From: a virus
Reading direction: 5' to 3' (one strand)
Length of the DNA stretch: 64,000 nt
Virus record (IMG/VR): IMGVR_UViG_3300032092_000005
Coordinates: 1-64,000 of that record
Shown here: piece by piece, positions 1 through 64,000 of the stretch
Numbering within the stretch: the first letter of the stretch is position 1
Layout: each line of letters starts with the position of its first letter
The notes under the pieces: generated by a model
What the model was told of the DNA's origin: nothing
The model's database searches: none
What the model saw: the letters and a program-made list of their open reading frames with translations, nothing else
Program-made: the position numbers and the translations under genes

Positions 1-491
1 TAGCTACACTAAACGCAATCAAAGATGACGAGGAACTATTGATGAAGATCAAGACGTTCAACAATTCAAAAGTCCGCCAGCAAAAACAAATCACAAATGT
101 CAGCAAGCACGTTTCGGAATTGATGCAATTCATTACCGACTACTATCAAAAAGAAGCTGATTCTAAAAAAACTGATAAGGGTAAGCTAGTGGCTACAGCA
201 AAGCGCGACAACATCCTCAAGTTCTTTTCACCTAAAAACAAAGTCCAACTAGAAAACATCTTCACACTAATGAATCTCATAGCAGAAGCTAAGTTGATTC
301 TAGTTAAGAAGATGGACGAAGTAAAAACACTAAACACATTTCTATTGACTAAAGATGGATATCAAGTCACTGGAGTTGAAGGCTATGTTGCTATCGATAA
401 GATCAAAGGCAATGCAGTCAAGCTAATTGATAGAATGCAGTTTAGCTATGCAAATTTTTCACCAAATATAATAAAGGGATGGCAAAGATGA
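1..491 (+). CDS. C-terminal part of conserved T4-like hypothetical protein (5'-truncated by window)
   Basis: Frame open from window edge; EGYVAID...AVKLIDRMQFSYANF...KGW tail typical of a conserved gene of aquatic T4-like phages. Confidence 0.6.
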   Translation, partial: ATLNAIKDDEELLMKIKTFNNSKVRQQKQITNVSKHVSELMQFITDYYQKEADSKKTDKGKLVATAKRDNILKFFSPKNKVQLENIFTLMNLIAEAKLILVKKMDEVKTLNTFLLTKDGYQVTGVEGYVAIDKIKGNAVKLIDRMQFSYANFSPNIIKGWQR

Positions 492-1306
492 AATCGTTCA
501 AAGAATATGGCGCGGTTGAAGAAGCAGCCGATGCGGGCCTTGCAGCTAAAGCAGCTAAGTCTGGCATTTCAATTGAAACACTGCGAAAAGTGTATCGCCG
601 TGGTGTTGCAGCATGGAATTCTGGGCATCGTCCAGGAACTACACCACAACAGTGGGGCATGGCACGTGTAAACTCTTACATCACAAAGGGTAAGGGCACA
701 TGGGGCGGCGCAGATAAAGACCTTCATGAAGCAGAAGTGCCAAAAGATAAAGAATCTGGATTACCTAAAAAATATGTTGCAGGACTTTCTGCATCTACTG
801 CAAAAGCTAGAGCAGCACATTTCGACAAAGCTGATAAATTATCAGACAAGGATCCAGAAGCATACAAGCCAGCGCCAGGCGATGCTACTGCAAAGACTAA
901 AGAATCTAAGCATACTAAAAAGTATCGTGAAATCTTTGGTGAAGATATGGACGAAGAAATCCACGAAGCGTGTTGGGCTGGATACAAACAAGTCGGTCTA
1001 AAGAAGAAGGGCGACAAGATGGTGCCTAACTGTGTGCCTGAATCTGGCGTTAAAGAAGCTACATATCAGGGCAAAGAAGTACCACTAAATAAACCTATGG
1101 CTGGAGACATTAAGAAGTCTAAGGTCTATGTTGATCCTGATGGTGACGGCAAAGCACAGAAAGTAAATTTCGGTGACAAAAACATGTCAATCAAAAAAGA
1201 TCAACCAGAAAGAAAGAAATCATATTGCGCACGTTCTAGTGGACAAGGCAATCTAACAGATAAGAGTAGTGCAAACTATTGGTCACGTAGAGCATGGGAT
1301 TGCTAA
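488..1306 (+). CDS. Modular putative internal head protein (DUF5824-like + DUF6321-like modules)
   Basis: MKSFKEY...EE N-terminus resembling T4 capsid-targeting sequence; VYRRGVAAW..QQWGMARVNSY, CWAGYKQVG..VPNCV and VNFGD..YCAR..ANYWS modules. Confidence 0.6.
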   Translation: MKSFKEYGAVEEAADAGLAAKAAKSGISIETLRKVYRRGVAAWNSGHRPGTTPQQWGMARVNSYITKGKGTWGGADKDLHEAEVPKDKESGLPKKYVAGLSASTAKARAAHFDKADKLSDKDPEAYKPAPGDATAKTKESKHTKKYREIFGEDMDEEIHEACWAGYKQVGLKKKGDKMVPNCVPESGVKEATYQGKEVPLNKPMAGDIKKSKVYVDPDGDGKAQKVNFGDKNMSIKKDQPERKKSYCARSSGQGNLTDKSSANYWSRRAWDC

Positions 1307-1381
1307 AGCTTATTAATTCTGAGAACCCAACACTGTATTATAACAAGGCACCGAAACTTTGTCAAGTGAAATATAGGTAAT

Positions 1382-1389
1382 TATAAATA
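1382..1389 (+). promoter_or_regulatory. T4-type late promoter TATAAATA
   Basis: Exact gp55 consensus in intergenic region before 1461 CDS. Confidence 0.75.
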
Positions 1390-1460
1390 AAGATATCACA
1401 GTTAGGCTACGGCAAACCTGTACTATAATATAACGGATAAGTCTAAGGAAAACTCCAAGA

Positions 1461-3614
1461 ATGAAATCATTTAAGCAAGCATTTTCAACTTCTATCACAG
1501 AAGCGAAAAGCAAATCAAAAGTAGTTGTAGTCTATGGCGGTGGTTTTCAACCATTTCACGCAGGACACCTCAGCAGCTATACTCAAGCTAAAGCTAAATT
1601 CCGCACTCCAGACTTTTTCGTTGCGTCTAGTAACGATATCAAAGTTCGACCAATTCCATTTAAAGACAAAGAATTCTTAGCGCAGCAAGCTGGCGTTACG
1701 GATCGTTTCGTTCAAGTTGTCCAGCCTATCAATCCTATAGAGATTATGAAAGCGTATGACAAAGATACTGACATTCTAATTCTTGTTCGATCAGAACGTG
1801 ATCCGATGAAGTACACAAAGAAGGATGGCTCAGCAGCGTACTATCAACCATTCGTAAGCATCGATAAGTGTGAGTCATTTGAAAAACACGCATACATTTT
1901 TGTAACCAAGAAGTTCGACTTTAAGGTTGCAGGACAAGAAGCATTCTCTGGCAGTCAGATCAGAAAAATGTATTCCGAAGCAGATTCAGAAAATAGGGAC
2001 CAGATCATAAGCGACTTGTACCCAAAAGCAAAAAACAAAGCTAAAGTAAGAAAGCTTTTAGACAAATACATAGGAGGCGGAATGAAAGAAGAACACGAAA
2101 TTGAAGAAGCAAGAATGAGTGCTGCTGTAAAATTAAGCAGAGCGTGGGATAGACAAAAGGCTAAGAGTGACGCAAGTAGAAAGCGTGGAGAAGAATTGTT
2201 GAAGCCTAAGAAGCCAGCAGAAAGTTCCGAAACTAAAAAGAATGAGTTGAGTGAAGTTCTATCGTTATCAGCACGTAGAGCAAGAGGAATGCAATTCAGA
2301 AGAATGCAATCCAGAATTCAGACAGCAAAAAAACGCGCATCATTAAGATTTGCATCTCCAGAAAAACTTAATAATCGTGCAAGACGCGCAGCAATTAGAT
2401 TCCTCAAAGCGCGTGTAAGCAACAATAAAAGCTATGCAAGCATGTCTCCTGGTGAAAAAATAAACGTAGACAAAAGAGTTCAAAAAATGCTTCCGTCTGT
2501 AGGACGTATTGCATCTAGATTGTTGCCTCAAGTTAGAAATGCCGAAACGCAAAGAAAAACAAGTCAATCACAGGCAAAAGAATCTATTGATGTTAATCTA
2601 CAGTTCAAGACATTGTTCTCAGAAGCAGCAGATAAAGAAACTAGCCGTATTGATCAATTAGTTCGTATGGGTTTAGCTGACAAGAAGATGTTAAGTATCA
2701 TCAAGCAGGCAGTTGCTAAGTTAAAAAATGGTGACACACTAAACAACAATGAACGCAAAGCTACAAATGATCTATTGACAACACTCCTAGACATGGTAAC
2801 ATCAAGTGATGCATTGTTTAGAATGACGAAGGGTGAGTTGCAAAAAGAAGATTACAGTTATGAAGATGACGATTACTCCGATGCAGATAGCTACTATGAT
2901 GCAGCAGATAAAGCAGATGATGCTACTGATGGACTATACATGGCTAAAACTCAAGTCAATGCAATGATTGATGATGCAGAAGAAGTTCTTGCAATGCTAG
3001 ATGACATGGAAGAAGAGCCAGATGCATGGGTTCTATCTAAGGTCACACTTGCATATGACTATGTTTCTACAGTAAAAGACTATCTAGAGTTCAATTCGGA
3101 AGATGATTCGGAAGAAGATAATTCTGATGACGAAATGGATGATGAAGATATGTATGATGCAGTTTCTGGAATGTCTGAAGAAGATTTCGACAGCAGAGAA
3201 TCATACAGAGCATGGAACAGTCTATTCGAAAATAAGAATGCACTAAAGCAAAAGGCTGAGAAGTATGGCATTTCATTTGAAATCATTAGTGAAGTATACG
3301 CAAGAGGCATCGATTCTTGGGATGCAGAAATGAATGATACATTCACACCACAACAATGGGCATTTGCTAGAGTAAACTCATTCGTTGCTAGAGGTAATGG
3401 TAGCTGGAATACAGCAGACAAAGACTTAGCTGAGAAAGTTATGATCAATGAGAAGTTTTCAGATTCTATGGAATTTGGAACAGATTCGCTAAGAGCTAAA
3501 TACGCCAAAGACACTCCTGGTCAACAAGATAGTAAGCCAGCAGAATCATACAAAAAGAATTTAATTAAAAGTCTTGTAGCTAAGAAAACTGCAACACAAT
3601 CTACGGAGAAATAA
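1461..3614 (+). CDS. Cytidyltransferase-like (HIGH-motif) protein with acidic region and C-terminal DUF5824-like module
   Basis: VVVYGGGFQPFHAGH and SGSQIR motifs; VYARGIDSW..QQWAFARVNSF module. Confidence 0.7.
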   Translation: MKSFKQAFSTSITEAKSKSKVVVVYGGGFQPFHAGHLSSYTQAKAKFRTPDFFVASSNDIKVRPIPFKDKEFLAQQAGVTDRFVQVVQPINPIEIMKAYDKDTDILILVRSERDPMKYTKKDGSAAYYQPFVSIDKCESFEKHAYIFVTKKFDFKVAGQEAFSGSQIRKMYSEADSENRDQIISDLYPKAKNKAKVRKLLDKYIGGGMKEEHEIEEARMSAAVKLSRAWDRQKAKSDASRKRGEELLKPKKPAESSETKKNELSEVLSLSARRARGMQFRRMQSRIQTAKKRASLRFASPEKLNNRARRAAIRFLKARVSNNKSYASMSPGEKINVDKRVQKMLPSVGRIASRLLPQVRNAETQRKTSQSQAKESIDVNLQFKTLFSEAADKETSRIDQLVRMGLADKKMLSIIKQAVAKLKNGDTLNNNERKATNDLLTTLLDMVTSSDALFRMTKGELQKEDYSYEDDDYSDADSYYDAADKADDATDGLYMAKTQVNAMIDDAEEVLAMLDDMEEEPDAWVLSKVTLAYDYVSTVKDYLEFNSEDDSEEDNSDDEMDDEDMYDAVSGMSEEDFDSRESYRAWNSLFENKNALKQKAEKYGISFEIISEVYARGIDSWDAEMNDTFTPQQWAFARVNSFVARGNGSWNTADKDLAEKVMINEKFSDSMEFGTDSLRAKYAKDTPGQQDSKPAESYKKNLIKSLVAKKTATQSTEK

Positions 3615-3615
3615 A

Positions 3616-5910
3616 ATGGCAGATTTAAAAACACAATTTGGATTTACAGATAGTCTATTTGACGCAATCAATGAAGTAAAAAAAGCTTCAGGTACTAGTC
3701 TTGCTGGCGCTGATGCGCAGATCAAAAGAGCAAAAGCAAATTTAGATGCGGCAGAATTAAGAGCAAGCCATGAAAAAGAACGCGAAAAAGTTCAAAAGAA
3801 AAAAGAATCTCTCCGTACAGAAGAAGTTGAAGAAACCTCAGAAAAGTTTGATCCTCTTAAGCACGTTAAGAATCCTACATCAGGCGAAAAGAAAGCAGCT
3901 AAAGATGTAAAGCGTAGTAGTTATGCTGACCGTGCAGCTATGTTAAAATCAGCACAAGCAGGCGGTAGACTGAAAGAAGAAGAAGAAGTTGAAGAAGAAA
4001 GTCACCAGTCTAAGACTACAATGAAGCACATTAACAATCCAAATGCTGCTGAAAAGAAAGCTGCTAAAGATATCAAGCCTGGTATTAAAGGTGTTAAAGA
4101 TAGATTGGATATGCTCAAAGCTGCAAAGGCACGCGGCGCTTTGAAAGAAGAAGAGCTAGAAGAATCGTTTAGTCCTTCACAAATTGCAGCACTGAAAAAA
4201 GAATACTCTAAGATTAATGGTATTGATCCTTCAAGCGATAACTACAAAAAGCTAATCGCTATGCTAGACAAATTAGACTTAGCTTCATTGAAGTCACTAG
4301 CTGGCGCTGATATCAAGTTTGTTTCTAGTCTTGCTAAGAATCGTGTTATGAGAAAGAGCATGAAGAAAGAAGAAGTTGAGATTGAAGAGGGCACTGGCGA
4401 TCTAAAACCAGGATGGATGCTAAAGAAAGATCCAGAGTTGGCTAAGAAAGTAAAAGAAAAACAAGACTTAGCTAAGAAACGAGAAGCTTCATACGGCGAC
4501 AAGTCTGCTGGAAAGTCTGTAGCAGAAGGCATCATGGACAAGATCAAGGCAGTAAAGCGTGGTATGGATGCTAAAGCTAAAGCTGATGATCATTTTGACA
4601 AAGCTGGTGATCCAAAAAATCCAAATAAATCTAAAGACTTGAAACGCGCAGTTAAGTACCATAACTTAGTCAACAAAGAAGAGACTGAGATTGAAGAAGA
4701 ATTGTCTCCGGCACAAAAAGCAATTGATAAGAACAAGAATGGTAAGATTGATGGGACTGACTTGGCACATCTACGTAGCAAAAAGAAACAACCTCAAGGT
4801 GCCGAATTTGCTGCTGCAAGACGCAAAGAAAGAATGGCATCAAATGGTCGTATGGATGAAGAAGTTAAAGTTGGAGACAAAGTTAGCTTTGATCATGAGA
4901 TGAAAGCGATTCCTGGCAAGACTATGAAAAAGATAGGAACAGTACACAAAGTTGAAGACGGCACTGTACACATTAAAGTTAAAGATAAATATGGCGTGAT
5001 AACTCATAAGAAAAGTGCAAGCGAACTAACTAAAGAAGAGTTTGAGTCTATTGACGAAGCGCCAAAGTACGACAACAAATATACAATCTATCACAAAGAC
5101 TATTCTAGCGCAGTTCAACATGCAGCAGTTCATGCTGGCAAACAAGGTTATGAAATCGACCATGATGATTGGGACCGTGTAGTTGCAATGGGTCCTAAGA
5201 AGCCTTCTGCTGGCAAGACAAATATTTTAAATGTGTCGCTAAAGAAAGACGGCAAAGAATCTAAGAAGAAACTTCATATGCAAGTCTACAATATGGACAA
5301 CAAAGGCTATGAGTTAAATACATACGTTGAAGAGATGGAGCAAGGTGTGGCAGAAGGCTTAATAAAAGATATCAAGCGTTTGGCTACAGGTAAAGATGTT
5401 AAGAGTCGTGCTGGACAAGAAATAGCCAAATCACAAGATGCCAGTATGAAAGGCGATACTAAAACTTCTAAAAAGCATTTTGGCCGTTTTGACAAGTTAG
5501 ATAAGTTAGCAAATAAAGAGCAAGGTGTGGCGGAAGAAGTTCAAGAATTAGATGAGTTGAACAAAGACACTGTATATTCATACGCAAAGAAGTCTGAAAA
5601 AGATCAAGATGATCAAGAGAAAAAAATGGATAAAGCATTCAAAGCTAATGATCCAAAAAAAGCTAATGATGCAGGCAGAAAGTTTCTGAATAGATTAAAA
5701 GGTTCAGAACGTGCTGAGAAAAGATTGAACAAAGAAGAAGTTGAACTAGACGAAGCAGCAAAGCAGCCTACAAAAAGATTCAAAGATATGAAAAAGAAAA
5801 ACACTGCTGGAACTAAATCGGAAGAAGGCGCAAGCAAAAAAGGTGAACCTTTAAGCGGCAAGAAAGAAGCTATCGAAGTTAATCCAGAATTGCATAAGAA
5901 TCAAAAGTAA
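3616..5910 (+). CDS. Lys/Glu-rich modular putative internal head polyprotein
   Basis: Basic modules separated by IEE/LEE/VAE/LDE acidic linkers; EF-hand-like DKNKNGKIDGTD. Confidence 0.55.
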   Translation: MADLKTQFGFTDSLFDAINEVKKASGTSLAGADAQIKRAKANLDAAELRASHEKEREKVQKKKESLRTEEVEETSEKFDPLKHVKNPTSGEKKAAKDVKRSSYADRAAMLKSAQAGGRLKEEEEVEEESHQSKTTMKHINNPNAAEKKAAKDIKPGIKGVKDRLDMLKAAKARGALKEEELEESFSPSQIAALKKEYSKINGIDPSSDNYKKLIAMLDKLDLASLKSLAGADIKFVSSLAKNRVMRKSMKKEEVEIEEGTGDLKPGWMLKKDPELAKKVKEKQDLAKKREASYGDKSAGKSVAEGIMDKIKAVKRGMDAKAKADDHFDKAGDPKNPNKSKDLKRAVKYHNLVNKEETEIEEELSPAQKAIDKNKNGKIDGTDLAHLRSKKKQPQGAEFAAARRKERMASNGRMDEEVKVGDKVSFDHEMKAIPGKTMKKIGTVHKVEDGTVHIKVKDKYGVITHKKSASELTKEEFESIDEAPKYDNKYTIYHKDYSSAVQHAAVHAGKQGYEIDHDDWDRVVAMGPKKPSAGKTNILNVSLKKDGKESKKKLHMQVYNMDNKGYELNTYVEEMEQGVAEGLIKDIKRLATGKDVKSRAGQEIAKSQDASMKGDTKTSKKHFGRFDKLDKLANKEQGVAEEVQELDELNKDTVYSYAKKSEKDQDDQEKKMDKAFKANDPKKANDAGRKFLNRLKGSERAEKRLNKEEVELDEAAKQPTKRFKDMKKKNTAGTKSEEGASKKGEPLSGKKEAIEVNPELHKNQK

Positions 5911-6401
5911 TGGACAAGCTGCCGCAGATATACTGTGACATGGACCAAGTCCTTGTCAATCTCATTGGAGGAGCTAACGAAGTCTTACGTGCGCGTGGAC
6001 TTCCAAACTTTCCTGAAGCAGATAAAGAAGAAAAGTGGAATGCACTAAAAAGCGTTCCTAAGTTTTGGGCTAATTTAAAGCCAATGCCTGACGGCCTTTT
6101 ATTATGGAAATTCATTCGTCAACACAATGCGTGGATTCTGTCTACGCCTTCAAGACGTATGGAAACGTGTAGACCTGAAAAGATTGAGTGGGTCAGAAAA
6201 AACCTAGGTAATGTCGAGCATATTTATTTGGTACCAAGAGAAGACAAGCAAAAATTTGCAATGACTGAAGATGGTAAACCAAATCTATTGATTGACGATC
6301 ACATTAAAAACATTAATGAATGGGAATCAAAAGGTGGTATAGGTATTCGTCATATAAATACAATGAAGACAATTTCACAACTAAGAAAATTAGGATACTA
6401 A
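5910..6401 (+). CDS. HAD-family 5'(3')-deoxyribonucleotidase-like protein
   Basis: IYCDMDQVL motif I, K..W, LIDD..KNI..W...GGIGI. Confidence 0.85.
   Translation: MDKLPQIYCDMDQVLVNLIGGANEVLRARGLPNFPEADKEEKWNALKSVPKFWANLKPMPDGLLLWKFIRQHNAWILSTPSRRMETCRPEKIEWVRKNLGNVEHIYLVPREDKQKFAMTEDGKPNLLIDDHIKNINEWESKGGIGIRHINTMKTISQLRKLGY
6353..6360 (+). promoter_or_regulatory. T4-type late promoter TATAAATA
   Basis: Exact consensus ~55 nt upstream of 6417 start. Confidence 0.65.
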
Positions 6402-6416
6402 TAAAAGGAGAACACC

Positions 6417-6896
6417 ATGGCACTATGGGGAAAAAGAGATAGATACAGCATCACTGGTACTGCAAACGCAGTTCTAGGATCAGCTACAGTAACAGGTAAC
6501 GCAGCAGCAATTTTTACTACAGAAATTGAAGGCCGCGATAGCTTGTATATTAATGGCACACACGTTAAAGTTGAGTCTGTTACGGCAGCAAACACACTAA
6601 CATTGTCTACAGCATGGCCATCAGCTAATGCATCTGCACAGACTATTTTCGGGCAAGATTCGCCTAAAGATATTCAGTTTGATGATATTGCTAACATCTA
6701 TGGCGTTGACTTAACAGAAGCTCAAGTTGTAGCTAACCGCGCAAAAGGTTTAAACACACCAGGCTGGGTTCGCTATAAGACATACACAGATATGCATGGT
6801 GTTACACGCCACAAAGCAGAATCACTTGTTGTTATGAGAAGCATGACACAAGCAGTTGCAAGCGATTCTGAAGATACAGTTGCAGCAGATAGCTAA
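6417..6896 (+). CDS. Putative virion structural/decoration protein
   Basis: MALWG start, Ala/Thr-rich beta content, PGWV..TYTD.HG..RHKAE.LV motif; strong SD; late promoter. Confidence 0.6.
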   Translation: MALWGKRDRYSITGTANAVLGSATVTGNAAAIFTTEIEGRDSLYINGTHVKVESVTAANTLTLSTAWPSANASAQTIFGQDSPKDIQFDDIANIYGVDLTEAQVVANRAKGLNTPGWVRYKTYTDMHGVTRHKAESLVVMRSMTQAVASDSEDTVAADS

Positions 6897-6969
6897 AATT
6901 ACATAATTGGTCCGAGTCCCGGAGTAGAATTCCCATTTAATTGGGTTTAAATAATAAGGAAGAAATAAA

Positions 6970-7392
6970 ATGGCAGATAAAAAAGTAACGGCGCTCACTG
7001 CGCTAACGGCAGCATCCAATAACGACATTCTTTTGATTGTAGATGATCCTCTGGGAACACCAATCTCTAAGAAGATTACTGTAGAAAATGTATTTGGTAA
7101 CACAACAAAAACTGACTTAGTTAAGTTTAATGTTGGTTCATCTAATACTAATCTTAGTGGAACAGCATTGAATTTATGGCCGATGGGTGGTCCAACATCC
7201 AATGTAACCGTTCAAGGATCATTAGCTATTGCTAACTCTGGTGTATTGAGAATTAATAGTTCTACGACACCATCGTCAAACAATACTGCTACTGCTGGAT
7301 GGACTGTTGGTCAGATTGGATGGGATGCAAACTATCTTTATGTTGCAGTGTCATCTTCAGTGATTAAAAGATTTACTGCAAATACATTCTAA
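6970..7392 (+). CDS. Putative virion fibre/structural protein
   Basis: MADKKVTALT..KKITV N-terminus and GQIGWDANYLYVAV C-terminus seen in phage fibre-like proteins. Confidence 0.55.
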   Translation: MADKKVTALTALTAASNNDILLIVDDPLGTPISKKITVENVFGNTTKTDLVKFNVGSSNTNLSGTALNLWPMGGPTSNVTVQGSLAIANSGVLRINSSTTPSSNNTATAGWTVGQIGWDANYLYVAVSSSVIKRFTANTF

Positions 7393-7398
7393 TACATT

Positions 7399-7749
7399 AT
7401 GTTATGCGATGAAGATTTTGATATCTACGCAATAAACAACTATCAAAATCCAAACTGTGTTTCGGTGTTAGAGTTTCTTGATGACTTAAATAGAATTAAG
7501 TACGTCAAGAGGCTCATAAACAAGTACGTAGATAAAGGCGAGTTGAGAGAAAGACTGATACTTAATCATATCATATTTCTCGCAAACGTTTTTGGGCCCG
7601 AAGCGACTGTTGCTATGTTAAGATATAAAGTTGAGAGCGAGAGTCATCCTGTTCTCAATTCATTCTTAAAATTTTTGAAATATTCTGATTCGAATGACAC
7701 TGGTCCATTAGATGATCAGCTTTTAGAAACATTAAAGAAGACGGTATAA
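7399..7749 (+). CDS. Conserved T4-like hypothetical protein
   Basis: YAINNYQNP..EF.DDL.RIKY.KRL..ERLILNHII motif. Confidence 0.65.
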   Translation: MLCDEDFDIYAINNYQNPNCVSVLEFLDDLNRIKYVKRLINKYVDKGELRERLILNHIIFLANVFGPEATVAMLRYKVESESHPVLNSFLKFLKYSDSNDTGPLDDQLLETLKKTV

Positions 7750-8795
7750 TGGCAAATTTAGTAGACATTTACATAGTTTATAGAGTTCTAAGAAAACTCA
7801 CTACACCATTCACAGAATGGCCTGCATTTGCTGCGGGCGTGATTGATGCTGAAGGAAACATTCTTAAGAAGTCTAAAGACAGAAATACTGTAGATGAAAT
7901 GGACTCATTTACTCCTCTAGATGTAATGGTACTTAAGCTAAAGAGGATTCTTGCTAAAGTGCCAGGTGGTCAGACTAAGTTTGCAACATATGCAGCAGCA
8001 TTGCTTCTAATCAAAGAAGACAAGTCATTGACAGAAGAAAACGTAGAGCAGAGATTTTCTGAGTACATTTCTTCCGATATGATCAATGAAGACATTGCTA
8101 ATGCAGTTGGTACTGGTAACATTGCAGGAACTACAGGTGATCCTCCTGGCGGTAGTAAAGTCATGATGCGTAGATTCGCAAAGAATGACGTATTCGTTGT
8201 TGACGCAAAAAAGTTTAATCAAGCTAGATTCGGTAAGAAGAAGTATCACAAGTACGAAACCTATGTAGGCAATGATGAAGTTGGTAATGCTATTCGTGTC
8301 TACGGGCGTAAGTATCCAAAAAGACCAATCATCATTCAGGATGAGTTGACTGGCGCAATGACATTCTTGCGCCATGGTCGTTCTGGCATGTTCACTGAAG
8401 CATGGATTGAGCCTAAGAAAGCTCCTGTCGCTAAAGAAGTAACTCCAGAAGACTTAAAGAATATTGAAGCTTATGCAGATAAGCTATTCAAAGCAGTAGG
8501 AATTGATGTTGCATTCACTAAACATTTTTTAGACAGAGTAAATGATGCGAGAAATAAAACACAAATTACGCCAACGGAACTGACAAATATGTTCAGAAAA
8601 TCCTATGGCAAATATGGTAAGAAAATCGCAGAGCTTGGACCAGATGCTGAAGCAGTCATTAATGATATGCAGTCAAACATCAATATGCCGTTTGTATTGA
8701 AGTTGGATCCAAGAAGCCAAGAACTTGATTTAGTAGCAAAAACAGTCATGCGTAAAAAGAACTTTATGACGCCTGACACTAAACTAAGCGTATAA
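7749..8795 (+). CDS. Conserved T4-like modular hypothetical protein
   Basis: YRVLRKLTTPFTEW..GVIDAEGNILK N-terminal domain; FTKHFLDRVND..KTVMRKK C-terminal module. Confidence 0.55.
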   Translation: MANLVDIYIVYRVLRKLTTPFTEWPAFAAGVIDAEGNILKKSKDRNTVDEMDSFTPLDVMVLKLKRILAKVPGGQTKFATYAAALLLIKEDKSLTEENVEQRFSEYISSDMINEDIANAVGTGNIAGTTGDPPGGSKVMMRRFAKNDVFVVDAKKFNQARFGKKKYHKYETYVGNDEVGNAIRVYGRKYPKRPIIIQDELTGAMTFLRHGRSGMFTEAWIEPKKAPVAKEVTPEDLKNIEAYADKLFKAVGIDVAFTKHFLDRVNDARNKTQITPTELTNMFRKSYGKYGKKIAELGPDAEAVINDMQSNINMPFVLKLDPRSQELDLVAKTVMRKKNFMTPDTKLSV

Positions 8796-8798
8796 GAT

Positions 8799-9374
8799 AT
8801 GAAAACATTTAAAGATTTTATGACGGAAGGCACTAAACTTGTTGCCGATGGACCTGTTATCAATGTGCATTATGATGGAAAACATATTGGAAATATTTTT
8901 GCATCAAATAAAAAAGATACTCCACACAAAGCATACTCAAAGCATTGGGATATGACTAGGCTGTTTAAATCTAAAAAAGCCGCCGCGGATTGGCTATCTC
9001 AAACTCACCAAACTGCTATTAAAGAAGGACAAGGTGTGTTGGAAGGTGCGGATCAAAAGAAACCAACACTTCCACCACATCTACTAAAACTTATTAAAGA
9101 CAAGCAGTTGGATAAAAAGCCTATGGTACAAACTTCTAAAGTAAAAGACGTAACTCCAAAAGGATACGGACCTAACGAGGAAACAAACACTGATAGATTT
9201 AAAAAGTACACCCGTCCTGTAGTAAAGACTACACCAAAGATTGAGAAAGATACAAATCCATCTGGAAGAACTACTGATCACGTTGAGTGGAAAGTAACTA
9301 CTCACACAGGTGAAGTGCATAGACACAAGACAAAGAAAGAAGCGCAAGCTCACTTTGATTCGTTACCGAAATAA
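8799..9374 (+). CDS. Putative capsid-targeted internal protein
   Basis: MKTFKDFMTE matches the T4 internal-protein capsid targeting sequence pattern (MKTYQEFIAE). Confidence 0.6.
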   Translation: MKTFKDFMTEGTKLVADGPVINVHYDGKHIGNIFASNKKDTPHKAYSKHWDMTRLFKSKKAAADWLSQTHQTAIKEGQGVLEGADQKKPTLPPHLLKLIKDKQLDKKPMVQTSKVKDVTPKGYGPNEETNTDRFKKYTRPVVKTTPKIEKDTNPSGRTTDHVEWKVTTHTGEVHRHKTKKEAQAHFDSLPK

Positions 9375-9379
9375 ACATT

Positions 9380-9952
9380 ATGTGGCTTCTAAGTTTTCTT
9401 CCTGAATATTTCTTTCATCTACTTACACTTCTTGGTTTTGTAGGAGCACTGGCTTGCTTGTTTCCTATTCCATACAAAACAATAGTGCAAGTGATATCAA
9501 TTGCAGTAATAGCATTCTCGCTATACATGGAAGGTGGCATTGCCAATGAAGCTGAATGGAAGTTGAAAGTGAAAGAAGCAGAAGCTAAAGCTGCACAGAA
9601 AGAAATTCGAGCGGCTGAGACTACAGTTCAAGTCGTGACAAAATATGTGAATAAAATTCAAACTATTAAGGAGAAGGGTGATGTTATTATTAAAGAAGTC
9701 CCAATATACATTACAAAGGTTGATGATTCTAAGTGCGCTGTGCCTAATGGTTTCGTCATGCTCCACGACAGTGCCAGTCGTAATGAAGTTCCCGACACCG
9801 CCAGAATTGCTGATGAAGGAACCTCCAAAGTTAAAATCTCTGGAGTCGCAGGAACAGTCGTTGAAAACTATACAACCTACCACGAAGTAAGCGCACAATT
9901 AAAGGCTCTTCAACAATGGGTAAAGGAACAACAAGCTATTCATAACAAATGA
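9380..9952 (+). CDS. Inner-membrane spanin (Rz-like)
   Basis: N-terminal TM segments, coiled coil, C..P.GFV.LHD motif; next to endolysin and holin. Confidence 0.75.
   Translation: MWLLSFLPEYFFHLLTLLGFVGALACLFPIPYKTIVQVISIAVIAFSLYMEGGIANEAEWKLKVKEAEAKAAQKEIRAAETTVQVVTKYVNKIQTIKEKGDVIIKEVPIYITKVDDSKCAVPNGFVMLHDSASRNEVPDTARIADEGTSKVKISGVAGTVVENYTTYHEVSAQLKALQQWVKEQQAIHNK
9723..9890 (+). CDS. Outer-membrane spanin lipoprotein (Rz1-like), embedded in +1 frame
   Basis: MILSALCLMVSS-C lipobox-like signal followed by Pro-rich mature peptide; fully inside i-spanin. Confidence 0.7.
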   Translation: MILSALCLMVSSCSTTVPVVMKFPTPPELLMKEPPKLKSLESQEQSLKTIQPTTK

Positions 9953-9961
9953 GGTTGAATC

Positions 9962-10585
9962 ATGGAAATAACAAAAGAACAATTAAAACAATTACTTCCA
10001 AACAATAAATACGTTGATCAATGGCATGAAGTGCTTTCAAAACTTCTACCTGAGTATGAGATTAATACTCCAGAAAGAATTGCAGCATTCATAGCACAAT
10101 GTAGCCATGAGTCTGGTGGTTTCACTACACTCAAAGAAAATTTAAACTATCGTCCTGAAACACTTAGAAAGATATTTCCTAAGTACTTTCCAACGGATGA
10201 GTTAGCTAGAGCTTATTGCAGTATGCCAAATAAACAAGAAGCAATTGCAAATAGAGTCTATGCAAATAGAATGGGCAATGAAGATGAGAATTCTGGTGAC
10301 GGTTTCAAATACTGTGGCAGAGGACTCATTCAACTAACAGGAAAAGAAAACTATACTTGGTTTGCTTCAAGTTTAGAAATGTCTCCAGATGAAGCATCTG
10401 AGTACCTTCAAACATTTGAAGGTGCAGTCCAATCGGCATGTTGGTTCTGGGAGACAAACAATTTAAATCAGTATGCAGATTCTGGTGATATACTTACTAT
10501 GACAAAAAGAATCAATGGTGGAACAATAGGGCTTGAGGACAGAATCAAGCATTACGAACACGCATTACACGTTTTAGGAGTATGA
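9962..10585 (+). CDS. Glycoside hydrolase family 19 endolysin
   Basis: AAFIAQCSHESGGF..ENLNY, GRGLIQLTG..NY, TKRINGG..GL.DR. Confidence 0.92.
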   Translation: MEITKEQLKQLLPNNKYVDQWHEVLSKLLPEYEINTPERIAAFIAQCSHESGGFTTLKENLNYRPETLRKIFPKYFPTDELARAYCSMPNKQEAIANRVYANRMGNEDENSGDGFKYCGRGLIQLTGKENYTWFASSLEMSPDEASEYLQTFEGAVQSACWFWETNNLNQYADSGDILTMTKRINGGTIGLEDRIKHYEHALHVLGV

Positions 10586-10589
10586 TCAC

Positions 10590-11027
10590 ATGGGAGATGA
10601 AGTAAAGGGCAGTGAAGAGTCCGATCACTGGATGCAAACTAAATGGCGTCCAGCAATGGGTTGGATGTACATGATTGTTTGTGTATGCGACTTCACATTA
10701 TTTCCTGTACTGTGGAGTCTATTACAATCATTGAGTCACGGACAAGTAACTAGTCAGTGGCAACCATTGACACTTCAAGGCGCTGGTCTATTCCATCTTG
10801 CAATGGGTGCCGTTCTTGGTATTGCTGCATTCGGTCGTACTCAAGAAAAGATTGCTAATACCGCAAGTAATATTCCTACACCATCGTTTCAACAATCGCC
10901 ACAAAACTATCAACCGATAAATACAGTATCGCAGGCGCCAGCACAATCTACCTTTAATGCTAGACCTGCACCCGTAGGATATGGCGGCAAAGCAGCACCA
11001 CCTCCAGCCCAAGAAGAATTATTATAA
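10590..11027 (+). CDS. Holin (GTA 3TM-holin-like)
   Basis: WRPAMGW..TM..LGIAAFGRTQEK; directly after endolysin. Confidence 0.75.
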   Translation: MGDEVKGSEESDHWMQTKWRPAMGWMYMIVCVCDFTLFPVLWSLLQSLSHGQVTSQWQPLTLQGAGLFHLAMGAVLGIAAFGRTQEKIANTASNIPTPSFQQSPQNYQPINTVSQAPAQSTFNARPAPVGYGGKAAPPPAQEELL

Positions 11028-11038
11028 TCGAGTAACTT

Positions 11039-11230
11039 ATGAAAAATCTATTTTGGATGCTATGCATCGTGCTAAGTGTATCATTTTTGTCTATGAATAA
11101 TGCTCACGCAGCAGAGACTAAAACTAAAAAAGTTTGTAATGTCGTAAAGGACGCTAAGACTAAAAAGTCTAAAGAAGTGTGCAAAACGATTAAGATACAT
11201 AAAAAGCTAGAACCTAGCAAGAAGAAATAA
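11039..11230 (+). CDS. Small exported basic protein (two Cys)
   Basis: Signal peptide ending AHA; Lys-rich mature part. Confidence 0.55.
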   Translation: MKNLFWMLCIVLSVSFLSMNNAHAAETKTKKVCNVVKDAKTKKSKEVCKTIKIHKKLEPSKKK

Positions 11231-11232
11231 TC

Positions 11233-11667
11233 ATGGACAATACAGCAGTAGAGCTTAAGGTGGATGTTGAAGTGCTTAAACAGCAAGTCTTGACATTAAC
11301 ACAGTTATGCAATAAGATGGACACGATCATAGAAAAGCTAATCGACAATAACGATAGACTCACTACTCAGATATATCAAGATATGGACAAAAGAAAGCAA
11401 GAAACTGTTGGTGACATTAAAGAACTTCATTCTAGAATCACTACAGTAGATAGAAACGTTTCTGATAAGATAGAACTTACTGAACGTAGGATCATGGACG
11501 AGATTAAATCTCTCCGTGATGATATTGCTGAACATAATAAAAAAGAAAGTAAAGAAATGCAAAAGATTATGGAGTGGAAGTGGATGGCTGCTGGCGCTAT
11601 TGTAGTGCTTGCATGGATAATGTCCAATATCAAAATAGAAATGGTGAGCAAGCTATTCGGCGGGTAA
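11233..11667 (+). CDS. Coiled-coil protein with C-terminal TM helix
   Basis: Heptad pattern then EWKWMAAGAIVVLAWI. Confidence 0.6.
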   Translation: MDNTAVELKVDVEVLKQQVLTLTQLCNKMDTIIEKLIDNNDRLTTQIYQDMDKRKQETVGDIKELHSRITTVDRNVSDKIELTERRIMDEIKSLRDDIAEHNKKESKEMQKIMEWKWMAAGAIVVLAWIMSNIKIEMVSKLFGG

Positions 11668-11705
11668 TTATCTTTTTTCAGGATAGTTTTAGATAATTCG
11701 GGAAC

Positions 11706-11745
11706 TTGACAAACGAGCGAATCTATAGTAAAATGTAGATTCGCT
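11706..11745 (+). promoter_or_regulatory. Sigma70-type promoter with inverted repeat around -10
   Basis: TTGACA-17-TAAAAT; AGCGAATCTA/TAGATTCGCT flanks -10. Confidence 0.7.
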
Positions 11746-11770
11746 AATTTTTTTATGGGACTACAACATT

Positions 11771-12793
11771 ATGAGCATGTGGATAGATCAGAAGTACATC
11801 GGTATTCTTTCCATCCGACTGGACAAATTTTCAGCTAAAGGCGACTACACATATAACTTCCGTTGCCCAGTCTGCGGCGACAGTCAAACAAATCGGAACA
11901 AAGCACGTGGCTATATCTTTCCAATGAAAGAGGGTCTATTCTATAAATGCCACAACTGTGCAGTAAGTTTGTCATTAGGTACATTGATCAACAAGATTGA
12001 TCCAGCACTTTATAAAGAATATTGCCTAGAGCGATATAAGACTGGAGAGACAGGTCGCAAAGCGCACAAAGCCCACAGTTTCGTATTCAAGCCAGTTAAG
12101 TTTGGTAGTAGCATGACTGACGATTTTAAAGGTGTGCTGACACCGCTATCAAAACTGCCTGATGATCATGAAGCTATTCTCTATGCACAATCTAGAAAAA
12201 TCCCTGTAGATAAGTACAAGACACTTTATTATATTGATGATGTACAGAAGCTAAAGTTGTTTTCACCTAACTATGAAGATAGAATCGTCACTCATGAACC
12301 AAGAATAGTTCTTCCGTTCTATGATAGTAATGATGTATTGGTTGCACTTTCATGTAGAGCAATTCGTGGTGAGAAGTTGAGGTATCTTGTAGTCAGAGTA
12401 AAAGACGAATTGCCAATTCTATTCAACATGAATAAAGTGAACAAAGAAGAAACTATATATGTTACTGAAGGTCCAATTGATAGTCTGTTTGTTCAGAATG
12501 CAGTAGCAGTTGGTAGTTCCAATCTTAGGTATGCGCTAGATCACTTTTCAAAAGAGAAGCTAGTATTGATCTATGACAATGAACCCAGAAATAAAGAAAT
12601 CGTGAAACTGCTAGGCGCAGCTATCAATGATGGCGCAGCAGTTGTAATTTGGCCAAAAACTTATGAAGAAAAAGATATAAATGATATGATACTAGCTGGA
12701 AAAACGCAGGATGAAATCCTCAATACACTAAATAATTTCACCTTTAAAGGCCCTAAAGCATTGCTTGAATATAACAATTGGAGAATGGTATGA
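11771..12793 (+). CDS. 61: DNA primase (T4 gp61)
   Basis: FRCPVCGDS..KARG..KCHNC zinc finger; VTEGPIDS and DNEPRN TOPRIM; KDINDM. Confidence 0.95.
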   Translation: MSMWIDQKYIGILSIRLDKFSAKGDYTYNFRCPVCGDSQTNRNKARGYIFPMKEGLFYKCHNCAVSLSLGTLINKIDPALYKEYCLERYKTGETGRKAHKAHSFVFKPVKFGSSMTDDFKGVLTPLSKLPDDHEAILYAQSRKIPVDKYKTLYYIDDVQKLKLFSPNYEDRIVTHEPRIVLPFYDSNDVLVALSCRAIRGEKLRYLVVRVKDELPILFNMNKVNKEETIYVTEGPIDSLFVQNAVAVGSSNLRYALDHFSKEKLVLIYDNEPRNKEIVKLLGAAINDGAAVVIWPKTYEEKDINDMILAGKTQDEILNTLNNFTFKGPKALLEYNNWRMV

Positions 12794-13452
12794 ACGTTAG
12801 AATGGTAAGCTATTCCCAACCTCCTATAGACTTTGATGAAACTGATTCGACACTACAAGACCTCGTTGCATTCTGCGCAAGAGTATCTAATCCATCCAAT
12901 CAGTCCAATTCCGAAACTTCGGAACGACTTATCAAATACCTTATTAGAAACAAGCACTGGAGTCCACTTGAAATGGTCTCCGTCTGTCTTGAAGTTGAAA
13001 CCACAAGAGACATTGCTAGACAGTTCCTTAGACATAGAAGTTTTTCCTTTCAAGAATTCAGCCAACGCTACGCTGATCCAACAAAAGATTTGGACTTTGT
13101 ATTGCGAGAAGCCAGATTACAAGATACGAAAAATAGACAAAACAGTATAGAGACTGATGATGCTAATCTTCAACGCCGTTGGGAAGAGCAACAAGAATTT
13201 GTTATCGCCTCTGCAAAAAGTGCATACGATTGGGCTATCGTAAATGGTATTGCAAAAGAACAAGCTAGAGCAGTACTACCAGAAGGCAACACCGTAAGCC
13301 GTCTGTATATAAATGGAACACTCCGTTCATGGATTCATTACATTGATTTGAGAATTGAGATCGGAACTCAAAAAGAGCATAGACAGATAGCCGAAGCATG
13401 TGCTGAAGTTATCGCAAAGGTATTTCCCATTATTAAAACAATAAAAGATTAA
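12790..13452 (+). CDS. thyX: Flavin-dependent thymidylate synthase
   Basis: HWSPLE, RHRSFSFQEFSQRY ThyX signature, EQAR.VLP, TQKEH. Confidence 0.95.
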   Translation: MNVRMVSYSQPPIDFDETDSTLQDLVAFCARVSNPSNQSNSETSERLIKYLIRNKHWSPLEMVSVCLEVETTRDIARQFLRHRSFSFQEFSQRYADPTKDLDFVLREARLQDTKNRQNSIETDDANLQRRWEEQQEFVIASAKSAYDWAIVNGIAKEQARAVLPEGNTVSRLYINGTLRSWIHYIDLRIEIGTQKEHRQIAEACAEVIAKVFPIIKTIKD

Positions 13453-13463
13453 AGAGGTATTGA

Positions 13464-15272
13464 ATGACTACAGCAATTGTGCATGGCATTACGGTAGACT
13501 ATAGTAGAGACAAACTATTCGATGAATTAGGAATTAAAAGACTTAAAGAAAGTTACATGAAAGATGATGAAGTATCTCCTCAAGAAAGATTCGCCTTCGT
13601 TTCAAAGGCGTTCGGATCAAATCCAGAACATTCTCAAAGGCTTTACGATTATGCTTCAAAGCATTGGCTTAGTTATTCTACTCCCATTCTTTCTTATGGT
13701 CGTAGCAGCCGCGGACTACCTATCTCATGTTTTTTGCCTTATCTCCATGATAGTGCAAAAGGTCTTGTCGATTGTCTCGCGGAAGTAAACTGGCTATCAA
13801 TGCTTGGAGGTGGTGTTGGTATTGGTGTCGGCATTCGGTCTTCTGATGATAAGTCTGTAGGCGTAATGCCTCACCTGCGCACGTATGATGCATCCTCGCT
13901 TGCGTACAGACAAGGCAGCACACGTAGAGGTTCTTACGCAGCGTATTTGGATATCAACCATCCTGATATCATTTCATTTTTAGAAATGCGTAAGCCTACA
14001 GGTGATCCTAATCTACGCACAATGAACTTACATCACGGCATCAACATCACAGATGACTTCATGCAGATTATTGAACGTTGCATGTTAGACAAAAATGCTG
14101 ATGACAGTTGGGAACTAAAAGACCCACAAAGCAAAGTCGTTCGTGAAGTTGTATCTGCAAAGGAATTGTGGCAAAGAATTCTAGACACACGTATGCAAAC
14201 AGGAGAGCCATATCTCCACTTCATTGATGCATCAAACAGAGCACTGCCAGACTTTCAAAAGAAGATGGGTCTATCTGTTAAGCAGTCTAATCTATGTTCC
14301 GAAATCATTCTAGCTACTGATGAATTCCGAACAGCAGTCTGTTGCCTATCATCTGGCAATCTAGAATATTTTGATGAGTGGAAAGATGACAAATTATTCT
14401 TGCATGATGTTGCAGAGATGCTAGACAATGTGTTACAATACTTTATCGACAATGCGCCAGAACAAGTCTCAAGAGCAATTTACTCTGCAAGAAGAGAACG
14501 TTCTATTGGCTTTGGTGCATTAGGATTTCATGCATACTTACAGAAGAATAATCTTGCATGGGAAAGCGCATTAGCAAAATCTGCTAATTTTAGAATGTTC
14601 AAATATATTAGGACTAAACTTGATGAAGCTAATTTATCTTTGGGAAAAAGTAGAGGAGAAGCTCCTGATGCAGTGGGCACAGGGCAGCGTTTTACTCACG
14701 TTATGGCTATTGCTCCTAACGCATCAAGCAGTATTATCATGGGCAATACATCACCTTCTGTAGAGCCGTACCGCGCTAATGCATATCGCCAAGATACGCT
14801 ATCAGGTTCTTCATTACACAAGAACAAGTGGCTCGATAGAGTTATCAGAAAACACTTTAGTCTAGAAGAAGGAATGGATTCAGGAAAATATTCAGAAACT
14901 TGGTCAAGCATCATTGCCAACGATGGATCAGTCCAGCATCTAGATTGGATGGACGATTGGAACAAAGATGTATTCAAGACTTCTATGGAGATTGATCAAC
15001 GTTGGGTCATTGAACTTGCAGCAGATAGACAGCAATATATAGATCAAGCGCAATCATTAAATCTATTCTTTAGACCAGATGTGAACGTGAAGTATCTCCA
15101 TGCAGTACACTTTCAGGCATGGAAGCAAGGTCTTAAAACTCTATACTACTGCCGTTCTGAAAAGATTGGTAAAGCAGATAAAGTTTCTAAGAGAATCGAA
15201 CGAGAGATTATTAAGGAATTAAACATGACTGCACTAATCGATGGAGACACATGCCTTGCATGTGAAGGTTAA
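13464..15272 (+). CDS. nrdA: Ribonucleotide reductase class Ia alpha subunit (no ATP cone)
   Basis: PISCF, SNLCSEI, AIAPNASSS, KTLYY, C-terminal CLACEG. Confidence 0.96.
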   Translation: MTTAIVHGITVDYSRDKLFDELGIKRLKESYMKDDEVSPQERFAFVSKAFGSNPEHSQRLYDYASKHWLSYSTPILSYGRSSRGLPISCFLPYLHDSAKGLVDCLAEVNWLSMLGGGVGIGVGIRSSDDKSVGVMPHLRTYDASSLAYRQGSTRRGSYAAYLDINHPDIISFLEMRKPTGDPNLRTMNLHHGINITDDFMQIIERCMLDKNADDSWELKDPQSKVVREVVSAKELWQRILDTRMQTGEPYLHFIDASNRALPDFQKKMGLSVKQSNLCSEIILATDEFRTAVCCLSSGNLEYFDEWKDDKLFLHDVAEMLDNVLQYFIDNAPEQVSRAIYSARRERSIGFGALGFHAYLQKNNLAWESALAKSANFRMFKYIRTKLDEANLSLGKSRGEAPDAVGTGQRFTHVMAIAPNASSSIIMGNTSPSVEPYRANAYRQDTLSGSSLHKNKWLDRVIRKHFSLEEGMDSGKYSETWSSIIANDGSVQHLDWMDDWNKDVFKTSMEIDQRWVIELAADRQQYIDQAQSLNLFFRPDVNVKYLHAVHFQAWKQGLKTLYYCRSEKIGKADKVSKRIEREIIKELNMTALIDGDTCLACEG

Positions 15273-15910
15273 TGGCACACATCATAGCAAACTTACCTCC
15301 AGTAAAATGTTTTGTTCGTAAAGAATTTCTTTACGATTTTGAACGTGGTCATGGTGAATTAGAATCGTGTTGGTGGGTCAGCATTAAATCTTTGCGTGGA
15401 CAAGCTTTTCGCATTGAGTCGTATTTGAATGACTACGGCGCACTATATGATAAGCTTCCTATCAGTGCATACTGCTGGAAGCCAATCGAAGGTGAGCCTC
15501 TACCACTCGACTACTTGCAGCTATGGGATTGCTTAAGCTATGACATTACAGTGTTGAAGAAAGCACAACTTCAATCGATGAAATGTAAATTCAAATTAAA
15601 GAGTGGTGGTTGGATGTATGGCGAATATATGTTCACAGTAGATTCAGCACATCCAGATTTTAATACAATCGACACTGGATTCTCAGAAGACCCAGAAGAC
15701 CACAAATCATACAATTTTATTAAATGCGATAATGGTCAATTTGCGTGTCAACCAAATAATAGATTGCTTATACTTGAACCATCAAGCAATCCTGGTGAGT
15801 TGAAACGACCAGACTTTAAAGTAGCAACAAAAAGATGGTCTGTTGAAACTGATGCTAAGTGGGCTTTGGGTGATACGGATACCGTTATGTACGAAAAAAC
15901 AGAAAAATGA
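15272..15910 (+). CDS. Conserved phage hypothetical protein
   Basis: VRKEFLYD..GHGE, GALYDKLPISA, EDHKS, NGQFACQPNNR motifs. Confidence 0.6.
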   Translation: MAHIIANLPPVKCFVRKEFLYDFERGHGELESCWWVSIKSLRGQAFRIESYLNDYGALYDKLPISAYCWKPIEGEPLPLDYLQLWDCLSYDITVLKKAQLQSMKCKFKLKSGGWMYGEYMFTVDSAHPDFNTIDTGFSEDPEDHKSYNFIKCDNGQFACQPNNRLLILEPSSNPGELKRPDFKVATKRWSVETDAKWALGDTDTVMYEKTEK

Positions 15911-16347
15911 AAAAACTATTAACAATCTTAGCGTTGTCTCTATTGGCAACATTGTCATTTGCAGAAAAGCAAAAACCAGGCGTCACATATGATGCTATTA
16001 TTACCAGAGTAATTGATGGCGACACAGTAGCGTTTCGTGCAGACTTTTTGCCTGAGCCTCTAAAGAAGGAACTCAGCATTCGTGTATTTGGTGTAGACAC
16101 ACCCGAAAAAGGATTTCGTGCTGCTTGCCCTAGTGAAGATGTAAAGGGTCAAGCTGCTTCGGCATTCACTAAAGCGCAAATCAATGCAGCTAAACATCGC
16201 CAAGTCATTCTAATGGATTGGGATAAGTATGGCGGTAGAGTATTGGGTGACGTTATTCTTGACGGTAAGAGTCTCCGTACAATGCTCATTCAAAATGGTC
16301 ACGCAAGAGAATACTACGGTGAAGCAAAACAATCTTGGTGCAATTGA
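15907..16347 (+). CDS. Staphylococcal nuclease (thermonuclease)-like protein with signal peptide
   Basis: RVIDGDT, IRVFGVDTPE, DKYGGRVLG; N-terminal hydrophobic signal. Confidence 0.88.
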   Translation: MKKLLTILALSLLATLSFAEKQKPGVTYDAIITRVIDGDTVAFRADFLPEPLKKELSIRVFGVDTPEKGFRAACPSEDVKGQAASAFTKAQINAAKHRQVILMDWDKYGGRVLGDVILDGKSLRTMLIQNGHAREYYGEAKQSWCN

Positions 16348-16350
16348 TAA

Positions 16351-16596
16351 ATGCAACTAATCATAAATTTATTTTTATTATTTCTATTCCTACTACTTGA
16401 TGATAGTAAAGAAGAGAAAGAAGAACTGTCCATAAAAGAAATTCTAATCGAAAAGCATAGTGAAGGATTCTATGCATGGATGAAAGAGACTAATACATTT
16501 GTAGGACAAGGCAAAACACCAGAGGAACTTTTCGCGTTGATTCGTGAGAAGTTTCCAAAACTAGACATTAAACTAACAGCGAGTGAACAACAATAA
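16351..16596 (+). CDS. Hypothetical protein
   Basis: ORF packed between nuclease and nrdB. Confidence 0.5.
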   Translation: MQLIINLFLLFLFLLLDDSKEEKEELSIKEILIEKHSEGFYAWMKETNTFVGQGKTPEELFALIREKFPKLDIKLTASEQQ

Positions 16597-17588
16597 TGAA
16601 CGCAAAGAAGCACACACAAACGCTGATGGATGAGAGATCATACTTCAAGCCATTTCAATATCCATGGGCATATGACGCATGGATAAAACATGAACAGAGT
16701 CATTGGCTTCATACTGAAGTTCCTATGCTTGATGACGTAAAAGATTGGAAAAACAAACTAAATGCAAATGAAAAAAAATTCCTCACACATATTTTTCGCT
16801 TTTTTACGCAAGGAGATATTGACGTTGCTGGTGGTTACGTCAACAATTACTTGCCTTATTTTCCTCAGCCTGAAGTTCGCATGATGTTGCTAGGATTCGC
16901 AGCGCGTGAAGCTTTGCACGTTGCTGCATATAGTCACTTGATTGAAACTCTAGGACTTCCCGAAACTACGTACAATGAATTCTTAGAGTATCAAGAGATG
17001 CGTGATAAGCACGAGTACCTTCTTGACATTTCAAATGAGACTAAAGACGCAACTTCTATTGCTACAGACGTTGCAGTGTTCTCAGCATTCACTGAAGGTA
17101 TGCAATTGTTTAGTTCGTTTATCATGCTGCTAAACTTTGCAAGACATGGTAAGATGAAAGGTATGGGTCAAATCATCACTTGGTCTATCGTTGACGAAAC
17201 TCAGCACACTGAAGGAATGATTAAATTGTTCCGTACATACATTGAAGAGAATCGTGAAATGTGGAATGATGATCTAAAGAGTCGTATCTACACTATCGCA
17301 GAGAAGATGGTTCAGCTAGAAGACAAGTTTATTGATCTCGCATTTGAATTAGGACCAATGCAGAATCTTACGAAAGAAGATGTTAAAGAATACATCCGTT
17401 ACATTACAGACAGACGCCTGATCAGTCTTGGCATGAAAGGCATCTTTAAGCGTAAGAAGAATCCTCTACCGTGGGTAGAAGAAATGATTAATGCGCCTAC
17501 GCATACAAATTTCTTTGAGAATAGAGTAACAGATTATTCTAAGGGTGCTCTATCTGGTAAGTGGGATGACGTTTGGGGTAAAGCATAA
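16596..17588 (+). CDS. nrdB: Ribonucleotide reductase class Ia beta subunit
   Basis: FFTQGD, REALH..AY, EG.QLFSSF, DETQH, NFFE. Confidence 0.96.
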   Translation: MNAKKHTQTLMDERSYFKPFQYPWAYDAWIKHEQSHWLHTEVPMLDDVKDWKNKLNANEKKFLTHIFRFFTQGDIDVAGGYVNNYLPYFPQPEVRMMLLGFAAREALHVAAYSHLIETLGLPETTYNEFLEYQEMRDKHEYLLDISNETKDATSIATDVAVFSAFTEGMQLFSSFIMLLNFARHGKMKGMGQIITWSIVDETQHTEGMIKLFRTYIEENREMWNDDLKSRIYTIAEKMVQLEDKFIDLAFELGPMQNLTKEDVKEYIRYITDRRLISLGMKGIFKRKKNPLPWVEEMINAPTHTNFFENRVTDYSKGALSGKWDDVWGKA

Positions 17589-17639
17589 AATTCTAGGAGC
17601 ATATATAGTTCTGACAGTGTTATTACTAAGGAGCTATAA

Positions 17640-17864
17640 ATGTCAAACTATCAAATTTTGTGTGATTCGTGTGGAGCAGAATACCAAATAGAAATCGTTG
17701 TAACGGGAACAGAATCGACACCAATATTTTGTGCTTGCTGCGGAGAAGAATTAGAAGATATTGTATCAGTTGATGCGTTAGATCATACAGGCGGATCGGA
17801 TGAGTGGGATAAACTTATTGAAGATGTGTATGATGAAGATGATGAATGGAAAGAACGAGAATGA
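17640..17864 (+). CDS. Small zinc-ribbon acidic protein
   Basis: CDSC...CACC; SD GGAG. Confidence 0.6.
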   Translation: MSNYQILCDSCGAEYQIEIVVTGTESTPIFCACCGEELEDIVSVDALDHTGGSDEWDKLIEDVYDEDDEWKERE

Positions 17865-18415
17865 AAATAGCTGGCATCGATTATTCGATGACCTCACCAG
17901 CAATTTGCATTTTTGATACTGAAAGTTCTGAATTCACTTTTGAGAATTGTAGACTAAATTTCCTGACACAGTTGAAAAAGTATGATGTGAAAGTTAAGAA
18001 CATCATAGGAGAATATTTTGAGTATGAAGATGATATGCAGAGGTATGATGTAATCTCTTCTAAGTTCATTGACATTGTTCTATTGAATGATGTTGAAAGA
18101 GTTTTCATTGAAGACTACTCTATGGGTTCTAGAGGTAGAGTATTCAACATTGCAGAAAACACTGGCATATTGAAGTACAGATTATGGCAGTTTCAGATAC
18201 CTGTATTGGGGATTGCTCCTACAGTTATCAAAAAGTTTGCTACTGGTAAAGGCAATTCAGATAAGCAAAAGATGCAAGATGCGTTTGAGCTTGAATGTGA
18301 TTTAAAGTTGAAGCATGAGTTCAACATGACAGAGAAACAATGGAACCCATCTTCTGATATAATTGATTCTTATTATATTTGTAAGTATGGATATACAAAC
18401 ATGGAGAAATTATGA
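17861..18415 (+). CDS. RuvC-like nuclease
   Basis: IAGIDYS, FIEDY, IAENTG.LK, KKFATGKGN, SD..DS. Confidence 0.75.
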   Translation: MKIAGIDYSMTSPAICIFDTESSEFTFENCRLNFLTQLKKYDVKVKNIIGEYFEYEDDMQRYDVISSKFIDIVLLNDVERVFIEDYSMGSRGRVFNIAENTGILKYRLWQFQIPVLGIAPTVIKKFATGKGNSDKQKMQDAFELECDLKLKHEFNMTEKQWNPSSDIIDSYYICKYGYTNMEKL

Positions 18416-19044
18416 GCAAACGAAATTCGAATGAAGAGTCTTTATTAGACATTATTGATACGTCAGAGTCATTTATTACTAAACCTCTAGGCAATCTATA
18501 CACAGTATATTTGTCTGGAATGATTGAAGAACCTAAGTGCTATACAAAAGTATTTGAGATGATTAGGAATGCAGAAGATCATGACATTATCAAATTGCAT
18601 ATCAATTCTGAAGGTGGTCATCTATTCACCGCTATCCAATTTATTAGAGCTATGACAGAATCTAGAGCTACTATCGTTGCATCCGCAGAAGGTATGTGTA
18701 TGTCAGCAGCTACTATGATTTTTCTATCAGCAGATAATTTTGAGATATCAGAGCATTGCATGTTCATGTTCCACAATTACTCAGGTGGCACATTTGGCAA
18801 AGGTGGTGAAATGTATGACCAGCTTATCAAAGAGCGCAAGTGGTCGGAAAAGATCATCAATAAAATCTACAATGGCTTCTTGACAGATGAAGAAATTAAG
18901 TCTATAATGAACAATAGAGACATTTGGATGGAAGGTGATGAAGTAAAAGTCCGTCTAGAAAAACTTCTGAATAAAGAAAATGGTATTCCTGAGCCAATCA
19001 AAAAGCCTAGAGCAAAAGCAGCAGCTAAAAAAGTAGCAAGCTAA
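18412..19044 (+). CDS. ClpP-like serine protease
   Basis: INSEGG, CMSAAT catalytic Ser, MFH. Confidence 0.85.
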   Translation: MSKRNSNEESLLDIIDTSESFITKPLGNLYTVYLSGMIEEPKCYTKVFEMIRNAEDHDIIKLHINSEGGHLFTAIQFIRAMTESRATIVASAEGMCMSAATMIFLSADNFEISEHCMFMFHNYSGGTFGKGGEMYDQLIKERKWSEKIINKIYNGFLTDEEIKSIMNNRDIWMEGDEVKVRLEKLLNKENGIPEPIKKPRAKAAAKKVAS

Positions 19045-19058
19045 CAAGCGAGAAACCA

Positions 19059-19784
19059 ATGCAAGACAATGTAAAAAGTGAAAGTGTATTCTTAGTATCT
19101 TCCGCAATCCATGCAAAACATGGTATATACGATGCAAAAACTAGACTTGATCAAACGATCAAAACGTGTAAGTCTATTAGGAATAAATGTGATGCAGAAA
19201 TTATTCTATTAGACGGTGGGCATGAACACATAACAGAGCAGGAGCAAGAAATCCTATCAAAGTATATCGATAAGTTTTATAGCTTTGTTGATGAAGACAA
19301 CATCAAACAGATTCAACAAGTCCCTAATCACGACATTGTAAAAAACATGATTGAGATTATTATGTTTGGATCGTTCTTTGATATGATTAATGCAGAAGGT
19401 TGGCAAAACAACTATAAGCGCATATTTAAAATGAGTGGTCGCTATACATTGAATGATAGCTTTGATTATGATAAGCATATGAAAGCTACAGATAAGATTG
19501 TCATTCGAGGACCTTTCACAAGTCAATTTGCTCCTAACATAACTGGAGATGTAACCCTTCAGTACATGAGTCGTTTGTGGAGCTTTGATACTACACTACT
19601 TTCATACGTTAAAAGTGCGTATTTTGATATGCTTAAACATATGGTAGAGCGATTGAATGCTGGTGGGTACATTGACATTGAGCATTTATTATATGACCAT
19701 CTTGATGCTAAGTTGATTGAGAACATTGGAACACTTGGTGTTCAAGGCAATATTGCTCCTAACGGAATGGGAGTTTCAGATTGA
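19059..19784 (+). CDS. Hypothetical protein, possible glycosyltransferase-like fold
   Basis: R..QT..T..SI, IFKMSGRY.L, DIEH. Confidence 0.45.
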   Translation: MQDNVKSESVFLVSSAIHAKHGIYDAKTRLDQTIKTCKSIRNKCDAEIILLDGGHEHITEQEQEILSKYIDKFYSFVDEDNIKQIQQVPNHDIVKNMIEIIMFGSFFDMINAEGWQNNYKRIFKMSGRYTLNDSFDYDKHMKATDKIVIRGPFTSQFAPNITGDVTLQYMSRLWSFDTTLLSYVKSAYFDMLKHMVERLNAGGYIDIEHLLYDHLDAKLIENIGTLGVQGNIAPNGMGVSD

Positions 19785-20080
19785 AATATCTTCCAAAAAT
19801 ATTTGATCCCACAATTGAATGGATAAAAAATGATTACAGGTCTTACCCTCTCCGCTTTATTGTTGAGTTATTTGCTTGGGCTATCAGTATATTCTGTTCT
19901 ATCACAATGGCTCTCACCGTACCGCACCCTCCACTCATGGCATTATACCCTGTATGGATTTTGGGTTGCGTCTTGTATGCTTGGGCTGCTTACAGCCGTA
20001 AATCTTTTGGTATGCTGTCTAATTACGCCTTACTTGTAACGATAGATTCCGTTGGACTGATTCGAATGTTGACTGCTTGA
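19781..20080 (+). CDS. Small membrane protein
   Basis: Three hydrophobic segments. Confidence 0.55.
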   Translation: MKYLPKIFDPTIEWIKNDYRSYPLRFIVELFAWAISIFCSITMALTVPHPPLMALYPVWILGCVLYAWAAYSRKSFGMLSNYALLVTIDSVGLIRMLTA

Positions 20081-20136
20081 CATTCCGCGTTTGTTATGAT
20101 ATACTTACGTATCGATTAAATTTTTTGGAGAACTAC

Positions 20137-20634
20137 ATGATGATGGACAAACAAAACTGGACTATTGCTCTAGAAGAAGATAAGGAAACTGGTGACTTGA
20201 TCCTACCACTTCCAGAAGAACTTTTGGAATCTCAAGGATGGAAAACTGGTGATACACTTGAATGGATTGATAATGGAAATGGAAGCTGGACTATGAAAAA
20301 GAAAGAAGCATTGCAGTGGGTATTGGTAGAGACTATCTCTCAATTCCGTCAACGTTACATGGTACAAGTGCCTGTAGGCACTGATCAATATGGAAACAAC
20401 AAAGCTGACTGGGCACTTGATACAGTTACTCTAGAGGAAGCAAAAGAGTTTTCTCAAAAGCATTTGGGCGAAACAATTATTTCGCACCGCGTAATGTCTG
20501 AGGAAGAAGCTTTAAATTTATGTGATGAAGATAACGGATACACACAAGTTTGGAATACAGAACATAAAATCAATACGTTCTTTACCAAAGTAGATGAACA
20601 CATTTCTGGTGATGACTATGCTGGTCAAATCTGA
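20137..20634 (+). CDS. AbrB/MazE-like N-terminal domain protein
   Basis: GDLILPLPEELL...GW..GDTLEW; SD GGAG. Confidence 0.6.
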   Translation: MMMDKQNWTIALEEDKETGDLILPLPEELLESQGWKTGDTLEWIDNGNGSWTMKKKEALQWVLVETISQFRQRYMVQVPVGTDQYGNNKADWALDTVTLEEAKEFSQKHLGETIISHRVMSEEEALNLCDEDNGYTQVWNTEHKINTFFTKVDEHISGDDYAGQI

Positions 20635-21234
20635 ATCTGAGATTATTAATTTTTTAAAAGAGCTTCTGAATCCTGAGGGATTCGGACACTCTGTTACTTC
20701 AGAAGTTCGCAAAGAAGCTAAACGCATTTTAGAGATAATTGATAATGAGCAAAATTCAACAGTTCGGTCGGCCATATGAAACGTTTGATCCTACAAACAA
20801 ACGTCATCGTACAATTTTTCATGAAGCGATAAAATATCGTACATGGGGCAGATCGGCAATTTGTTTTTTTCCTGAAGATGACGCTAACGGCTCTAACAGT
20901 CTTATGGACCAATTAACAAAAGCTGTCAGCAAATACTACATGGAAAAAGAATTTGGGTCACTTGTCGATGATGATCCTTTTGACGGAACATCAAAAGAAA
21001 TTCGTACTCGCCCTAATCCTCACGTATATCGAAAGTCTAAATATGCATAATAACGATTTTGAAGTTCATCCAAGAGGCACAGGTGAAGAATTGCGCCTAT
21101 CACGCGAATTATCTAATGAGATTCAAAAGTCTTTAGATTGGCTTGGAGAAACACTGCCTATCAATGTTAGGCAAGCGTACAATCGTCTTTATGGTCATCA
21201 TATTAAACAACAACAGTCGAAAGAATACTCATGA
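20618..21234 (+). CDS. Three small overlapping hypothetical ORFs (20618-20779, 20745-21050, 21043-21234)
   Basis: Tightly coupled start/stop overlaps. Confidence 0.5.
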
Positions 21235-21878
21235 AAGTTTATCTAAGCGGTTACCGCAATCACTGGCTAAGTCCTTACACTATCCTTGGGGTGGTTTTTT
21301 TCTGGCGTGAGATTGATTATAACGAGCCAATCATTGAACGTCTGAGTAGCATACTAACTCCATTGTGCAATGCGTGGAAGAAGTTTCTTGATTTTGTGCA
21401 TCCTAAGATTGAGTATGTAAAGATTGATCGCTACGATACATGGAGCATGGATCATACTCTAGCGCACATCATTCTGCCTATGCTTAAGCAACTTAAGAAA
21501 GACAAGCATGGATCGCCATCTGTAGATGATGAAGACGTACCAGAAGAACTCCGTTCAACTGCTGCGCCTGCAAAAGAGAATGAATGGGACACAGACGAAA
21601 ACTGGTCCAAGCGTTGGGATTGGGTTATGGATGAAATGATCTTTGCGTTTGAATGTAAACTAGACGATTCATGGGAAGATACATTTCGTGAAGGCGAGAT
21701 TGACTGGAAGACAGTACCATCTGCATGGGATGAGAACGGTAAGCCTACAATGTATAGCATGGAAGATGGACCTAATCACACATACAAGTGTGACTACGAC
21801 GGAATGAAAGTAGTGCAAGAAAGAATTCAAAATGGATTCCGTCTGTTCGGAAAGTACTATCAAGGACTGTGGGATTGA
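21231..21878 (+). CDS. Conserved phage hypothetical protein
   Basis: YDTWSMDHTLA.II.PML, RWDWVMDEMIFAF, NGFRLFGKYY..LWD. Confidence 0.65.
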   Translation: MKVYLSGYRNHWLSPYTILGVVFFWREIDYNEPIIERLSSILTPLCNAWKKFLDFVHPKIEYVKIDRYDTWSMDHTLAHIILPMLKQLKKDKHGSPSVDDEDVPEELRSTAAPAKENEWDTDENWSKRWDWVMDEMIFAFECKLDDSWEDTFREGEIDWKTVPSAWDENGKPTMYSMEDGPNHTYKCDYDGMKVVQERIQNGFRLFGKYYQGLWD

Positions 21879-21918
21879 TTCGTGCTAAATAAAACTTTAT
21901 AATCTAGGAGATAACATC

Positions 21919-22218
21919 ATGTTCGAAAAACTAAAACAACTATTTTCACGTAAGTCTGTGACTGAGCAACCTTTGCCAGTTGAAACTGTAGCCGACGTTG
22001 CAATTAAAAATGTAATTGAGACTACTACAGAAGTCGTGCCCGAAAAGGTAAAGCCTGCACCAACTACAAAGCGTGAAACGCCTAAAGAATGGCCAAGCAA
22101 AGAAGGCGCTAATTTGTCTAATACTGTGACAAAGGCACCTGCTAAGAAGAAAGCACCAGCAGTAAAGGCAGCACCAGCGGCAGGCAATAAGCCTGTGATT
22201 AGAAAAGTCAGTAAGTAA
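21919..22218 (+). CDS. Lys/Ala/Pro-rich hypothetical protein
   Basis: SD AGGAG; histone-like tail. Confidence 0.55.
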   Translation: MFEKLKQLFSRKSVTEQPLPVETVADVAIKNVIETTTEVVPEKVKPAPTTKRETPKEWPSKEGANLSNTVTKAPAKKKAPAVKAAPAAGNKPVIRKVSK

Positions 22219-23037
22219 TTAAGGCTTCAAGTCTATTCTGAATGCAAGTCCAGTAATACCGCTTCTGGACTTGCCTCGAACGTCAAACTTAACTTTGCTC
22301 TTAATGCTTTCAACATAAGCTTTATCAATGATGTAGAATCCTTTCGGACTGATAATACTGTCTGCAACTGCACCGCGGTATTGTTTTAGTGATAGCTCTC
22401 CCGTCATTGCTTCATAAAGTAATGCAGTAGCGTACTCTTTATCTGAATCGATGTATTTAAGTAGAGACTCCATTAGGAACTCTTTGTTCTCTTTCATCCA
22501 AAATTCATAGCTCTTGTCTTTAATGATTTTACCACCCTTGATAAACTCATTGATAACTTTCTCAGAGGATTCGGTAAGAATTCTTTTTTTATTGGACTCT
22601 GATAAAAGTCGTGTGGGCATTCTTTTCAATTCTGTAATTATTGATAATAGAACTTTACTCTTTGTTGCACCAGGTACTGCCTTAGCTGCGGCTTCAAATA
22701 GTTCTGCTGTAGAAGTTCCTTGTCCTGACGCAAGCTGCACACCACCTGCCATCTTGACAGATACTGAATACACTTTTGTTCCTATTTTTAATACTAAGTC
22801 TGTCTTAGGTTCTGGCTTTGCTGATATTGCAATGCCAAAAGGATTCGTAGCATCATCTGAATGCCATGCTTCTACTTTTTTAGTTCCTGCAAATTTGTAA
22901 ATATGATCAACACATTTCTTTGCTTGCTCCGTAATGTTGCTAGAAAATACTCGACTAAATTTTTTGATCTTATTGTTCTTGACCTGAATCATCTCTGCAA
23001 TTGCCCATTCTAAGTCTACGCCTTCTGATGCTGCCAT
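22219..23037 (-). CDS. PD-(D/E)XK restriction-endonuclease-like protein
   Basis: E in N-terminal helix, PKTDLVL...SVSVK motif; SD GGAG. Confidence 0.55.
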   Translation of the reverse strand: MAASEGVDLEWAIAEMIQVKNNKIKKFSRVFSSNITEQAKKCVDHIYKFAGTKKVEAWHSDDATNPFGIAISAKPEPKTDLVLKIGTKVYSVSVKMAGGVQLASGQGTSTAELFEAAAKAVPGATKSKVLLSIITELKRMPTRLLSESNKKRILTESSEKVINEFIKGGKIIKDKSYEFWMKENKEFLMESLLKYIDSDKEYATALLYEAMTGELSLKQYRGAVADSIISPKGFYIIDKAYVESIKSKVKFDVRGKSRSGITGLAFRIDLKP

Positions 23038-23047
23038 AATTATCTCC

Positions 23048-23710
23048 TTATTTTTTCATTAACTCATCCACAAATTCTAACAGAAGTTTGTGGTGTTCTT
23101 TTTCGTGCCAATACTTATTTATGTAATTCCACGGCTTTTCATACCACAACTTTAAACTTTCTGGATGACACCCCATGATGCCGATTCTATTTTGTATAAT
23201 AGCCATTGCGTCACCATTAGCATAAGTCGCAACAGTTTTGAATTTGCTAGAGTCGCCTATCAAAGCACATCCATCATAGAAATACATGTTGAGTGGTTTG
23301 TCATTCCACATCACCTCAGTGACTGTTCCATAACTGCGTTTGACTGTAGCGTCAGGTTGCTTGATGTATTGTACTGCATCTACACTATCAAGAATATCAA
23401 AGTAGTAGCTGCCTGCCCAATAAGCGCCCATGCATATGCCAAGATATCTTCCACCGTTTGCAACATAATCCGCTACGGCATTCTGTGCTTTGCGTCTAAA
23501 GAATTTATCATAACTACTAGCATCACCAATACCGCCAGGAAATGCAATCATATCAAATTTGCTTAGAGTTTCTGGATTACATTCGTCTTGCGAGAACGTG
23601 GTGATATCATAGTCGTTTGATAGGCATTCTTTCATGCCATCAATACAGTCCTTAGAGCATTCTGGATGATGATAAAAAATTGCAATTGATGGTTTAATCA
23701 GATTTGACAT
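23048..23710 (-). CDS. BPL_N / class I glutamine amidotransferase-like protein
   Basis: FPGG, GGRYLGICMGAY nucleophile elbow, HPE. Confidence 0.8.
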   Translation of the reverse strand: MSNLIKPSIAIFYHHPECSKDCIDGMKECLSNDYDITTFSQDECNPETLSKFDMIAFPGGIGDASSYDKFFRRKAQNAVADYVANGGRYLGICMGAYWAGSYYFDILDSVDAVQYIKQPDATVKRSYGTVTEVMWNDKPLNMYFYDGCALIGDSSKFKTVATYANGDAMAIIQNRIGIMGCHPESLKLWYEKPWNYINKYWHEKEHHKLLLEFVDELMKK

Positions 23711-24020
23711 TCTTAGATCCATACATTAATGACTTAGCTTCATCACCCACGCCAAGAACACATGCCATCTTACCATCAAATTGAATTATTGTCCATGTGC
23801 CAGTTTTAGAATTCATTAAAACGCCATATGTTGTCTTTGTTTGAGAATCGGCACCACTCCACACCGGCGCCTCGCCGTATTCAACCAGTGCGTTCATCAA
23901 TGTTGATGTATTATCACATATGATTTTTTTATTACCTTCTTTTGGTTCTGATCGTGCAACAGATGCTAATAAACTTAGCGTCAGAAAGATATAAATTATA
24001 ATTATTTTCATTTGATTCAC
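23694..24020 (-). CDS. Exported hypothetical protein
   Basis: Signal peptide; N.KTGTWTIIQ..ACVLG. Confidence 0.55.
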   Translation of the reverse strand: MNQMKIIIIYIFLTLSLLASVARSEPKEGNKKIICDNTSTLMNALVEYGEAPVWSGADSQTKTTYGVLMNSKTGTWTIIQFDGKMACVLGVGDEAKSLMYGSKNVKSD

Positions 24021-24022
24021 CT

Positions 24023-24622
24023 TTATTTTATTGCTTCTAAAGCCTCTTCTCTTTGCCTACGTTCAGCTTCTTTTGCACGTTGATATCTTATTTGATTGTT
24101 CTTTTCTACCTTTTCTTGGTATATTCGTTGTTCTTCCATTACACCATAAATACTAACACCGCCCATAATCACTGCGAATAACAACACTGAACCTCCCATA
24201 AAAAGTAGACTATTCATAAAATAATCTGCCATCTTTTGCTTATGCTTATATTTAGCTTCCTCTGCTGCTTTTTCTTCTGCATGGCGTTCCTTCATTAATC
24301 TAGTACGCTCCCTTATCATATCGTCCCAGATTTGGGGTTTACCTAACTCCCAGTAAATCATATCCTTAAGTGCTCTTTCATCCTCACGTAGTTTATTACT
24401 ATACATAGCAAACTCAAGTGCTTGCTTTGAAAGTTGAGAATCAGTTTTTCCAATTTGAGCTATTTTAGCTTTCGTGCTTGCAGCGTGGACAGCATCGGCT
24501 CCTTCGAAAAACTTACTAAAGTCCTTTACAAGACCATTTATATCTTTTCCAAGTGCGATAGCAGCCTTGATGCCCTTTACAGCACCTTGAGCCATTGCAA
24601 AGGCTGTGAATGGATCAATCAT
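24023..24622 (-). CDS. Membrane-anchored coiled-coil hypothetical protein
   Basis: MIDPFTAFA..VKGIK N-terminus, coiled coil, one TM. Confidence 0.6.
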   Translation of the reverse strand: MIDPFTAFAMAQGAVKGIKAAIALGKDINGLVKDFSKFFEGADAVHAASTKAKIAQIGKTDSQLSKQALEFAMYSNKLREDERALKDMIYWELGKPQIWDDMIRERTRLMKERHAEEKAAEEAKYKHKQKMADYFMNSLLFMGGSVLLFAVIMGGVSIYGVMEEQRIYQEKVEKNNQIRYQRAKEAERRQREEALEAIK

Positions 24623-24864
24623 TTTTTAGGAGGTATATTATCTGGCCAATACGGGACGTGTGTCCATCGACAGACTTTGCCGCCTTTTACGTATTCATTT
24701 GCGCCGTAAGTTTCTTTCTTCTCACATACTTCTTTTAAGATTGTCCAGTGACGGTAATTTTGGGGAGGTAATACATAATCATATGGCGCACTAGATGCTG
24801 ATAGTGCTATTGCAGTGCAGCACACTATTATTAGTTTGGTGTTCATATGTAGGTTCTGAATCAA
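24619..24864 (-). CDS. Small exported hypothetical protein
   Basis: Signal-like N-terminus; overlaps next gene by 4 nt. Confidence 0.45.
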   Translation of the reverse strand: MIQNLHMNTKLIIVCCTAIALSASSAPYDYVLPPQNYRHWTILKEVCEKKETYGANEYVKGGKVCRWTHVPYWPDNIPPKK

Positions 24865-25008
24865 AAAGACTTGATTTTCACCTATATTTATGATATACTA
24901 GCTTTTCATTGCTAAATATGTTGCAGAAAAACAACATCGCCCACAAATACCTATTGACAGGCAGTAGGAAACCAGTTAAACTGTATAAATCAGATCGAGA
25001 GGAACTCT

Positions 25009-25548
25009 ATGAAACAGACAATTTTAGCACTATCCCTAGCTACAGCCGCATTGACTAGCATGGCACAAAGTAGCACGGAGTACATTCCTGTATTGAGTGC
25101 TACACCCATAATCAATCAACAAGCTTATACAGTTCGGCGTCCAGTGTGTAATACGATAACTGAGCCTGTATATCAGACACAGCCCATCTATCAACAATAT
25201 CAGAATCCTGATCAATCGGCGCCAGTCGTTGGAATGATCCTGGGTGCAGCTATTGGTGCTATGATTCCCGGCGGCTCTCAAGCATTGAATGCAGTCGTTG
25301 GTGGCACTACAGGATTTATGTTGGGTGAAGGCAGTCGCAACACTAACGTATATGTAGGTCAACAAACTGGTATCGTAGGGTACCGAAATATTCAGAACTG
25401 CCACAATATAACAGAAACACTTTACAAGGACGTAATTGTGGGTTATAATGTAACCTACGTGCATAATGAAATAACCAAGACTGTTACAATGCCGCGTAAT
25501 CCTGGTGCATCCATTCGTATCGTAACCTCTACTACAATCCAATACTAA
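25009..25548 (+). CDS. Glycine-zipper (YcfJ-like) exported protein
   Basis: Signal peptide, G..LGAAIG..GG..G zipper, C..VGYNVTY..PG. Confidence 0.75.
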   Translation: MKQTILALSLATAALTSMAQSSTEYIPVLSATPIINQQAYTVRRPVCNTITEPVYQTQPIYQQYQNPDQSAPVVGMILGAAIGAMIPGGSQALNAVVGGTTGFMLGEGSRNTNVYVGQQTGIVGYRNIQNCHNITETLYKDVIVGYNVTYVHNEITKTVTMPRNPGASIRIVTSTTIQY

Positions 25549-25551
25549 ACT

Positions 25552-26658
25552 ATGAAACGAATTTCTCCTATTGACAATATGCTCGGATCCGAACCTGTGT
25601 GGGTTGCTGACACTGAGCATGACAATAAGATTTCTACTGTCAAAGCATTGAACTGGTACAATTACAATTGTTCCAAAAAAGATGCAAAAGAATTCATTCT
25701 TGACTACCTCAAAAAAGTGAATCGTTCTAAGGATGAAGTCGCAATAATCAAAGGCTTGCCCGACACAAAGGTGTCCCTGCAAGTCGGATGGCTTGCGCGG
25801 ATGATGTGCATGGGATTCGTTCCTAGCGATAACACTAAGAAGTTTTTCTGTGAAGGATACAAAAAGCTTTTGGTCGCTGAACAAAAAGAAGTTTCTGCTA
25901 CTGCTGCACCAGTCGTTGCTGCTGCTCCTGTAGTAAACATTCAGGATCGTATCCGCGAGAAGGCAAGCGAAGTCTCTGGAGAGATTGAAGGTCTGATTGA
26001 CGATTTTGTTATCAGCCGCTGCAAGACACCGATTGACGTTGAATCCTATGTTAAGAACCTCAAGTTGAGTTCCGTTGTTCTTAAGAAGGTGTGCGACAAT
26101 TTTGTCGACCACAGCAAAGAAATTACCGAAGCTATTGCTGGTAAGGACAAACAACTGGTTGAAGGCTATTCTCAATTCAGCAAAGTTGAACTCCGTCGGT
26201 TGCGTGAATTCATGGACTCAATTGTGACTGCAACAAACAATGTCGCAGTAGTGAGTAAGACTGTACGCAAAAAGCGCGTATCAAAAGAAAAGCCTGCTGC
26301 TATCCTAGTCGCAAAGGTTCAGTACCAAAAAGAATGTGCTGAGTTAAAGCTTAAGAGTATAACACCAGACAAGATGATTGGTGCGACACAAGTATGGACA
26401 TACAACACTAAGACAAAGCTCCTTGGTATGTACAGTGCAGAAAACGCAAAAGGCTTTAGCATGAAGGGCACTACACTCCAGAATTTTGATAGTGCAACAT
26501 CTATCGGAAAACGTCTCCGTAAGCCCGAAGTTGTTCTCAAGGAAGTCCTAGAGGCTGGCAAAGTTAAGCTGAAAAAGATTCTGCCAGACCTAAAAACTAA
26601 GGAATGTGTATTGACAGGACGTATGAATTCTGATACAATTATCCTTAAAGTAACATAA
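25552..26658 (+). CDS. Conserved T4-like hypothetical protein upstream of rnh
   Basis: ALNWYNY, VVNIQDRI, IGA..W.YNTK, KGTTL.NF, LRKP, GRMN. Confidence 0.65.
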   Translation: MKRISPIDNMLGSEPVWVADTEHDNKISTVKALNWYNYNCSKKDAKEFILDYLKKVNRSKDEVAIIKGLPDTKVSLQVGWLARMMCMGFVPSDNTKKFFCEGYKKLLVAEQKEVSATAAPVVAAAPVVNIQDRIREKASEVSGEIEGLIDDFVISRCKTPIDVESYVKNLKLSSVVLKKVCDNFVDHSKEITEAIAGKDKQLVEGYSQFSKVELRRLREFMDSIVTATNNVAVVSKTVRKKRVSKEKPAAILVAKVQYQKECAELKLKSITPDKMIGATQVWTYNTKTKLLGMYSAENAKGFSMKGTTLQNFDSATSIGKRLRKPEVVLKEVLEAGKVKLKKILPDLKTKECVLTGRMNSDTIILKVT

Positions 26659-26669
26659 ACTATACCTAT

Positions 26670-27530
26670 ATGATTCTGCTCGACCTAAACCAAGTCATGA
26701 TTTCAAACCTCATGATGCAGCCCGATATCGCTAAAGGCGTTGACGAAAACATGGTACGTCACATGGTGCTGAATAGCATTCGTGGCTACAATGTGAAATT
26801 CAAAGAAAAGTATGGTGAGATTATCATCTGTACCGATTCTACAAAGTACTGGCGCAAAGATATCTTTCCTTACTACAAAGCTGCACGGAAGAAGTCCCGA
26901 GAAGATTCTCCGTTCGATTGGAATCTAATCTTCCAGACGTTGAATAAAATTCGTGAAGAGTTGAAAGAGTATTCTCCGTACCGTGTACTGCATGTTGACA
27001 AGACGGAAGCGGATGACATTATTGGTACACTTTGCCACAAGTATGGTGTACAACTAAACAACAGTGCAACAGAAAAGATTCTGATCCTGTCTAGCGATAA
27101 AGACTTTATGCAATTGCAGAAGTACACTAACGTAGAACAATATAGTCCTATGGCTAAGAAGTTTCTCAAGGCTGATGACGCAGAAGAATTCCTGAAACTG
27201 CACATTATCAAAGGCGATACTGGTGACGGCATTCCTAACTTCCTATCAGAAGATGATGCTATTGTTGCAGGTGTGCGCCAAAAAGCTGTAACTGAGAAAA
27301 AGCTAAATATATGGCTAAAAGAAGAACCACAAGTTTTTTGCGATAGCGATATGCTGCGGAGATACAAGCGTAATGAGGCTCTAATTGACCTCAGCAAAGT
27401 TCCTGCTGAATATCAAGAAAGCATACTGAATACATACAATGGTACCCCTAAAAAAGGTCGTGAGAAACTTTTAACATACTTTATCAAGAATCGCATGAAG
27501 CTATTGATAGAACACCTACAGGAATTTTAA
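26670..27530 (+). CDS. rnh: T4-type RNase H / 5'-3' exonuclease
   Basis: WRK..FPYYK..R, EADDIIG, SSDKDF.QL, GD.GDGIPN. Confidence 0.93.
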   Translation: MILLDLNQVMISNLMMQPDIAKGVDENMVRHMVLNSIRGYNVKFKEKYGEIIICTDSTKYWRKDIFPYYKAARKKSREDSPFDWNLIFQTLNKIREELKEYSPYRVLHVDKTEADDIIGTLCHKYGVQLNNSATEKILILSSDKDFMQLQKYTNVEQYSPMAKKFLKADDAEEFLKLHIIKGDTGDGIPNFLSEDDAIVAGVRQKAVTEKKLNIWLKEEPQVFCDSDMLRRYKRNEALIDLSKVPAEYQESILNTYNGTPKKGREKLLTYFIKNRMKLLIEHLQEF

Positions 27531-27531
27531 A

Positions 27532-27978
27532 ATGGCAATGGACATTACTAAGTCAACACTACCCGAACTGCTACAGCACATTTCGGAACTACCAGCATCA
27601 AAGAAAGTTGATGCACTAAGAGAAATTGGCAATCTTAAACCAGCACTTCAGGAAGCATTGATGCTAACGTATCACAATGCAATTCAATTTGATTTGCCTC
27701 CAGGTATACCTCCGTACCGACCATTAGATATGCCTGAGAATTGGGGATACAATCGTCTACCAAAAGAGTTACGTAAGTTTAAATATTTCGTAAAAGGATT
27801 TAACGTTACTCCTCTAAAGCGCGAAACAATTTTCATCGAAATGCTTGAATCGGTTTCTCCAGAGGAAGCAAAGCTTGTTCTTATGATCAAGGATAAAAAG
27901 CTAACATACAAAGGCATCACTAAGAAGGTTGTCATGGAAGCAATGCCACAGATTTTTTACGGAGAAGTCGCTGAGTAA
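27532..27978 (+). CDS. Conserved T4-like hypothetical protein
   Basis: LP.G.PPY, KRE..FI.MLE...EA.L...KDK. Confidence 0.65.
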   Translation: MAMDITKSTLPELLQHISELPASKKVDALREIGNLKPALQEALMLTYHNAIQFDLPPGIPPYRPLDMPENWGYNRLPKELRKFKYFVKGFNVTPLKRETIFIEMLESVSPEEAKLVLMIKDKKLTYKGITKKVVMEAMPQIFYGEVAE

Positions 27979-27981
27979 TAT

Positions 27982-28398
27982 ATGTCTAAGACTAATAAAG
28001 ATAAGAAGAGTTTTCAAGGTTTCCGTGAGTTTTATGCGGATGATGATCGACCTAAAAAGAAGCCGAATGCAATTAGAGAATCCTCAAAAGATAAGTTGAG
28101 GTTCAAAGAGAGAATTAAGAATATCGATATCAATAAACTTCATGATGAAGATTTTGATGAAGATGATTACTGCAACGTTTAACAACACACACACTGAGGA
28201 TTTATTATGAAAAACAACATTATCGCAATGGTTTTGATTTTGGTAGCAATTATTGCTATTGTTTTTGGACCGCTTGCATTGATCTGGGCGCTGAATACAC
28301 TATTCGGATTAACAATTGAATACGGATTCTTTCAATGGCTAGCTGCACTCATTTTGGCTGGCGCAGTAAAGGCTAACGTAAACGTAAACAAGTCTTAA
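27982..28398 (+). CDS. Two small ORFs (27982-28182 charged; 28207-28398 two-TM)
   Basis: ORF track; SD GAGG before 28207. Confidence 0.5.
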
Positions 28399-28412
28399 AA
28401 AACTGACCCGAT

Positions 28413-28454
28413 AAGAGCAAAATGCTTACTTTTTAAGCATTTTTGCTCTTTTTT
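28413..28454 (+). terminator. Intrinsic terminator
   Basis: AAGAGCAAAATGCTTA/TAAGCATTTTTGCTCTT stem then T-run. Confidence 0.7.
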
Positions 28455-28471
28455 GTTTCTATAGGGTCAAA

Positions 28472-28561
28472 GTTGCATAAAAACAACACTGCTGAAAATA
28501 GTTGTTGACACTGGTTCGGATCCTGCTATACTAGAGCCTTAGACAGACAAAAGGACTCTAT
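28472..28561 (+). promoter_or_regulatory. Early promoter cassette (GTTG-N8-CAAC box, TTGACA, TATACT, SD)
   Basis: Member of repeated cassette family. Confidence 0.8.
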
Positions 28562-28972
28562 ATGGCTTACATGAACCAAGAACGCAAAGCGAAAATCAAA
28601 GCAAACCTCGACAAGGCTCTTAAGGGCACTGGTGTGAAGTACTCCTTGAAGTGCTCCAACTTGTCTATCACATGCACTATCAAGTCGGCTCCTGTTGACT
28701 TCATTGCAAACTCCAACGAAACTTGCGGCGCTGACTTCTACCAAGTTTCACGCGGTTTTCAGCCAGAGAAGTCTGGTTATTCTCAAGTGAATCCCTACCA
28801 CTTCAAAGACCATTATTCTGGCAAAGCTCTGGAATTGATGACTAAGATTGTGAAGTCTATGTACTCAGCCGACTACTACGACAATTCGGACGCTATGACC
28901 GACTATTTTGACACCGCATATTATGTGAACGTAAATGTTGGTCGTTGGGACAAACCTTTCGTGGTAGCCTAA
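28562..28972 (+). CDS. Early hypothetical protein (possible LPD29-like)
   Basis: YYDNSDAMTDYFD motif; own promoter and SD. Confidence 0.55.
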   Translation: MAYMNQERKAKIKANLDKALKGTGVKYSLKCSNLSITCTIKSAPVDFIANSNETCGADFYQVSRGFQPEKSGYSQVNPYHFKDHYSGKALELMTKIVKSMYSADYYDNSDAMTDYFDTAYYVNVNVGRWDKPFVVA

Positions 28973-28976
28973 TCAT

Positions 28977-29976
28977 ATGGCTAACATGCAATTCCTGCGG
29001 AAGCTTGCGTATGATGAACTTTATGATACGCTATTTTTCGCTACTGGTGAAATTCCAGTCCGTACAAAAACTGATGAATTCTGGACTGTGACTGCGGGTC
29101 CGTTCAGTCTCAAGATTGTAAACAATCGGAATATCACCGTGAATGGCGAACGGTGCAAGTCTGCTCCAGAAGCCAAATTCGTTATCCAAGACCTCTTGGT
29201 AGTGTGACATTTTTACAACACTTTTGAAAAAAGCTTGCACAAAGCACCAAAAGTGTGGTATAATAGAACTTGTTTCTAAGACTAATAAAGGAATTTGATA
29301 TGGATATTATAGATATTGAACTGACACTAGAAGAATACGTTGAGGCACAAGTCCTCGCGTACCTTGATGAACTGCGTGAGCAAGAGGTTGTATTTACTAT
29401 GCTGACGGTTTCTGGTTGGGACTGTGCTTGACAAAGCCGTGTTCCCGTTGTATAATGAACCTGTAAGTTAAATTTTTGATTAAGGAAAACATCATGAGTA
29501 AATTGTCCCACCAAGCTAAAGTCTATAACGCACTAGCATCCGCTGGTCTTGGCGTTCCTGTAACCGTTGAGAGTCTGTTGGCTATCGAAGGTATTCTGCC
29601 CTACAAGTTGTCGGCTTATGTTCTATATGCTAAGATCGATTACGGCGCTGGTATTGCTCCGATTCGTGACGGTCGTAAAGTAACTGCGTACCAAATGTTT
29701 GACCTGGGTCGAGGCTTGCCTGCTGCTGGCGCTGTTAAAGCTAAAGCTGCCAATGTTCCTAATCCCAACAAGCCTCAGGCTAAAAAAGTGTCGATACCCA
29801 AGGCACCTAAAGTTGTAGCTGTTAAAGCTCCTAAGGCAGTCAAGGCACCTAAGCGTGAGATTACTGCCGAAATGATGGCTGATGACCGAATCGTTGATGT
29901 TCTGGATGATTTGATGGGCGATATTCAATATGCAGAAGATCGTGCCTTTGCCAGCTCTTATGTTGCATCTATGTAA
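28977..29976 (+). CDS. Early hypothetical ORFs (28977-29207, 29494-29976)
   Basis: ORF track; sigma70 promoters near 29235 and 29428. Confidence 0.55.
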
Positions 29977-30165
29977 AGAATGAAATGTCTCCTGAACTTG
30001 AAGCTGTAGTTACTCAATTGATCCTAGAAGCATGGAACTATTGTCTGTTTGATGAGGAAGTTGTTGACTACGTGTGTGCCCGCTGTGATGCTACTCCTTC
30101 GGAAGTAGAAGAAATTTCCGATGCACTATACAATGATATGCGTGATTGATTAAAAAAGGATTGCT

Positions 30166-30474
30166 ATGATAGATGAATTAGAAGTTGATAAGGTACGAAA
30201 GATTGGTGACTGGACCGAGTCCGAAAAGGCTGAGTTTGTGTCATGGATTTATGGTGTGCTTAAGTCTACAGAAAAGGTAACTGTAACCTTTGAGAAGAAG
30301 GACGGGACTGTCCGGGAGATGAACTGTACCCTAAAAGATGTTCCAGCCTACGTTCCCAAGACGGATATCGTAAGGAAAAAGAGCGAATCCACGATTTCAG
30401 TATATGATATTGACAACCAAGACTGGCGGTCCTTCAGGATCGATTCGGTCCGGCAAGTAGGATTCACCCTCTGA
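30166..30474 (+). CDS. WYL_2 / Sm-like SH3 barrel protein
   Basis: VTFEKKDGTVREMNCTL..VYD....WRSFRIDSV. Confidence 0.75.
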   Translation: MIDELEVDKVRKIGDWTESEKAEFVSWIYGVLKSTEKVTVTFEKKDGTVREMNCTLKDVPAYVPKTDIVRKKSESTISVYDIDNQDWRSFRIDSVRQVGFTL

Positions 30475-30680
30475 AAAACTGGCCAGACCACTCAAAACCG
30501 CCGCTCCAGGCGGTTTTTTACGTCTATACGTACTCTCCTATTCCCCACCAGCCTAAAGTCGCCGGTGCCCTCTCCTGGCGCGTTGTTTTTATGCAACAAA
30601 ACCAAAAATAGTTAAAATAGTTGTTGACAATGGCACTGGACCTGTTATTATAGAGTCTTAGAGATTGAAAAGGAACTGAA

Positions 30681-30761
30681 ATGACTATCTTACTTGTGAT
30701 TTTTGCTGTTTTTGTGACTGTTGGTGCCTTGGCTAGTTCGTCTGTTAAGACGCTAGGCTGA
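30681..30761 (+). CDS. 26-aa hydrophobic peptide MTILLVIFAVFVTVGALASSSVKTLG
   Basis: Sole ORF between two promoter cassettes, AAGGA SD. Confidence 0.6.
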   Translation: MTILLVIFAVFVTVGALASSSVKTLG

Positions 30762-30850
30762 GTTGTAAAAAAACAACACTATGAAAATAGTTGTTGACAA
30801 ACCCACCAGACCTGTTATTATAGAGTCTTAGAGATTGAAAAGGAACTGAT

Positions 30851-31192
30851 ATGTTTGAAGTAGTTGACGGAATGAATGAATATCTTGAATGCATCAAGGC
30901 TGACTATTACAGTTGGATCGGACCAAATGCTAACGATATTCAACGTGATATGGCAGCCGACTTTTGTGCTGGCTTGACAGTTGAAGTTGGTTCCCGTTAT
31001 GCCAAAGTTGTCTCTGGTCGCAACGGTGGTCAGCGTACAGTCCACTCCTTTGTTTGCTTGCGTGATATGGGCAAATTTACTAAGGGTGACATTCTGAAGG
31101 CTGCTGGTTGGGCTGCACCGGCACGAAATTTTGCCCGTGGTAACACAATGGCTCGAACCTTCCAAAACGTCCGTTGGACTGGTGCTATGTAA
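30851..31192 (+). CDS. Conserved early phage protein
   Basis: VHSFV..GDILKAAGWAAPARNFARGN. Confidence 0.65.
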   Translation: MFEVVDGMNEYLECIKADYYSWIGPNANDIQRDMAADFCAGLTVEVGSRYAKVVSGRNGGQRTVHSFVCLRDMGKFTKGDILKAAGWAAPARNFARGNTMARTFQNVRWTGAM

Positions 31193-31285
31193 GCTGTTGC
31201 AAAAAAACAACAACTGTGAAAATAGTTGTTGACAAACCTACCACTCCTGTTATTATAGAGTCTTAGAGATTGAAAAGGAACTGAA

Positions 31286-32228
31286 ATGCGTACCAAAACC
31301 TACATGCCCGGCTTCAAAAATTCCCAAAAGATGCGGATCATTCTGCGTAAGAATGACGTTTCGATTGGTATGTATTTGACAGTTAAGGATATCGTTTTCA
31401 ACTTTGCAACTACCTCCGCTGCCGAGGCTGCATATGAGGCTCTGTATTACTTGGCTCAGATGCGTAGGCTGGAGAAAAGTGCTGGTGGTTTAGTTCCTAC
31501 TGGCTTCGGTCGGAAGTGTGGGCAGTTTGACGTTCAATTAGATTTGGTTTAAGGAGTTTAGAATGAATAGTTATGCAATGTATACGGATGCTGGCAATGC
31601 TGCTGTTGGTGCTATCGTCACCTTGGCTATCTCTCAAAATCTGTCATGGTCCGTTACTAACGGATTGCTAGAGGCTTTGAGTCAGGACGAGCGATTCTCC
31701 GAAGCTACTGACACCGCAGTCCGCGAGACTGTTTATTCCGCTTGTGATTTTAGTTGAAAGAAAAAAATGGCTAATTTAGTTTATTGGTATGCTCAGTGTT
31801 TGGATGATGCCGATGCATACTCCATTGTTGCTAAAACAAAAAAGGAAGTCAAGGCGCAATTGGCTGACCGTAATGATTCTCGCTACGGTCCTATAGAACG
31901 TAAGGTTCTGCAATACCGTGATGCGTTTGACTTGTTTGACTGGGCTACTAGTGAAGGTGGTGGACGTGGTTGTGGTATGACTACTAATGATGTTGTTTAA
32001 TATTTTTTTTTGGAGCATGTAATGAAATTTGAAACAACAATGGATCCTAAATTCCAATTTTGGATTTTTGCTGAGTATAAACCGGGCAAGCGAGTTACTA
32101 ATGATATGATAACTTTTGATACTAACCGACCGGATGTTCATGTAAACAAGTATGGCGTGATATTATTCCGATATCGGGATACAGCACAGAGATTGTTGGA
32201 AAAAGATTTCCCCAATACTCGACATTAA
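31286..32228 (+). CDS. Four small early ORFs (31286-31552, 31563-31757, 31767-32000, ~32010-32228)
   Basis: ORF track, SD motifs. Confidence 0.55.
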
Positions 32229-32272
32229 ATGGTTTTGGGTATATAATAGAGTCTTAATTAATTGGAGTTTGT

Positions 32273-32734
32273 ATGGGTACTCGGTCTTTTATCGGTGTGA
32301 TGCATGGTGATGTGTGCAAGGTTGTCTATTGCCATTGGGATGGATATCTCGAATACAATGGAAAAATTCTGTTTGAAAATTATGACAGTCCAAAAGCGAA
32401 CCATTTAGTTTCTCTTGGCAACTTGTCTATCTTGGGTCCGAACATCGGCGAAAAGCACGAATTCGAATGTTCTTATGCTTATGGTACTCCTGAGTATACC
32501 GCATGGCGTGAGAAAAAGTCCACTATGTGTACGTTCTATGGACGTGACCGTGGTGAAGCGGATACGGAATTTAAAACGTATACATCATTTTCTGCATTGG
32601 TTGATGCATTTGAAGGATCGTGGTGCGAGTACTGCTACATCATGAAGGACGGCGTCTGGTACATGTTTAATTCTGGAAATACTAGTCTCCGCCCACTGGC
32701 TGACGAACTGGCGAAATTGGACGCTGTTGCATAA
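32273..32734 (+). CDS. Conserved early phage protein (YCHWDGY family)
   Basis: MGTRS.IG..VYCHWDGY..G..L, YGRDRGE, EY.Y. Confidence 0.7.
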   Translation: MGTRSFIGVMHGDVCKVVYCHWDGYLEYNGKILFENYDSPKANHLVSLGNLSILGPNIGEKHEFECSYAYGTPEYTAWREKKSTMCTFYGRDRGEADTEFKTYTSFSALVDAFEGSWCEYCYIMKDGVWYMFNSGNTSLRPLADELAKLDAVA

Positions 32735-32817
32735 AAACAACAGAACCAAAAATAGTTGTTGACATTGATTCCAGGTGTGGTATAATAGAGCCTTAGACAG
32801 ACAAAAGGAACATCAAA

Positions 32818-33591
32818 ATGCAAACAGTTAACGAGCAGTCTCTTTGGGAAATCCAAGCTTACGGTGCCAAAAAGTCTGAAATTCTTGAATCGGTTACAGA
32901 ATCGATTACATTCAAGCTTTCAGGTGTCGGCATGGTGATTGCTTCTTATTTGTCCGATGCACAGGAAATGATTGAACATGGTTCGTCCAATGATGCACGA
33001 CAATACATCAACATTGCAAAAATGCTGATGATGGAATTCAACCTCGGTTTTAAGGATCGTTAATATCATGATGCTAGTTATCACTACCCAAGTCTATGAG
33101 AATTATGGCGCCCATGATTGGGACGGTGAGGGCGAGTGTCCTCAGTACTGGAAAGCTAAAGGTGGTTCTGAGTACAAGGTACTTGACATACCTCTAAATA
33201 TCGACTATAATAACCTTGTGAAGTTTGCATTGTCTGGTATTGAACAGGACAATGAACACTACCGCGAGACTATGATTAGCTGGAGCATACAGTCTGATGA
33301 CTACCTTTCATGGTTCGAAATTTCGCAGTTGGAGTATGATGGCACTATTGCGTATCCAGAACCGTCAATGACATATGAACAAGTAATGGAAAAACAGAAG
33401 GAATTAGCATGAGTAAAATGGCAAGTCTCCACATGGAAATGATGGAGTTAATTGAACAGGGATATGGTCCAGCTGCAATTGCTGCAATGACTAATGCTCC
33501 TCTTAATGTAGTGCAAGACTTTTTTGATACAGCTATGCGAGATAGCTGGAATGGACAAGACTATGATGAAAGTGAAATTGGAATTACCTAA
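32818..33591 (+). CDS. Three small early ORFs (32818-33063, 33068-33412, 33409-33591)
   Basis: Promoter cassette 32726-32817; ENYGAHDWDG.GECPQYWK.KGG motif in second. Confidence 0.6.
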
Positions 33592-33850
33592 GCGAAATTT
33601 TGTTGCTAAGGATTTGCGTACTCCAAAATACCGAATGCGAGTAGTGATGGATAAACGCAAAAGAAAAGAGAAATATCCATCTAAGGAATTTGTATGAATA
33701 CACTAGAAGAATTAAAAGCAAAAGCTGCTGCTATTCTGGAGTCCTGTGAGGGCTGGAAAAAGTGTCAGGATGGCTCCTACGAGATGGCACTCCATTATGC
33801 AGGATTTAATGAAGTGATGAAGCAAATACGGGAATACAAGGAATGTTGGA

Positions 33851-34740
33851 ATGAACGAACAAATTGAAAAACTTTTAGACCAGTGTCAAATTGAAACATA
33901 TGGTGTAAATGGTGAATTGTTAGAGTTTGGATTTGATGCTGAAAAGTTTGCCGAGTTGATTGTGCGGGAATGTAAAGAGAACTTTGCCAAAGTTTGGTAT
34001 GAACAAGGTTTGGATATTCGTGGTGCAGAACTTGGTAAGTTTCTGACACGGTTTGAGGAACATTTTGGAGTTGAAGAATGAACGAACGAATTCAAAAACT
34101 TGCTGAACAGGCTACAACAACAGTATCAGCCGTGCCCAACGAGTCAATGGCCTGGACTTATTTCGATACTGAAAAGTTCGCCGAGTTGATTGTGAAAGAA
34201 TGTGCTGATGTTGCTTGGATGAATACTCCAGAAACTGAAGAACTAGAATATAGTCATCTAATTAGTAACAAAATTAAACAACATTTTGGAGTTGAAGAAT
34301 GAAAGTATATACAGTTATTGTTATTGATCCCGCAGGTGATATTCACGAGTTATTTGTATTCACAGATGAGACTGCATCAATTAATTGTGACCGCGACATG
34401 AGGTTATCTGAATTTTACAAAGATTGGAACATTATCTGGGGATTTTCAGAAGTAGATTCATATTTAGGTTAGGAGTTGTACCATGAACGAACGAATTAAA
34501 CAACTTTGGTCGCAGGCTGGAGGTCGCTATGATAGCGGCAATCAACATACTTGGCCAGAGTATACAATTGATGATCCTAAAAAGTTCGCCGAGTTGATTG
34601 TGCGAGAATGTATGCAAGTTTGTAAAAAGACTGAACAATACGAAGTCGGCAATCAAGATCCGGTTGAAGTTGGGTGTATACGAGCAGGTGCTGTATTCTG
34701 TCGTGAAGAGATTAAAGAACATTTTGGAGTTAAAGAATGA
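33851..34740 (+). repeat. Three paralogous small genes (33851-34081, 34078-34302, 34483-34740) plus unrelated ORF 34299-34472
   Basis: Shared MNE.I / KFAELIV.EC / HFGV.E blocks, conserved at DNA level. Confidence 0.85.
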
Positions 34741-34940
34741 GCAGAGGATTAGAAATTGATTATGAGACTGCGGATCGAATTACAGTCTTGACTTTAAAAG
34801 AACATGTAGAATATCTGAAAGAGGAATTGCGTCAGCACGTTGAACAAGAAACGTGGATGCATTCAGAAGATGTAGTTGATACTCCTATACGTATTTCTCA
34901 ACTAGAAGCCGTCATCAAGTATTTTGGTGGTTCGGTATAA
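34737..34940 (+). CDS. Hypothetical protein
   Basis: Coupled to upstream paralog. Confidence 0.55.
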   Translation: MSRGLEIDYETADRITVLTLKEHVEYLKEELRQHVEQETWMHSEDVVDTPIRISQLEAVIKYFGGSV

Positions 34941-35017
34941 AAATATTTTTAAAAATGTATAGTAATTTACATTCCGAATGCATATATACTATACATGGTT
35001 ATACATTATGAAAAGAG

Positions 35018-35311
35018 TTGAATGTGAATGAAATTGAAAATGAAATTTTGCTGATTGCACAAGAAGAATGCGCAGAAGTAACGCAAGCAATTAGTAAAGT
35101 TTTTAGATTCGGCATTGATGGTAAACACTTAGGTGTAACCAACAGAAGCCGATTAGAAGAAGAGTGTGGAGATTTGCTATGCATGATTTCCCTAATGATC
35201 GATAAAGGTATCATTAGCGAGACTGCAACATATCAAGCATCCATGGATAAAAAAGATAAGTTAATTAAATGGTCTGGTATTTTTAAGGAAGAAAAAGTTG
35301 AAACAACCTAA
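35018..35311 (+). CDS. MazG-like NTP pyrophosphohydrolase
   Basis: QEECAEV.QA.SK..RFG...LEEECGDL. Confidence 0.75.
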   Translation: MNVNEIENEILLIAQEECAEVTQAISKVFRFGIDGKHLGVTNRSRLEEECGDLLCMISLMIDKGIISETATYQASMDKKDKLIKWSGIFKEEKVETT

Positions 35312-35465
35312 GAGTTTATCGTTAGTCAGTATAGCAAGACATATGCCAAAATCATGGCAGGGATGCACACGCTATAATATGGCAACGGCAACATTGGGCG
35401 CGGACTTTAATAACTCCCTTATTGCTGAACCTAGTCAGAGGCTTTTTGAAAGCGCAGTCGAATAA
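35298..35465 (+). CDS. Putative 55-aa leader peptide containing all 20 amino acids
   Basis: AAGGA SD 8 nt before TTG; overlaps antiterminator strand. Confidence 0.55.
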   Translation: MKQPKSLSLVSIARHMPKSWQGCTRYNMATATLGADFNNSLIAEPSQRLFESAVE

Positions 35466-35524
35466 CACAACACCCGACTACCCTACCAAAAAGCCTCAAG
35501 ACAAAAAATCTTGAGGCTTTTTTT
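35438..35524 (+). terminator. Intrinsic terminator with competing antiterminator
   Basis: AAAAAGCCTCAAGA/TCTTGAGGCTTTTT stem + T-run; 35438-35448 also pairs 11/11 with 35487-35497. Confidence 0.75.
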
Positions 35525-35527
35525 ATT

Positions 35528-35629
35528 GTGACTTAAAAACAACACTTCTTAAAAAAAGTGTTGACAACCAAGAAGATGCATGTTATCATACGTGTATCGA
35601 TTGAGAAATCAATCACTTGCTCCTTAACA
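35528..35629 (+). promoter_or_regulatory. tRNA-array promoter with boxB-like hairpin and boxA
   Basis: TTGACA-17-TATCAT (extended TG); GATTGA-GAAA-TCAATC; TGCTCCTTAACA. Confidence 0.7.
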
Positions 35630-35649
35630 ATTTGTATCCATATTTTTAT

Positions 35650-35723
35650 TCCCGAGTAGTGTAGTGGTAACACACCAGACTTTGACTCTGTTATTGTAAG
35701 TTCGATTCTTACCTCGGGTGCCA
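35650..35723 (+). tRNA. tRNA-Gln(TTG)
   Basis: Cloverleaf, CT-TTG-AC loop, TTCGA, CCA. Confidence 0.9.
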
Positions 35724-35725
35724 GT

Positions 35726-35800
35726 GGTGATATAGCACAGTGGAAGTGCAACTCCTTCATACGGAGTAGGTCGTTGGTTCGAATCCAACTATCACCACCA
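35726..35800 (+). tRNA. tRNA-Met(CAT)
   Basis: GGTGATA/TATCACC, TT-CAT-AC loop, CCA. Confidence 0.85.
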
Positions 35801-35840
35801 TATAAAAACACATTCCTATTTTTAGTGTGTTTCTATATGG

Positions 35841-35959
35841 TTGACATGCAATCATTACCGTGTTACAATAACACATCAACAAAAAAAGGAAGCGACATGA
35901 AACGTTCAGGTAAACGATAGTGTCAACTTTTGATCCCATGTATGGTCTTAAGTTGGCAC
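35841..35959 (+). promoter_or_regulatory. Promoter + minigene MKRSGKR (35897-35920) + hairpin
   Basis: TTGACA-17-TACAAT; AGGA SD; GTGTCAACTT/AAGTTGGCAC stem. Confidence 0.65.
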
Positions 35960-35986
35960 GTAAAAGAAAATTCAATACGTAACAAC

Positions 35987-36060
35987 CACTCTAAACTTTG
36001 GCGGTGAAGTCCTGCCTCTTAAGCAGCGAGAATTGAGTTCGAATCTCAAAGAGTGGACCA
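35987..36060 (+). tRNA. tRNA-Lys(CTT), atypical D-arm
   Basis: CCACTCT/AGAGTGG, CT-CTT-AA loop, TTCGAAT, ACCA. Confidence 0.8.
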
Positions 36061-36065
36061 TACAT

Positions 36066-36141
36066 GGGATCGTGGTGAAATGGTTATCACAGCAGACTTT
36101 TAATCTGCCAGTTTCGGGTTCGAGTCCCGGCGGTCCTACCA
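36066..36141 (+). tRNA. tRNA-Lys(TTT)
   Basis: GCAGA-CTTTTAA-TCTGC, CCA. Confidence 0.92.
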
Positions 36142-36225
36142 TATAAAAACACATTAAGCACCTCGTACGGTGTTAGGGAAGTTCATGCATGGCGACTCGG
36201 CGCAGGCTATAATGTGTTTCTATAT

Positions 36226-36300
36226 GGTGACGTTAGTTTAGTGGCAAAACCGCGGGTTGTGATTCCGCTATCATGGGTTCGATTCCCATACGACACCCCA
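36226..36300 (+). tRNA. tRNA-His(GTG)
   Basis: G-1, TT-GTG-AT loop, C73-CCA. Confidence 0.88.
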
Positions 36301-36311
36301 AAGATTTTTAT

Positions 36312-36386
36312 GCCTCGTTAGCTCAGTGGTAGAGCAGTGCTTTTACACGGCGAAGGTCGGCAGTTCGAAACTGTCACGAGGTACCA
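36312..36386 (+). tRNA. tRNA-Val(TAC)
   Basis: TT-TAC-AC loop, CCA. Confidence 0.88.
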
Positions 36387-36391
36387 ATAAT

Positions 36392-36467
36392 GCCAGGATA
36401 GCTCAGTTGGTAGAGCACTTGTTTGAAGCACAAGGTGTGGGCGGTTCGATCCCGTCTCCTGGTACCA
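36392..36467 (+). tRNA. tRNA-Phe(GAA)
   Basis: CTTGT-TTGAAGC-ACAAG, CCA. Confidence 0.88.
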
Positions 36468-36477
36468 GAAATGATAT

Positions 36478-36552
36478 GTGCCTTTAGTAAAATGGATATT
36501 ACACAACGCTACGAACGTTGGAGTGGGAGTTCGATTCTCTCAGGGCGCACCA
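36478..36552 (+). tRNA. tRNA-Arg(ACG)
   Basis: CAACG-CTACGAA-CGTTG, CCA. Confidence 0.9.
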
Positions 36553-36562
36553 AGAGATATAT

Positions 36563-36654
36563 GGAAGATGATGCAGCGGGGTTGGTCCTGCGACTGGCCT
36601 TGAAAACCAGGTTCTCAGAAATGGGATGGGGTTCGACTCCTCCGTCTTCCGCCA
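36563..36654 (+). tRNA. tRNA-Ser(TGA)
   Basis: CT-TGA-AA loop, long variable arm, GCCA. Confidence 0.88.
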
Positions 36655-36655
36655 G

Positions 36656-36695
36656 TTGACAATGAAGCTTGATTGTGATACAATAGCTTCATTGT
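36656..36695 (+). promoter_or_regulatory. Promoter for Y-like RNA/DUF2828 unit, inside an 11-bp inverted repeat
   Basis: TTGACA-17-TACAAT; ACAATGAAGCT/AGCTTCATTGT. Confidence 0.7.
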
Positions 36696-36703
36696 AGAGT
36701 TTT

Positions 36704-36869
36704 AGGATAGGTACAGCAACCCACTAATACCGAATCGTTTAGTCACTGTGGTAAAAAACTGGAGTACGGAGTCTTGACCGAGTACGTTGAAGGTTTGACA
36801 CTGAAACATACTAAGCAAGGAGAGTTTCGATTTTCTCTCTGTAAACAAAAAGTAGACAACTATCCTGTT
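36704..36869 (+). ncRNA. Y-RNA-like scaffold 1
   Basis: AGGATAG/CTATCCT terminal stem, GTACAGCAA, internal T-arm-like hairpin. Confidence 0.65.
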
Positions 36870-36884
36870 ATATTTGAAAGTTTT

Positions 36885-37017
36885 AGGATCGGTACAGCAA
36901 CATTAATCTTTACTAAAAGATGGTTCGAGCTAGTTTAAGGCAATAACACCCTTATTTCTTGAACCCACGTGAGTTTCGAATTCTCACTCGAAAGAAAAAG
37001 TAGAAACCGATCCTGTT
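36885..37017 (+). ncRNA. Y-RNA-like scaffold 2
   Basis: AGGATCGGT/ACCGATCCT stem, GTACAGCAA, GTGAG-TTTCGAATT-CTCAC hairpin. Confidence 0.65.
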
Positions 37018-37024
37018 GTATTTT

Positions 37025-37149
37025 AGGTTAAGTTCCGCAAAACAAAATATGCAAACATAAACCGAAAGTCTGGTTCGATTCCAGCTAGGGCACGTAGTGT
37101 CTTAGTAGTGTAATGGCAGCACATTGGTACGCAAAAAGTTTAACCTGTT
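37025..37149 (+). ncRNA. YrlA-like RNA (scaffold 3 with circularly permuted tRNA domain)
   Basis: AGGTTAA/TTAACCT stem; T-arm, closed acceptor hairpin, D-arm in permuted order. Confidence 0.75.
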
Positions 37150-37167
37150 GATTTGAAAGGAAATATT

Positions 37168-38607
37168 ATGTCAACATTTGTAGAAGCCGTAGTAAACCAA
37201 GAAGCCCGTACTGCCAATGGCATGAAGGCACGTAAGTCCACTGCTAATGCGGTTGTAGATTTATTCTACAATGCAGGTGCAAGCCGTGGTAAGAATATTG
37301 TTCCTGCATTCGCAGCAGCATTTGCGCAAGACCGTGATCTAGCATTGCGCGTAGCCGCCTGGTTGCGTGATGTGCGTAGCGGTGCAGGTGAACGTCAATT
37401 GTTCCGTGATATCTTAGGGTATCTGGAAAACAATGATCGTGTAGCAGCAAAGGCACTTGTTGCAAAGGTTCCTGAATTGGGACGTTGGGATGACTTGTTC
37501 ATCTTCAATTCTAAGGAAATGAAGGAAGCAGCATACACATTGCTTGGTGACGCATTGCGTGAAAAGAATGGCCTTGCAGCTAAGTGGACACCTCGTCAAG
37601 GCAAGCTTGCAGCAGAAATTCGTACATTCTTCGGAATGTCGCCAAAGTTCTACCGCAAGTCTCTAGTTGAAATGACTAACGTTGTTGAAACTAACATGTG
37701 TGCAAAGGACTGGGACGGGATTAACTTCTCGCATGTTCCATCTGTAGCAGCATCGCGGTACAAGAAGGCATTCAACCGTAACACTCCAGCTTATGCAGCA
37801 TACGTTGCAGAGTTGATGAAGGATCCAAAAGATCGTACAGTTGAAGTGAAGGTTAATGCTGGTGCAGTGTACCCATATGATGTACTGAAAGGTCGCATCT
37901 CTGGTTATGGTGTGTCGTTTGACAAGACAGAATTGGATCTGATCCAAAAGCAATGGGAAGCACTACCTAACTTTGTTGGGGATGCAAACATTCTGCCTTT
38001 GGTTGACGTTTCTGGTTCTATGACTTGTCCAGCAGGTGGATCAGGCTCAAAGTCTAAGCTGACTTGCCTGGAAGTTGCAGTCTCTCTGGGATTGTATCTT
38101 GCAGACAAGAACAAGGGTAAGTTCAAGGATACGTTCTTGACTTTTTCTAACAAGCCAGAGTTGATGACTTTGAAGGGCAACATCAATGAGAAGATCAGCC
38201 AAATGGTTTCTTCTGATTGGGGAATGACTACTGACTTGAATCGTGCGTTTGACAAAATCCTTAGTGTAGCAATTAAGGGCAATGTGCCAAACAGTGAAAT
38301 GCCAGAAATGTTGCTGATCCTTTCGGACATGCAATTCAATTCTTGTGTTGCACATGACGATTCGGCTATCGAAATGATGGCACGTAAGTACGAAGCAGCA
38401 GGATACGCCTTACCAAAGGTTGTGTTCTGGAACTTGAATGCTGCATACGGCAATGCGCCTGTGAAGTTTGACAAGTCTGGCACTGCATTGGTTTCGGGGT
38501 TCTCTCCAGCCATTGTTAAGCCTCTGCTATCTGGCGACATGGAAGACTTTTCACCAGAGGCTGTGATGTTGAAGACAATCATGGATGACCGTTATACTGT
38601 GATTTAA
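37168..38607 (+). CDS. DUF2828-family helical + vWA protein (Ro60/TROVE-like)
   Basis: RDVR.G.GER..FR, GRWDDL, AAKW.PR, FS.VPS.A, DVSGSM MIDAS, SDMQF, VFWNL. Confidence 0.85.
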   Translation: MSTFVEAVVNQEARTANGMKARKSTANAVVDLFYNAGASRGKNIVPAFAAAFAQDRDLALRVAAWLRDVRSGAGERQLFRDILGYLENNDRVAAKALVAKVPELGRWDDLFIFNSKEMKEAAYTLLGDALREKNGLAAKWTPRQGKLAAEIRTFFGMSPKFYRKSLVEMTNVVETNMCAKDWDGINFSHVPSVAASRYKKAFNRNTPAYAAYVAELMKDPKDRTVEVKVNAGAVYPYDVLKGRISGYGVSFDKTELDLIQKQWEALPNFVGDANILPLVDVSGSMTCPAGGSGSKSKLTCLEVAVSLGLYLADKNKGKFKDTFLTFSNKPELMTLKGNINEKISQMVSSDWGMTTDLNRAFDKILSVAIKGNVPNSEMPEMLLILSDMQFNSCVAHDDSAIEMMARKYEAAGYALPKVVFWNLNAAYGNAPVKFDKSGTALVSGFSPAIVKPLLSGDMEDFSPEAVMLKTIMDDRYTVI

Positions 38608-38625
38608 AAATCTAAGTATAACTCC

Positions 38626-38650
38626 GAGGATTCGAAAGAGTCCTCATTTT
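38626..38650 (+). terminator. Hairpin/terminator after DUF2828 gene
   Basis: GAGGATTC-GAAA-GAGTCCTC then ATTTT. Confidence 0.55.
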
Positions 38651-38687
38651 GAAGTGTGCTGATAGTGCATTTCAAAATGAAAAATAA

Positions 38688-38775
38688 GGAAGACTCCCAT
38701 AATGGTATTGGAGCGGCTTGCTAAGCCGTCGGTCGTTAAATCGGCTTCGGGGTTCGAGTCCCCGGTCTTCCGCCA
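38688..38775 (+). tRNA. tRNA-Ser(GCT)
   Basis: TT-GCT-AA loop, long variable arm, GCCA. Confidence 0.9.
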
Positions 38776-38851
38776 TACACAATGTACGCTATAATGTACA
38801 TTAACAGTGGTTTTTGTTCATAATGGGCGTTTTTATGCCTCTTATGACAGT

Positions 38852-38955
38852 GTTGTATTTTTGCAACAGACACAAAAAAAGTGTTGACAAATCTTCTGAT
38901 CCTGTTATACTAGATTCTGTTGAGTTGATAGTGATTCAACAAAAGTTCTTTAAAA
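38852..38955 (+). promoter_or_regulatory. Second tRNA-array promoter with hairpin and boxA
   Basis: GTTG-N8-CAAC, TTGACA-16-TATACT, GTTGAG/TTCAAC hairpin, AGTTCTTTAAAA. Confidence 0.7.
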
Positions 38956-38972
38956 AGTTAAGTGTGATTTTT

Positions 38973-39047
38973 GCTCAGTTCGACTATCGGTCAGGTCGCT
39001 AGACTTTCAATCTGGAAAGACGGGTTCGACTCCCGTACTGAGCACCA
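38973..39047 (+). tRNA. tRNA-Glu(TTC)
   Basis: CT-TTC-AA loop, CCA. Confidence 0.9.
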
Positions 39048-39163
39048 TATTAAAGCATATTTCAGGTTGGGCTAGATTCGCGGTTTAGCTATTTGGGTAT
39101 CATGGACTAGGTAATTACTAGCACCGGTACTAAGATACGAAATGTGTTTTAATATGGTAGTTT

Positions 39164-39240
39164 GCCCTGGTGACGGAATTGGTATACGTACTGGTCTTAG
39201 AAACCAGGTTTTGCGAGTTCGAGTCTCGCCTAGGGCACCA
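39164..39240 (+). tRNA. tRNA-Leu(TAG), short variable loop
   Basis: CTGGT-CTTAGAA-ACCAG, ACCA. Confidence 0.88.
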
Positions 39241-39252
39241 AAAGTATTTTAT

Positions 39253-39329
39253 GCGTCTGTAATTCAATTGGACAGAAATTCAGTCTTCGAAACTGAAAGT
39301 TGGGAGTTCGAATCTCTCTAGACGCACCA
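39253..39329 (+). tRNA. tRNA-Arg(TCG)
   Basis: TCAGT-CTTCGAA-ACTGA, CCA. Confidence 0.88.
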
Positions 39330-39423
39330 AATTAAAACATACTGCTTGCCTGACTGCAAAAGTCGTGGTAAACTACAAGAGAAAGAGGTTCGAATCCTCG
39401 GGACTGGTAGTGTGTTTTAATTT

Positions 39424-39498
39424 GGGCTGATGGTATAATTGGGAACACAGTGGCCTTGCAAGTCACAGTTGGGGGTTCGATTCCCCCTCGGTCCACCA
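39424..39498 (+). tRNA. tRNA-Ala(TGC)
   Basis: G3:U70, CT-TGC-AA loop, CCA. Confidence 0.9.
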
Positions 39499-39499
39499 A

Positions 39500-39692
39500 A
39501 TCTCGTTACTACTTTCGTTAAAGTAGCGTTTGATTAGCGATAGAGATCCGGTGGCAGAAAACCGTTAGCGAGGTCAAACTCAGGCTCTGATAGGCAGAAT
39601 CTCAACTGCACACAGACACACAGAATAAATGGAGATGGACAGAGTAACTGCTCAATTAAGGGCTGGCGTAGAACCCAGTAGCTTATCCTATT
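39500..39692 (+). ncRNA. Unidentified ~190-nt structured RNA
   Basis: No convincing ORF; several nested stems and possible pseudoknots, between two tRNAs. Confidence 0.5.
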
Positions 39693-39695
39693 TAA

Positions 39696-39770
39696 GGCTC
39701 GTTCATATAATGGTCATTATCGCGGATTGTCTATCCGTAGATGGGAGTTCGATTCTCCCACGAGTCGCCA
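39696..39770 (+). tRNA. tRNA-Asp(GTC)
   Basis: TT-GTC-TA loop, GCCA. Confidence 0.9.
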
Positions 39771-39778
39771 GTTTTAAT

Positions 39779-39852
39779 CCTCCGTTAGCTCAATGGTAGA
39801 GCAATCGGCTGATAACCGATAGACAGAAGTTCAATTCTTCTACAGAGGACCA
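39779..39852 (+). tRNA. tRNA-Ile(GAT)
   Basis: ATCGG-CTGATAA-CCGAT, ACCA. Confidence 0.88.
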
Positions 39853-39863
39853 AAAAGTATTTC

Positions 39864-39947
39864 GGAGTGAATGGAACAATGGTGTTCTAGCCGGCTGTAA
39901 CCCGGTGGCCTTCGGGCAGGTAGGTTCGATCCCTACTCACTCCACCA
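39864..39947 (+). tRNA. tRNA-Tyr(GTA)
   Basis: CT-GTA-AC loop, variable arm, ACCA. Confidence 0.88.
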
Positions 39948-39953
39948 GATTTT

Positions 39954-40016
39954 AGAATGCGTTCAGCAAAAAAATACATTGAACTTTTAATTCAAACCGT
40001 AAAAAAGCATTCTGTT
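39954..40016 (+). ncRNA. Y-RNA-like scaffold 4 with Lys-UUU anticodon arm
   Basis: AGAATGC/GCATTCT stem, GTTCAGCAA, TTGAA-CTTTTAA-TTCAA. Confidence 0.65.
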
Positions 40017-40038
40017 GTTTACATATATAATACGTTGT

Positions 40039-40114
40039 GTACGTGTGCGCCGAACGGCTAGGTAGCGGATTGCAAATCCGTATAATGCAGGTTCGAATCC
40101 TGTCACGTACTCCA
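40039..40114 (+). tRNA. tRNA-Cys(GCA)
   Basis: TT-GCA-AA loop, U73-CCA. Confidence 0.88.
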
Positions 40115-40128
40115 CACAAAAGATTTAT

Positions 40129-40207
40129 TCCGTAGAACCCGAGCATGGTGCATGGGCTTGACTGTTAATCAATGTTTAGCTGGGATCGTTACCCAGATAC
40201 GGAGCCA
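40129..40207 (+). tRNA. tRNA-Asn(GTT), atypical T-loop
   Basis: CT-GTT-AA loop, GCCA; T-loop ATCGTTA. Confidence 0.8.
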
Positions 40208-40217
40208 AAAGTTATAT

Positions 40218-40293
40218 TGCGGGTAGTGCCCAGTCAACAGTCCAGTCTCATAAGCTCGGATCATCGGAGGTGCGAATCCTTCACCCGCAACCA
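40218..40293 (+). tRNA. tRNA-(f)Met(CAT), degenerate D-arm
   Basis: TGCGGGT/ACCCGCA, CT-CAT-AA loop, ACCA. Confidence 0.7.
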
Positions 40294-40298
40294 GTTTT

Positions 40299-40356
40299 AG
40301 GATCAGTTCAGCAAACTTAAAAATTTCTCTTGTTCGGAAAAAAAGTTGATCCTGTT
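40299..40356 (+). ncRNA. Y-RNA-like scaffold 5
   Basis: AGGATCA/TGATCCT stem, GTTCAGCAA, TTTCT-CTTGTTC-GGAAA. Confidence 0.6.
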
Positions 40357-40363
40357 GTTTTTC

Positions 40364-40437
40364 GCCCTATTAGTATAATGGTATTACACCTGTTTTGTAA
40401 TCAGGTTACGGCAGTTCGATTCTGTCATGGGGCACCA
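40364..40437 (+). tRNA. tRNA-Thr(TGT)
   Basis: TT-TGT-AA loop, ACCA. Confidence 0.88.
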
Positions 40438-40447
40438 AGTCATTTTT

Positions 40448-40521
40448 GCGGGGTTCATTTAATGGTAGGATTTCAGCCTTCCAAGCTGATAGTGCGAGTT
40501 CGATTCTCGCACCCCGCTCCA
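40448..40521 (+). tRNA. tRNA-Gly(TCC)
   Basis: CT-TCC-AA loop, TCCA. Confidence 0.9.
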
Positions 40522-40528
40522 ATATTTT

Positions 40529-40602
40529 CTCGGTGTGGTGAAATGGTATCACTCTTGGTTTGGGACCAAGGAGCGCAAGTTCGATTCTTGCCACCGAGAC
40601 CA
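40529..40602 (+). tRNA. tRNA-Pro(TGG)
   Basis: TT-TGG-GA loop, ACCA. Confidence 0.9.
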
Positions 40603-40610
40603 CAAGTTTT

Positions 40611-40673
40611 AGGATAGTTACAGCAAAAAACAAAGCTAACTATTGGTTGTCTAGCGACAAAAGCTATCCTGTT
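40611..40673 (+). ncRNA. Y-RNA-like scaffold 6
   Basis: AGGATAG/CTATCCT stem, TTACAGCAA. Confidence 0.6.
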
Positions 40674-40688
40674 GTTTAATGAGGCTAT

Positions 40689-41234
40689 ATGAAAAAATGT
40701 CCAAAGTGTAATAGTACACATGAAAAAAATGGAAATTTTTGTTCCAGAAAGTGTGGTAATTCTAGGACATGGTCTGAAGAAGATAAGAAAAAAAAATCAG
40801 ATTCTGCTAAAAAATACTACGATGAAAATGTCCACCCAGGATTAGGAAAACCTGGATGGAAACATAGTGATGAACAGAAATTACTCAAAAAGAAATTGTC
40901 TCTTGAAATGTGGGATAAAATTGGTAGAAAATCGTCTGAGCATTATAGACTTGCAAATATTCACACAGTAAACAAATACAGAGCAAGAAGGTATGATGCT
41001 ATAACCGAATCTACAGACTTAAATCTAATTAAAGAGATTTATAAGTACTGTCCTAAAGGTTATGAAGTTGACCATATAATAGCTCTTGCATGTGAAGGCG
41101 AACATCATCAAGATAATTTACAATACCTTCCAGCAATAGAAAATAGAAAGAAAAACAAAACACAAAATTATAACAAGGATCTTGCCGTTCGTTGGCAAGA
41201 TGTATTAAAAATAAGTACAAGGAGTTCACTATGA
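40689..41234 (+). CDS. HNH endonuclease (putative homing endonuclease)
   Basis: CPKC..FCSRKC; EVDHII.L..G.H..DNLQ.L....NRKK. Confidence 0.8.
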   Translation: MKKCPKCNSTHEKNGNFCSRKCGNSRTWSEEDKKKKSDSAKKYYDENVHPGLGKPGWKHSDEQKLLKKKLSLEMWDKIGRKSSEHYRLANIHTVNKYRARRYDAITESTDLNLIKEIYKYCPKGYEVDHIIALACEGEHHQDNLQYLPAIENRKKNKTQNYNKDLAVRWQDVLKISTRSSL

Positions 41235-41476
41235 GTAATGACGAAAAAGGTTCTAAGGCAAGACCGTTCAGCGTGTCTCAGCATGAATATGATACAAGAT
41301 GGGATGCAATTTTCGCAAGAGAATTGCAAGAAAAAGCACTTGATGAATTAGTTCGTGAAAGCGAACGATTAGGACTTTATGATATTCCTATTGTAGAAAA
41401 AGATTTTATAAATGCTAATACAATTTTAGAAATGCCCGGAACAATCGGTAGCGCAAAAGTTATTCTAAAAGGTTAA
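41231..41476 (+). CDS. Hypothetical protein
   Basis: GGAG SD; KGS..RP.SV...Y..RWDAIF. Confidence 0.55.
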   Translation: MSNDEKGSKARPFSVSQHEYDTRWDAIFARELQEKALDELVRESERLGLYDIPIVEKDFINANTILEMPGTIGSAKVILKG

Positions 41477-41477
41477 T

Positions 41478-42236
41478 ATGAGAATTGTGATTGTAACGGG
41501 CGGCTTTGATCCACTTCATAGTGGACATGTTGCTTACATTAAAGCAGCTAGAGAACTAGGCGACAAATTGATTGTCGGTATAAACTCTGATGAATGGCTA
41601 TCGCGCAAAAAGGGGCGTCCCTTTATGTCGTGGCAAGAACGTGCAACTATCGTTTCAGCTATCGCAGAGGTTGACAGAGTTATCTGTTTTAATGATGGTG
41701 ACAATACTGCAATTGATGCAATTCGAAAAGCTAAAAAGATTTTTCCTAATCATGATATCATCTTTGCAAATGGCGGTGACAGGACAAAAGAAAATATACC
41801 CGAAATGGTATTTGATGATGTAGAGTTTGTGTTCAGCGTTGGCGGTGATAACAAAGCGAATTCTTCTAGTTGGATTTTAGAAGAATGGAAAACACCTAAG
41901 ACAGAACGGACATGGGGTTACTATCGTGTACTGCATGAAGTCGGTTCACAGGTTAAACTAAAAGAGTTGACGGTAATGCCTAAAACATGTTTGAGTATGC
42001 AGAGACATGATCAACGTGCAGAGTTCTGGTTTGTAGCTGAAGGAGAAGCCACGGTGTACACCTTGAATGAAGCTTCAACTGATCAAGAAGTTAAATGTCA
42101 ATTAATTGCACATGAGCATACATTTATCAAAACAAACGAATGGCATCAATTATGTAATGAAACTACAGAGCCTTTAAAGCTCATTGAAATTCAATACGGC
42201 AAAGCTTGTATTGAAGAAGACATAGAACGGTTATAA
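41478..42236 (+). CDS. Cytidylyltransferase fused to mannose-6-P-isomerase-type cupin
   Basis: TGGFDPLHSGH, FANGGDR; R.WG.Y, LS.QRH..RAE.W, EIQ.G...EEDIER. Confidence 0.85.
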   Translation: MRIVIVTGGFDPLHSGHVAYIKAARELGDKLIVGINSDEWLSRKKGRPFMSWQERATIVSAIAEVDRVICFNDGDNTAIDAIRKAKKIFPNHDIIFANGGDRTKENIPEMVFDDVEFVFSVGGDNKANSSSWILEEWKTPKTERTWGYYRVLHEVGSQVKLKELTVMPKTCLSMQRHDQRAEFWFVAEGEATVYTLNEASTDQEVKCQLIAHEHTFIKTNEWHQLCNETTEPLKLIEIQYGKACIEEDIERL

Positions 42237-42239
42237 TAT

Positions 42240-42313
42240 ATCTCGCTAGTGTAACGGCAGCATACGGGTCTCCAAAACCCTTGGTGGGAGTTCGAATCTC
42301 TCGCGGGATGCCA
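42240..42313 (+). tRNA. tRNA-Trp(CCA)
   Basis: CT-CCA-AA loop, GCCA. Confidence 0.88.
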
Positions 42314-42319
42314 AATTTT

Positions 42320-42393
42320 GCGTGGTTAGTTAAATGGTAGAACCAAACGTTGCCAACGTTTAGACAGGAGTTCGATTCTCCTACCCCGCACCA
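42320..42393 (+). tRNA. tRNA-Gly(GCC)
   Basis: AAACG-TTGCCAA-CGTTT, CCA. Confidence 0.85.
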
Positions 42394-42448
42394 AAAACTC
42401 ACACTTGACAGAGTATCACTATGATGATACAATAGTCTATCAAATATT

Positions 42449-42523
42449 CTGGCGTTAGTACAATGGATAGTACAGTAGGCTTCTACCCTTCTAATGGGAG
42501 TTCGATTCTCTCACGCCGGACCA
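42449..42523 (+). tRNA. tRNA-Arg(TCT)
   Basis: CT-TCT-AC loop, CCA. Confidence 0.85.
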
Positions 42524-42530
42524 AAAATAT

Positions 42531-42616
42531 GCGAGTGTGGTGGAACGGTATACACAACAGACTTAAAATCTGTCGCCTTAACGGGCTTGCGGGTTCGAAT
42601 CCCGCCTCTCGCACCA
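42531..42616 (+). tRNA. tRNA-Leu(TAA)
   Basis: ACAGA-CTTAAAA-TCTGT, long variable arm. Confidence 0.9.
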
Positions 42617-42624
42617 AGTTTAGT

Positions 42625-42699
42625 GCCTTGGTAGCTTAATGGTAAAGCAGGCGACTCATAATCGCTTGAGTGGGAGTTCAATTCTCTCCCAAGGCACCA
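42625..42699 (+). tRNA. tRNA-Ile2/Met(CAT)
   Basis: GGCGA-CTCATAA-TCGCT, ACCA. Confidence 0.85.
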
Positions 42700-42717
42700 T
42701 TTAAAAAGGAAAGTAAA

Positions 42718-43188
42718 ATGCGTAAATTAGATTTGAATGAAGTTAGAGAATACATCGAATCGCAGTCACCTGATACAAAAATTTATATCGGATGTGATTC
42801 CGAAAGATTGAATGTTGCGGGACAATGGTACGCAGATTACATTTTAGCAATTGTAGTACACATTAACGGAAGACATGGATGCAAATTGTTTGGAGAAATC
42901 CAACGTGAACGTGACTATGACCAGAAAGTCAGTCGCCCTAGATACAGGCTAATGACAGAAGTTTATAAAATTTCTGAATTGTACCTAAAACTAGCCGATG
43001 TGCTTGAAGGTAGACATGTTGAAGTCCATCTGGACATTAACCCTAATGAAATGCATGGATCATCATGTGTTATCAACGAGGCAATAGGCTATATCAAAGG
43101 AACATGTAATGTAGTTCCTATGGTAAAGCCAAAGGCGTTTGCAGCATCATATGCAGCAGACAGATATAAGAGTTTACACGTAGCTTAA
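42718..43188 (+). CDS. YkuK-family RNase H-like protein
   Basis: KIYIGCDS, RLMTEV, EVHLDIN, KP.AFAASYAAD. Confidence 0.8.
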   Translation: MRKLDLNEVREYIESQSPDTKIYIGCDSERLNVAGQWYADYILAIVVHINGRHGCKLFGEIQRERDYDQKVSRPRYRLMTEVYKISELYLKLADVLEGRHVEVHLDINPNEMHGSSCVINEAIGYIKGTCNVVPMVKPKAFAASYAADRYKSLHVA

Positions 43189-43198
43189 AGGATTTATT

Positions 43199-43564
43199 AT
43201 GAAACATTGGAACACATTGACGGAACTAGAAAGCTCCCTTATTCGGTTGGGAGAATTCAAAAATTTGTTTGAGTTGCTAACGGCTGGAGTAGATAACGGA
43301 TGTAGTCGGGAAGTGATTAATTCGGCTATCTATACCATGCACGGCATGATAGATAATATCAATGACGAAGCTATAGCTAATTTTCATACGCTATGGGAAG
43401 AAATTCGTCAGGATTCTTCTGATTCGGTGCCAGAGTTTGAGGGCGAGCCTGAACCTTTCCCCTACAGTAACGAAAAAGAGCCTTACAATCCTGACGAGGA
43501 AGAAGCATTTCAGCGCCTTGAGAATGCTCTCCGGACATGGAAAAATACTAGCCCAGGAGACTGA
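43199..43564 (+). CDS. Hypothetical protein
   Basis: ORF track, AGGA SD. Confidence 0.55.
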   Translation: MKHWNTLTELESSLIRLGEFKNLFELLTAGVDNGCSREVINSAIYTMHGMIDNINDEAIANFHTLWEEIRQDSSDSVPEFEGEPEPFPYSNEKEPYNPDEEEAFQRLENALRTWKNTSPGD

Positions 43565-43748
43565 TCCAAACGGTCCACCAGCGGGTTTCCGTACTACATA
43601 AGTACATTACCCTTAGCTGACGCGCCAAACCCGCTCCAAACCGCCTCCAAGGGCGGTTTTTTTGTTGTTTTTTTGCAACAAACCTCTAAATAATGCTTGA
43701 CTGCCAGCTGGATTCATGTAAAATTAGTACTTATTAGAGAGGTTCCCC

Positions 43749-43892
43749 ATGAATTACATTCTGATTACTCCTAATGGACGGGTCGTCCCGTTCTACTTGC
43801 TATCCGTAGCACAAACCTACCAGACGGCTTACGGTGGTACTCTAATAGACACTACTGTTGTATTTGCACAACAAACTGAAAATATTTCTTGA
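43749..43892 (+). CDS. 47-aa early peptide MNYILITPNG...YQTAYGGTL
   Basis: GAGG SD after promoter cassette 43664-43725. Confidence 0.5.
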   Translation: MNYILITPNGRVVPFYLLSVAQTYQTAYGGTLIDTTVVFAQQTENIS

Positions 43893-43947
43893 CAGGGTTC
43901 CAAAACCTGTTATTATAGAGACTTAGATTGATTGAAAAGGTTTTGTT

Positions 43948-44697
43948 ATGAAGTTGCTCTCCACTGGTAATCCTAAAGTGCTTAAAGGTATGGCTCAAGG
44001 CTATAACACTTACATTCTGCACCTCGCGCCTGCCAGTCTGAGCGGCTACAATACCTGCGCCAAAGCTACTACAGGCTGCAAGGCTGCTTGCCTGAATACT
44101 GCTGGTCGTGGCGGTATGTTCAAAAGAGGCGAGACTACTAACGTGATCCAAAAAGCACGGATTCGGAAGACTGTTATGTTTTTCGAGGACCGTGAAGTGT
44201 TCATGGCTTTGCTAGTCAAGGACATTGAATTAGCTATCAAGCAAAGCATCCGCATGGACCTGATTCCTGTAGTTCGCTTGAACGGCACTTCGGACATCCC
44301 ATTTGAAAAGTATGAAGTCGTGCGCAACGGCATTACTTACCGTAACATTTTTGCTGCCTTTCCTGACCTGGAATTCTATGACTACACCAAGATTCTTGGT
44401 CGTAAAGTTGATCACATTGAAAACTATAGCCTGACATTCTCAGCCGCTGACGGCAACGATATGGATGTTCTCCGTGCTATGCAACAAGGCTACAATATCG
44501 CTACTGTTTTCGGCATCAAGAAAACTCTGCCGATGCCTGAGACTTACATGGGTCGTCCTGTGTTCAATGGTGACGAATCCGACCTGCGTTTTCTTGATCC
44601 GCATGGCGTGATTGTCGGCTTGTATGCTAAAGGCAAAGCTAAAAAAGACACTTCTGGTTTTGTGAAATACCCAACAATTATGTTGATGGCTGCTTGA
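43948..44697 (+). CDS. Gp88-like (radical-SAM-like Cys motif) phage protein
   Basis: C..A..GC...CL, VRLNGTSDI, FYDYTK, GD.SDLRFLD. Confidence 0.7.
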   Translation: MKLLSTGNPKVLKGMAQGYNTYILHLAPASLSGYNTCAKATTGCKAACLNTAGRGGMFKRGETTNVIQKARIRKTVMFFEDREVFMALLVKDIELAIKQSIRMDLIPVVRLNGTSDIPFEKYEVVRNGITYRNIFAAFPDLEFYDYTKILGRKVDHIENYSLTFSAADGNDMDVLRAMQQGYNIATVFGIKKTLPMPETYMGRPVFNGDESDLRFLDPHGVIVGLYAKGKAKKDTSGFVKYPTIMLMAA

Positions 44698-44761
44698 CAA
44701 GACTTCTGCAACACTGTATAATAACAGTGTTGGTTGTTGATAATGTATTAAGGAATTAATT

Positions 44762-45781
44762 ATGAGAAAATTAGCTACTATTCGAAAGATTGATGCATTG
44801 AATCCTATTGAGGGTGCTGATGCTATTGAATGCGCAACCGTAGGTGGTTGGAAAGTTGTTGTTAAGAAAGGTGAATACAATGTAGGAGACCGTGTTGTCT
44901 ACTGCGAGATTGACTCATGGATTCCTACTGAGTTAGCACCATTCCTATCAAAGGGAAAAGAACCTCGAGAATTCGAAGGCATCAAAGGTGAACGTCTTCG
45001 TACCATCAAGCTGCGCGGTCAGTTGTCACAAGGTTTGCTGTTGCCGTGGACTGTAGGAGGCGGCGTGCTGGACATGGCGCAGATGTTTGCAGGCGAAGGC
45101 GATGATGTATCGGAACTGCTTGGTATTGTGAAGTGGGAAATGCCCATGAATGCACAACTTGCGGGCATGGCACGTGGTAACTTTCCATCTGCAATTCCTA
45201 AGACTGACCAAGAACGTGCGCAAAATCTTGTTGGAGAAATTCTTGCTGCTGCACAAGCTGGTACTCAATTTGAGATTACCGAAAAGCTTGAAGGCTCTTC
45301 AATGACTTGCTACTTGATTGATGGAGAATTTGGTGTTTGCTCACGTAACCTCGACTTGAAGGAAACTGAAGGCAATGCATTCTGGCAAGTTGCGCGGCGT
45401 GATGACATTGAGGCAAAAATGCGTATCGGCCGAAATTTTGCTATTCAAGGCGAGTTGATTGGTCCTGGCATTCAAGGTAATATCTACAAACTACGTGAAC
45501 CAGAGTTCCGTGTGTTTGATGTATACAATATTCAAGGTGGTTGCTATTTGGATCCAGCTGACCGGCGTGAGTTGATTGAGAGCATGGGACTGAAACATGT
45601 TCCTGTTATGTACGTTGACAAGGATCTTGGTGTTGGCTCTGTAGAAGAAATTCTGCAATGGGCTGAAGGTGCATCAAAGCTGAACGAAAAGCAAGAACGT
45701 GAAGGTATCGTATTTAAGGAAGTGAATGGCGGTATGTCATTCAAGGCTATTTCAAATAAGTATCTGCTAGGAGAAAAGTAA
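44762..45781 (+). CDS. RNA ligase, DRB0094 (Rnl5-type) family with N-terminal OB domain
   Basis: PIEGADAIE.A.V.GW, LRGQ.SQGL, KTDQER, TEKLEGSS motif I, QGELIGPGIQGN, EGIVFK, FKAISN. Confidence 0.9.
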   Translation: MRKLATIRKIDALNPIEGADAIECATVGGWKVVVKKGEYNVGDRVVYCEIDSWIPTELAPFLSKGKEPREFEGIKGERLRTIKLRGQLSQGLLLPWTVGGGVLDMAQMFAGEGDDVSELLGIVKWEMPMNAQLAGMARGNFPSAIPKTDQERAQNLVGEILAAAQAGTQFEITEKLEGSSMTCYLIDGEFGVCSRNLDLKETEGNAFWQVARRDDIEAKMRIGRNFAIQGELIGPGIQGNIYKLREPEFRVFDVYNIQGGCYLDPADRRELIESMGLKHVPVMYVDKDLGVGSVEEILQWAEGASKLNEKQEREGIVFKEVNGGMSFKAISNKYLLGEK

Positions 45782-46036
45782 AATGGCAGCCCTCCAGCAT
45801 TCCTTTATCCGAAAATTGGTCTGCGGATACGTATATTGCGCACATTGTGGACTGGTTAGACTGAATAATAGGGCTACAGAGCAAGCTATCCGAGCCGCTT
45901 GTCCACGATAAAACTTCAAGGTGTTGCGTAAAAACAACACTTTTTTTTGTTGTTTTTTTGCTACAAAACCAAAAATAGTTCTTGCAATTCTTGCCGGGTG
46001 TGGTATAATAGAGACTTAGACAGACAGAAACAGATC

Positions 46037-47308
46037 ATGAAAGCAAAAATTTTAATTACTTCCCTTGAAAATATGCGATTATTTCAAGGGAAATTTCCCA
46101 CCAAGCGTTGGGGTTTTTGCGAGATTGTGCGTAAGATAACTATTGAACCTTGCCCGCACGGACTCTATGAGCACTATGGATACACCATGATTGATGGAAA
46201 AAAAATCCGCGTTACCAGTAGCGATTCGATTTTATTTGAACTTAGTTTATAGACAGAAAGACAGTTATGACACCAAAAAATTTAGAAATATTGATCGACT
46301 ATCTTGCCGATTTATCGTTGAATGCAGATACCTTTGAGATAGCCTTATCTGCTTTGAAACTTCAAACTTTACTGAAAGCCCATTATAATGTTTAACGTTA
46401 TTGCCCAATTCGCCCTTGACTTGTTCCATGCGACTATCATAGCCGCTTTGATGTTTGGTCCTCTGTTCTATTACATGTTGTTTATGATATAATTATGATC
46501 CGAAAAAAGTTAATCACTGGGCATTACATTATCGACTTAACTGGTCCACAAGGTAATGCTTACGTTCTGTTAGGCTATGCACAAGACTTTGGTCGGCAAC
46601 TAAAGCTTGACTATAAAAGCATCCAAGAAGAAATGACTTCTGGTGACTATGAAAATCTTGTCAATGTTTTTGACAAGTACTTTGGCAATTTTGTAATTCT
46701 TGAACGATAAAGGAAATCCTATGTTACTCGCTAAACCCAATGTCAGCAACAACCTAAACTCAAAGCAATTTGAATCGTTTGAGGAATGCGTAGCGTACCT
46801 CACTGAGTATACGCAACCTGATGTGACTATTCACATGGACGAATGGATCATGCTTGGTAAAATCCTCACTGTAAATCCAGACGGCACTACAACTACTCCA
46901 GAGTACTACCCTAAGCGCAAGCGGAATGGTGAAGTGACAATGGTTCGATTTGACATTGAAAGCTTTGTGTGATAAAATACAGTCATGATTTAATTCTTGC
47001 AGTGCGTGAAATGATGGAAAGACATTCGAACGTTTACGAAATTGCAGCAAGAATGAATCTAGATACAAGTGACGTACAATCAATTATAAAAATAATAAAG
47101 AACATTGCAACATGATATGACGGACGAACAAGATTTAGTTTACCGCTTACTAAAACGTGCAGAGATTCGTAGACAAATACCTGGACGTAAAAGCGTAGAA
47201 GAAGGCGCTCCTGATCGAATTGCAGATATCCTTGAAGAGGCTGCTAGAGAGATTGTGAGTTTACGACAAGAAATAATGCGTGAAGAGTTAAAAAAATATG
47301 AGAGTTGA
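46037..47308 (+). CDS. Small hypothetical ORFs (46037-46252, 46495-46710, 46721-46972, 47117-47308)
   Basis: ORF track; IDLTGPQGNA..M.SGDYE.L motif in second. Confidence 0.55.
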
Positions 47309-47789
47309 AACAATTTACTTAGACATGGACGGTGTTCTATGCTCATTCGACGGACGGTATCGTGAGTTGTTTGGCATGGCACCCACGGACGCAAGAGCGA
47401 GAAAAGAATTTCGCCAACATTGGGTAGAGTTTATCACCAAAGCAAACTTTGCAACACTTGACTATCATCCTGGTGCAGAAAAGCTTCTTGCATACGTTGC
47501 ATCTATTGCAGACAAGGTTCACGTTGAAATGCTAACCTCTAGTGGTGGTAAAGACTACTACTCAGAAGTTGCTCAACAAAAAATCCAATGGCTATGTGAG
47601 CATGGTATTCCATACAAGGCTAACGTTGTATCTGGTAGACGGTTTAAAGCCGAATACGCTACTCCTACGGCTGTTATGATTGATGACACTGAGGATGTGA
47701 TTACATCTTTCCGCGCTGCTGGTGGAATTGCTATTCACCACACTGACGCTGATTTGACTATTGAAACACTTAAAGGACTAATGCAATGA
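47298..47789 (+). CDS. HAD-family 5'-nucleotidase-like protein
   Basis: IYLDMDGVL, K..WL, MIDD. Confidence 0.85.
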   Translation: MRVETIYLDMDGVLCSFDGRYRELFGMAPTDARARKEFRQHWVEFITKANFATLDYHPGAEKLLAYVASIADKVHVEMLTSSGGKDYYSEVAQQKIQWLCEHGIPYKANVVSGRRFKAEYATPTAVMIDDTEDVITSFRAAGGIAIHHTDADLTIETLKGLMQ

Positions 47790-48331
47790 CTTATATTACC
47801 GTTGATGTTGATCTTTCGGATTTTGATACACAAGATTTGATCGATGAATTGGAAAGCCGTGGAGAACTTCCGGGGTTTAATGCAGATACTAATGAAATGC
47901 TCAATGAAATTTTTAACTTGCGCAGACTTGGTAAAGACTACGATTCCGTTCTTGATCAGTATCTCTATCAAAAGCTTGGTAGAGTTATTTAAGCCATGGC
48001 TCAACTTCCTCCACATGCATGGCATGATTCATGGGGTGGTGATAATCCGTATGCGGCGAATACGCAGGATCATGCTATCAGTGGAAGGATGTTTCTTGCA
48101 GTCGTTCACTCTTCCTACGATCCTAGGGTAAATGATAAAGATCAAGAAGATAGAGTAAAATATGAGTTGACAGAAAAGCTCCTTCGTGCTATAATAGAAG
48201 CTAAATGTGTAGAATTTACTAGGTCAGTAGACCCAGCTTCAGGCGCATATACATACAGAGCTAGGTGTTTTGTTACACCAGACGCACAAGTAAAAATCTT
48301 ACGAACACACTTACCATCAGGAATAAAATGA
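47786..48331 (+). CDS. Two hypothetical ORFs (47786-47992, 47996-48331)
   Basis: Coupled ORFs. Confidence 0.5.
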
Positions 48332-49233
48332 AAATTGCACTTGCATCTGACGTTCACCTAGAATTCGGTGACCACAATATTACTAACGACACAGGCTGCG
48401 ACACTCTGATTCTCAGCGGAGATATCTGCGTTGCAAAAGACTTGCGCAAAGCTGATCATTTTGGCATTCTTGAGAATGCTAAGTCGGAAAGATTCGTTGC
48501 GTTCTTTGAACGGTGCGCTAATGCATATACAAACGTGATATACATCATGGGAAATCATGAGCATTACCACGGAGACTTTAAGTTTAGCATTAGCCGTATT
48601 CGTGAAGGCTTGAGCCATATCAAGAACCTCCACATCCTCGACAAAGAATGTGTGACTATTGATGACGTTACATTTATCGGCGGTACTCTTTGGACAGATA
48701 TGAACAAAGAAGACGAATCGACTCTTTATTCTATTAAAGGAATGATGAATGATTTTCGCATTGTTGAAAATAGCCACAATGTCGTAAACTTTTCTTCACC
48801 CGTATACGGCACTAATGAAGATGGATCGACAGACTACGAAAAAGTAGTGGGTAAAGAGTTTCATACTCGTCCTGCGCGATTTAATCCTGAAGATGCTGTT
48901 GTAGACCACAAGCTAATGCTAGAGTTTATCAAAGCTACGGTTGATGCTAACCCTACTCAAAAGTTTGTTGTAGTGGGTCACCACTCTCCGTCAAAGACTT
49001 CTACAAAGCCTCGCTATGAGAAAGAAGTTTTGATGAACGGTGGATACAGTTCCGATCTGACAGAGTTTATTACTAATCGTCCTCAGATCAAACTATGGAC
49101 ACACGGACATACGCACCACGCATTCGACTACATGGTAGGAAACACACGGATCGTATGTAATCCTCGAGGCTATGTTGGCTACGAAAGTGCAGACGAAACT
49201 GGATACGACCAAGACCTTGTTTTGGAAGTTTGA
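48328..49233 (+). CDS. Calcineurin-like metallophosphoesterase
   Basis: SDVHLE, GD, GNHE, HH.P, HGHTH, NPRGY. Confidence 0.9.
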   Translation: MKIALASDVHLEFGDHNITNDTGCDTLILSGDICVAKDLRKADHFGILENAKSERFVAFFERCANAYTNVIYIMGNHEHYHGDFKFSISRIREGLSHIKNLHILDKECVTIDDVTFIGGTLWTDMNKEDESTLYSIKGMMNDFRIVENSHNVVNFSSPVYGTNEDGSTDYEKVVGKEFHTRPARFNPEDAVVDHKLMLEFIKATVDANPTQKFVVVGHHSPSKTSTKPRYEKEVLMNGGYSSDLTEFITNRPQIKLWTHGHTHHAFDYMVGNTRIVCNPRGYVGYESADETGYDQDLVLEV

Positions 49234-49237
49234 GGAA

Positions 49238-49660
49238 ATGGAATATGATTACGAATTGCCAGATTATTTTATTGATTTCGTAAAGATTTCTAAAACGGAA
49301 TCTTTACTCGACATTACTAGAAGTGCTGCACGTGGTATTCTTAAACGTCCATACACTACTATTGGTCAATTCTTAAAAGAACTTAATGACGAAGACCTCT
49401 ACACTCTATGCGATATTATAGACGATGAAGAGAATCCTCGCATTTATCAGGACATTTTGCTCCTAACAATCATGCTTGCAGTATCAGAAGGTGTGCCTGC
49501 TAAATCTGCTAAAGAAAGCACTGAAAATCTAAAATACTTTTGTACTATGCTGCATTGTGTTTCGCTTGAACGTAAAGGATATGTCCGTGTGTACTATGAT
49601 AACATGTCCTTTGGTGAAGACAGTGGAGAACGTGTAGTTGTTGAACGACTTATTGATTAA
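49238..49660 (+). CDS. Hypothetical protein
   Basis: GAGG SD. Confidence 0.5.
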   Translation: MEYDYELPDYFIDFVKISKTESLLDITRSAARGILKRPYTTIGQFLKELNDEDLYTLCDIIDDEENPRIYQDILLLTIMLAVSEGVPAKSAKESTENLKYFCTMLHCVSLERKGYVRVYYDNMSFGEDSGERVVVERLID

Positions 49661-49664
49661 AACC

Positions 49665-50243
49665 ATGAACATCTTTTATTTAAATCACGACACTAAACTG
49701 TGTGCGCAAGATCACATAGATAAACACGTTGTTAAAATGATTATTGAGTATGCACAACTCATGTCTACATCACACCGTGTTCTTGATGGTGACAAATTCA
49801 TAGACAAGACTGCAAGCAATCGTAACATTCAACGTTGGCGTATGAAAAACGAAATCATTGAATACGGCTTGATGAAAGCATCACACGTTAATCATCCGTC
49901 AAACATATGGGTTCGTGCAAGCAAACAAAACTACATGTGGCTGTACCAGATGTGGACTCACCTATTGACTGAGTATACACATCGGTACGGCAAAAACCAT
50001 GCGTGTGAGAAATATGCAAAGCACCTTTGTATGCCTCCAGAGAACATTGCTGACATTCCATTTACTGAGCCTACTCCTGCAATGCCTGATGCATATAAAG
50101 TGCCTGGCGATTCAATTTCTTCTTATCGGATGTACTATATACAAGACAAGGCGCGATTTGCGAATTGGAAGAAAAGAAGTGTCCCTCAGTGGTTCTCAAC
50201 AGGAGTTATTAATAATGCCAACATACAACTTTCGTCACCGTGA
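49665..50243 (+). CDS. Pyrimidine-dimer DNA glycosylase-like protein
   Basis: MNIFYL..CA..H.DKHVVKM..EYAQL, H.NHPS..W.R, EY..RYGK.H. Confidence 0.75.
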   Translation: MNIFYLNHDTKLCAQDHIDKHVVKMIIEYAQLMSTSHRVLDGDKFIDKTASNRNIQRWRMKNEIIEYGLMKASHVNHPSNIWVRASKQNYMWLYQMWTHLLTEYTHRYGKNHACEKYAKHLCMPPENIADIPFTEPTPAMPDAYKVPGDSISSYRMYYIQDKARFANWKKRSVPQWFSTGVINNANIQLSSP

Positions 50244-50451
50244 AACTGGTGAAATCATAGAAAGATTATTTAAGATCATTGATAGGGAAGAATTTCTTAC
50301 TGCCAATCCTCAATATGAATCCGTCTTGCTAGGCGCACCTTCAATGGGCGATCCCATTCGATTAGGACTTAGAAAGCCCGATCAGGGCTTTCGTGAAGTC
50401 TTGCAGAAAGCAAAAGCTGCACATCCTTTGGGTAATGTCAATACATTCTAA
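50215..50451 (+). CDS. FmdB-like small protein
   Basis: MPTY.F....TGE; GFREVL.K. Confidence 0.6.
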   Translation: MPTYNFRHRETGEIIERLFKIIDREEFLTANPQYESVLLGAPSMGDPIRLGLRKPDQGFREVLQKAKAAHPLGNVNTF

Positions 50452-50482
50452 GTGTAAATTACAATAACAACAAAGGAATATT

Positions 50483-51286
50483 ATGGCAAGAAAAGCAGCA
50501 GCGGCAAAAACAGTAAATGGTGAATCTGAAAACAATTCATCTTCTGGCAATTCACAACAACCAAAAGTTAGAACTATCAACAACACGCTTAAAATACGCC
50601 TTGACGATCTAAAAACTTTTCAGCCACTCACAGACAATCAAAAAACATTCTTTGACGCATATAAACGAGGTGACTATTTTGTAGCACTTCATGGAGTTGC
50701 TGGTACAGGTAAAACTTTTATTGCACTATATAAAGCTATTGAAGAGGTGCTAGATAAATCCAATCCATTTGATAAGATCATTATCGTTCGGTCTGCTGTA
50801 CAGTCTAGAGAGATTGGACACTTACCAGGTGACGTTACAGAGAAGATGGAAATCTATCAGCAACCGTATCGCCAAATTTGTGAAACGTTGTTTGGACGTA
50901 AAGATGCATGGGATAGATTAGAAGAACAGGGACACATCGAATTCATTTCGACAAGTTTTATTCGTGGTATGTCATTTGATGATGCTATCATTATCGTTGA
51001 TGAAATGCAGAATATGAACTTTGAAGAGATTGATACCGTAATGACGCGAGTAGGATATCGCTCTAAAATTATTTGGTGCGGTGACTATCGCCAGACAGAC
51101 TTACGCAAGAGTAACGATAAGTCTGGTATTCTGAAATTCTTTGATGTTGCTATGCATATGAGGTCGTTCACTAAAGTAGAATTTGATGCAGACGATATCG
51201 TGAGAAGCTCATTAGTGAAAGACTATATAATTGCAAAACTACAGTATGAGGACAAAGTAGAAAATGGACATAACCAAAAGAACTGA
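50483..51286 (+). CDS. phoH: PhoH-like ATPase
   Basis: GVAGTGKT, IGHLPG...EK, RG.SF, DE.QN, TR.G..S.II..GD..Q. Confidence 0.93.
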   Translation: MARKAAAAKTVNGESENNSSSGNSQQPKVRTINNTLKIRLDDLKTFQPLTDNQKTFFDAYKRGDYFVALHGVAGTGKTFIALYKAIEEVLDKSNPFDKIIIVRSAVQSREIGHLPGDVTEKMEIYQQPYRQICETLFGRKDAWDRLEEQGHIEFISTSFIRGMSFDDAIIIVDEMQNMNFEEIDTVMTRVGYRSKIIWCGDYRQTDLRKSNDKSGILKFFDVAMHMRSFTKVEFDADDIVRSSLVKDYIIAKLQYEDKVENGHNQKN

Positions 51287-52067
51287 TGACGCTGATTTAT
51301 TAAAATTTCATGATCTAATAAAAAATTATAAATGGAGAGAGATAGGTCAATCCGTTAAATTACATTATGGCACAGTTAATAAGAATAGAATGCTTTATGG
51401 AATGGGCAGTTCGTCCGTACGATATAAAGATGTTGTCCGTACTCTTACTGAGTTAAATTTTCCATTTGAAAAGTTTCCTCTTCTTGAATCTTATTATTAC
51501 GAATCGCTTGATTTAGGTTTTGCATTAGAAAAGTCATCAAGCGGTGAATTAAACTACAGAGTTTATTTCGAAAAAAACTATAGTAATGTTGAGATGAATA
51601 AAACAATCGATAAAATGATTGAGTCGAATAATGATCATCTATATCCTATCATTAACGGCATTAAATGGAATATAGATTCGCCTGAAAAAGCAGTCGTGAC
51701 GGAATATCAATGTATGGTAAACTACACCGCTGCTGCCCTCATTAGAAGAATGGTTGATAAGGGTGCATATTTGCCGCAATCTATCAGACAAAAATTTCTG
51801 CGTTCTCCTAATGGCGTTTACATCTATAGGAATTATAGACCACTAGAAGCTTATGAGAGTACAACTCGTAGGCATTCTTTTGACATTAGTTTCGAAAAGA
51901 ATTCGTATTCTAATAAAGATTTTTGTAGCTCTGAAATAGATTCAGAGTTTAAAGTTAACTCTAAAGAGGCACTTGCAGAATTTGACGAATACCCTATAGC
52001 TCATGTTGCTACTGGTAAAGATAAAGATGATAGAAGTTTTATAACGGTATATTATTTAATCAATTAG
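51264..52067 (+). CDS. Hypothetical protein
   Basis: Long ORF, no recognised motif. Confidence 0.55.
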   Translation: MDITKRTDDADLLKFHDLIKNYKWREIGQSVKLHYGTVNKNRMLYGMGSSSVRYKDVVRTLTELNFPFEKFPLLESYYYESLDLGFALEKSSSGELNYRVYFEKNYSNVEMNKTIDKMIESNNDHLYPIINGIKWNIDSPEKAVVTEYQCMVNYTAAALIRRMVDKGAYLPQSIRQKFLRSPNGVYIYRNYRPLEAYESTTRRHSFDISFEKNSYSNKDFCSSEIDSEFKVNSKEALAEFDEYPIAHVATGKDKDDRSFITVYYLIN

Positions 52068-52078
52068 ACTACTATGTT

Positions 52079-52753
52079 ATGAAAATATTTGAACACACAA
52101 AAATAGAATTCGAAGAGCTACCTACAGTAACAGAGAACGGCAAACGATTCTACAAAACTCCAGACGGACTCCTGTATCCGTCTGTGACTACTATTACTTC
52201 CCTAATCGGTAAAGACGCTATTCTCGCGTGGCGCAAGCGCGTAGGTGATGCTGAAGCTAACAAGATATCCACTCAAGCATCTAGTAGAGGCACAAGAATG
52301 CATTCCATTTGTGAAGATTATCTATCGAATAAACAATTGATTTCCTTGAGTGTCATGCCAGATGCGTTAGCTATGTTCAAGTCTATTCAACCAATTCTAG
52401 ATGAATGTATTGATGACGTTCATGCTATTGAAGCACCGCTGTATTCACATCACCTCAAAGTTGCTGGTAGAGTTGACTGTGTTGCAAAGTATAACGGCAA
52501 ACTTTCAATCATTGATTGGAAGACTTCCTCTAAGCAAAAGAATGAAGAATGGATTCAAAACTATTTTATCCAGTGTTCCGCTTATGCTGTAATGTTTGAA
52601 GAGCGTACAAAGATTCCTGTGCCGCAATTGGTTGTGATAATTGCAGTTGCAGAAGACAGCCCTCAAGTCTTCATCAAAAAACGAAACGACTATATAAAAG
52701 AATTCATTTCGTATAGAAATTTATATGATCAACAAAATGGTATAAGGGTATAA
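52079..52753 (+). CDS. PD-(D/E)XK exonuclease (T4-like, RecB/Cas4 superfamily)
   Basis: YPSVTT, RGT.MH, E..L, AGRVD, IIDWKTS, Q..AY. Confidence 0.85.
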   Translation: MKIFEHTKIEFEELPTVTENGKRFYKTPDGLLYPSVTTITSLIGKDAILAWRKRVGDAEANKISTQASSRGTRMHSICEDYLSNKQLISLSVMPDALAMFKSIQPILDECIDDVHAIEAPLYSHHLKVAGRVDCVAKYNGKLSIIDWKTSSKQKNEEWIQNYFIQCSAYAVMFEERTKIPVPQLVVIIAVAEDSPQVFIKKRNDYIKEFISYRNLYDQQNGIRV

Positions 52754-52754
52754 A

Positions 52755-53105
52755 ATGTATAATGATGTAGTAAAATTTATTGAAGCGTGTGACCAAGAGA
52801 AGAGTTTTCAGAATCAATACCTCTACACAAATTTAATCAAAGAAGAATTTTTAGAATTTCTTGATGCGAAAACGGCAGATGATGAAGTAGAACAATTAGA
52901 TGCGTGTATGGACCTGATCTGGGTTATTCTAGGTTACTGTTACATGAAGGGCTATGATGTAGCTGGAGCGTGGAATGAAGTTGCACGGAGCAATCTAGAT
53001 AAGATCAATCCTGAAACAGGAAAAGTTATCAAGCGAGATGACGGAAAAGTCCTAAAGCCAGCTGGATGGACACCACCATCACTTGCAAATTTTGTAAAAG
53101 CGTGA
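52755..53105 (+). CDS. MazG/PRA-PH-like NTP pyrophosphohydrolase
   Basis: LIKEE..E, LDA..DL, EV.RSN.DK, DGKVLKP. Confidence 0.8.
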   Translation: MYNDVVKFIEACDQEKSFQNQYLYTNLIKEEFLEFLDAKTADDEVEQLDACMDLIWVILGYCYMKGYDVAGAWNEVARSNLDKINPETGKVIKRDDGKVLKPAGWTPPSLANFVKA

Positions 53106-53113
53106 TATAATAA

Positions 53114-53581
53114 ATGAAGAGTGTGCAAATACAAAAAAAAGATGGTGTTACCTATAGTCATGTTCCAGAAATCGGTGGAACTATTTTGGTTCCTTTGTTT
53201 TACAAACACCTAGCTGAGTTAATGGAAGCAGGGCATTGCACTTTTCAAACTTTTAATCGTGTCACGGATACTAGCCAAGGAATAATTGCAGAAATCGATA
53301 ATAAAATAGTAGGTTTTGGTATATTCGATCATAAAAAAGGAGAAGAAGAACTGTTTGATGTTTTTATTTATGTTGATCCAGACTATAGACAAAGAGGTAT
53401 ATTTGTACAGTTGCAGAATGGTTTGTTAACATATGCAAAGAATAATAAAGTTGATTATATTAATTCATTTATATCAATTAAAAATGAAGTATCTATAAAA
53501 GCTCATAGAAAAATGGGATATGATTTATTTATTTCAGAATACTTGCCAGAATTTTATCAATATATACATTCAACGTACTAA
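53114..53581 (+). CDS. GNAT acetyltransferase, copy 1
   Basis: IVGF, YVDPDYRQRGI, N..S...H.KMGY. Confidence 0.8.
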   Translation: MKSVQIQKKDGVTYSHVPEIGGTILVPLFYKHLAELMEAGHCTFQTFNRVTDTSQGIIAEIDNKIVGFGIFDHKKGEEELFDVFIYVDPDYRQRGIFVQLQNGLLTYAKNNKVDYINSFISIKNEVSIKAHRKMGYDLFISEYLPEFYQYIHSTY

Positions 53582-53591
53582 AGAAACACAA

Positions 53592-54056
53592 ATGAAGAGT
53601 ATGCAAATACAAACGAAAGATGGTGTTACCTATAGTCATGTTCCAGAAATCGGTGGAACTATTTTGGTTCCTTTGTTTTATAAACACATAGCAGAATTGA
53701 TGAAAGCAGGTCATTGTACTCATAAGACTTTCTACTTAGTCACAGATAGTACTCAAGCGATAATTGCAGAAGTTGATGATAAAATAGTGGGGTTTCTGAT
53801 ATTTAATCATGATAAAGAAATGAAAACGATGTATAATGCTCTTGGTCACATTAATATTGACTATAGACGAAGAGGTATATTTGAACTAATAAATAAAAGT
53901 TGGCATACACACGCAAAGATCAATAATACTGATTATGTTCAAGGATACATATCAGTTGAAAATGGAGTGTCTGTAAAAGCCCATAGAAAAATGGGCTATG
54001 ATTTATTCATTTCAAAAGACTTTTCTGGATACTACGAATACATGCGTAAGATATAA
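53592..54056 (+). CDS. GNAT acetyltransferase, copy 2
   Basis: Paralog of copy 1; YRRRGI, N..S...HRKMGY. Confidence 0.8.
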   Translation: MKSMQIQTKDGVTYSHVPEIGGTILVPLFYKHIAELMKAGHCTHKTFYLVTDSTQAIIAEVDDKIVGFLIFNHDKEMKTMYNALGHINIDYRRRGIFELINKSWHTHAKINNTDYVQGYISVENGVSVKAHRKMGYDLFISKDFSGYYEYMRKI

Positions 54057-54099
54057 ATAAAACTATTGACACAGAAGAAGTTCTGTGTTATAATATTGG

Positions 54100-54471
54100 T
54101 TATAGTTGTATGAAGCAAAGAGAAACAGGTTCTGGACGGGGGTGCGAATCCCCCCACCTCCACCAAAAGTAAATATATGATTGATAAACCATTACCACCA
54201 GCAACAAAGTATTGGTGTGACTCATGCGGAACTTTAGAAAGTCCAGATAAACACAAAAATATTTTTTGTAAGTTGTTTAAATGGTTAGATAGTGTTTTCT
54301 TTTGATGGGGGTGCATAGTTTCGACAGGGCAAAGAGTAACAGAGTGGACAACTCACCAGAGTAGGTGTAAAAACTAAATCAAAGTAAACGCAAACGACTC
54401 ACAGTTCGCATTAGCAGCCTAAACGCCGCTTAGGGTTTCGATAGCTTTCCTCGTAACAGAATAAGCTATCA
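54100..54471 (+). ncRNA. ssrA: Circularly permuted two-piece tmRNA, tag ANDSQFALAA
   Basis: T-arm/acceptor + CCA (to 54165) precede GGGGGTG (54307) with G3:U70; tag at 54390-54422; upstream TTGACA-17-TATAAT promoter. Confidence 0.9.
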
Positions 54472-54496
54472 CTTTTATTAACATGGAGATATACAT

Positions 54497-55531
54497 ATGA
54501 AAAAAACTGCGTTGATTACAGGCATTACTGGTCAAGACGGAAGTTATCTAGCTGAATTTTTACTAGAAAAGAATTATGAAGTTCATGGCATTGTTCGCAG
54601 ATCAAGCACTGGCGTAAACACTACCAACATTGATTCGATTAAAGATAAAGTGCATTTGCATTATGGTGATCTAAGTGATGCTGCTAATTTAGAAGCAATT
54701 GTTATGCGAGTAAAGCCAGATGAAATTTACAATCTAGCTGCACAAAGCCATGTTAGCGTTAGCTATGAATGTCCTACATACACAGGTGATGTAAATGCAC
54801 TGGGCGTGTTGAAAATTTTAGAAGCTGCTAAAAAACTTTGCACAGAAAAACGAGTTAAATTTTATCAAGCATCGACAAGCGAACTCTACGGATCAGTTAG
54901 AGAAACTCCGCAAACAGAAAGTACTCCATTCTATCCTAGAAGTCCATATGCAGTTGCAAAATTGTATGCATACTGGATCACTGTAAACTATCGTGAGAGC
55001 TACAACATGTTTGCGTGTAATGGTATTCTATTCAACCATGAAAGTCCACGTAGAGGACCAGAATTTGTTACAAGAAAAATTGTTCAAGGAATGATTAGAA
55101 CGCATCTTGGCATGCAAGACATATTGCAATTAGGCAATTTAAATGCATACAGAGACTGGGGTCATGCTAAAGATTATGTTCGTGCAATGTGGTCAATGCT
55201 TCAACAAGATACGCCAGATGACTATGTTCTTTCAAGTGAAGAGCAACATTCAGTAAAAGACTTCTGTAATGACGTTGCTAAATATCTTGGCTTTGAAATT
55301 GAGTGGCAAGGCACTGCTGAAGATGAAGTTGGCTTTAATAAGACAACAGGTAAAAAGATCATTGAAGTGAATAAGACTTTTTATAGACCTGCAGAAGTAC
55401 ATACACTTTTAGGGGACTGTACTAAAGCAAAGAAAATACTTAATTGGAAGCCAGAGTACACTTTTAAAGATTTAGTTTTTGAAATGTGTGATGTTGAAAT
55501 GAAAAGTTTGATTGGAGATAAAAATGAGTAA
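54497..55531 (+). CDS. gmd: GDP-mannose 4,6-dehydratase
   Basis: [53 protein letters not shown]. Confidence 0.95.
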
Positions 55532-56753
55532 TCTCGTATTAAAAATGGATGATCACTATGTTAGTGATTTTATTAAGAATGATAGTGACGGCGAAGGTCG
55601 TAAGAAATATAGTCTAGATTTGTATCAAGATAGTAGATTTGGTGCGGTACGTCTAGAAGGTATTGCACCAGCAGAAACTATGTGGGGTCAGTATTGGTAT
55701 AGAAGTGGTATCAATGCAAGCATGACTAAAGAATTGCAAGGCATTGTTGCAGAAGTAACATCAAGAGTTAAGACTAAAGATGGTGATATCTGGCTTGACA
55801 TTGCATGTAATGACGGCACACTATTGAAGAATGTTCCTGATAACATGATCAAACTTGGTATTGATCCATGTGATGATAGCTTCCATGCAGAAAGTTCTAA
55901 AGTAGCAACTAAGGTTGTTCAAGATTATTTCAGCTATGATGCATGGCAGAAAACAGGATTCGGACACACTAAAGCTAAAGTAATTACTTGCATTGCAATG
56001 TTCTATGACTTAGATGATCCAGTTCCATTCGTACAAGATTTACACAAAGTTCTTGATGACAATGGCACATTAGTGCTTCAAATGAGCTACACACCATTAA
56101 TGGTAAAACAACTTGCGTTTGACAATATCTGCCACGAACACGTTTACTACTATGACTTGAAGAGTATCACTAAACTCTTTGCTGAGAATGGATTCGTAGT
56201 TGTTGACTGTAGCATCAACGACACTAACGGTGGCAGCTTTAGAGTGTATCTCCAAAAGAATGTTGCAGAAGTTTCTAGCTTTGCTACAGCACCTTTGCGT
56301 GACGTATGTAACTTCAGAATTAATAGCATTCTCGCATATGAAAGAATGGAGAACGATATCTCTGATCCAGAAACATGGAATCTTTTCGGACGAAGACTCG
56401 CCAAACTAAAAACTAATGTTGTAACATTCATTGAACAGGCTATCAAAGATGGCAAGACTGTTTATGGTTATGGCGCAAGTACAAAGGGCAACACATTGCT
56501 TCAATACTTTGGATTAGATCACAGGCATATTACTGCTATTGCAGAACGTAGCCCATACAAATTCGGCATGAAGACTATCGGCACAAACATTCCAATTATC
56601 AGTGAAGAAGAAATGCGCCTTGCAAAACCAGACTACATGTTAGTATTGCCTTGGCACTTCATCGATGAATTCGAGAAGCGTGAACAAGAGTACTTAAAAG
56701 GCGGCGGCACATTCATTGTTCCTTGCCCAGCATTTAAATTGATCACGGGCTAA
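55524..56753 (+). CDS. NDP-sugar C-methyltransferase
   Basis: Y.YRS, DI.CNDGTLL, FD.I.HEH, YGA..KGNTLL, LPWHF. Confidence 0.85.
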
Positions 56754-56754
56754 T

Positions 56755-57393
56755 ATGTACAACATCATTACATCTGTCGGAAGACTAAAGAATATTCCAC
56801 TAATCAAGAACCACATTGAGCCACATAACATTAAGTGGCATGTGATTACTGATGAAGACATTGGATTTAGTTTAAAATTCATTGAGCCATGGATATCGAA
56901 TTATGTATGTCCAAATGATCGAGTAGCATTTTGGGCGAGGTGTCATGGCGCATTAAATTGGTTTATTGAAACTCAAGAAATCAATGATGATGAAATGTAT
57001 TGCTTCATGAATGATGATGATGGTTATGAGTCGGACTTCTTTTCTAAAGTTACTAATGTTATTTCGGAAGTAAAGTCTACTCATAGCGTTGACGTTGATG
57101 TAGTTATTGTCAGTATGAAAAGAGGAGATGCAACTCCCCACGATGCTGGTCCAGGTAGAGGTCACGGCACTAGTACGCTTTTTGCGCATCCTGATAATAT
57201 GAGAATTGGTAGTGTTGGACTTGAACAGATTGTTGTTAGAGGTAGAGTATTGAAAAACTATAGACTTGGTATGCATATTGCTGGTGATGGAGAAATGATC
57301 AGTAGAATCACTCAAGAGAATCCTGTCGCGTATGCGCAAGATGTATATGCATTATTTAATTATTTTGAACCTGGACGTTGGAGTAAAGTATGA
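56755..57393 (+). CDS. Putative GT-A glycosyltransferase
   Basis: FMNDDD DxD-like motif; DG; cluster context. Confidence 0.5.
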   Translation: MYNIITSVGRLKNIPLIKNHIEPHNIKWHVITDEDIGFSLKFIEPWISNYVCPNDRVAFWARCHGALNWFIETQEINDDEMYCFMNDDDGYESDFFSKVTNVISEVKSTHSVDVDVVIVSMKRGDATPHDAGPGRGHGTSTLFAHPDNMRIGSVGLEQIVVRGRVLKNYRLGMHIAGDGEMISRITQENPVAYAQDVYALFNYFEPGRWSKV

Positions 57394-59305
57394 ACGGATT
57401 ATTCATTAACACTATAAAAGCTAGTTGTAGCATCTATAGCAGTGGACTAATGCTGCATCAATATCTTCAATCTTCTGAATGGAATTTAGACTATGTAGAG
57501 GTTGATAAACTGTCGGTCAATGATCTACATGAGGGAAAAATTGTTTCTGATAACTTATCTGAAGCTTATGATTTCTATATTTTTAACTATCATCCTTGGA
57601 CTATGCGACAAATGGCAGGAGTTGATGCATCACGACTATCAAAACTTCCTGGTAAAAAATATTCTATCATATTAGAAATGAATAAGAATGATGCATTCCC
57701 CAGTCACATAGGCATGAACAGATCAGGATTCGATGGATGCTTAATTATCGATCCGACATTTAAATCGGATGATCCAAAGCTTCATGCATTTCCTAGACCA
57801 ATTATAAATTGCTTACCTATGAAGAAGATAGAAGTTATTCCTGAAATTCCTATGATAGGTAGTTTTGGTTATGCAACAATAGACAAGAATTTTGAATTGA
57901 TTGTTCAACAAGCTTCTAAAGAATTCGAAAAAGCAATTGTAAGAATAAATTTACCAGTAGCACACTATGTTCCTAATGATGAATTTAATAAGATTAAGTT
58001 TGATTGTGAAAAGTATGTACGCCCCGGAATTGAATTGAGACTTACTAGAGATTACATGAGTGATAGTGACTTGGTCCAATGGTGTGGAGAAAATGATTTA
58101 AATTGTTTCATGTATAATAGAAATCTTACTGGTCTAGCAGCAACGCCAGATCAGAGTATAGCTTCAGGTGCGCCATTAGCAGTATCGGATAACACTACAT
58201 TTAGGCACTTGCATGACTACATTCGTCCATTCCCTGAGTGGACATTTAAAGACTCTATGTTAAAAAGTCAAGATGGAATTGCTAGAATGAGAGAAGCGTG
58301 GAGTAGTGAAGCTTGCGTTAACAGATTTAAAGAAATACATTTTAGCGGAGAAAATAAATGAAACAGATTGCGCTAGTTAGTGGACCAGTACAAGCATGTG
58401 GTATTTTTTATTGGGGTAGTAATGTATATGATATATTAAAGAACAGCGAGAAGTATAAATTTTATTTTGTAACTGCATCAAGCTATCAAGAATTCTTAGC
58501 AAAGACACATGATGCCGATTTAATTATCTATAATTGGCATTATGTAACTATGCCATGGTGTACGACAGAAGTTTTTACGAATACTCTAAAACCCCAATTT
58601 TTAATTCATGGCCACACATTAAATTCGGAACTAATTGATTTCACTGGCATAGATGAATTCATTACCGTAGATCCGTCAATGAATTATGGACTTAAAAACT
58701 TTCATTCTGGTTATAGACCTATTGCATATTATGATGATATCGTGTATAATAAACCCAACAGCGTATTAAAGATAGGAACTAGTGGCGTAGGTCATGATGG
58801 CAAGAACATAAATTCGATGCTAAATTTGATCAACGAGCAGTTTGATGAACCAGTCATATTCAATATTCATTGGAGCTTAGGTGACTATGCTGGAGGCACT
58901 GCCGCCGGACTAGAACAGAAGTTGAATGCATTGAAATCATTAGCAAAGCCTAACGTAGAATTAAATTTTACTATAAAACGACTGTCGGAATATGATAACG
59001 TAAAATGGCTCAACAATAATGATATCAATCTATACATGTATAATAATTATGATTGTGATGGTGTAAGTGCTAGTGTAGATAAAGCATTAGCAGCAAAGAA
59101 GCCCATCGGCGTAAACACTACAGGATATTTTAGACACATCATATCAGACGAAATTAACATAGATAAAACACCCATTAAAAACATTATCAATAGTGGAATA
59201 GCTCCAATAGAAAAATATTATAATATGTGGAACCCTAAAACATTTTTAAAACAATACGAAGATATCTTTGATGAATTCTTCAAACGAGACTATGTTAAAA
59301 TTTGA
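57390..59305 (+). CDS. Two paralogous putative GT-B glycosyltransferases (57390-58361, 58358-59305)
   Basis: Shared IG..G...K, NDLN/NDIN..MY, G..A..D...A...P, FRH. Confidence 0.55.
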
Positions 59306-60020
59306 TATCGTATTGCAGGGCGAATTCACACCCTTTACAAAAGTAATTATTGAGGAGTATCAAAAGCTTCCATTTGTAGAAAATATTATACTTTCCACAT
59401 ACGAAACTTCAGACATACCGAATGATGTAAACGTTATCTTCAACGAATTGGTTTTTCCTAGAGGATTAGGCAATCGCAATCTTCAAATCAATACATCAAA
59501 GAATGGACTATCATTAGTGCAAAGTAAATACTGCATTAAGATGAGAACGGATCAACTCATTAGAGACATGCCATTAATGTATGAGTACTGGAACAAAGAC
59601 AGAAGAGAAGATGGTAAAGTATTTGTTATGGGAATGTATAAAGCATTTCCATATCATCCCAGAGATCATGTATTTTGGGGTAGAACAGAAGACGTAGTAA
59701 ATGTATTTGATGTTCCCTTTGATATTGAAAGAGGCTCAAATCAAGATTATACATACAATACAAGAGCAGAAACCTATATTGGGCAGTATTATTATGCAAG
59801 ATTCGATTCATCTATATGGGATCATATAAACGATCCACTCACGTTCCTAGTTGATAGTGCAATAAGAAAAAATGAAGCACTTGAAAAAGATTATAAACTT
59901 AGAGATAGAGTTTTTGTTCCTTTTCCTAGAGTCAGCATGGCATGGCCTAAACATGGACTGAACGAATATCATTATCACATCGGACAAACGCTTACGGAGT
60001 ATTGGGGAAAAAATGATTAA
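59292..60020 (+). CDS. WavE-like LPS synthesis protein
   Basis: IVLQG, IILST, N.N.QI....NGL, KMRTD, H..D. Confidence 0.7.
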   Translation: MLKFDIVLQGEFTPFTKVIIEEYQKLPFVENIILSTYETSDIPNDVNVIFNELVFPRGLGNRNLQINTSKNGLSLVQSKYCIKMRTDQLIRDMPLMYEYWNKDRREDGKVFVMGMYKAFPYHPRDHVFWGRTEDVVNVFDVPFDIERGSNQDYTYNTRAETYIGQYYYARFDSSIWDHINDPLTFLVDSAIRKNEALEKDYKLRDRVFVPFPRVSMAWPKHGLNEYHYHIGQTLTEYWGKND

Positions 60021-60549
60021 ACTTATTCTTCTTGATGTTGATGGTGTAATGACAGATGGTAGAAAATACTACGACAAAGATGGCGCCGTCATACTTAAAA
60101 CATTTTGTGATAAAGACTGGACTGCAATCAAGCGATTCCGAGCGTTAGGAATTGAAGTTGCTTTTCTTTCTGGTGACGGCTTCAATGCAAATATTGCAAA
60201 AAATAGAAACATACCATTCTATCTAAATCGAAGTAATGGAAAACATTCTGATAAATTAGGATTTCTTCCTAAAATATGTGATGATTTTAATGTAGAAGCT
60301 GAAAATATTCTTTATGTTGGTGATGATATCTTTGATGTAAGAATTGCAAAAGCAGTAGGACATGCATATTGTCCATGTGATGCAGTATTTGATATGATAT
60401 ATGAATGTAAAATATTATCTCGAAATGGCGGTGATAATGTTATTGAAGCTTTATTTGAAGAGTTAACTGTAAATGAGTTAATTCCAAGTTATGATTTTGA
60501 TGGACATTTAGATGCAGTATATGAATTGGACGAGAAAGAGAAATTCTAA
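60013..60549 (+). CDS. KdsC-like HAD phosphatase
   Basis: LDVDGVMTDG, F..KD, YVGDD..D, P.DA. Confidence 0.85.
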   Translation: MIKLILLDVDGVMTDGRKYYDKDGAVILKTFCDKDWTAIKRFRALGIEVAFLSGDGFNANIAKNRNIPFYLNRSNGKHSDKLGFLPKICDDFNVEAENILYVGDDIFDVRIAKAVGHAYCPCDAVFDMIYECKILSRNGGDNVIEALFEELTVNELIPSYDFDGHLDAVYELDEKEKF

Positions 60550-61205
60550 TGCATGACATAGCACTATATGGACATTTAGTATTTGATACAATTAATGATT
60601 ATTCAAAAACTGAAAACGAAATTGGTGGCATAGTAAATGTTTGGAAAGCATTAACTAGTTTCAACACGACATTAAAACTTTATGTTTGTCCAACAAATAT
60701 TGGCACATCAACTATTACAATCGATAAAGAAAATAGTCAACGCACTAGCGAATCACAATTAAATTCTATTGTAGTTAATGTAAAATGCGAACCAAGTATT
60801 ATCAGTCATATTGCATATATCAATTATATTGACGATTTAAGCTTTTTAGAAAATATAAAGTCGAATTTAATTTTTGCTGATGTATGTTCTGGTAAAGAGA
60901 TAGACAAAGAAGCATACAAATACTTAGATTATATTTTTGTATCAGAAGAAGATATAGGCATATTAAAAGATATTGAAGAGTTTGATGGCATAGTTATTAC
61001 ACATTCACCAATGAAGAGTTATGACAATAAAGGTAAGTTTTTTGTTCTTGATGAAGATAGATATATAAAAGGTGTAAACGTATTGGGTGCTGGAGATTAC
61101 TATGCAGCACGTTTCATGCATGAAAAGTTGCATCATAAATCGGATTATCAGTCTATGGTAGCTTCTCACATATCAACCACAAACTATTTGAAAAGTAAAT
61201 TATGA
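60549..61205 (+). CDS. PfkB-like carbohydrate kinase
   Basis: G.LVFD, GG..NV, LGAGD. Confidence 0.65.
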   Translation: MHDIALYGHLVFDTINDYSKTENEIGGIVNVWKALTSFNTTLKLYVCPTNIGTSTITIDKENSQRTSESQLNSIVVNVKCEPSIISHIAYINYIDDLSFLENIKSNLIFADVCSGKEIDKEAYKYLDYIFVSEEDIGILKDIEEFDGIVITHSPMKSYDNKGKFFVLDEDRYIKGVNVLGAGDYYAARFMHEKLHHKSDYQSMVASHISTTNYLKSKL

Positions 61206-62362
61206 AAACAAATGTATTGGTACCTATGGCAGGTTTGGGTAGTCGCTTTCAAAAAGAAGGCTTTACTGTACCTAAACAATTAATTAATATTAAAGATAGA
61301 CAATTAATTGATATCTCATTAGACTGTTTAAATACTACAGACTGCAATTTAATTTTTATTATTCGTGATGACCATGTTTATAATTTTAGAATGGATGAAA
61401 TTCTAAGAATGAAATTTGGTGATGATATTAAAGTTGTTGTTCTAGATCACTTAACTAGAGGCTCGGTTGAAAGTTGCTTATATGCAGCCGAGTATATTGA
61501 TAATGATGCGCCTCTTGTTATTCATACATTAGATATCGAATTTAGTCCAGTATTTGATCCAAAAACTGTTGGTGAAATCATTGATGCTGATGGCGTATTA
61601 TTAACATTCAAATCAAATAGTGCAAATTATAGTTATGCTAAATTAGATAAAGATGGTTATTACGTAACTGAAACTGCTGAAAAGAAAGCAATTAGTTCTG
61701 ATGCGTGCGTAGGTATTTATGGATTCAAACGCGGATCAGATTTTTGTAATTATGCAAGAAAAATGATTGAAAACGATATTCGTACAAACAATGAATTTTA
61801 TATTGCACCACTATACAATCTTTTAATTAATAATGGACTTAAGATTATTACAGTACCAGTAGAAAAAATGCATGTATTTGGTACGCCTGATGAATTTAGA
61901 TTTTATAAAAAGAATGTCATGAAGCGTTTTGGTGATAAGCCTGTTGCTTTATGTAGCGACCATTCTGGGTTTGAAGCTAAAGAATTATTTAAATCTATTT
62001 TGAGTGATATGGATGTACCGTATATTGATTATGGAACTGTTGTTAATCGTGACTGCAATTACAAAGACTTTATTAGTCAAGCAGTTAAAGGAATAGAAGA
62101 TGGTGATTGTGACTTTGCATTTAGTTTCTGTAGAACTGGTCAGGGTGTAAATATATGTGCAAACAAATATAAAGGAATTCGTTCTGCATTGATCTATGAT
62201 AATAATGCTATGGAAATGGCAATACGCCATAACTGCGCAAACTTCTTTGCTATACCTGCAATAAATGCTACAGTAGAAAACTTACAAGAGTATATTGAAA
62301 TTGGATTTCAGCATTCATTTGATGGAGGCAGACACCAAATTAGAATACAGGAACTTGAATGA
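61202..62362 (+). CDS. Nucleotidyltransferase (BcbE-like) fused to RpiB/LacAB isomerase
   Basis: PMAGLGSRF...PK, NEFYIAP.YN, GTP; SDHSG, C.TGQG..I.ANK..GIR, HN.AN, FDGGRH..RI. Confidence 0.85.
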   Translation: MKTNVLVPMAGLGSRFQKEGFTVPKQLINIKDRQLIDISLDCLNTTDCNLIFIIRDDHVYNFRMDEILRMKFGDDIKVVVLDHLTRGSVESCLYAAEYIDNDAPLVIHTLDIEFSPVFDPKTVGEIIDADGVLLTFKSNSANYSYAKLDKDGYYVTETAEKKAISSDACVGIYGFKRGSDFCNYARKMIENDIRTNNEFYIAPLYNLLINNGLKIITVPVEKMHVFGTPDEFRFYKKNVMKRFGDKPVALCSDHSGFEAKELFKSILSDMDVPYIDYGTVVNRDCNYKDFISQAVKGIEDGDCDFAFSFCRTGQGVNICANKYKGIRSALIYDNNAMEMAIRHNCANFFAIPAINATVENLQEYIEIGFQHSFDGGRHQIRIQELE

Positions 62363-62688
62363 AAGTATCAAACATAAATGATTATGTAAAAGGATGGTTT
62401 GTAGGAGACTTTAATCCATCTATTTTTAATAATTCATTTTTTGAGGTCGGTCACCACAAACACAGAAAAGGTGAAGACACATTTCCACACTATCATAAAG
62501 TCACAACAGAACTTAACTACATTGTCCGAGGAGAACTTATTGTATCCAGCAAACATCTCAAAGAAGGTGATATGTGGACATACGAAAAGAATGAAGTTTC
62601 TGATGTAGAATTTTTAACTGATGTTGAATTGATAGTAATTCGTTGGCCCAGCATACCGAGTGATAAATATGAAATTAATTGCACATAG
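62359..62688 (+). CDS. Cupin protein
   Basis: GWFVGDF.P, H.HK..TE, PS...DK. Confidence 0.7.
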   Translation: MKVSNINDYVKGWFVGDFNPSIFNNSFFEVGHHKHRKGEDTFPHYHKVTTELNYIVRGELIVSSKHLKEGDMWTYEKNEVSDVEFLTDVELIVIRWPSIPSDKYEINCT

Positions 62689-63115
62689 AGGACTACTTAA
62701 TGGTCCAGATGTTAACCTTGAGAATCGTCCCGAACAAATTGAATTGGCACTGTCTCTAGGATTTGATTGTGAAATTGATCTTTGGTTAGTTAATTCTGAA
62801 TTTTATTTAGGACACGATAGACCAGACTATGCAGTTGATAAATCATTCTTAAATAATTTTGGACTGTGGATACATGCCAAAAATTTATCGGCATTACGTT
62901 GGCTAACTGATACCACCGGGCTGTGCTATTTCTGGCATGAAAAAGACCAATTCACTTTAACAAGCAATAAATTTATCTGGACTTATCCAGGCAAAGAACT
63001 AACTCAACGTAGCATAGCAGTTCTACCAGAATTGCTTGATCCTGAATTTAAAAATCTACCAACCAACTGTTTTGGTATATGTTCAGATTACGTAGAAAAA
63101 ATGCAGTCTAAATAA
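62669..63115 (+). CDS. GDPD/PI-PLC-like phosphodiesterase
   Basis: IAHRG, EN, EID, LGHD, WIHAKN, GICSD. Confidence 0.75.
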   Translation: MKLIAHRGLLNGPDVNLENRPEQIELALSLGFDCEIDLWLVNSEFYLGHDRPDYAVDKSFLNNFGLWIHAKNLSALRWLTDTTGLCYFWHEKDQFTLTSNKFIWTYPGKELTQRSIAVLPELLDPEFKNLPTNCFGICSDYVEKMQSK

Positions 63116-63164
63116 ATGTCCACCCTGCGGTGGATATTTCAAAACCACAACGAAAGGAAATGAT

Positions 63165-63653
63165 ATGAAAGCTATCATGGCTTTACTATCTTCATTATTT
63201 TTGTGTGTACTAATGGCATCATCAAGCTATGCCAACACAAATGCAATTAAATTATCAGCAGACTCAAGCAAGTCTGACGTATATTGGATGGCAATGAACA
63301 TCTATTACGAAGCAGGCAATCAACCACTAATCGGAAAGATTGCAGTTGGTGTAGTCACACTGAACAGGCTTCACGACAAACGTTTTCCAAAAAACATCCG
63401 TGACGTAGTTACTCAACCATCACAGTTTTCTTGGTACTCAGCTAAGAGTGCAGCGCCACCTGCCAATAACAAAATGTGGAAAGAATCGTATCGTGTCGCT
63501 AGTTTGCTATTGACAAAAGCTGCTGGAAATGATATAATAGATATTCTCGAAGGTGCAACACATTTTCATGCTAACAACATAAAACCTATCTGGGTTAGTA
63601 CTGTCACTAAGATTGCGACTATTGAAGGTCACACATTCTATCGAATGAAATAA
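63165..63653 (+). CDS. SleB-like cell wall hydrolase
   Basis: NIYYEA, AV..V.LNR, QFSW, GATHFHA, H.FY; signal peptide. Confidence 0.88.
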   Translation: MKAIMALLSSLFLCVLMASSSYANTNAIKLSADSSKSDVYWMAMNIYYEAGNQPLIGKIAVGVVTLNRLHDKRFPKNIRDVVTQPSQFSWYSAKSAAPPANNKMWKESYRVASLLLTKAAGNDIIDILEGATHFHANNIKPIWVSTVTKIATIEGHTFYRMK

Positions 63654-63666
63654 AAAGGAATTAATT

Positions 63667-63906
63667 ATGGATTTAAAGATTTTGACACAGAAGGAATTTG
63701 AAGCTGAAATAAAACAGATTCAAAAAGACAAGCATCCGATACCTCTTATCGATGCTATTCTAGAGTTTTGTGACAAAAAGAATATTGAGATTGAAACAGC
63801 AGCATCATTGATTACGCCTAGAATGAAAACTGCACTTGAAGGCGAAGCTATGAAAGCTCGCATGATTACACCTAAGGCGCGATTACCTATAGAACTTGAG
63901 GACTAA
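63667..63906 (+). CDS. 33: Late promoter transcription coactivator (gp33-like)
   Basis: F..EI.......IDAI..FC....IEIETAA.LI...K..LE.EA; C-terminal RLPI. Confidence 0.75.
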   Translation: MDLKILTQKEFEAEIKQIQKDKHPIPLIDAILEFCDKKNIEIETAASLITPRMKTALEGEAMKARMITPKARLPIELED

Positions 63907-64000
63907 CATATGCAATGGAAAATTACACCGTCAACTAAAAAATCTATTCTCGACAAGACTTATTGGTACAAAGGGGACATGCGAGTTTGCCAAGAAACTG

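Follow-up and report, generated by a model that had tools for sequence, protein, structure and literature searches.

Leader-peptide attenuators such as trpL, hisL, pheL, thrL and ilvL, the last of which heads ilvGMEDA, consist of a short translated leader, a terminator and an antiterminator that overlaps with it, and the position of the ribosome on the leader chooses between the two helices. In ilvL and thrL, more than one amino acid is sensed in this manner. At pyrBI and pyrE, a ribosome that is close to the polymerase blocks the terminator and thereby causes read-through, the signal being the UTP-dependent pausing of the polymerase. T-box elements bind one specific uncharged tRNA directly and require no translation. 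The sensing of the gap between ribosome and polymerase at pyrBI and pyrE has been discussed in PMC4824070. With respect to the tRNA genes of phages, the reasons for large sets are debated, and those presented in one account (PMC10264068) include codon compensation, the replacement of decaying host tRNAs and the escape from tRNA-cutting defences. The literature that we searched described neither the control of tRNA genes by leader peptides nor the regulation of phage tRNA genes. Here we describe a small open reading frame (ORF) that precedes the tRNA array of an uncultured phage. From its sequence and those of its relatives, we consider it probable that this ORF encodes a leader peptide and forms, together with the RNA that follows it, a ribosome-mediated transcription attenuator that would sense overall decoding capacity.

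The source record represents a 152-kb uncultured lake virus, and the window that we analysed comprises its first 64 kb. The leader ORF is located at 35298..35465 of this window (plus strand, as for all features below unless indicated otherwise) and consists of 55 sense codons with a TTG start. A Shine-Dalgarno-like AAGGA (35285..35289) lies 8 nt 5′ of the start codon, in a stretch that is identical in the closest relative, L197. The ORF start shares 14 nt with the end of a gene for a MazG-like nucleotide pyrophosphohydrolase (35018..35311; phrog_4856, E 1.5e-21; PF03819), and because of this overlap the two are probably translationally coupled. An earlier sequence-only reading of the window had noticed the 55-codon ORF with its AAGGA and TTG, and had reported that it uses all 20 amino acids by codon 44 as well as 37 distinct sense codons. 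The ORF was found as described and our recount gave the same values. By chance, 20 types would occur in 55 residues with P ~0.04, and at least 37 different codons in 55 with P ~0.018. Taken by itself, the composition of the window ORF is suggestive and only mildly unusual; support for the attenuator interpretation comes from related DNA rather than from the window alone.

Searches of the leader peptides against Pfam and PHROG matched no family. Metatranscriptome contigs from RNA libraries of lakes mapped to positions 35248-35483, 35121-35424 and 35555-35705, and none to 35484-35554; these libraries may contain DNA, and their contigs say nothing on transcript ends or termination. Within the ORF, a small hairpin of 5 bp (35344..35359) spans a Pro and a Trp codon that are invariant among the relatives, and the hairpin itself is present in most of them. 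It makes no pairing with the switch element described below as region 1. We infer only that it may serve as a pause or synchronising element for RNA polymerase, and a pause consensus at the right distance was present in 7 of 27 leaders versus about 12% by chance. As a separate observation, the Pro and Trp codons, being invariant, and a CGC that is conserved as well indicate an extra constraint for which the attenuator model does not account.

The RNA that follows can adopt two alternative structures. Region 1 (35438..35448), the 5′ strand of the antiterminator, is located within the last leader codons, and region 2 (35487..35497), its 3′ strand, is at the same time the 5′ arm of the terminator. 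The 11/11 pairing that had been proposed for these two segments was confirmed, since region 2 is the exact reverse complement of region 1. Between them, an upper 5-bp stem with a 14-nt apical loop (35456..35479) presents the stop codon TAA (35463-35465) in this loop. The predicted intrinsic terminator (35488..35528), which the sequence-only reading had placed at 35488-35524, was likewise found: it consists of a 14-bp hairpin at 35488-35522, the 3′ arm of which is region 3 (35509-35522), followed by a T-run. Folding of both states yielded -18.6 kcal/mol for the 14 pairs of the terminator hairpin (z -6.05) and -22.8 kcal/mol for the antiterminator hairpin at 35438-35497 (z -7.3), the latter being the stronger. 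In the related locus L007, the antiterminator was the minimum-energy fold even when the terminator was included in the folded sequence. By these calculations the antiterminator, which would form first, at least equals the terminator in strength. Because it uses the 5′ arm of the terminator, the two helices are mutually exclusive. In a Rfam scan of positions 34900-43000, with E up to 1, neither a T-box nor any further cis-regulatory family was matched at the leader; a weak match to a miRNA model on the minus strand was discarded, as it merely reflects the long hairpin.

Relatives of the locus were collected with two independent anchors, the MazG protein and the boxA pattern. The same arrangement was found in more than 35 uncultured viral contigs and in one metagenome contig (L197), with a homologous small ORF immediately 5′ of the first tRNA and with mazG or another gene upstream. 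This family comprises 30 distinct peptides of 32-55 residues that share 15-47% identity with the window peptide. In the peptide alignment only Pro and Trp are invariant, and away from these two residues and the tail that is constrained by the RNA the identity drifts to 15-30%. Indels between the leaders preserve the reading frame. The pooled pN/pS was 0.57 for the leaders versus 0.28 for the adjacent MazG gene, indicating a looser constraint. Start signals vary among the members: some have a Shine-Dalgarno-like motif, some are coupled to a stop codon upstream, and in others a -10 hexamer is found 6 nt before the ATG. The latter was observed in L090, L095, L108 and L161, where the spacing of only 6 nt suggests a leaderless mRNA. 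When the window peptide was used as query, nothing was found in viral contigs and one relative, L197, in metagenome contigs. Searches of cultured-phage records with the DNA of the window region and the leader regions of two relatives returned only tRNA-Gln matches and no leader. In a collection of 5.8 billion proteins, 18 called proteins matched the leaders, all of them metagenomic. One of these (P0007, 94 aa in total) was 98% identical to the window leader over the aligned 73% of the query. As judged by comparing the sequences by eye, this match covers the first ~40 residues, after which P0007 continues to its 94 aa.

In all members, the 3′ end of the ORF, with the stop codon inside or beside the pairing segment, can pair with the 5′ flank of the terminator and the first bases of its 5′ arm, and the helix is up to about 22 bp long. 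Terminators were present throughout, with energies from -11.6 to -22.9 kcal/mol. With MAFFT, the subfamilies were aligned out of register in the switch region, and RNAalifold gave no structure; the pairing was therefore evaluated with a covariance model and with alignment-free tests. In the covariance-model alignment, 89.3% of the cells in the 11-bp core were paired as compared to 73.8% in shuffled sets (0 of 500 shuffles reached the observed value), double-sided changes numbered 64 versus 25 in the shuffles, and the covariation score was 0.402 versus 0.166 after shuffling and at most 0.154 when the partner strand was slid. Compensatory changes were found in 8 of the 11 core pairs. Such an alignment leans toward structure, but the alignment-free test was concordant: the pairing energy between the ORF 3′ end and the terminator flank and arm averaged -21.2 kcal/mol for cognate and -14.0 kcal/mol for non-cognate combinations, and the cognate partner ranked first for most members. 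In addition, an end-anchored count that is independent of the covariance-model alignment gave 93% paired positions versus 65% after shuffling of the partners. Codon-diverse leaders with covarying stems ahead of tRNA arrays, which the sequence-only reading had proposed to look for in related phages, are thus present in more than 35 contigs, mostly with 19-20 amino-acid types and with compensatory changes in the stems. Together these comparisons support its attenuator interpretation.

The spacing of the elements is also conserved. Relative to the end of region 1, the stop codon is found at -6 to +7 nt in 27 sequences, and in every member 21-33 nt separate it from the terminator. Region 1 of the window has its end 14 nt 5′ of the stop codon, which is placed in the apical loop. 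A terminating ribosome would here cover just the 3′ edge of region 1, although it would be positioned within the loop of the hairpin. As measured with reporters in E. coli, a ribosome positioned at a stop codon abolished termination at a distance of 5 nt and caused no hindrance beyond ~27 nt (PMC4824070). The spacing of 21-33 nt is close to this limit, and would therefore fit a ribosome that keeps the antiterminator from forming and yet leaves the terminator unhindered.

With respect to transcription initiation, the family shows more than one layout. In the window, no dedicated promoter precedes the leader, which is the last cistron of the upstream operon, while many relatives carry a consensus promoter ahead of it. 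The window further contains a predicted second promoter, P2 (35561..35589), between the terminator and the tRNAs, which matches the consensus at 11 of 12 positions and has an extended -10. Expression from P2 would be independent of the attenuator. The sequence-only reading had noted a promoter at this position and had concluded that attenuation could only boost expression; we agree, since with a strong promoter 3′ of the terminator the attenuator of the window can only add to a basal level. A dyad symmetry that covers the -35 of P2 (35541..35563; no strand assigned, called as a minus-strand hairpin) looks like an operator, and related dyads were seen by eye before the same promoter in relatives. 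Only some of the relatives have a promoter of the P2 type. In eight tabulated loci with distinct leaders (L013, L029, L033, L036, L075, L108, L119 and L161), the gap between terminator and first tRNA is 11-67 nt. This leaves no space for a second promoter, and the array should be reachable there only by read-through of the attenuator, as in the classical layout.

The regulated cargo in the window is a tRNA array at 35650..42699, for which ARAGORN listed 25 tRNAs; one Ser-like tRNA (36563-36650), not on this list, lies in the same array. The array had been described as covering 20 amino acids. It is indeed present, and it covers 19, as neither ARAGORN nor Rfam detected a tRNA-Asn in the window or elsewhere in the 152-kb record. 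The window leader contains three Asn codons despite the lack of a tRNA-Asn in the phage. Ahead of the first tRNA, an rrn-type boxA (35619..35633) is identical at 14 of 15 positions to the boxA of the E. coli rrsH leader, in which we located an exact match of the 15-nt boxA at its published position. A second boxA copy is found in the window at 38945-38959, and in the relatives a boxA lies 11-20 nt 5′ of the first tRNA. Just 5′ of the window boxA, a boxB-like hairpin (35599..35614) was recognised by eye. The order of hairpin and boxA is that of rrn leaders, for which the role of boxA has been described (PMC10250234).

From the anatomy, conservation, covariation and completeness of these leaders, which were observed directly, we infer translation of the ORF, a kinetic competition and a physiological signal as follows. 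Transcripts from upstream would enter the ORF, in the window via the MazG operon and in many relatives via the dedicated consensus promoter. In the nascent RNA, region 1 and region 2, the latter 40-50 nt further on, would form the long antiterminator that encloses the stop codon. A ribosome that keeps pace with the polymerase would be on or near the stop codon as region 2 emerges and would hold region 1, leaving region 2 to pair with region 3 and causing termination. Without a ribosome, or with one that is slowed at any codon, region 1 would be free to pair with region 2 first, the terminator would be blocked and transcription would read through. Having passed the terminator, the polymerase would load the boxA antitermination factors and transcribe the tRNAs. 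In this manner the phage probably makes more tRNAs when ribosomes read any codon slowly. Because a leader of 32-55 codons includes nearly every amino acid, tRNA synthesis should rise when almost any tRNA becomes scarce or is cleaved, and likewise when translation capacity declines as a whole. It should be turned off once decoding has recovered, so that the device would act as a homeostat. We consider the chances evenly balanced that it acts as a pan-tRNA homeostat in the full sense, in which a family of lake phages uses one leader that samples essentially every amino acid, as a probe of cellular decoding in real time, and in which the depletion or cleavage of any host tRNA, be it by starvation, phage-induced decay or an anticodon-nuclease defence, turns the array on and recovery turns it off.

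The property of the leaders that bears most directly on this proposal is their amino-acid completeness. All 20 types are used in 18 of the 30 distinct peptides, 19 types in nine and 18 types in three. Runs of a codon are absent, and per leader a mean of 8.5 amino acids are used exactly once. Pieces of the same length from the phage's own long proteins contain an average of 15-16 types, and when 13 representatives with less than 50% identity were compared with such pieces, the difference was highly significant (Fisher P ~1e-17). Trp, Cys and His each occur in 13/13 representatives. An internal Met is present in only 21 of the 30 leaders. Furthermore, when all distinct ORFs of 32-46 aa in the six frames of the window and of 80 loci were listed as a blind census, 12 of 1432 contained all 20 types, and nine of these 12 were leaders. 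Since the relatives had been picked without regard to completeness, these results replicate what had been a post-hoc observation in the window. Completeness is also kept while individual residues move. The sole Cys and the sole Asp occupy different positions in the window leader and in that of L197, and four near-identical leaders each have Val at a different position. When conserved sites were kept fixed and the variable sites were randomised, the number of types fell below the real one for each informative pair (P 0.002-0.07). On this sequence evidence completeness is re-created rather than merely inherited, and shared ancestry does not explain it.

Conceivably, the device could be an attenuator that depends on the ribosome and reports only whether a ribosome is loaded and coupled to the polymerase, in which case the near-complete amino-acid set would be secondary or unrelated. 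A switch of three segments would indeed read through when no ribosome arrives, and several amino-acid types sit only where stalling cannot be sensed. Between one and six types per leader are confined to the final codons. As a ribosome stalled at the final codons would itself cover region 1, the strict sensing zone comprises 14-19 types and not 20. Nevertheless, this zone alone is still far more diverse than expected by chance (Fisher P ~4e-13), and a sensor of coupling would not need Trp, Cys and His in 13/13 short peptides, nor would it need lost types to reappear elsewhere. We therefore regard this alternative as unlikely, though deserving of some weight.

Two further points in favour of pure coupling come from the relation between leaders and tRNAs, as neither the codon choice nor the missing amino acids of the leaders are tuned to the phage tRNA set. 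With the phage's long ORFs as the comparison set, codons read by the phage tRNAs were not enriched in the window leader, neither by Watson-Crick pairing (26/55, or 47%, versus 51%) nor with wobble included (41/55, or 75%, versus 78%). At the level of amino acids, a match between this leader and its array is trivial, as 20 types are compared with 19 isotypes. Across the family, the amino acids missing from a leader showed no consistent match with missing tRNA isotypes in a comparison where most arrays are cut off by the ends of the loci: the leader of L009 lacks Phe and its array contains a tRNA-Phe, and the leaders of L036, L066 and L164 lack Val and their arrays contain a tRNA-Val. In L005, L010 and L018, the leader carries the codon TCA where L013 and L017 have TTT, and the arrays of these three loci contain a tRNA-Ser(UGA) in place of the tRNA-Phe(GAA) at the same position. 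This parallel switch of codon and tRNA is a single coincidence that is suggestive of a codon-tRNA link.

A second alternative holds that the RNA switch is real, but that it is set by a protein, an uncharged tRNA, a small molecule or cutting by RNase III, with the ORF being incidental. The strong covariation of the helix would be expected in that case, its length of up to about 22 bp is sufficient for a substrate of RNase III, and the Pro and Trp codons are located within a small conserved hairpin. What makes this view quite improbable is that strongly diverged sequences have retained the reading frame, the start signals and a stop codon within a few nucleotides of region 1, and that the indels among them preserve the frame. 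Completeness, moreover, is a property of translation and not of RNA, and no Rfam family, T-box included, was matched. Even less probable, we consider, is a working micro-protein, such as a small inhibitor or regulator, that is followed by an ordinary operon terminator with the complementarity serving mRNA stability: the ORF is conserved with an invariant Pro and Trp, its pN/pS is below 1 and it is covered, as weak evidence, by contigs from the lake RNA libraries, but the peptides drift to 15-30% identity outside these two residues and the RNA-constrained tail, they show no family or fold signal, the antiterminator and terminator are mutually exclusive and covary, the ORF is always located 5′ of the tRNA array whatever its upstream neighbours, and completeness would be left without an explanation.

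If the attenuator reading is true, the phage would measure the failure of decoding directly and respond to it with a supply of tRNAs. This would support the views that phage tRNAs serve for replacement and for the escape from defences, and would make both testable. The reach of leader-peptide attenuation would be extended in two ways, with RNA genes as its cargo and with codon diversity as the trait under selection. A pan-tRNA homeostat would be without a known precedent, both as an attenuator of tRNA genes and as a leader in which selection favours variety of codons over their repetition. These leaders have evolved in an unusual manner, in that single residues shift their position while the full set is kept. 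Since sigma-70 promoters, an intrinsic terminator and a boxA resembling that of E. coli make up the device, its parts should function in this bacterium. It should therefore be testable there, and it might be of use as a small sensor for stress in translation.

Among the described systems, the phage device is most readily compared with the leader attenuators of amino-acid operons, and in particular with the multivalent ilvL and thrL. The sequence-only reading had equated it with the geometry of the trp and his attenuators. This holds for the mutually exclusive, covarying helices and for the placement of the stop codon. It does not hold for the regulatory codon runs, which the phage leaders lack and in place of which they present 18-20 amino-acid types in 32-55 codons, nor for the number of RNA segments, which is three instead of four. 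As a consequence of the latter, an untranslated phage leader should cause read-through and not super-attenuation. The cargo differs as well, being a tRNA array after a boxA rather than biosynthetic enzymes, and the window leader deviates from classical attenuators in being the last cistron of an upstream operon. As at pyrBI and pyrE, the distance between ribosome and polymerase would be read out at a terminator just 3′ of a short ORF; however, the close ribosome of the phage would remove an antiterminator and should thereby cause termination. As in the boxB-boxA-boxC leader of rrn operons, where NusB/NusE and the rrnTAC act, a hairpin and a boxA are placed between promoter and untranslated RNA genes, whereas in the phage this boxA, a candidate Nus site, serves a tRNA array and is located downstream of an attenuator. 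Finally, as in T-box elements, the supply of charged tRNA would set the choice between terminator and antiterminator, but the phage leader, unlike these elements, has no match to the T-box family of Rfam, and the tRNA supply would be read by the translating ribosome.

The promoter that follows the attenuator terminator and precedes the tRNA array carries a further element. Its −35 region is overlapped or preceded by a dyad of the type GTGTTG-N7-8-CAACAC, both in the window, where the dyad lies at 35541-35563 with its half-sites in inverted order, and in related phage contigs. In L004, L041, L090, L095 and L175 a dyad of this type is found immediately 5′ of the second promoter. Judged from its sequence, this dyad looks like an operator. 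Because of this resemblance, the 'basal' tRNA promoter behind the attenuator may also be under control in its own right.

Several additional features were identified inside the tRNA array of the window. Upstream of the two tRNA-Lys genes, a mini-ORF of seven codons, two of which specify Lys, is located at 35897-35920 and is itself preceded by a promoter at 35841-35869. At 36563-36650 lies a tRNA-like gene that ARAGORN missed; its variable arm is long and its CCA end is encoded. Inspection by eye placed UGA (Ser) in its anticodon loop, and the gene scored 35.3 bits against the Rfam tRNA-Sec model, which is under the threshold of that model. The array also includes an ORF of 484 amino acids (37153-38607) that, by the appearance of its sequence, looked Ro60/vWA-like, and weak Rfam matches to YrlA (Y RNA-like) were obtained near this ORF. 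Furthermore, a second unit of promoter, hairpin and boxA-like element heads the tRNA-Glu sub-array at 38884-38959. This unit is without a leader ORF, and its boxA-like element has one mismatch to the degenerate boxA pattern. Internal copies of boxA also occur in the relatives L094 and L175.

In two relatives, the attenuator terminator and tRNA-Glu are separated by an insert of ∼280-340 nt, located at 5090-5368 in L047 and at the same position in L053. The insert, which appears highly structured, is closed by a 17-nt inverted repeat, and no Rfam match was found for it.

Variation was also seen in the leader itself. In L005, L010 and L018, codon 23 of the leader is TCA (Ser) and the ninth tRNA of the array is tRNA-Ser(UGA), while in L013 and L017 these are TTT (Phe) and tRNA-Phe(GAA), respectively; this is one coincident swap only, and L009 provides a counter-example. 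The metagenomic protein P0007, called on an ENA contig of 2288 nt, shares 98% identity with the leader peptide of the window across the aligned 73% of the query (approximately the first 40 residues, by eye) and continues with unrelated sequence to a total of 94 amino acids. This protein may have arisen through recombination or through chimeric assembly.

Lastly, L157 carries a 29-codon ORF ∼300 nt 5′ of a boxA and tRNA-Val. This ORF is unrelated to the all-amino-acid leaders; it is Leu/Ser-rich and uses just 12 amino-acid types. Its layout is nevertheless that of the all-amino-acid attenuator, in that the stop codon adjoins the strand competing with the terminator, and the ORF and terminator of L157 may represent a narrower, codon-specific relative of that device.

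Follow-up and report, generated by a model that had tools for sequence, protein, structure and literature searches.

A candidate bistable leader RNA with a two-lysine mini-gene upstream of phage tRNA-Lys genes

Why should a phage place a segment that is exactly complementary to the junction between two lysine tRNA genes directly behind a tiny open reading frame with lysine codons? Phage tRNA genes are usually viewed as constitutive codon-usage helpers or as decoys against tRNA-cutting defences. The locus that raises the question belongs to an uncultured lake phage, represented by a 152-kb IMG/VR virus record with 25 tRNA genes; we analysed the first 64 kb of this record, hereafter called the window. 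The original prediction described a promoter, a Shine-Dalgarno (SD) sequence, a mini-gene, a hairpin and the two tRNA genes, and proposed that a ribosome at the mini-gene stop codon opens the hairpin and frees an antisense segment which blocks folding or processing of both tRNAs. On re-reading the sequence we recovered every one of these elements at exactly the same position. The parts of the cassette, including those added by the present analysis, are the following.

35841–35869, plus strand: sigma-70-type promoter of the Lys cassette (TTGACA, 17-nt spacer, TACAAT, TG extension; 11 of 12 matches)
35887–35892, plus strand: SD-like AGGAAG, 4 nt 5' of the ATG
35897–35920, plus strand: mini-gene MKRSGKR-UAG (ATG AAA CGT TCA GGT AAA CGA TAG)
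35900–35902 and 35912–35914, plus strand: the Lys codons of the mini-gene, both AAA in the sequence
35920–35959, plus strand: hairpin 1 (helix S1 of the putative ON state, the "anti-antisense"), lower stem 35920–35929/35950–35959
35932–35935/35944–35947, plus strand: upper stem of hairpin 1, in which GATC pairs with GGTC, loop 35936–35943
35931–35948, plus strand: antisense segment (5' strand of helix S2 of the putative OFF state), partner 36055–36072
35952–35955, plus strand: portion of the 3' arm of hairpin 1 with an alternative partner at 35983–35986 (OFF-state helix S3)
35958–35980, plus strand: hairpin 2 with the near-invariant A-rich loop GUAAAAGAAAAU, formed in both folds
35983–35986, plus strand: 3' strand of S3, three leader nucleotides and nucleotide 1 of tRNA-Lys(CUU), at the RNase P site of this tRNA
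35986–36060, plus strand: tRNA-Lys(CUU) (tRNA 1), encoded CCA, unusual D-arm (ARAGORN)
36055–36072, plus strand: junction target (3' strand of S2), comprising G71-G72-ACCA of tRNA 1, the spacer TACAT and nucleotides +1 to +7 of tRNA-Lys(UUU)
36066–36141, plus strand: tRNA-Lys(UUU) (tRNA 2), encoded CCA (ARAGORN), the constant target of the antisense
36138–36228, plus strand: long stem starting from the ACCA end of tRNA-Lys(UUU), arms 36138–36156 and 36210–36228, a variable cargo

A repeat search returned the predicted antisense match with 100% identity over 16 nt: GATCCCATGTATGGTC at 35932–35947 is the exact reverse complement of GACCATACATGGGATC at 36056–36071, and terminal G-U pairs lengthen the match to 18 bp. 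Given the ARAGORN bounds of the two tRNAs, the 16-nt target runs from G72-ACCA over the spacer TACAT to acceptor nucleotide 6 of tRNA-Lys(UUU). By chance about 0.002 perfect 16-nt inverted repeats within about 150 nt are expected per 64 kb (64000 x 150 / 4^16), and the 16-mer is found at these two sites only within the 152-kb record. The predicted hairpin of 10 bp, which includes one G-U pair, holds as its lower stem, but its loop is not fully open as had been assumed, since GATC (35932–35935) can pair with GGTC (35944–35947). The pairing of the 3' arm of the hairpin with the 5' edge of tRNA-Lys(CUU), S3, is a third helix that was absent from the original prediction. Both downstream genes form a cloverleaf with a Lys anticodon according to ARAGORN. 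tRNA-Lys(UUU) matches the Rfam tRNA model RF00005 at 63.4 bits; tRNA-Lys(CUU) gave no match to this model even at E<=10, and in its four helices pairing reaches 98–100%, both bases having changed in 15 of 20 pairs. A second copy of the long stem is located at 35797–35841, 3' of a tRNA-Met, so that direct repeats flank the Lys cassette, and a Ro60-like DUF2828/DUF7788 gene lies 1 kb from it.

We used the neighbouring DUF2828/DUF7788 gene as an entry to related loci. Among the 55 loci obtained, the same leader was present in L003, L004 and L044. In addition, IMG/VR was scanned with two independent exact patterns, one anchored on the mini-gene and one on the hairpin 2 block GGCACGTAAAAGAAAAT, which yielded 83 and 69 contigs, respectively, and about 97 distinct leaders. 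Altogether the leader precedes tRNA-Lys genes in about 100 distinct IMG/VR phage sequences and is thus neither a product of chance nor a one-off. It comprises about 100 nt with an SD, a mini-gene of the form M-K-R-x(1-3)-K-(R/L)-UAG, hairpin 1 and the A-rich hairpin 2, whose loop GUAAAAGAAAAU is the most conserved non-coding block (exact 17-mer in 69 contigs). The contigs range from below 10 kb to more than 500 kb. Upstream, the setting is a dedicated sigma-70 promoter, the 3' terminus of a different tRNA or the terminus of an ORF: many relatives have a promoter equivalent to that of the window, and in others the leader directly follows the tRNA or ORF. Downstream, tRNA-Lys(UUU) was found in every instance with sufficient sequence. 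In 72 cases tRNA-Lys(CUU) is located in between, and in five loci (L061, L072, L124, L126 and L132) the leader directly abuts tRNA-Lys(UUU). The long stem 3' of tRNA-Lys(UUU) is kept and covaries in nearly all members. In L021, L048 and L049 tRNA-Lys(UUU) is preceded by a Lys/Arg-rich ORF of 43–46 aa; the idea that it is ArfA-like was dropped, as neither a Pfam match at E<=1 nor a PDB match at E<=10 was obtained.

The original prediction knew of no described equivalent, and our searches likewise ended without a match. An Rfam 15 cmscan of 35780–36260 at E<=10 reported only tRNA and noise, with nothing above noise at 35875–35985. When the window cassette and the consensus-type relative L145 served as blastn queries against 50,697 cultured phage records, a set from which records close to the window may be missing, the tRNA bodies were matched but the leader was not. 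Scanned with a pattern, 185,579 GTDB species genomes yielded 0 matches. A full-text literature search found no description of the element, which is not proof that there is none.

We also compared the upstream regions of different tRNA types in the fetched loci, a leader-enriched sample in which the other tRNAs of the same loci served as control. Of the 33 tRNA types with at least 5 instances, tRNA-Lys(UUU) alone is preceded by a segment antisense to its 5' edge (duplex mean -20.9 versus -12.9 for the control), all other types being at background.

The antisense duplex, read at first from a single locus, is kept and covaries, together with hairpin 1 and S3, in about 70 distinct relatives. For helix counts we aligned 71 distinct leaders through the junction with MAFFT. 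The lower stem of S1 is 91.7% paired, with both partners changed in 5 of its 10 pairs; many relatives have an uninterrupted hairpin 1 stem of 14–16 bp with a loop of 7–9 nt. The RNAalifold consensus, obtained independently, consists of hairpin 1 and the tRNA cloverleaf. S3 is 86.7% paired and comprises 4 bp in the window and 6–7 bp in most relatives, where its 5' strand is GGAUGG (GUUG in the window) and its partner the 4 nt before tRNA-Lys(CUU) together with nucleotides 1–2 of this tRNA. Column 84 of the alignment covaries both with column 55 in S1 (UA in 47, AU in 14 sequences) and with column 121 in S3 (AU in 48, UA in 16), and such sharing of one column by two covarying helices is a signature of alternative pairing.

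For S2 the MAFFT column counts are unreliable because indels in the loop and in the spacer are placed independently. We therefore replaced them by a register-anchored table, counted from the ACCA anchor in 44 distinct sequences, and by an alignment-free permutation of duplex energies. Positions 1–14 of S2 are 70–100% paired, falling to about 40% beyond position 14, and positions 6–10, 13 and 14 each show 2–6 standard pair types. The duplex of a leader with its own junction has a mean of -26.5 kcal/mol, compared to -21.7 for foreign junctions, and 0 of 10000 permutations were as good. The co-change can be followed in L044: here the 5' end of tRNA-Lys(UUU) reads GGGGGU and the antisense ACCCCC, versus GGGAUC and GAUCCC in the window, and the spacer has 3 nt instead of 5 nt with an antisense and loop correspondingly 2 nt shorter. 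UGGUC, complementary to G-ACCA, is always part of the antisense (100% paired, nearly invariant). At S2 position 8 the antisense carries a G opposite a U in 26 of the 44 sequences; with such frequent G-U pairs the pairing works only in RNA of the plus strand. In members without tRNA-Lys(CUU) (L061, L072, L124 and L132) the antisense remains directed at tRNA-Lys(UUU), from about -7 to +5, S2 having 8–12 bp where tRNA 2 stands alone. It enters tRNA 2 by only 2–3 nt in L106 and L127 and is interrupted in L138 and L151.

Taken from this comparative sequence evidence, the pairing patterns support a transcript that can adopt two mutually exclusive folds. In the putative ON fold hairpin 1 would be closed, the antisense hidden and both tRNAs folded as cloverleaves. 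In the putative OFF fold a helix of 13–18 bp would join the interior of hairpin 1 to the 3' terminal part of tRNA-Lys(CUU), the spacer and roughly 6 initial nucleotides of tRNA-Lys(UUU), and the 3' arm of hairpin 1 would pair across the 5' edge of tRNA-Lys(CUU). As a consequence neither acceptor stem and neither RNase P site could form. By standard pseudoknot geometry a full 16-bp S2 should not be able to coexist with a closed 10-bp S1 on linkers of 2 nt.

For the precursor of the window (35875–36145) the fold of minimum free energy (MFE) is the OFF fold, with -86.5 kcal/mol and a z-score of -5.3; it contains S2, S3, hairpin 2 and the inner arms of both tRNAs. S2 is part of the MFE fold in 70 of 72 relatives. 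The ON fold is 18 kcal/mol costlier in the window and, on average over the 72 relatives, 10.2 +/- 4.4 kcal/mol costlier, in an energy model that omits the tertiary structure and the modifications of tRNA, of which tertiary structure would narrow the gap. Two further pairings of the window's MFE fold were rejected as conserved parts, since they are not consistently kept across variants: a mini-hairpin inside the mini-gene (CGUU/AACG, GAG/CUC, ACAG/CUGU) and a pairing of GACAU, 5' of the start codon, with GUGUC. In the fold of the window alone, the SD pairs with the 3' strand of the tRNA 2 acceptor stem.

When the growing transcript is folded stepwise, hairpin 1 is stable until 36062 and the optimum switches to S2 from 36066 onwards. 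The barrier from hairpin 1 to S2 was calculated with findpath as about 13 kcal/mol for the best nested refolding path, which by estimate corresponds to minutes, compared to about 2 s needed to complete tRNA 2. Since the antisense lies partly in a loop, a usual accelerator of pairing, kissing between loop and junction could lower the barrier below this nested-path estimate. The predicted folding order, with the hairpin first and the antisense helix once the junction exists, would fit a kinetic gate.

Metatranscriptome data offer a weak hint that the leader through tRNA 2 is transcribed. RNA-library contigs cover 35860–36118 (run X15) and 35892–36031 (run X18), and in run X16 a contig of 151 nt has its first base precisely at that of tRNA 1 (35986) and extends over the junction; such contigs show neither strand, ends nor level, may stem from DNA carry-over and are uninformative for the parts they leave uncovered.

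The mini-gene had been called from one sequence; in the family it is maintained. To assess it independently of its own pattern we used the true leaders of the hairpin 2-anchored scan (n=42). All 42 keep an in-frame ATG...TAG of 6, 7 or 8 codons together with its SD, and in all 42 the stop codon overlaps the base of hairpin 1, the G of UAG being the first hairpin base. The ten peptides encoded (MKRSGKR, MKRAKR, MKRGKL, MKRTGKL, MKRSAKR, MKRSSAKL, MKPTGKR, MKRSDKR, MKRSKR and MKRSMKR) all fit M-K-(R/P)-x-K-(R/L)-stop. Codon 2 and the penultimate sense codon invariably encode lysine, the second Lys always lying two codons before the stop, and all indels are confined between the two Lys codons. 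Across relatives AAA is replaced only by AAG. One member, MKRIAKM, encodes its Arg by AGA and not by CGN. Regardless of what precedes the leader, 95 of 97 family members have an SD-like 4-mer between -16 and -4.

Several features of the mini-gene have to be set against the usage of the phage itself. TAG is a rare stop codon here (2 of 55 long ORFs of the window), and AAA is common as codon 2 (12 of 55), a position at which AAA favours initiation. The Lys content amounts to two fixed codons out of 5–7 sense codons with no codon run, in a window whose long ORFs have 8.8% Lys. Arg at codon 3 is conserved as well, and sensing of Lys gives no reason for it.

With moderate confidence we lean towards a ribosome-gated kinetic switch that acts on folding and RNase P processing of tRNA-Lys, in which the gating and the sensing of Lys are what we infer. 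The cis-acting bistable leader would control how the two phage tRNA-Lys fold and are processed at their 5' ends, and a ribosome on the mini-gene would set its state co-transcriptionally. Hairpin 1 would form first. A ribosome that arrives at UAG would unwind its 5' arm, and the freed antisense, with the 3' arm, would capture the emerging tRNA ends, the antisense taking the junction some 70 nt ahead of synthesis of the tRNA's own 3' strand. The OFF state reached in this way after read-through to UAG would also be the thermodynamic sink. If the ribosome is stalled at either AAA, or absent, hairpin 1 would stay intact and the tRNAs would fold, and cleavage by RNase P would make the ON outcome irreversible. 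According to published ribosome geometry, the helicase of the ribosome works about 11 nt ahead of the first nucleotide in the P site. On this basis a ribosome awaiting Lys-tRNA at the second AAA should reach 35919, leaving the hairpin, which begins at 35920, closed, and a ribosome at the stop codon should have unwound about 6 of the 10 bp; the second AAA would thus be the last codon at which a waiting ribosome still spares the hairpin. As a terminating ribosome stays at the stop codon only briefly, keeping hairpin 1 open for the about 4 s until the junction emerges would need repeated loading or slow termination. The net effect would be a negative feedback that releases tRNA-Lys when decoding of AAA, or translation in general, is poor; probably tRNA-Lys is released only when ribosomes fail to read the Lys codons of the mini-gene.

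A smaller but real possibility is that the element works independently of translation. S2 stacked on S3 could form a substrate, centred on the spacer, for a host or phage endonuclease of the RNase III type, whose cut would detach the leader and separate the tRNAs, or it could act as a transient folding chaperone, with the mini-ORF serving for example to load ribosomes that protect the transcript. The symmetry of S2, which has the spacer at its centre and about 6 nt of tRNA 1 on one side and of tRNA 2 on the other, would suit such a device. S2 and S3 measure 13–18 bp and 4–7 bp, RNase III stems being helices of about two turns. The second long stem, located behind tRNA-Lys(UUU) in nearly all members and including its ACCA end, makes double-stranded stems at tRNA ends a theme in these phages; the OFF fold is the thermodynamic ground state in 70 of 72 members, and an RNA-library contig running from the leader through tRNA 2 is consistent with a long-lived precursor. 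However, a processing device does not account for the 5' arm of hairpin 1, which is conserved and covaries as a competitor of S2 and S3, nor for the overlap of stop codon and hairpin base or the fixed distance of the second Lys. Furthermore, other close tRNA pairs in the same arrays are resolved by RNase P and exonucleases without such a helix, the 8–12 bp of S2 in members with tRNA 2 only are short for RNase III, and cutting within S2 risks clipping the mature tRNA ends.

We regard it as quite unlikely that the state of the bistable RNA depends not on the ribosome but on some different trigger, be it a phage or host protein, a small RNA, temperature or mature tRNA, the mini-gene then encoding a basic peptide with a function of its own. 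Candidate sites for such a trigger are the A-rich loop of hairpin 2, whose strong conservation would be explained in this way, and the antisense UGGU, to which the ACCA of uncharged tRNA-Lys could bind and which is never missing from the leader. The peptide keeps M-K-R...K-R/L including one switch between synonymous codon families (CGU to AGA), and the nearby Ro60-like gene could be taken in the same direction. Yet the covariation reaches into the spacer and tRNA 2, which pairing in trans with a mature tRNA cannot explain. A peptide of 6–8 residues with a variable middle and C-terminus (R, L or M) is an unlikely effector, and the invariant overlap of stop codon and hairpin base is a hallmark of ribosome-coupled switches.

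It is very improbable that the repeats are a feature of the DNA, be it inverted repeats for recombination, homing or protein binding or the scar of a local inverted duplication: the cassette does lie between direct repeats of the stem element and, being found in different array positions and phage backbones, moves as a module, but G-T is tolerated where the equivalent C-A is not, with a strand specificity (G:T in 26/44 at one position) that indicates RNA, the arms change in concert, with corresponding indels, even as the intervening 75-nt tRNA diverges, where a scar would decay, and they belong to a three-helix scheme of alternative pairing.

The proposed ribosome-gated switch resembles the amino-acid attenuators trpL, hisL, thrL, pheL and pheM (pheST), which have a short leader ORF with cognate codons and exclusive pairings whose first segment overlaps the end of that ORF. 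The phage leader has a short ORF with its own SD, start and stop, and its exclusive pairings, S1 versus S2 plus S3, likewise begin with a segment overlapping the ORF end; that the position of the ribosome decides on the pairing during transcription would be a further shared trait, proposed here for the leader. The output differs: attenuators end in a terminator in front of enzyme genes, whereas here the helices would sequester tRNA acceptor ends, the regulated genes would be tRNAs, and only two putative regulatory codons are present. The logic would also be inverted because a stalled ribosome would leave segment 1 free. We found no terminator-like site on the plus strand in 35500–36700 and no U-run after hairpins 1 and 2. 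Classical transcription attenuation was therefore rejected, and the element falls outside the classical attenuator family, though it would be similar in its working. In the translational attenuation of ermC, cat and cmlA a ribosome on a short upstream ORF remodels a downstream hairpin, either post-transcriptionally or during transcription, and no terminator is involved; these systems respond to drug-stalled ribosomes and expose an SD, whereas the segment freed here would be an antisense to tRNA ends.

T-box riboswitches (RF00230) are also cis leaders that link tRNA status to expression, and they share the pairing of UGGN with NCCA. A T-box, however, binds mature tRNA in trans and controls genes for aminoacyl-tRNA synthetases or amino acids, while the phage leader would pair within its own precursor transcript, past the spacer and into the tRNA that follows; the T-box covariance model, with its specifier loop and T-box antiterminator, gave no match in 35780–36260 (Rfam cmscan, E<=10). 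As in the RNase III stems of rRNA and some phage RNAs, a long-range helix surrounds a mature RNA, here tRNA-Lys(CUU), but this helix includes nucleotides of the mature tRNA, competes with a conserved hairpin and is coupled to an ORF. The bar minigenes of lambda are likewise very short phage ORFs with a strong SD. They are two-codon ORFs that act through drop-off of peptidyl-tRNA, in contrast to the 6–8 codons, the variable last sense codon and the physical coupling to a putative RNA switch here. The nearest phage example of control of tRNA maturation in cis that we found are theta (HDV-like) ribozymes, which adjoin phage tRNAs and have been proposed to control the maturation of viral tRNAs (PMC10879173). 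Compared to these, the leader would be a non-catalytic two-state fold with a mini-ORF that acts on both the 5' and the 3' acceptor ends.

As a whole, the interpretation given in the original prediction is partly supported by the comparison of sequences. It had further connected the release of tRNA-Lys to stalling at AAA after cleavage of the host tRNA. tRNA-Lys(UUU) is the classic target of anticodon nucleases and depends on heavy modification. We consider it unlikely that the leader is a damage sensor of this kind, in which tRNA-Lys would be kept as an inert precursor and freed when ribosomes stall at AAA after an anticodon nuclease of the PrrC, RloC or PARIS AriB type has destroyed tRNA-Lys(UUU). 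Should it be one, replacement of the tRNA on demand would be wired directly to the ribosome.

If the proposed switch is real, a phage would regulate the release of a specific tRNA by sensing the decoding of its codon. Ribosome-mediated attenuation would thereby gain a new output, the intramolecular sequestration of tRNA acceptor ends and RNase P sites by an antisense. The compact element could serve as a portable sensor of decoding capacity, and it may bear on the question why tRNA-Lys(UUU) in particular needs special handling.

The loop of hairpin 2 in the leader upstream of the two tRNA-Lys genes is almost unchanged throughout the leader family, and an exact 17-mer of the hairpin, GGCACGTAAAAGAAAAT, is present in 69 contigs. 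Its near-invariance is outside what the model of a ribosome-gated switch on tRNA-Lys folding and processing explains. The loop forms an A-rich, (ARN)n-like single-stranded block and could be a site for Hfq, S1 or RNase E. This hairpin and the other features of the window discussed here are located as follows:

35561-35589, near-consensus promoter TTGACA-17-TATCAT with a TG extension
35797-35841 and 36138-36228, two copies of a long conserved stem with cargo
35958-35980, hairpin 2 with its A-rich loop GUAAAAGAAAAU
35986-36060, tRNA-Lys(CUU), called by ARAGORN
36656-36684, near-consensus promoter TTGACA-17-TACAAT with a TG extension
37153-38607, 484-aa protein with DUF2828 and DUF7788 domains, in the middle of the tRNA array

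All four helices of tRNA-Lys(CUU) show covariation among the 71 relatives (distinct leaders aligned through the tRNA junction). The Rfam tRNA model gave no match to this gene even at E≤10. Its first pair is C1-G72, position 8 is an A, and the D-arm is odd (ACUU-UGGCGGUG-AAGU), with two distinct D-arm types found among the relatives.

The long stem starts with the ACCA end of the tRNA itself (ACCATATAAAAACACATT ... AGTGTGTTTCTATATGGT) and stops a few nucleotides short of the next promoter or tRNA. Its arms covary, e.g. ATATGCAAAC with GTTTACATAT, and retain one A-C mismatch. The enclosed cargo is variable (13–110 nt) and contains T-arm-like hairpins (GGTTCGATTCC) in many cases. In one RNA-library contig of a relative, position 36155 is joined to 36213, so that the contig leaves out the cargo with almost exact ends. 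Such a stem could be a module akin to Y RNA, could serve in processing, or could be a small palindromic element that is mobile. It is also located 3’ of tRNA-Lys(UUU) in most of the related phage loci L058–L192.

Unusual genes were also identified in related phages:

L021:1389-1520, L048:4995-5135 and L049:4984-5115, Lys/Arg-rich ORF of 43–46 aa in phages without the leader
L012:1674-1750 and L051:277-353, tRNA with anticodon UUA (ochre-suppressor type), called by ARAGORN
L044:2102-2176, tRNA-like gene whose anticodon is called as four bases (tttc), on a phage contig of 364 kb
L043:4148-4534, tmRNA gene with the tag ANDEMFALAA, on a different related phage contig

The Lys/Arg-rich ORF (MKRKPIARERNCFVRLALFRKAGSHRKSNKALRK...) has a strong SD and no match in Pfam or PDB. 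Its 3’ part overlaps with the 5’ end of tRNA-Lys(UUU), where RNase P cleavage would remove the stop codon. Since both start with MKR, this ORF and the leader mini-gene may be related. The UUA tRNA of L012 follows tRNA-Met, the slot occupied by tRNA-Lys(UUU) in the similarly arranged locus L008, and may derive from tRNA-Lys by a single base change.

In addition to the promoter of the Lys cassette itself, the two near-consensus promoters listed above lie on either side of this stretch of tRNA genes, which means that the array is split into several transcription units. The DUF2828/DUF7788 protein is kept at 63–90% identity in all 55 related loci, the closest cultured-phage homologues reaching only ~46%. 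It is labelled as an RNA-binding protein in some records and might be involved in the handling of misfolded pre-tRNA.

What the first reader, a model, noticed from the sequence alone, without database searches (positions are those of the whole stretch)
36704..40673. Six Y-RNA-like scaffolds with a covarying stem around a DUF2828 (Ro60-like) gene
Seen: six elements (36704, 36885, 37025, 39954, 40299, 40611) share TTTT-[7-bp arm]-(G/T)T(A/T)C(A/C)GCAA...A-rich-[arm']-GTT. The arms covary fully: AGGATAG/CTATCCT, AGGATCG/CGATCCT, AGGTTAA/TTAACCT, AGAATGC/GCATTCT, AGGATCA/TGATCCT. Interiors (about 35-140 nt) are unrelated. Three sit between a promoter and the DUF2828/vWA gene. Known: Ro60/Rsr (TROVE+vWA) binds the terminal stem of Y RNAs whose other end is an effector module, and rsr-yrl loci associate with RNA repair. 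Inference: DUF2828 is a Ro-like ring protein loaded with interchangeable RNAs (constant handle, variable payload), a modular RNP system not described for this family to my knowledge.
Basis: partly seen in the sequence, partly recalled or inferred. Interest (0 to 1): 0.92.

Follow-up and report, generated by a model that had tools for sequence, protein, structure and literature searches.

The report
Phage Ro60-like protein with partner RNAs
A 152-kb lake-water phage carries six small RNA genes with one conserved "handle" and different tRNA-like interiors, placed around a gene for a protein that folds like the RNA-binding ring Ro60; the same pairing sits in very different phages and is in no paper or RNA catalogue I could search.

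Summary
Six plus-strand elements share UUUU, a 7-bp covarying stem, NNN-C(A/C)GCAA, a variable interior, an A-rich strand, the return arm and GUU. A covariance model finds these six and nothing else in the 152-kb genome.

The neighbouring 479-aa DUF2828/DUF7788 protein gives a confident model (pLDDT 91.5). Its best structural matches over the whole length are Ro60, Rsr and Thermus-phage Ro60.

The interiors are tRNA parts. E4 and most short relatives carry an anticodon-arm-like hairpin. E3 is a permuted tRNA mimic (T arm, capped acceptor-like hairpin, D arm), as in YrlA.

The same handle lies beside the DUF2828 gene in 80 related contigs and in phages of Listeria, Staphylococcus, Mycobacterium, Campylobacter, Sinorhizobium, E. 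coli, Cronobacter and Synechococcus. In two of these it also occurs as a closed hairpin inside whole tRNAs.

No Rfam family reaches threshold. The nearest is the orphan Dictyostelium Class I RNA (sub-threshold, full-length).

Best reading: these are Y-RNA-like partners of a Ro60-like phage protein. Binding and function are untested.

This scan has reported the same pairing many times on other DNA. I found no publication describing the RNAs.

The parts
36656..36684 (+). Sigma-70-type promoter (TTGACA, 17 nt, TACAAT, TG-extended) heading the unit E1-E2-E3-gene
   Evidence: 11 of 12 matches; sequence. Consensus match only, not shown to be active.
36700..36869 (+). E1: handle RNA with a 163-nt stem-to-stem body. 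Arms are AGGATAG/CTATCCT and the core is GTACAGCAA. The large conserved payload has a GGUA..CUGGAG-hairpin-UUGAAGG helix and a T-arm-like hairpin GAGAGTTTCGATTTTCTCTC. The 3' connector is AAAAAGTAGACAA.
   Evidence: consensus fold of 24 relatives, 13 pairs with compensatory changes. R1 aligns it only partly.
36881..37017 (+). E2: handle RNA, 130 nt. Arms are AGGATCG/CGATCCT and the core is GTACAGCAA. The payload has nested hairpins and a T-arm-like hairpin GTGAGTTTCGAATTCTCAC.
   Evidence: R1 40.5 bits, E 1e-6
37021..37149 (+). E3: handle RNA, 122 nt. Arms are AGGTTAA/TTAACCT and the core is GTTCCGCAA. The payload is a permuted tRNA mimic: connector helix, T arm CTGG-TTCGATT-CCAG, capped acceptor-like hairpin, D arm GTGT-AATGGCA-GCAC. 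It ends 21 nt before the ATG, next to the ribosome-binding site.
   Evidence: 5 helices, 97.4% of cells paired, 11 pairs with changes on both sides, slid controls 28-52%; spacing to the gene
37168..38607 (+). Gene for a 479-aa Ro60-like protein (Pfam DUF2828 + DUF7788; helical repeat part plus vWA domain with DxSxS..T..D metal site)
38884..38911 (+). Sigma-70-type promoter heading the downstream tRNA unit that holds E4-E6
   Evidence: 11 of 12; consensus match only
39950..40016 (+). E4: short handle RNA, 60 nt. Arms are AGAATGC/GCATTCT and the core is GTTCAGCAA. The payload is a 5-bp stem TTGAA/TTCAA with the 7-nt loop CTTTTAA (anticodon-arm-like). It starts 3 nt after the CCA of tRNA-Tyr.
   Evidence: R1 74.4 bits
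40295..40356 (+). E5: short handle RNA, 55 nt. Arms are AGGATCA/TGATCCT and the core is GTTCAGCAA. It lies between a weak tRNA-like element and tRNA-Thr.
   Evidence: 66.7 bits; full-length sub-threshold match to Rfam RF01414, 21.7 bits
40607..40673 (+). E6: short handle RNA, 60 nt. Arms are AGGATAG/CTATCCT and the core is TTACAGCAA. It follows tRNA-Pro and ends 18 nt before ORF 40689-41234.
   Evidence: 65.8 bits

Best explanation
The six elements are genes for small non-coding RNAs that are the partner RNAs of the adjacent Ro60-like DUF2828 protein, in the way Y RNAs partner Ro60. Each RNA is closed by a 7-bp stem made from its own 5' and 3' ends. Next to the stem lies a conserved asymmetric internal loop, with NNN-CAGCAA on the 5' strand and an A-rich run on the 3' strand. 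Stem plus loop form a constant 'handle', which I infer to be the protein's binding site. The variable interior displays a tRNA part: an anticodon-arm-like hairpin in E4 and most short relatives, a permuted T-arm/acceptor/D-arm 'elbow' in E3, and larger folded domains with T-arm-like hairpins in E1 and E2. The RNAs are transcribed from two strong promoters as part of the tRNA operon. I infer they are released by the same enzymes that trim the flanking tRNAs. The likely role, also inferred, is to bring the ring protein together with enzymes or nucleases that recognise tRNA, as decoy, tether or repair platform in the phage-host contest over tRNAs. The copy that abuts the gene's ribosome-binding site may also let the protein limit its own translation. 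Shown here: the RNA family and its structure, the protein's fold, and their co-occurrence. Inferred: binding, processing and role.
For: RNA family and stem. Of 153 motif sites found without asking for pairing, 145 have a perfect partner, and there are none on the opposite strand. Protein fold: the AF2 model has pLDDT 91.5 and pTM 0.89. The Foldseek top 12 are all Ro60, Rsr or phiLo Ro60, E 2e-9 to 6e-7, TM 0.5-0.62 over about 550 columns; other vWA proteins follow only at E 3e-3 with partial cover. A family profile puts Ro60 first among PDB sequences, weakly, at E 0.036. Linkage: in most of 80 related contigs an element ends about 22 nt before the ATG. In nine distant phage loci (72.8 kb) the stem+CAGCAA descriptor hits 27 times on the gene strand, 5 times on the other strand and 2.7 times in shuffles. 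The clusters sit directly beside the gene in Mycobacterium phage Finemlucis, Listeria phage LMTA-94, Campylobacter phage CP30A, Staphylococcus phage S-CoN_Ph7, Sinorhizobium phage phiM7 and Synechococcus phage BUCT-ZZ01. Two of these loci have no tRNA cluster beside the elements. In Cronobacter phage S13 and BUCT-ZZ01 the same loop motif also occurs as a closed hairpin inserted in whole tRNAs next to the gene. That is a circular permutation which keeps the handle. Phage T4 has a tRNA cluster but no DUF2828 gene, and no handle in that cluster. tRNA-like payloads. Precedent: Ro60 with adjacent Y RNAs in bacteria and phages (PMC4201824; PMC12135203).
Against: No binding, expression-end or phenotype data exist for this phage. 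The metatranscriptome evidence is contigs only, and DNA carry-over is not excluded. Acinetobacter phage ME3 has the gene but no handle within 2.5 kb. The handle does not carry the known Ro60-binding sequence of Y RNAs, and the Rfam YrlA model does not reach threshold. Gene and RNAs both tend to sit in tRNA regions, so part of the linkage could be shared neighbourhood. The related Dictyostelium Class I RNA is reported to bind an RRM protein, not a Ro-like one (PMC7919456).
Confidence: 0.7

Rival explanations
1. The elements are structural spacers or processing signals of the tRNA operon. They would guide or block RNases during tRNA maturation, and they sit near the DUF2828 gene only because that gene also lives in tRNA clusters.
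For: E4-E6 sit directly between tRNAs, starting 3-5 nt after a CCA end. All lie on the tRNA strand inside promoter-driven tRNA units.
Against: In Mycobacterium phage Finemlucis and Staphylococcus phage S-CoN_Ph7 three elements abut the gene with no tRNA cluster beside them. The T4 tRNA cluster has none. Most tRNA junctions in this window lack them. A mere spacer would not need an invariant CAGCAA loop or elaborate tRNA-mimic interiors kept by compensatory changes.
Confidence: 0.08
2. The handle is mainly a cis-acting operator. The protein, or another factor, binds the copy in its own 5' leader to control translation, and the other copies are titrating sites.
For: One element ends 16-26 nt before the start codon, next to the ribosome-binding site. 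This holds in most related contigs and in phiM7, CP30A and BUCT-ZZ01. E6 sits likewise 18 nt before ORF 40689.
Against: Many copies lie kilobases from any such gene start, between tRNAs or downstream of the gene. Closed-form handles sit inside complete tRNAs. This reading does not explain the tRNA-like payloads. It is compatible with the main explanation rather than an alternative to it.
Confidence: 0.1
3. The RNAs are free-standing tRNA decoys or regulators that act with a different partner (a host protein, or an RRM-type protein as reported for Dictyostelium Class I RNA). The DUF2828 protein would have another job.
For: Payloads resemble anticodon arms and tRNA elbows. Class I RNA DdR-21 is reported to bind the RRM protein Rnp1A/Cibp (PMC7919456). 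Phage tRNAs are known counter-measures to tRNA-cutting defences (10.1101/2023.03.15.532788, abstract).
Against: The tight, orientation-specific adjacency to the DUF2828 gene across phages of five bacterial phyla is best explained by a joint function. The constant part of the RNA is the handle, not the payload. That argues for one common binder encoded by the phage.
Confidence: 0.1

Closest known systems
Ro60/Rsr with Y RNAs, especially bacterial and phage YrlA (Rfam RF02553; Chen et al. 2014, PMC4201824) and Thermus phage phiLo Ro60 with Yrl1/Yrl2 (PMC12135203)
   Same: The protein is a ring-type helical-repeat plus vWA protein. It is encoded next to several small RNAs, each closed by a stem of its own 5' and 3' ends, with a conserved protein-side module and a variable effector-side module. 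E3 has the YrlA layout: T arm, capped acceptor-like hairpin and D arm, joined to the stem where the anticodon arm would be.
   Different: The protein belongs to Pfam DUF2828/DUF7788, with no TROVE match at E up to 1. The handle has a CAGCAA / A-rich internal loop instead of the Ro60-binding bulged helix and the GNCGAA motif. The YrlA model scores at most 26 bits against a cutoff of 69. There are more RNAs per genome and a wider range of payloads (anticodon-arm hairpins, whole tRNAs).
Dictyostelium Class I RNAs (Rfam RF01414; Kjellin et al. 2021, PMC7919456)
   Same: About 60 nt long. A 6-7-bp terminal stem is kept by compensatory changes. The motif (CC)UUACAGCAA follows the 5' arm directly. 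An A-rich run precedes the 3' arm, the tail is CUGU-like, and the interior is variable. RF01414 aligns full length (1-56) exactly onto elements: window 40300-40354 at 21.7 bits, and L010:1348-1400 at 36.4 bits.
   Different: All scores are below the family cutoff of 41.5. The hosts are phages, not social amoebae, and there is no DUSE promoter. Many phage members carry long tRNA-like inserts. Class I RNAs were reported as unique to Dictyostelia, with an RRM protein as the known binder.
Phage T4 stable RNAs rnaC and rnaD (species 1 and 2) in the tRNA cluster
   Same: Small stable RNAs of unknown role, co-transcribed with phage tRNAs.
   Different: Neither has the stem plus CAGCAA handle, and T4 has no DUF2828 gene.

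Membership tests
Ro60 / TROVE protein family | Ring of helical (HEAT-like) repeats followed by a vWA domain, seen as a whole-length structural match to solved Ro60 | tested here: met
   Foldseek top hits 2i91, 1yvp, 9nfa, 9kop, 9l5y, 2nvo; E 2e-9 to 3e-7; probability 1.00; TM 0.37-0.62. Model pLDDT 91.5.
Ro60 / TROVE protein family | Sequence match to Pfam TROVE (PF05731) | tested here: not met
   Only DUF7788 and DUF2828 (plus a chance-level Ribonuc_L-PSP match, E 0.09) are found at E up to 1. A family profile reaches Ro60 only at E 0.036, in the vWA metal site.
Ro60 / TROVE protein family | vWA metal-ion site (DxSxS ... T ... D) | tested here: met
   D280, S282, S284, T355 and D387 are invariant in 109 sequences. 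They align to the Ro60 DVSASM site.
Ro60 / TROVE protein family | Binds Y RNA on the outer surface and misfolded RNA ends in the central hole | not testable with these tools
   Needs biochemistry or a solved complex.
YrlA-type Y RNA (Rfam RF02553) | Encoded next to the Ro60-type gene, with 5' and 3' ends paired in a terminal stem | tested here: met
YrlA-type Y RNA (Rfam RF02553) | tRNA-like module with T arm, capped acceptor-like stem and D arm | tested here: met
   Met for E3 and its relatives. Not present in E4-E6.
YrlA-type Y RNA (Rfam RF02553) | Score at or above the Rfam gathering cutoff (69 bits), with the conserved Ro60-binding helix and GNCGAA motif | tested here: not met
   No match on the six elements at E up to 10. 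Best on relatives is 26.4 bits. The handle motif is CAGCAA.
Dictyostelium Class I RNA (Rfam RF01414) | Short terminal stem with compensatory changes plus the conserved motif ..UUACAGCAA next to the 5' arm; about 60 nt | tested here: met
   features as described in PMC7919456
Dictyostelium Class I RNA (Rfam RF01414) | Score at or above the Rfam gathering cutoff (41.5 bits) | tested here: not met
   21.7 bits in the window; 22.8-36.4 bits on five relatives
Dictyostelium Class I RNA (Rfam RF01414) | Dictyostelid genome with a DUSE promoter about 60 nt upstream | tested here: not met
   This is a phage record with sigma-70-type promoters.

The most novel reading that the evidence does not exclude
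The stem-plus-CAGCAA handle is the cognate RNA ligand of DUF2828-type Ro60 paralogues wherever that protein family occurs. On this reading the orphan Class I RNAs of Dictyostelium are Y-RNA-like partners of a eukaryotic DUF2828 protein. Phages would use the same particle, loaded with tRNA parts or whole tRNAs, to sense, shield or repair tRNAs under attack by host defence nucleases.
Probability: 0.2. Interest if true: 0.88.

Novelty: new variant of a known kind. Interest (0 to 1): 0.74.

Why it matters
DUF2828 proteins are encoded by at least 711 sequenced phages and about 6,000 protein clusters, yet have no established function. A defined RNA partner would turn that family into a second branch of the Ro60/Y-RNA particle. 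It would explain odd 'tRNA-OTHER' and over-long 'tRNA-Ser' annotations in phage genomes. It would give a concrete, testable ligand for gel shifts, CLIP and structures. The payloads are tRNA parts, which points to a role in the phage-host conflict over tRNAs. One preprint reports that a Ro60-like protein of a Felix O1-type phage counters a defence system (PMC11482910). The resemblance to Dictyostelium Class I RNAs could supply a long-missing lead on what those abundant RNAs do.

Tried and rejected
(1) Rfam at permissive thresholds on the elements gave no family at its cutoff. YrlA is absent, and only sub-threshold Class I matches appear.

(2) A near-identical DNA search of annotated phages found nothing useful.

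(3) A single-sequence search against PDB sequences gave only chance hits.

(4) MITE or transposon reading: rejected. The arms differ between copies yet stay complementary, copies are strand-specific, and there are no target duplications.

(5) T4 rnaC and rnaD as members: rejected.

(6) No closed-form handles lie inside tRNAs of this window.

(7) Expression: lake-water metatranscriptome contigs cover E1-E3 and the gene at 99-100% identity. One contig (36613-37310, a relative with 33 differences) bridges E1 to the gene. These are contigs, so they give no ends, strand or level, and DNA carry-over cannot be excluded. They count as a weak hint only.

(8) Literature searches for DUF2828, for the CAGCAA motif and for Ro60 with phage anti-defence found no description of these RNAs.

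(9) The protein atlas gave only viral DUF2828 clusters, so it could not show whether Dictyostelium has the protein.

(10) The 100% pairing is partly by construction, because that set was collected by asking for pairing. One search is the unbiased count.

(11) Pfam on eight neighbouring ORFs found no RNA-repair genes.


Full report
WHAT IS THERE

The window is part of a 152-kb IMG/VR virus record, estimated 85% complete. Positions 35650-42699 hold 25 plus-strand tRNA genes. Four near-consensus sigma-70-type promoters drive this region.

Each consists of UUUU, a 7-nt arm, three variable nucleotides, C(A/C)GCAA, a variable interior, an A-rich run, the complementary arm and GUU. The 5' pattern has six exact matches in 64 kb; with 2 mismatches allowed there are 9 matches against 0.59 expected by chance. 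I built a covariance model (R1) from 66 short relatives, with only the 7-bp stem as structure. It finds these six and nothing else in the window. In the whole virus record it recovers five of them and nothing else.

IS THE STEM REAL?

I fetched 80 related viral contigs whose DUF2828 protein is 67-90% identical. On the gene strand they hold 186 distinct elements of the same design, with 31 different arm-pair types and no mismatch.

That set was collected by asking for pairing, so I repeated the count asking only for the 5' motif. This gave 153 distinct sites on the gene strand and none on the opposite strand. Of these, 145 have a perfect 7-bp partner followed by GTT within 350 nt. I estimate chance at well under 1%.

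Six of the seven stem pairs show changes on both sides. The stem is therefore kept by selection as an RNA structure.

THE PROTEIN

ORF 37168-38607 encodes 479 aa with Pfam DUF2828 and DUF7788 and no TROVE match. It also matches PHROG 850, named 'RNA-binding protein'. About 6,000 protein clusters and 711 sequenced phages carry relatives.

An AlphaFold2 model built from 109 diverse sequences is confident, with pLDDT 91.5 and pTM 0.89. Its twelve best PDB matches are all Ro60, bacterial Rsr or the Ro60 of Thermus phage phiLo. These match over the whole length at E 2e-9 to 6e-7 and TM up to 0.62. Unrelated vWA proteins follow only at E 3e-3 with partial cover.

The vWA metal site (D280, S282, S284, T355, D387) is invariant and aligns with that of Ro60. 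The protein therefore has a Ro60-type fold but belongs to a separate sequence family.

This likeness is not new. GenBank records of mycobacteriophages call the homologue 'Ro-like RNA binding protein'. A preprint noted a Ro60-like fold for gp130 of the Felix O1-type phage Bas63. It reported that gp130 counters the ppl defence system, and it guessed that some neighbouring 'tRNAs' might be Y RNAs (PMC11482910). That gp130 is the DUF2828 homologue is my inference. It rests on the identical gene position in the related phage wV8.

THE INTERIORS ARE tRNA PARTS

Short elements carry a small hairpin. This class includes E4-E6 and 80 distinct sequences in all.
- 66 of the 80 have a stem of at least 4 bp with a 7-nt loop, against a shuffled mean of 20.
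- 50 of the 80 have U at loop position 2 and a purine at position 6, as in CUUGUAA or CUUUUAA. The shuffled mean is 3.8 and the maximum 10.
- That is the signature of an anticodon loop. Relatedness among the sequences inflates these counts.
- Among the window's three short elements, only E4 shows this hairpin cleanly.

E3 and its 14 relatives fold into five helices. These are the closing stem, a 4-bp connector, a T arm with loop UUCGAUU, a capped hairpin, and a D arm with loop AAUGGUA. In this fold 97.4% of cells are paired and 11 pairs have changes on both sides. Slid controls give 28-52%. The order T arm, capped acceptor-like stem, D arm is the permuted tRNA layout of YrlA RNAs (PMC4201824).

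Relatives of about 100 nt hold a D arm, anticodon arm and T arm on a 3-bp acceptor stump.

E1 and E2 belong to larger conserved payload classes with T-arm-like hairpins. For the E1 class, 13 pairs show compensatory changes. I could not identify these classes further.

LINKAGE TO THE GENE BEYOND CLOSE RELATIVES

In most of the 80 contigs an element ends about 22 nt before the start codon. I then inspected nine phages of different families whose protein is 31-46% identical to this one. A simple descriptor was used: a 7-bp stem, 2-4 nt, CAGCAA, and a partner within 260 nt. It hits 27 times on the gene strand, 5 times on the other strand and 2.7 times in shuffles.

Clusters sit directly beside the gene in the following phages:
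- Mycobacterium phage Finemlucis: three, downstream, with no tRNA cluster nearby.
- Listeria phage LMTA-94: three, upstream.
- Staphylococcus phage S-CoN_Ph7: three, downstream.
- Campylobacter phage CP30A: two, upstream.
- Sinorhizobium phage phiM7: one at the ribosome-binding site and one after a tRNA.
- Synechococcus phage BUCT-ZZ01: three, upstream.

In E. coli phage wV8 four lie 0.3-1.1 kb downstream of the gene, in the tRNA cluster that follows it.

Only Acinetobacter phage ME3 shows none within 2.5 kb. Phage T4 has a tRNA cluster but no DUF2828 gene, and no handle in that cluster.

In Cronobacter phage S13 and in BUCT-ZZ01 the same loop motif also occurs in a closed form. There an A-rich strand, a 5-6-bp stem capped by a loop, and WAUUCWGCA are inserted between the D arm and the anticodon arm of complete tRNAs with CCA ends. 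These RNAs are annotated as a 121-nt 'tRNA-Ser' and as 'tRNA-OTHER'. This is a circular permutation that keeps the handle and swaps which side is open. It is what one expects if the handle is a binding module in its own right.

COMPARISON WITH KNOWN RNA FAMILIES

No Rfam family reaches its cutoff on the elements. YrlA scores at most 26 bits on relatives, against a cutoff of 69.

Earlier notes of this scan gave me a lead: the Dictyostelium Class I RNA model, RF01414. I tested it here. It aligns full length, and exactly on element boundaries, to E5 at 21.7 bits. It does the same on five relatives at 22.8-36.4 bits, one of them in the Listeria phage. All are below the cutoff of 41.5.

The published Class I features match the phage handle closely. 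They are a length of about 60 nt, a 6-bp terminal stem with compensatory changes, the motif CCUUACAGCAA next to the 5' arm, a CUGU tail and a variable interior (PMC7919456). The function of Class I RNAs is unknown, and they were thought unique to Dictyostelia. Whether Dictyostelium encodes a DUF2828 protein could not be tested with these tools.

EXPRESSION

Four lake-water metatranscriptome runs hold contigs covering E1-E3 and the gene at 99-100% identity. One contig, from a relative, bridges E1 to the gene. Contigs give no ends or strand, and DNA carry-over is not excluded. I count this only as a weak hint.

READING

The best-supported explanation is that these are Y-RNA-like partner RNAs of a Ro60-like phage protein, with a constant handle and tRNA-derived payloads (confidence about 0.7). 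Binding, processing by tRNA-trimming enzymes, a role in the tRNA conflict with the host, and self-regulation through the leader copy are all inferences.

The rivals fit less well:
- A pure operon spacer does not explain the elements that abut the gene where no tRNA cluster is present.
- A pure cis-operator does not explain the distant copies or the tRNA payloads.
- Decoys with another partner do not explain why the conserved part is the handle, or why it stays beside this gene across phages of five bacterial phyla.

STATUS

This scan has reported the same protein-RNA pairing many times on other DNA. My results agree with those notes. In the paper library and in Rfam I found no description of the RNA family.

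Noticed in passing
window 39509-39678: This is an unannotated stretch between tRNA-Ala and tRNA-Asp. Two metatranscriptome runs cover it with short high-depth contigs (depth 126 and 178) flanked by sequencing-adapter letters, which suggests an abundant discrete RNA of about 170 nt. It has no Rfam match and no CAGCAA handle.
   Followed up: partly
window 39050-39152 and 39334-39418: A second scaffold family. Two elements are closed by long related stems (TTAAAGCATATTTC...GAAATGTGTTTTAA and AAAACATACT...AGTGTGTTTT), and the second holds a T-arm GAGGTTCGAATCCTC. One RNA-library contig joins 39330 to 39419, skipping the second element exactly. This could be a strain variant or an excision; it is unresolved.
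   Followed up: partly
L081:5875-5995 and 6005-6117; L082: about 5580-5700 and 5711-5824: In Cronobacter phage S13 and Synechococcus phage BUCT-ZZ01, complete tRNAs with CCA ends carry a roughly 40-nt insertion between the D arm and the anticodon arm. The insertion is the handle in closed-hairpin form. The S13 copies are annotated as a 121-nt tRNA-Ser and as tRNA-OTHER.
   Followed up: partly
window 36563-36650 and 40218-40290: Two tRNA-like elements that ARAGORN missed. The first matches the tRNA-Sec model at 35 bits (below cutoff) and is probably a long-arm tRNA. The second is a weak tRNA match (18 bits) that ends in ACCA just before E5.
   Followed up: no
window 40689-41234: A 181-aa ORF with no Pfam match starts 18 nt after E6. 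This is the same spacing as between E3 and the DUF2828 gene.
   Followed up: no
window 35561-35589, 35841-35869, 36656-36684, 38884-38911: Four plus-strand promoters match the sigma-70 consensus at 11 of 12 positions, each with an extended -10 TG. They divide the tRNA region into separate transcription units.
   Followed up: no
L085:6849-8060: Listeria phage LMTA-94 encodes an RtcB-type 'tRNA-splicing ligase' 1.3 kb downstream of its DUF2828 gene. This recalls the rsr-rtcB link in bacteria.
   Followed up: no

What the first reader, a model, noticed from the sequence alone, without database searches (positions are those of the whole stretch)
37025..37149. Circularly permuted tRNA mimic directly upstream of the Ro-like gene
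Seen in order: ACCGA (37061), T-arm CTGG-TTCGATT-CCAG (37070-84), closed acceptor hairpin CTAGGGCAC-GTA-GTGTCTTAG (37085-105), TA, D-arm GTGT-AATGGCA-GCAC (37108-22), A, TTGGT (pairs with ACCGA). The anticodon loop is replaced by the link to the scaffold stem, and there is no CCA end. Known: this is the topology of bacterial YrlA RNAs. It is the strongest independent support that these scaffolds are Y RNAs, although the handle sequence differs from the canonical Ro-binding helix.
Basis: partly seen in the sequence, partly recalled or inferred. Interest (0 to 1): 0.8.

Follow-up and report, generated by a model that had tools for sequence, protein, structure and literature searches.

The report
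Phage tRNA-shaped partner RNA of Ro60-like protein
Just upstream of a phage gene for a ring protein that folds like the RNA-surveillance protein Ro60 lies a small RNA shaped like a tRNA with its ends rewired and its anticodon loop missing, so it is probably the counterpart of the bacterial YrlA "Y RNA" in an undescribed, widespread branch of the Ro60 system.

Summary
Window 37061-37128 holds, in this order, an anticodon-stem 3' half, a 4-nt variable loop, a T arm, a sealed 9-bp acceptor hairpin, U8-A9, a D arm, A26 and an anticodon-stem 5' half. A 9-bp "handle" stem (37024-32 with 37139-47) encloses them.

- **Not chance:** 13 distinct relatives show 14 compensatory pairs. In 45 model-aligned units, 27 of 30 pairs are compensatory, and 0 of 500 shuffles reach this.
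- **tRNA likeness:** ARAGORN calls a normal tRNA once the halves are re-joined in silico, and none in the native order.
- **Neighbouring gene:** 37168-38607 is Pfam DUF2828+DUF7788, not TROVE. Its AlphaFold model (pLDDT 94) matches only Ro60/Rsr structures over its full length.
- **Rfam YrlA:** it misses the window unit. It hits the equivalent units of related phages over the whole model at 26-37 bits, below the gathering score of 69.
- **Distribution:** the same RNA type lies beside DUF2828 genes in Felix O1-like, mycobacterial and rhizobial phages; handle units without it in Listeria, Vibrio and Campylobacter phages.

Verdict: a YrlA-like Y RNA with a different handle motif (xUxCxGCAA), so a new variant of a known kind. 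Binding is inferred, not shown. This scan's notes report the same system in at least 259 other genomes.

The parts
36656..36684 (+). Sigma-70-type promoter TTGACA-17-TACAAT with TG. It precedes three handle RNAs and the Ro60-like gene.
   Evidence: 11 of 12 consensus matches, and no terminator-like site up to 38800. Co-transcription is inferred.
36880..37021 (+). The preceding handle RNA (unit 2), with non-tRNA cargo. Unit 1 lies at about 36704-36866.
   Evidence: the R1 model matches through the handle only, at 24.3 bits. Sequence read; fold z = -3.28.
37024..37032 (+). Handle 5' arm, TAGGTTAAG. It pairs with 37139-37147.
   Evidence: 9 bp, invariant among close relatives; 8 of the 9 pairs are compensatory across 45 units.
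37032..37040 (+). Conserved handle motif GUUCCGCAA (family pattern xUxCxGCAA). It stands where YrlA has its Rsr-binding motif GNCGAA.
   Evidence: Invariant in alignment A1. UAACAGCAA or UUACAGCAA occupy the same place in cultured phages. Rfam aligns ACAGCAAA of L045 to acggCgaA of YrlA.
37041..37060 (+). A-rich 5' linker of variable sequence. G37037-C37132 and C37038-G37131 may close it.
   Evidence: the two G-C pairs are invariant, and the linker itself varies.
37061..37065 (+). ACCGA, the equivalent of the anticodon-stem 3' strand (tRNA positions 39-43).
   Evidence: helix 3: 4 of 5 pairs are compensatory (ACTGA/TCAGT, CCTC/GAGG, CCCC/GGGG).
37066..37069 (+). AAGT, the equivalent of the variable loop.
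   Evidence: ARAGORN's cloverleaf of the re-joined sequence.
37070..37084 (+). T arm: CTGG / TTCGATT / CCAG, with T54, T55, C56 and A58 in place.
   Evidence: GGTTCGATTCC is invariant; the stem covaries (CCGG, CATGG).
37085..37105 (+). Acceptor-like hairpin: 9 bp sealed by the loop GUA, with no free ends and no CCA.
   Evidence: compensatory changes. Among relatives the length runs from 0 to 9 bp.
37106..37107 (+). TA, the equivalent of U8 and A9.
37108..37122 (+). D arm: GTGT / AATGGCA / GCAC, with A14, G18, G19 and A21 in place.
   Evidence: TAATGG is invariant; the stem covaries (ATGT/GCAT, GTCT/AGAC).
37123..37128 (+). A26, then TTGGT, the equivalent of the anticodon-stem 5' strand.
   Evidence: helix 3.
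37129..37138 (+). 3' linker ACGCAAAAAG. The A run before the 3' arm is conserved.
   Evidence: GC.AAAAG is invariant. The same A run is present in cultured phages.
37139..37150 (+). Handle 3' arm TTTAACCTG (37139-47), then the tail TTG (37148-50). With G37147 this is the family's conserved GUU(G) ending.
37156..37163 (+). Shine-Dalgarno region AAAGGAAA of the Ro60-like gene.
   Evidence: Read. It lies 4 nt before the ATG at 37168.
37168..38607 (+). Gene for the Ro60-like protein (479 aa): a helical-repeat ring plus a vWA domain with a MIDAS motif. Pfam DUF2828 + DUF7788; PHROG 850.
   Evidence: D280, S282, S284, T355 and D387 are invariant; pLDDT 94; the top 12 matches are all Ro60/Rsr; the profile's top four PDB matches are Ro60/TROVE.

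Best explanation
The unit at 37024-37150 is a non-coding RNA of the Y RNA type. It is the functional counterpart of bacterial YrlA, and its partner is the Ro60-fold protein encoded 19 nt downstream.

**Likely sequence of events**
1. The promoter at 36656-84 transcribes three handle RNAs and the gene as one RNA (inferred).
2. The units are cut apart at their U-rich leaders and GUU tails (inferred).
3. The handle docks on the ring protein, as Y RNA stems dock on Ro60 (inferred from neighbourhood and fold). The handle is the terminal stem, the motif GUUCCGCAA and the A-rich 3' linker.
4. The cargo folds into the tRNA L-shape. The folding is shown by covariation and by the invariant elbow nucleotides G18, G19, T54, T55 and C56.
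5. Its acceptor end is sealed and its anticodon loop is replaced by the link to the handle. It therefore cannot be charged or decoded.
6. It presents only the elbow and the acceptor/T stack to proteins that recognise tRNA shape.

**Proposed role**
The RNA would tether or bait tRNA-recognising enzymes on the ring. Candidates are PNPase as in Rsr-YrlA, tRNA repair enzymes, or host tRNA-directed defence nucleases. This would be part of the contest between phage and host over tRNA. Whether the RNA acts as a tether or as a decoy is not resolved.
For: **Structure**
- Covariation supports every helix.
- The elbow nucleotides are invariant while the stems vary.
- ARAGORN calls a tRNA after re-permutation.

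**Partner protein**
- The AlphaFold model has pLDDT 94. Foldseek gives only Ro60, Rsr and phage Ro60 as full-length matches, at E 8e-9 to 5e-6.
- The MIDAS residues are invariant.
- The profile's best PDB matches are Ro60.

**Link between RNA and gene**
- One promoter and no terminator.
- About 35 of 80 related contigs hold a full unit just upstream of the gene.
- Whole-genome scans with model R1 give a single match each in phages wV8 and Finemlucis. They lie 1 kb and 0.1 kb downstream of the DUF2828 gene, on the same strand.
- Finemlucis has no tRNA gene within 2.5 kb. The RNA therefore follows the gene, not the tRNA arrays.

**Kinship with YrlA**
- RF02553 matches equivalent units over the full model at 26-37 bits, with E as low as 1e-4 in 57 kb.
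- It also matches the phiM7 unit, at 35 bits.

**Shape matters, not the position of the ends**
- Phages BUCT-ZZ01 and MS02 carry the same two-dimensional shape permuted the other way. The acceptor is open and ends in CCA, and the handle is closed by a UGUAAA-type loop.

**Function**
- In the Felixounavirus Bas63, the protein gp130 is Ro60-like and counters the Ppl defence system (preprint 10.1101/2024.10.10.617714).
- RNA-repair genes lie nearby: an Rnl2-type ligase at window 45266-45748, RtcB in LMTA-94 and an RNA ligase in GAP32.
Against: - There is no expression, processing or binding data for this RNA or this protein.
- Rfam YrlA does not match the window unit at all. Matches to relatives stay far below the gathering score.
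- The canonical Rsr-binding motif GNCGAA is absent.
- The protein has no sequence-level TROVE match.
- The single-sequence fold energy is unremarkable (z = -0.93).
- I saw no handle units in the intergenic gaps I read beside the DUF2828 genes of GAP32, PX29 and S-CoN_Ph7. The pairing is therefore not universal, or the RNAs lie elsewhere in those genomes.
- The acceptor-like hairpin ranges from 0 to 9 bp among relatives. Partners that measure from the elbow to the acceptor end are therefore unlikely to be the target.
Confidence: 0.75

Rival explanations
1. The unit is a cis-acting part of the mRNA leader or of the tRNA-operon transcript. A tRNA-shaped structure would act as a processing or stabilising signal for the downstream gene, independently of the protein product.
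For: The unit ends 19 nt before the ATG and shares its promoter. tRNA-like structures are known entry points for RNase P and RNase Z. The locus lies inside a tRNA array.
Against: - In relatives the tRNA-like unit is not fixed next to the start codon. It is second from last in L042 and L045.
- It lies downstream of the gene in wV8 and Finemlucis, and 1.3 kb upstream in phiM7.
- The sealed 9-bp hairpin offers no leader or trailer for RNase P or RNase Z.
- The same handle carries quite different cargo elsewhere.
Confidence: 0.08
2. The RNA is a free-standing tRNA-shaped decoy or adaptor whose handle binds some other phage or host protein. The Ro60-like gene is only a neighbour.
For: No binding data exist. 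The handle lacks the canonical Ro-binding motif. It resembles the core of Dictyostelium Class I RNAs, whose only shown direct binder is an RRM protein, Rnp1A (PMC7919456). Other handle copies in this window lie about 1.3-2.1 kb downstream of the gene's end (39949-40677).
Against: Handle units flank DUF2828 genes in phages of five bacterial phyla. The protein has the fold of the one protein family known to carry such RNAs. In Finemlucis and LMTA-94 the units abut the gene.
Confidence: 0.12
3. The unit is a decayed junction between two tandem tRNA genes: the T arm and acceptor 3' strand of one, then the acceptor 5' strand and D arm of the next. On this reading it has no function of its own.
For: Tandem tRNA junctions give the same order of parts. 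My regular expression and the middle of model R1 do pick up real junctions weakly.
Against: - There is no CCA, discriminator base or spacer.
- The two acceptor strands pair with each other and covary.
- The outer half-stems pair across the unit and covary.
- The unit is conserved with compensatory changes in 13 or more distinct sequences, and always sits inside a handle.
Confidence: 0.02
4. The unit is a true circularly permuted tRNA gene, as in Cyanidioschyzon, matured through a circular intermediate into a decoding tRNA.
For: The 3' half precedes the 5' half, and ARAGORN accepts the re-joined sequence.
Against: There is no anticodon loop. The half-stems run into linkers of 20 and 10 nt and then into the handle. 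The acceptor is sealed by 3 nt. The acceptor length varies from 0 to 9 bp among relatives.
Confidence: 0.01

Closest known systems
YrlA, the bacterial and mycobacteriophage Y RNA bound by Rsr/Ro60 (Rfam RF02553; Chen et al. 2014, PMC4201824)
   Same: - The order of parts: terminal stem, then T arm, closed acceptor-like hairpin and D arm.
- Invariant elbow nucleotides.
- Encoded next to a Ro60-fold gene on the same strand and co-transcribed with it.
- Other Y-like RNAs in the same operon, as with YrlB.
- Equivalent units of related phages match RF02553 end to end at 26-37 bits.
   Different: - The partner protein is DUF2828/DUF7788, not TROVE by sequence.
- The handle motif is xUxCxGCAA, not GNCGAAN0-1G.
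- The window unit has a 5-bp anticodon-like stem and a 4-nt variable loop in place of a V hairpin.
- Scores lie below Rfam's gathering threshold, and the window unit is not matched at all.
Thermus phage phiLo Ro60 with Yrl1 and Yrl2 (PMC12135203; PDB 9KOP, 9L5Y)
   Same: A phage-encoded Ro60-fold ring with Y-like RNAs encoded directly upstream. 9KOP and 9L5Y are among the structural matches of the window protein. That particle binds host PNPase.
   Different: phiLo Ro60 is a TROVE protein. Yrl1 and Yrl2 are described as stem-bulge-stem RNAs with a CGAA motif, and the paper never uses the term 'tRNA-like'.
Bas63 gp130, a Felixounavirus protein (PhageMaP preprint 10.1101/2024.10.10.617714)
   Different: No RNA was identified there. 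Here a concrete RNA family is defined. In wV8 it lies at 26814-26940 (locus L083:4910-5036), under a hypothetical CDS annotated on the opposite strand.
Dictyostelium Class I RNAs (Rfam RF01414; Kjellin et al. 2021, PMC7919456)
   Same: This concerns the handle only.
- A short stem joins the 5' and 3' ends.
- The conserved motif CCUUACAGCAA lies next to the 5' arm.
- The interior is variable.
- The RNA ends in CUGU.
- RF01414 gives below-threshold, full-model matches on handle units: 16.7, 21.7 and 28.1 bits.
   Different: Class I RNAs are eukaryotic, 42-65 nt long, carry no tRNA-like cargo and are reported as unique to Dictyostelia. Their known binder is an RRM protein. Homology is unproven. 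I could not check whether dictyostelids encode a DUF2828 protein.
Two-piece (circularly permuted) tmRNA and permuted tRNA genes
   Same: Circular permutation of a tRNA-like domain. The same phage encodes a permuted tmRNA at 54052-54477.
   Different: There is no tag reading frame, no anticodon loop and no free acceptor end.

Membership tests
YrlA (Rfam RF02553) | Reaches the Rfam gathering score (69 bits) | tested here: not met
   No match at E<=10 on window 36500-37250. Equivalent units in relatives score 26.4-37.5 bits over model positions 1-114.
YrlA (Rfam RF02553) | Conserved T-arm-like and D-arm-like stem-loops with a closed acceptor-like hairpin between them, all enclosed by a 5'/3' stem | tested here: met
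YrlA (Rfam RF02553) | The motif GNCGAAN0-1G near the 5' end, the presumed Rsr-binding site | tested here: not met
   The corresponding place holds GUUCCGCAA. The CGAA at 37063-66 lies in the covarying half-stem and is not conserved.
YrlA (Rfam RF02553) | Encoded within 4 kb of a Ro60 orthologue, on the same strand | tested here: inconclusive
   The unit lies 19 nt upstream on the same strand. The protein has the Ro60 fold but is not TROVE by Pfam. It is a paralogous family rather than an orthologue.
YrlA (Rfam RF02553) | Bound by the Ro60 protein in vivo and carries tRNA modifications (pseudouridine 55, dihydrouridine) | not testable with these tools
   Needs immunoprecipitation and CMC or alkali primer extension.
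Ro60/Rsr (TROVE + vWA) | A ring of helical repeats closed by a vWA domain with a MIDAS motif | tested here: met
   Model with pLDDT 94. The top 12 Foldseek matches are all Ro60/Rsr, with TM 0.36-0.64 (most 0.5-0.64; Rsr 2NVO lowest). DxSxS, T and D are invariant.
Ro60/Rsr (TROVE + vWA) | Sequence match to Pfam TROVE (PF05731) | tested here: not met
   Only DUF2828 and DUF7788 match. There is no TROVE match at E<=10. The profile against PDB reaches Ro60 only at E 0.03-0.07.
tRNA (RF00005) or permuted tRNA gene | A 7-nt anticodon loop and a free acceptor end that can be processed and receive CCA | tested here: not met
   No tRNA is called in the native order. There is no anticodon loop, and the acceptor is sealed by GUA.
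Dictyostelium Class I RNA (RF01414), handle only | Terminal stem, 11-nt motif CCUUACAGCAA and CUGU end, scoring at or above 41.5 bits | tested here: not met
   The architecture is shared, but scores are 16.7-28.1 bits. The window unit's own motif, GUUCCGCAA, is more diverged.

The most novel reading that the evidence does not exclude
The DUF2828 ring protein and its xUxCxGCAA-handle RNAs form a second, ancient Ro/Y-RNA-type particle, distinct from Ro60-YrlA. Its handle would be homologous to the core of the unexplained Dictyostelium Class I RNAs. Its interchangeable tRNA-shaped cargoes, including this elbow-only mimic, would act as baits that hold host tRNA-directed defence enzymes on the ring. 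That would explain the counter-defence phenotype of Bas63 gp130.
Probability: 0.12. Interest if true: 0.9.

Novelty: new variant of a known kind. Interest (0 to 1): 0.64.

Why it matters
Ro60 and its Y RNAs are a long-studied but poorly understood RNA-surveillance system.

- **Scope of earlier searches.** Searches for bacterial Y RNAs were limited to genomes annotated with a TROVE protein (PMC4201824).
- **Size of the new branch.** This unit shows that a much larger, sequence-divergent Ro60-fold family also carries YrlA-type tRNA mimics, on a different handle. tblastn finds the family in 711 phage records.
- **A concrete candidate.** The PhageMaP authors could only guess at Y RNAs for Bas63 gp130, a protein with a measured counter-defence phenotype. 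This RNA family supplies candidates in genetically tractable phages of E. coli, Listeria and M. smegmatis.
- **What the particle needs.** Two circular permutations give the same shape, and the cargo can be swapped. This indicates which features the particle requires.

Tried and rejected
- **Rfam on the window**: no YrlA or Y_RNA match. The kinship showed only on related loci.
- **Single-sequence folding**: z = -0.93. The MFE keeps the handle and the acceptor hairpin but mispairs the T and D arms, so it is not informative on its own.
- **phmmer of the protein against PDB**: only noise. A profile and a structure model were needed.
- **The search for homologous proteins**: returned only relatives at 79% identity or more, useless for a deep alignment. 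I used the search of protein representatives instead.
- **Supplements of Chen et al. 2014**: not held, so I could not see which 22 phages they listed.
- **Origin from one of the phage's own tRNAs**: the D arm is most like those of tRNA-Trp and tRNA-Gln, but no tRNA is a clear parent. I dropped this line.
- **RtcB in the phage's own genome**: absent. An Rnl2-type ligase is present.
- **DUF2828 in Dictyostelium:** I could not test this. No eukaryotic genome or named protein set was within reach, and the paper search for DUF2828 gave only plant and tardigrade papers.
- **Handle units in GAP32, PX29 and S-CoN_Ph7:** I looked in the intergenic gaps beside their DUF2828 genes and saw none.

Full report
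**1. What is in the sequence**

The window is the first 64 kb of a 152-kb uncultured phage record. It carries 25 tRNA genes and a two-piece tmRNA.

- ACCGA 37061-65 and AAGT 37066-69.
- T arm CTGG/TTCGATT/CCAG 37070-84.
- A 9-bp hairpin closed by GTA, 37085-37105.
- TA 37106-07.
- D arm GTGT/AATGGCA/GCAC 37108-22.
- A 37123 and TTGGT 37124-28.

ACCGA and TTGGT pair with each other. The four-way junction is therefore a tRNA cloverleaf read from position 39 round to position 31. Its acceptor is sealed and its anticodon loop is missing.

The half-stem continues through linkers of 20 and 10 nt into an outer 9-bp stem, 37024-32 with 37139-47. The conserved string GUUCCGCAA (37032-40) follows the 5' arm, and an A run precedes the 3' arm. 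The unit ends 19 nt before the ATG at 37168.

A near-consensus promoter (TTGACA-17-TACAAT, 36656-84) lies upstream of three such stem-enclosed units. No terminator-like site lies between it and the end of the gene.

**2. Is it more than chance?**

- ARAGORN and Rfam call no tRNA here in the native order.
- When 37099-37128, a 7-nt loop and 37061-37091 are joined in silico, ARAGORN calls a regular tRNA. It has a 7-bp acceptor, a 4-bp D stem, a 5-bp anticodon stem, a 4-nt variable loop and a 4-bp T stem.
- Eighty related viral contigs were fetched through the neighbouring protein. Many carry the same unit in the same place.
- Thirteen distinct sequences were aligned. RNAalifold found the handle, T arm, acceptor hairpin and D arm on its own.
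- With the anticodon-like stem added, 92.6% of cells pair and 14 pairs change on both sides. None of 500 shuffles reaches this, and slid controls pair at 29-46%. Examples are ACCGA/TTGGT changing to ACTGA/TCAGT, CCTC/GAGG and CCCC/GGGG, and the D stem GTGT/GCAC changing to ATGT/GCAT and GTCT/AGAC.
- The elbow nucleotides (GGTTCGATTCC and TAATGG) are invariant.
- A covariance model of this alignment (R1) finds full-length units in about 35 loci. On 45 model-aligned units, 27 of 30 pairs are compensatory, including 8 of the 9 handle pairs. That alignment is fitted to the model.
- The single-sequence fold energy is not remarkable (z = -0.93).

**3. The neighbouring gene**

- The 479-aa product matches Pfam DUF2828 and DUF7788 and PHROG 850 ("RNA-binding protein"). 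It does not match TROVE even at E<=10.
- A 121-sequence alignment of representatives at 40-58% identity shows an invariant MIDAS motif.
- The profile's four best PDB matches are Ro60/TROVE chains, but weakly, at E 0.03-0.07.
- The AlphaFold model has pLDDT 94 and pTM 0.92.
- Its 12 best Foldseek matches are all Ro60, Rsr or phage Ro60, at E 8e-9 to 5e-6, TM 0.36-0.64 (most 0.5-0.64) and about 500 or more aligned columns. The next matches are isolated vWA domains at E about 1e-2.
- "Ro-like" is therefore right at the level of fold. The family is a divergent paralogue of Ro60.
- tblastn finds it in 711 phage records: Felixounavirus, Listeria, Staphylococcus, Enterococcus, Campylobacter, Vibrio and mycobacteriophages, and jumbo phages.

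**4. Relation to YrlA**

- Chen et al. 2014 define YrlA by three things: a 5' motif GNCGAAN0-1G; T and D stem-loops with a closed AS hairpin between them and often a V hairpin before T; and a location within 4 kb of Ro60 on the same strand.
- They searched only genomes annotated with a TROVE protein.
- The window unit has the topology and the location but not the motif. Rfam RF02553 does not match it.
- In related contigs, however, the units in the equivalent position have a V hairpin and a 7-bp AS. RF02553 matches these over the whole model at 26.4-37.5 bits (L045, L046, L012, L044, L042, L066). It also matches the phiM7 unit at 35.2 bits.
- In that alignment the handle motif ACAGCAAA falls on the YrlA motif acggCgaA.
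- I read this as a working likeness and probably distant kinship, but not membership of the Rfam family.

**5. Distribution and a second topology**

R1 gives matches in three cultured phages:

| Phage | Locus match | Bits | Position relative to the DUF2828 gene |
|---|---|---|---|
| Mycobacterium phage Finemlucis | L085:4028-4161 | 33.9 | 0.1 kb downstream; no tRNA gene within 2.5 kb |
| Escherichia phage wV8 | L083:4910-5036 | 33.6 | 1 kb downstream; lies under a hypothetical CDS on the opposite strand |
| Sinorhizobium phage phiM7 | L088:1082-1208 | 21.3 | 1.3 kb upstream |

In whole-genome scans the wV8 and Finemlucis matches are the only ones in their genomes, and both are on the gene's strand.

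By eye, handle units of the form stem-UAACAGCAA-cargo-A run-stem'-GU flank the gene in Listeria phage LMTA-94, Vibrio phage MS02, Campylobacter phage CP30A and Synechococcus phage BUCT-ZZ01. I saw none in the gaps I read in GAP32, PX29 and S-CoN_Ph7.

In BUCT-ZZ01 and MS02 the same shape occurs permuted the other way. It is a tRNA in normal order with an open acceptor and CCA, whose anticodon loop is replaced by a handle closed with a UGUAAA-type loop (Rfam tRNA matches of 114 nt; folds). This argues that the shape is what is selected, namely a tRNA body joined to the handle through the anticodon stem, and not the position of the ends.

Other cargoes on the same handle include acceptor-less tRNAs and bare anticodon arms. 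In the window, R1 matches four further units through the handle alone.

**6. How it probably works**

*Shown*
- The RNA structure is under selection.
- The elbow is conserved.
- The unit sits in one transcription unit with a Ro60-fold gene, to the extent that consensus promoter and terminator scans can show this.
- The pairing of RNA and gene recurs across phyla.

*Inferred*
- The handle docks on the ring as Y RNA stems dock on Ro60.
- The sealed tRNA body without an anticodon shows only the elbow and the acceptor/T stack to tRNA-shape readers.
- Because the AS length varies from 0 to 9 bp among relatives, partners that measure from the elbow to the acceptor end, such as RNase P, are unlikely targets.

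*Context pointing to tRNA damage and repair*
- The phage's own tRNA set.
- An Rnl2-type ligase at 45266-45748.
- RtcB, an RNA ligase and an Appr-1-p processing gene next to the homologues in other phages.
- The report that Bas63 gp130 is Ro60-like and counters the Ppl defence system.
- phiLo Ro60 with its Yrl RNAs binds host PNPase.

I cannot decide between a tether and a decoy.

**7. Rivals**

- *Leader or processing element.* This is unlikely because the position of the unit relative to the start codon is not conserved.
- *Decayed tRNA junction.* This is excluded by covariation of the acceptor and outer half-stems.
- *True permuted tRNA.* This is excluded by the missing anticodon loop.
- *Handle binds another protein.* This stays open at about 0.12.

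**8. Novelty**

My paper searches found no description of RNAs partnered with DUF2828 proteins. The nearest is the PhageMaP speculation.

This scan's own notes report the same protein-handle system in at least 259 other genomes, and the likeness to Dictyostelium in at least 51. Those notes are unchecked. I reached both points through my own Rfam and covariance-model results.

I class the finding as a new variant of a known kind: a YrlA-type Y RNA on a different handle, with a divergent Ro60-fold partner.

Noticed in passing
window 40300-40354; L045:786-894; L091:2010-2068: Rfam Dicty_Class_I_RNA (RF01414) gives full-model matches on handle units at 21.7, 16.7 and 28.1 bits, below its gathering score of 41.5. 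The shared features are a terminal stem, the motif (U)UACAGCAA next to the 5' arm, an A run before the 3' arm and a CUG(U) end. Class I RNAs are reported as unique to Dictyostelia (PMC7919456).
   Followed up: partly
L082:4076-4198 and 4209-4326; L091:2247-2364: These are tRNAs in normal order with an open acceptor and CCA. Their anticodon loop is replaced by a closed handle hairpin followed by AUUCUGCAA or UAACAGCAA. This is the reverse circular permutation of the window unit. In MS02 one such unit is nested between the two halves of another.
   Followed up: partly
window 36563-36650: A class-II tRNA-like gene ending in GCCA, with the anticodon loop CUUGAAA (anticodon UGA, Ser). ARAGORN misses it, and Rfam scores it only as tRNA-Sec at 35.3 bits, below the gathering score.
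   Followed up: no
L083:4871-5128 (Escherichia phage wV8, gp048): The hypothetical CDS annotated on the minus strand overlaps the plus-strand YrlA-like handle RNA at 4910-5036. It is probably a mis-annotation.
   Followed up: partly
L061:876-1304: A GOLLD RNA (RF02032, 196.6 bits, above its gathering score) lies in a related phage contig, about 0.7 kb upstream of that contig's tRNA-mimic unit.
   Followed up: no
window 54052-54477: A two-piece, circularly permuted tmRNA (RF04321 at 114.9 bits; beta_tmRNA at 103.5 bits) is encoded by the phage.
   Followed up: no
window 45266-45748: An Rnl2-type RNA ligase domain (PF09414, 110.7 bits) lies 6.7 kb downstream of the Ro60-like gene. No RtcB is present in the 152-kb record.
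   Followed up: partly
L048:7-116; L012:1005-1113; L011:1253-1362; L031:320-427: These handle units carry a tRNA without an acceptor stem: a D arm, an anticodon arm with loop CUUCUAA or CUUUUAA, and a T arm. Here the handle takes the place of the acceptor stem rather than the anticodon loop.
   Followed up: no
window 36817-36836 and 36971-36989: Units 1 and 2 each end in a hairpin with a T-loop-like sequence (GAGAG-UUUCGAUUUU-CUCUC and GUGAG-UUUCGAAUU-CUCAC). It is conserved in many relatives just before the A run.
   Followed up: no
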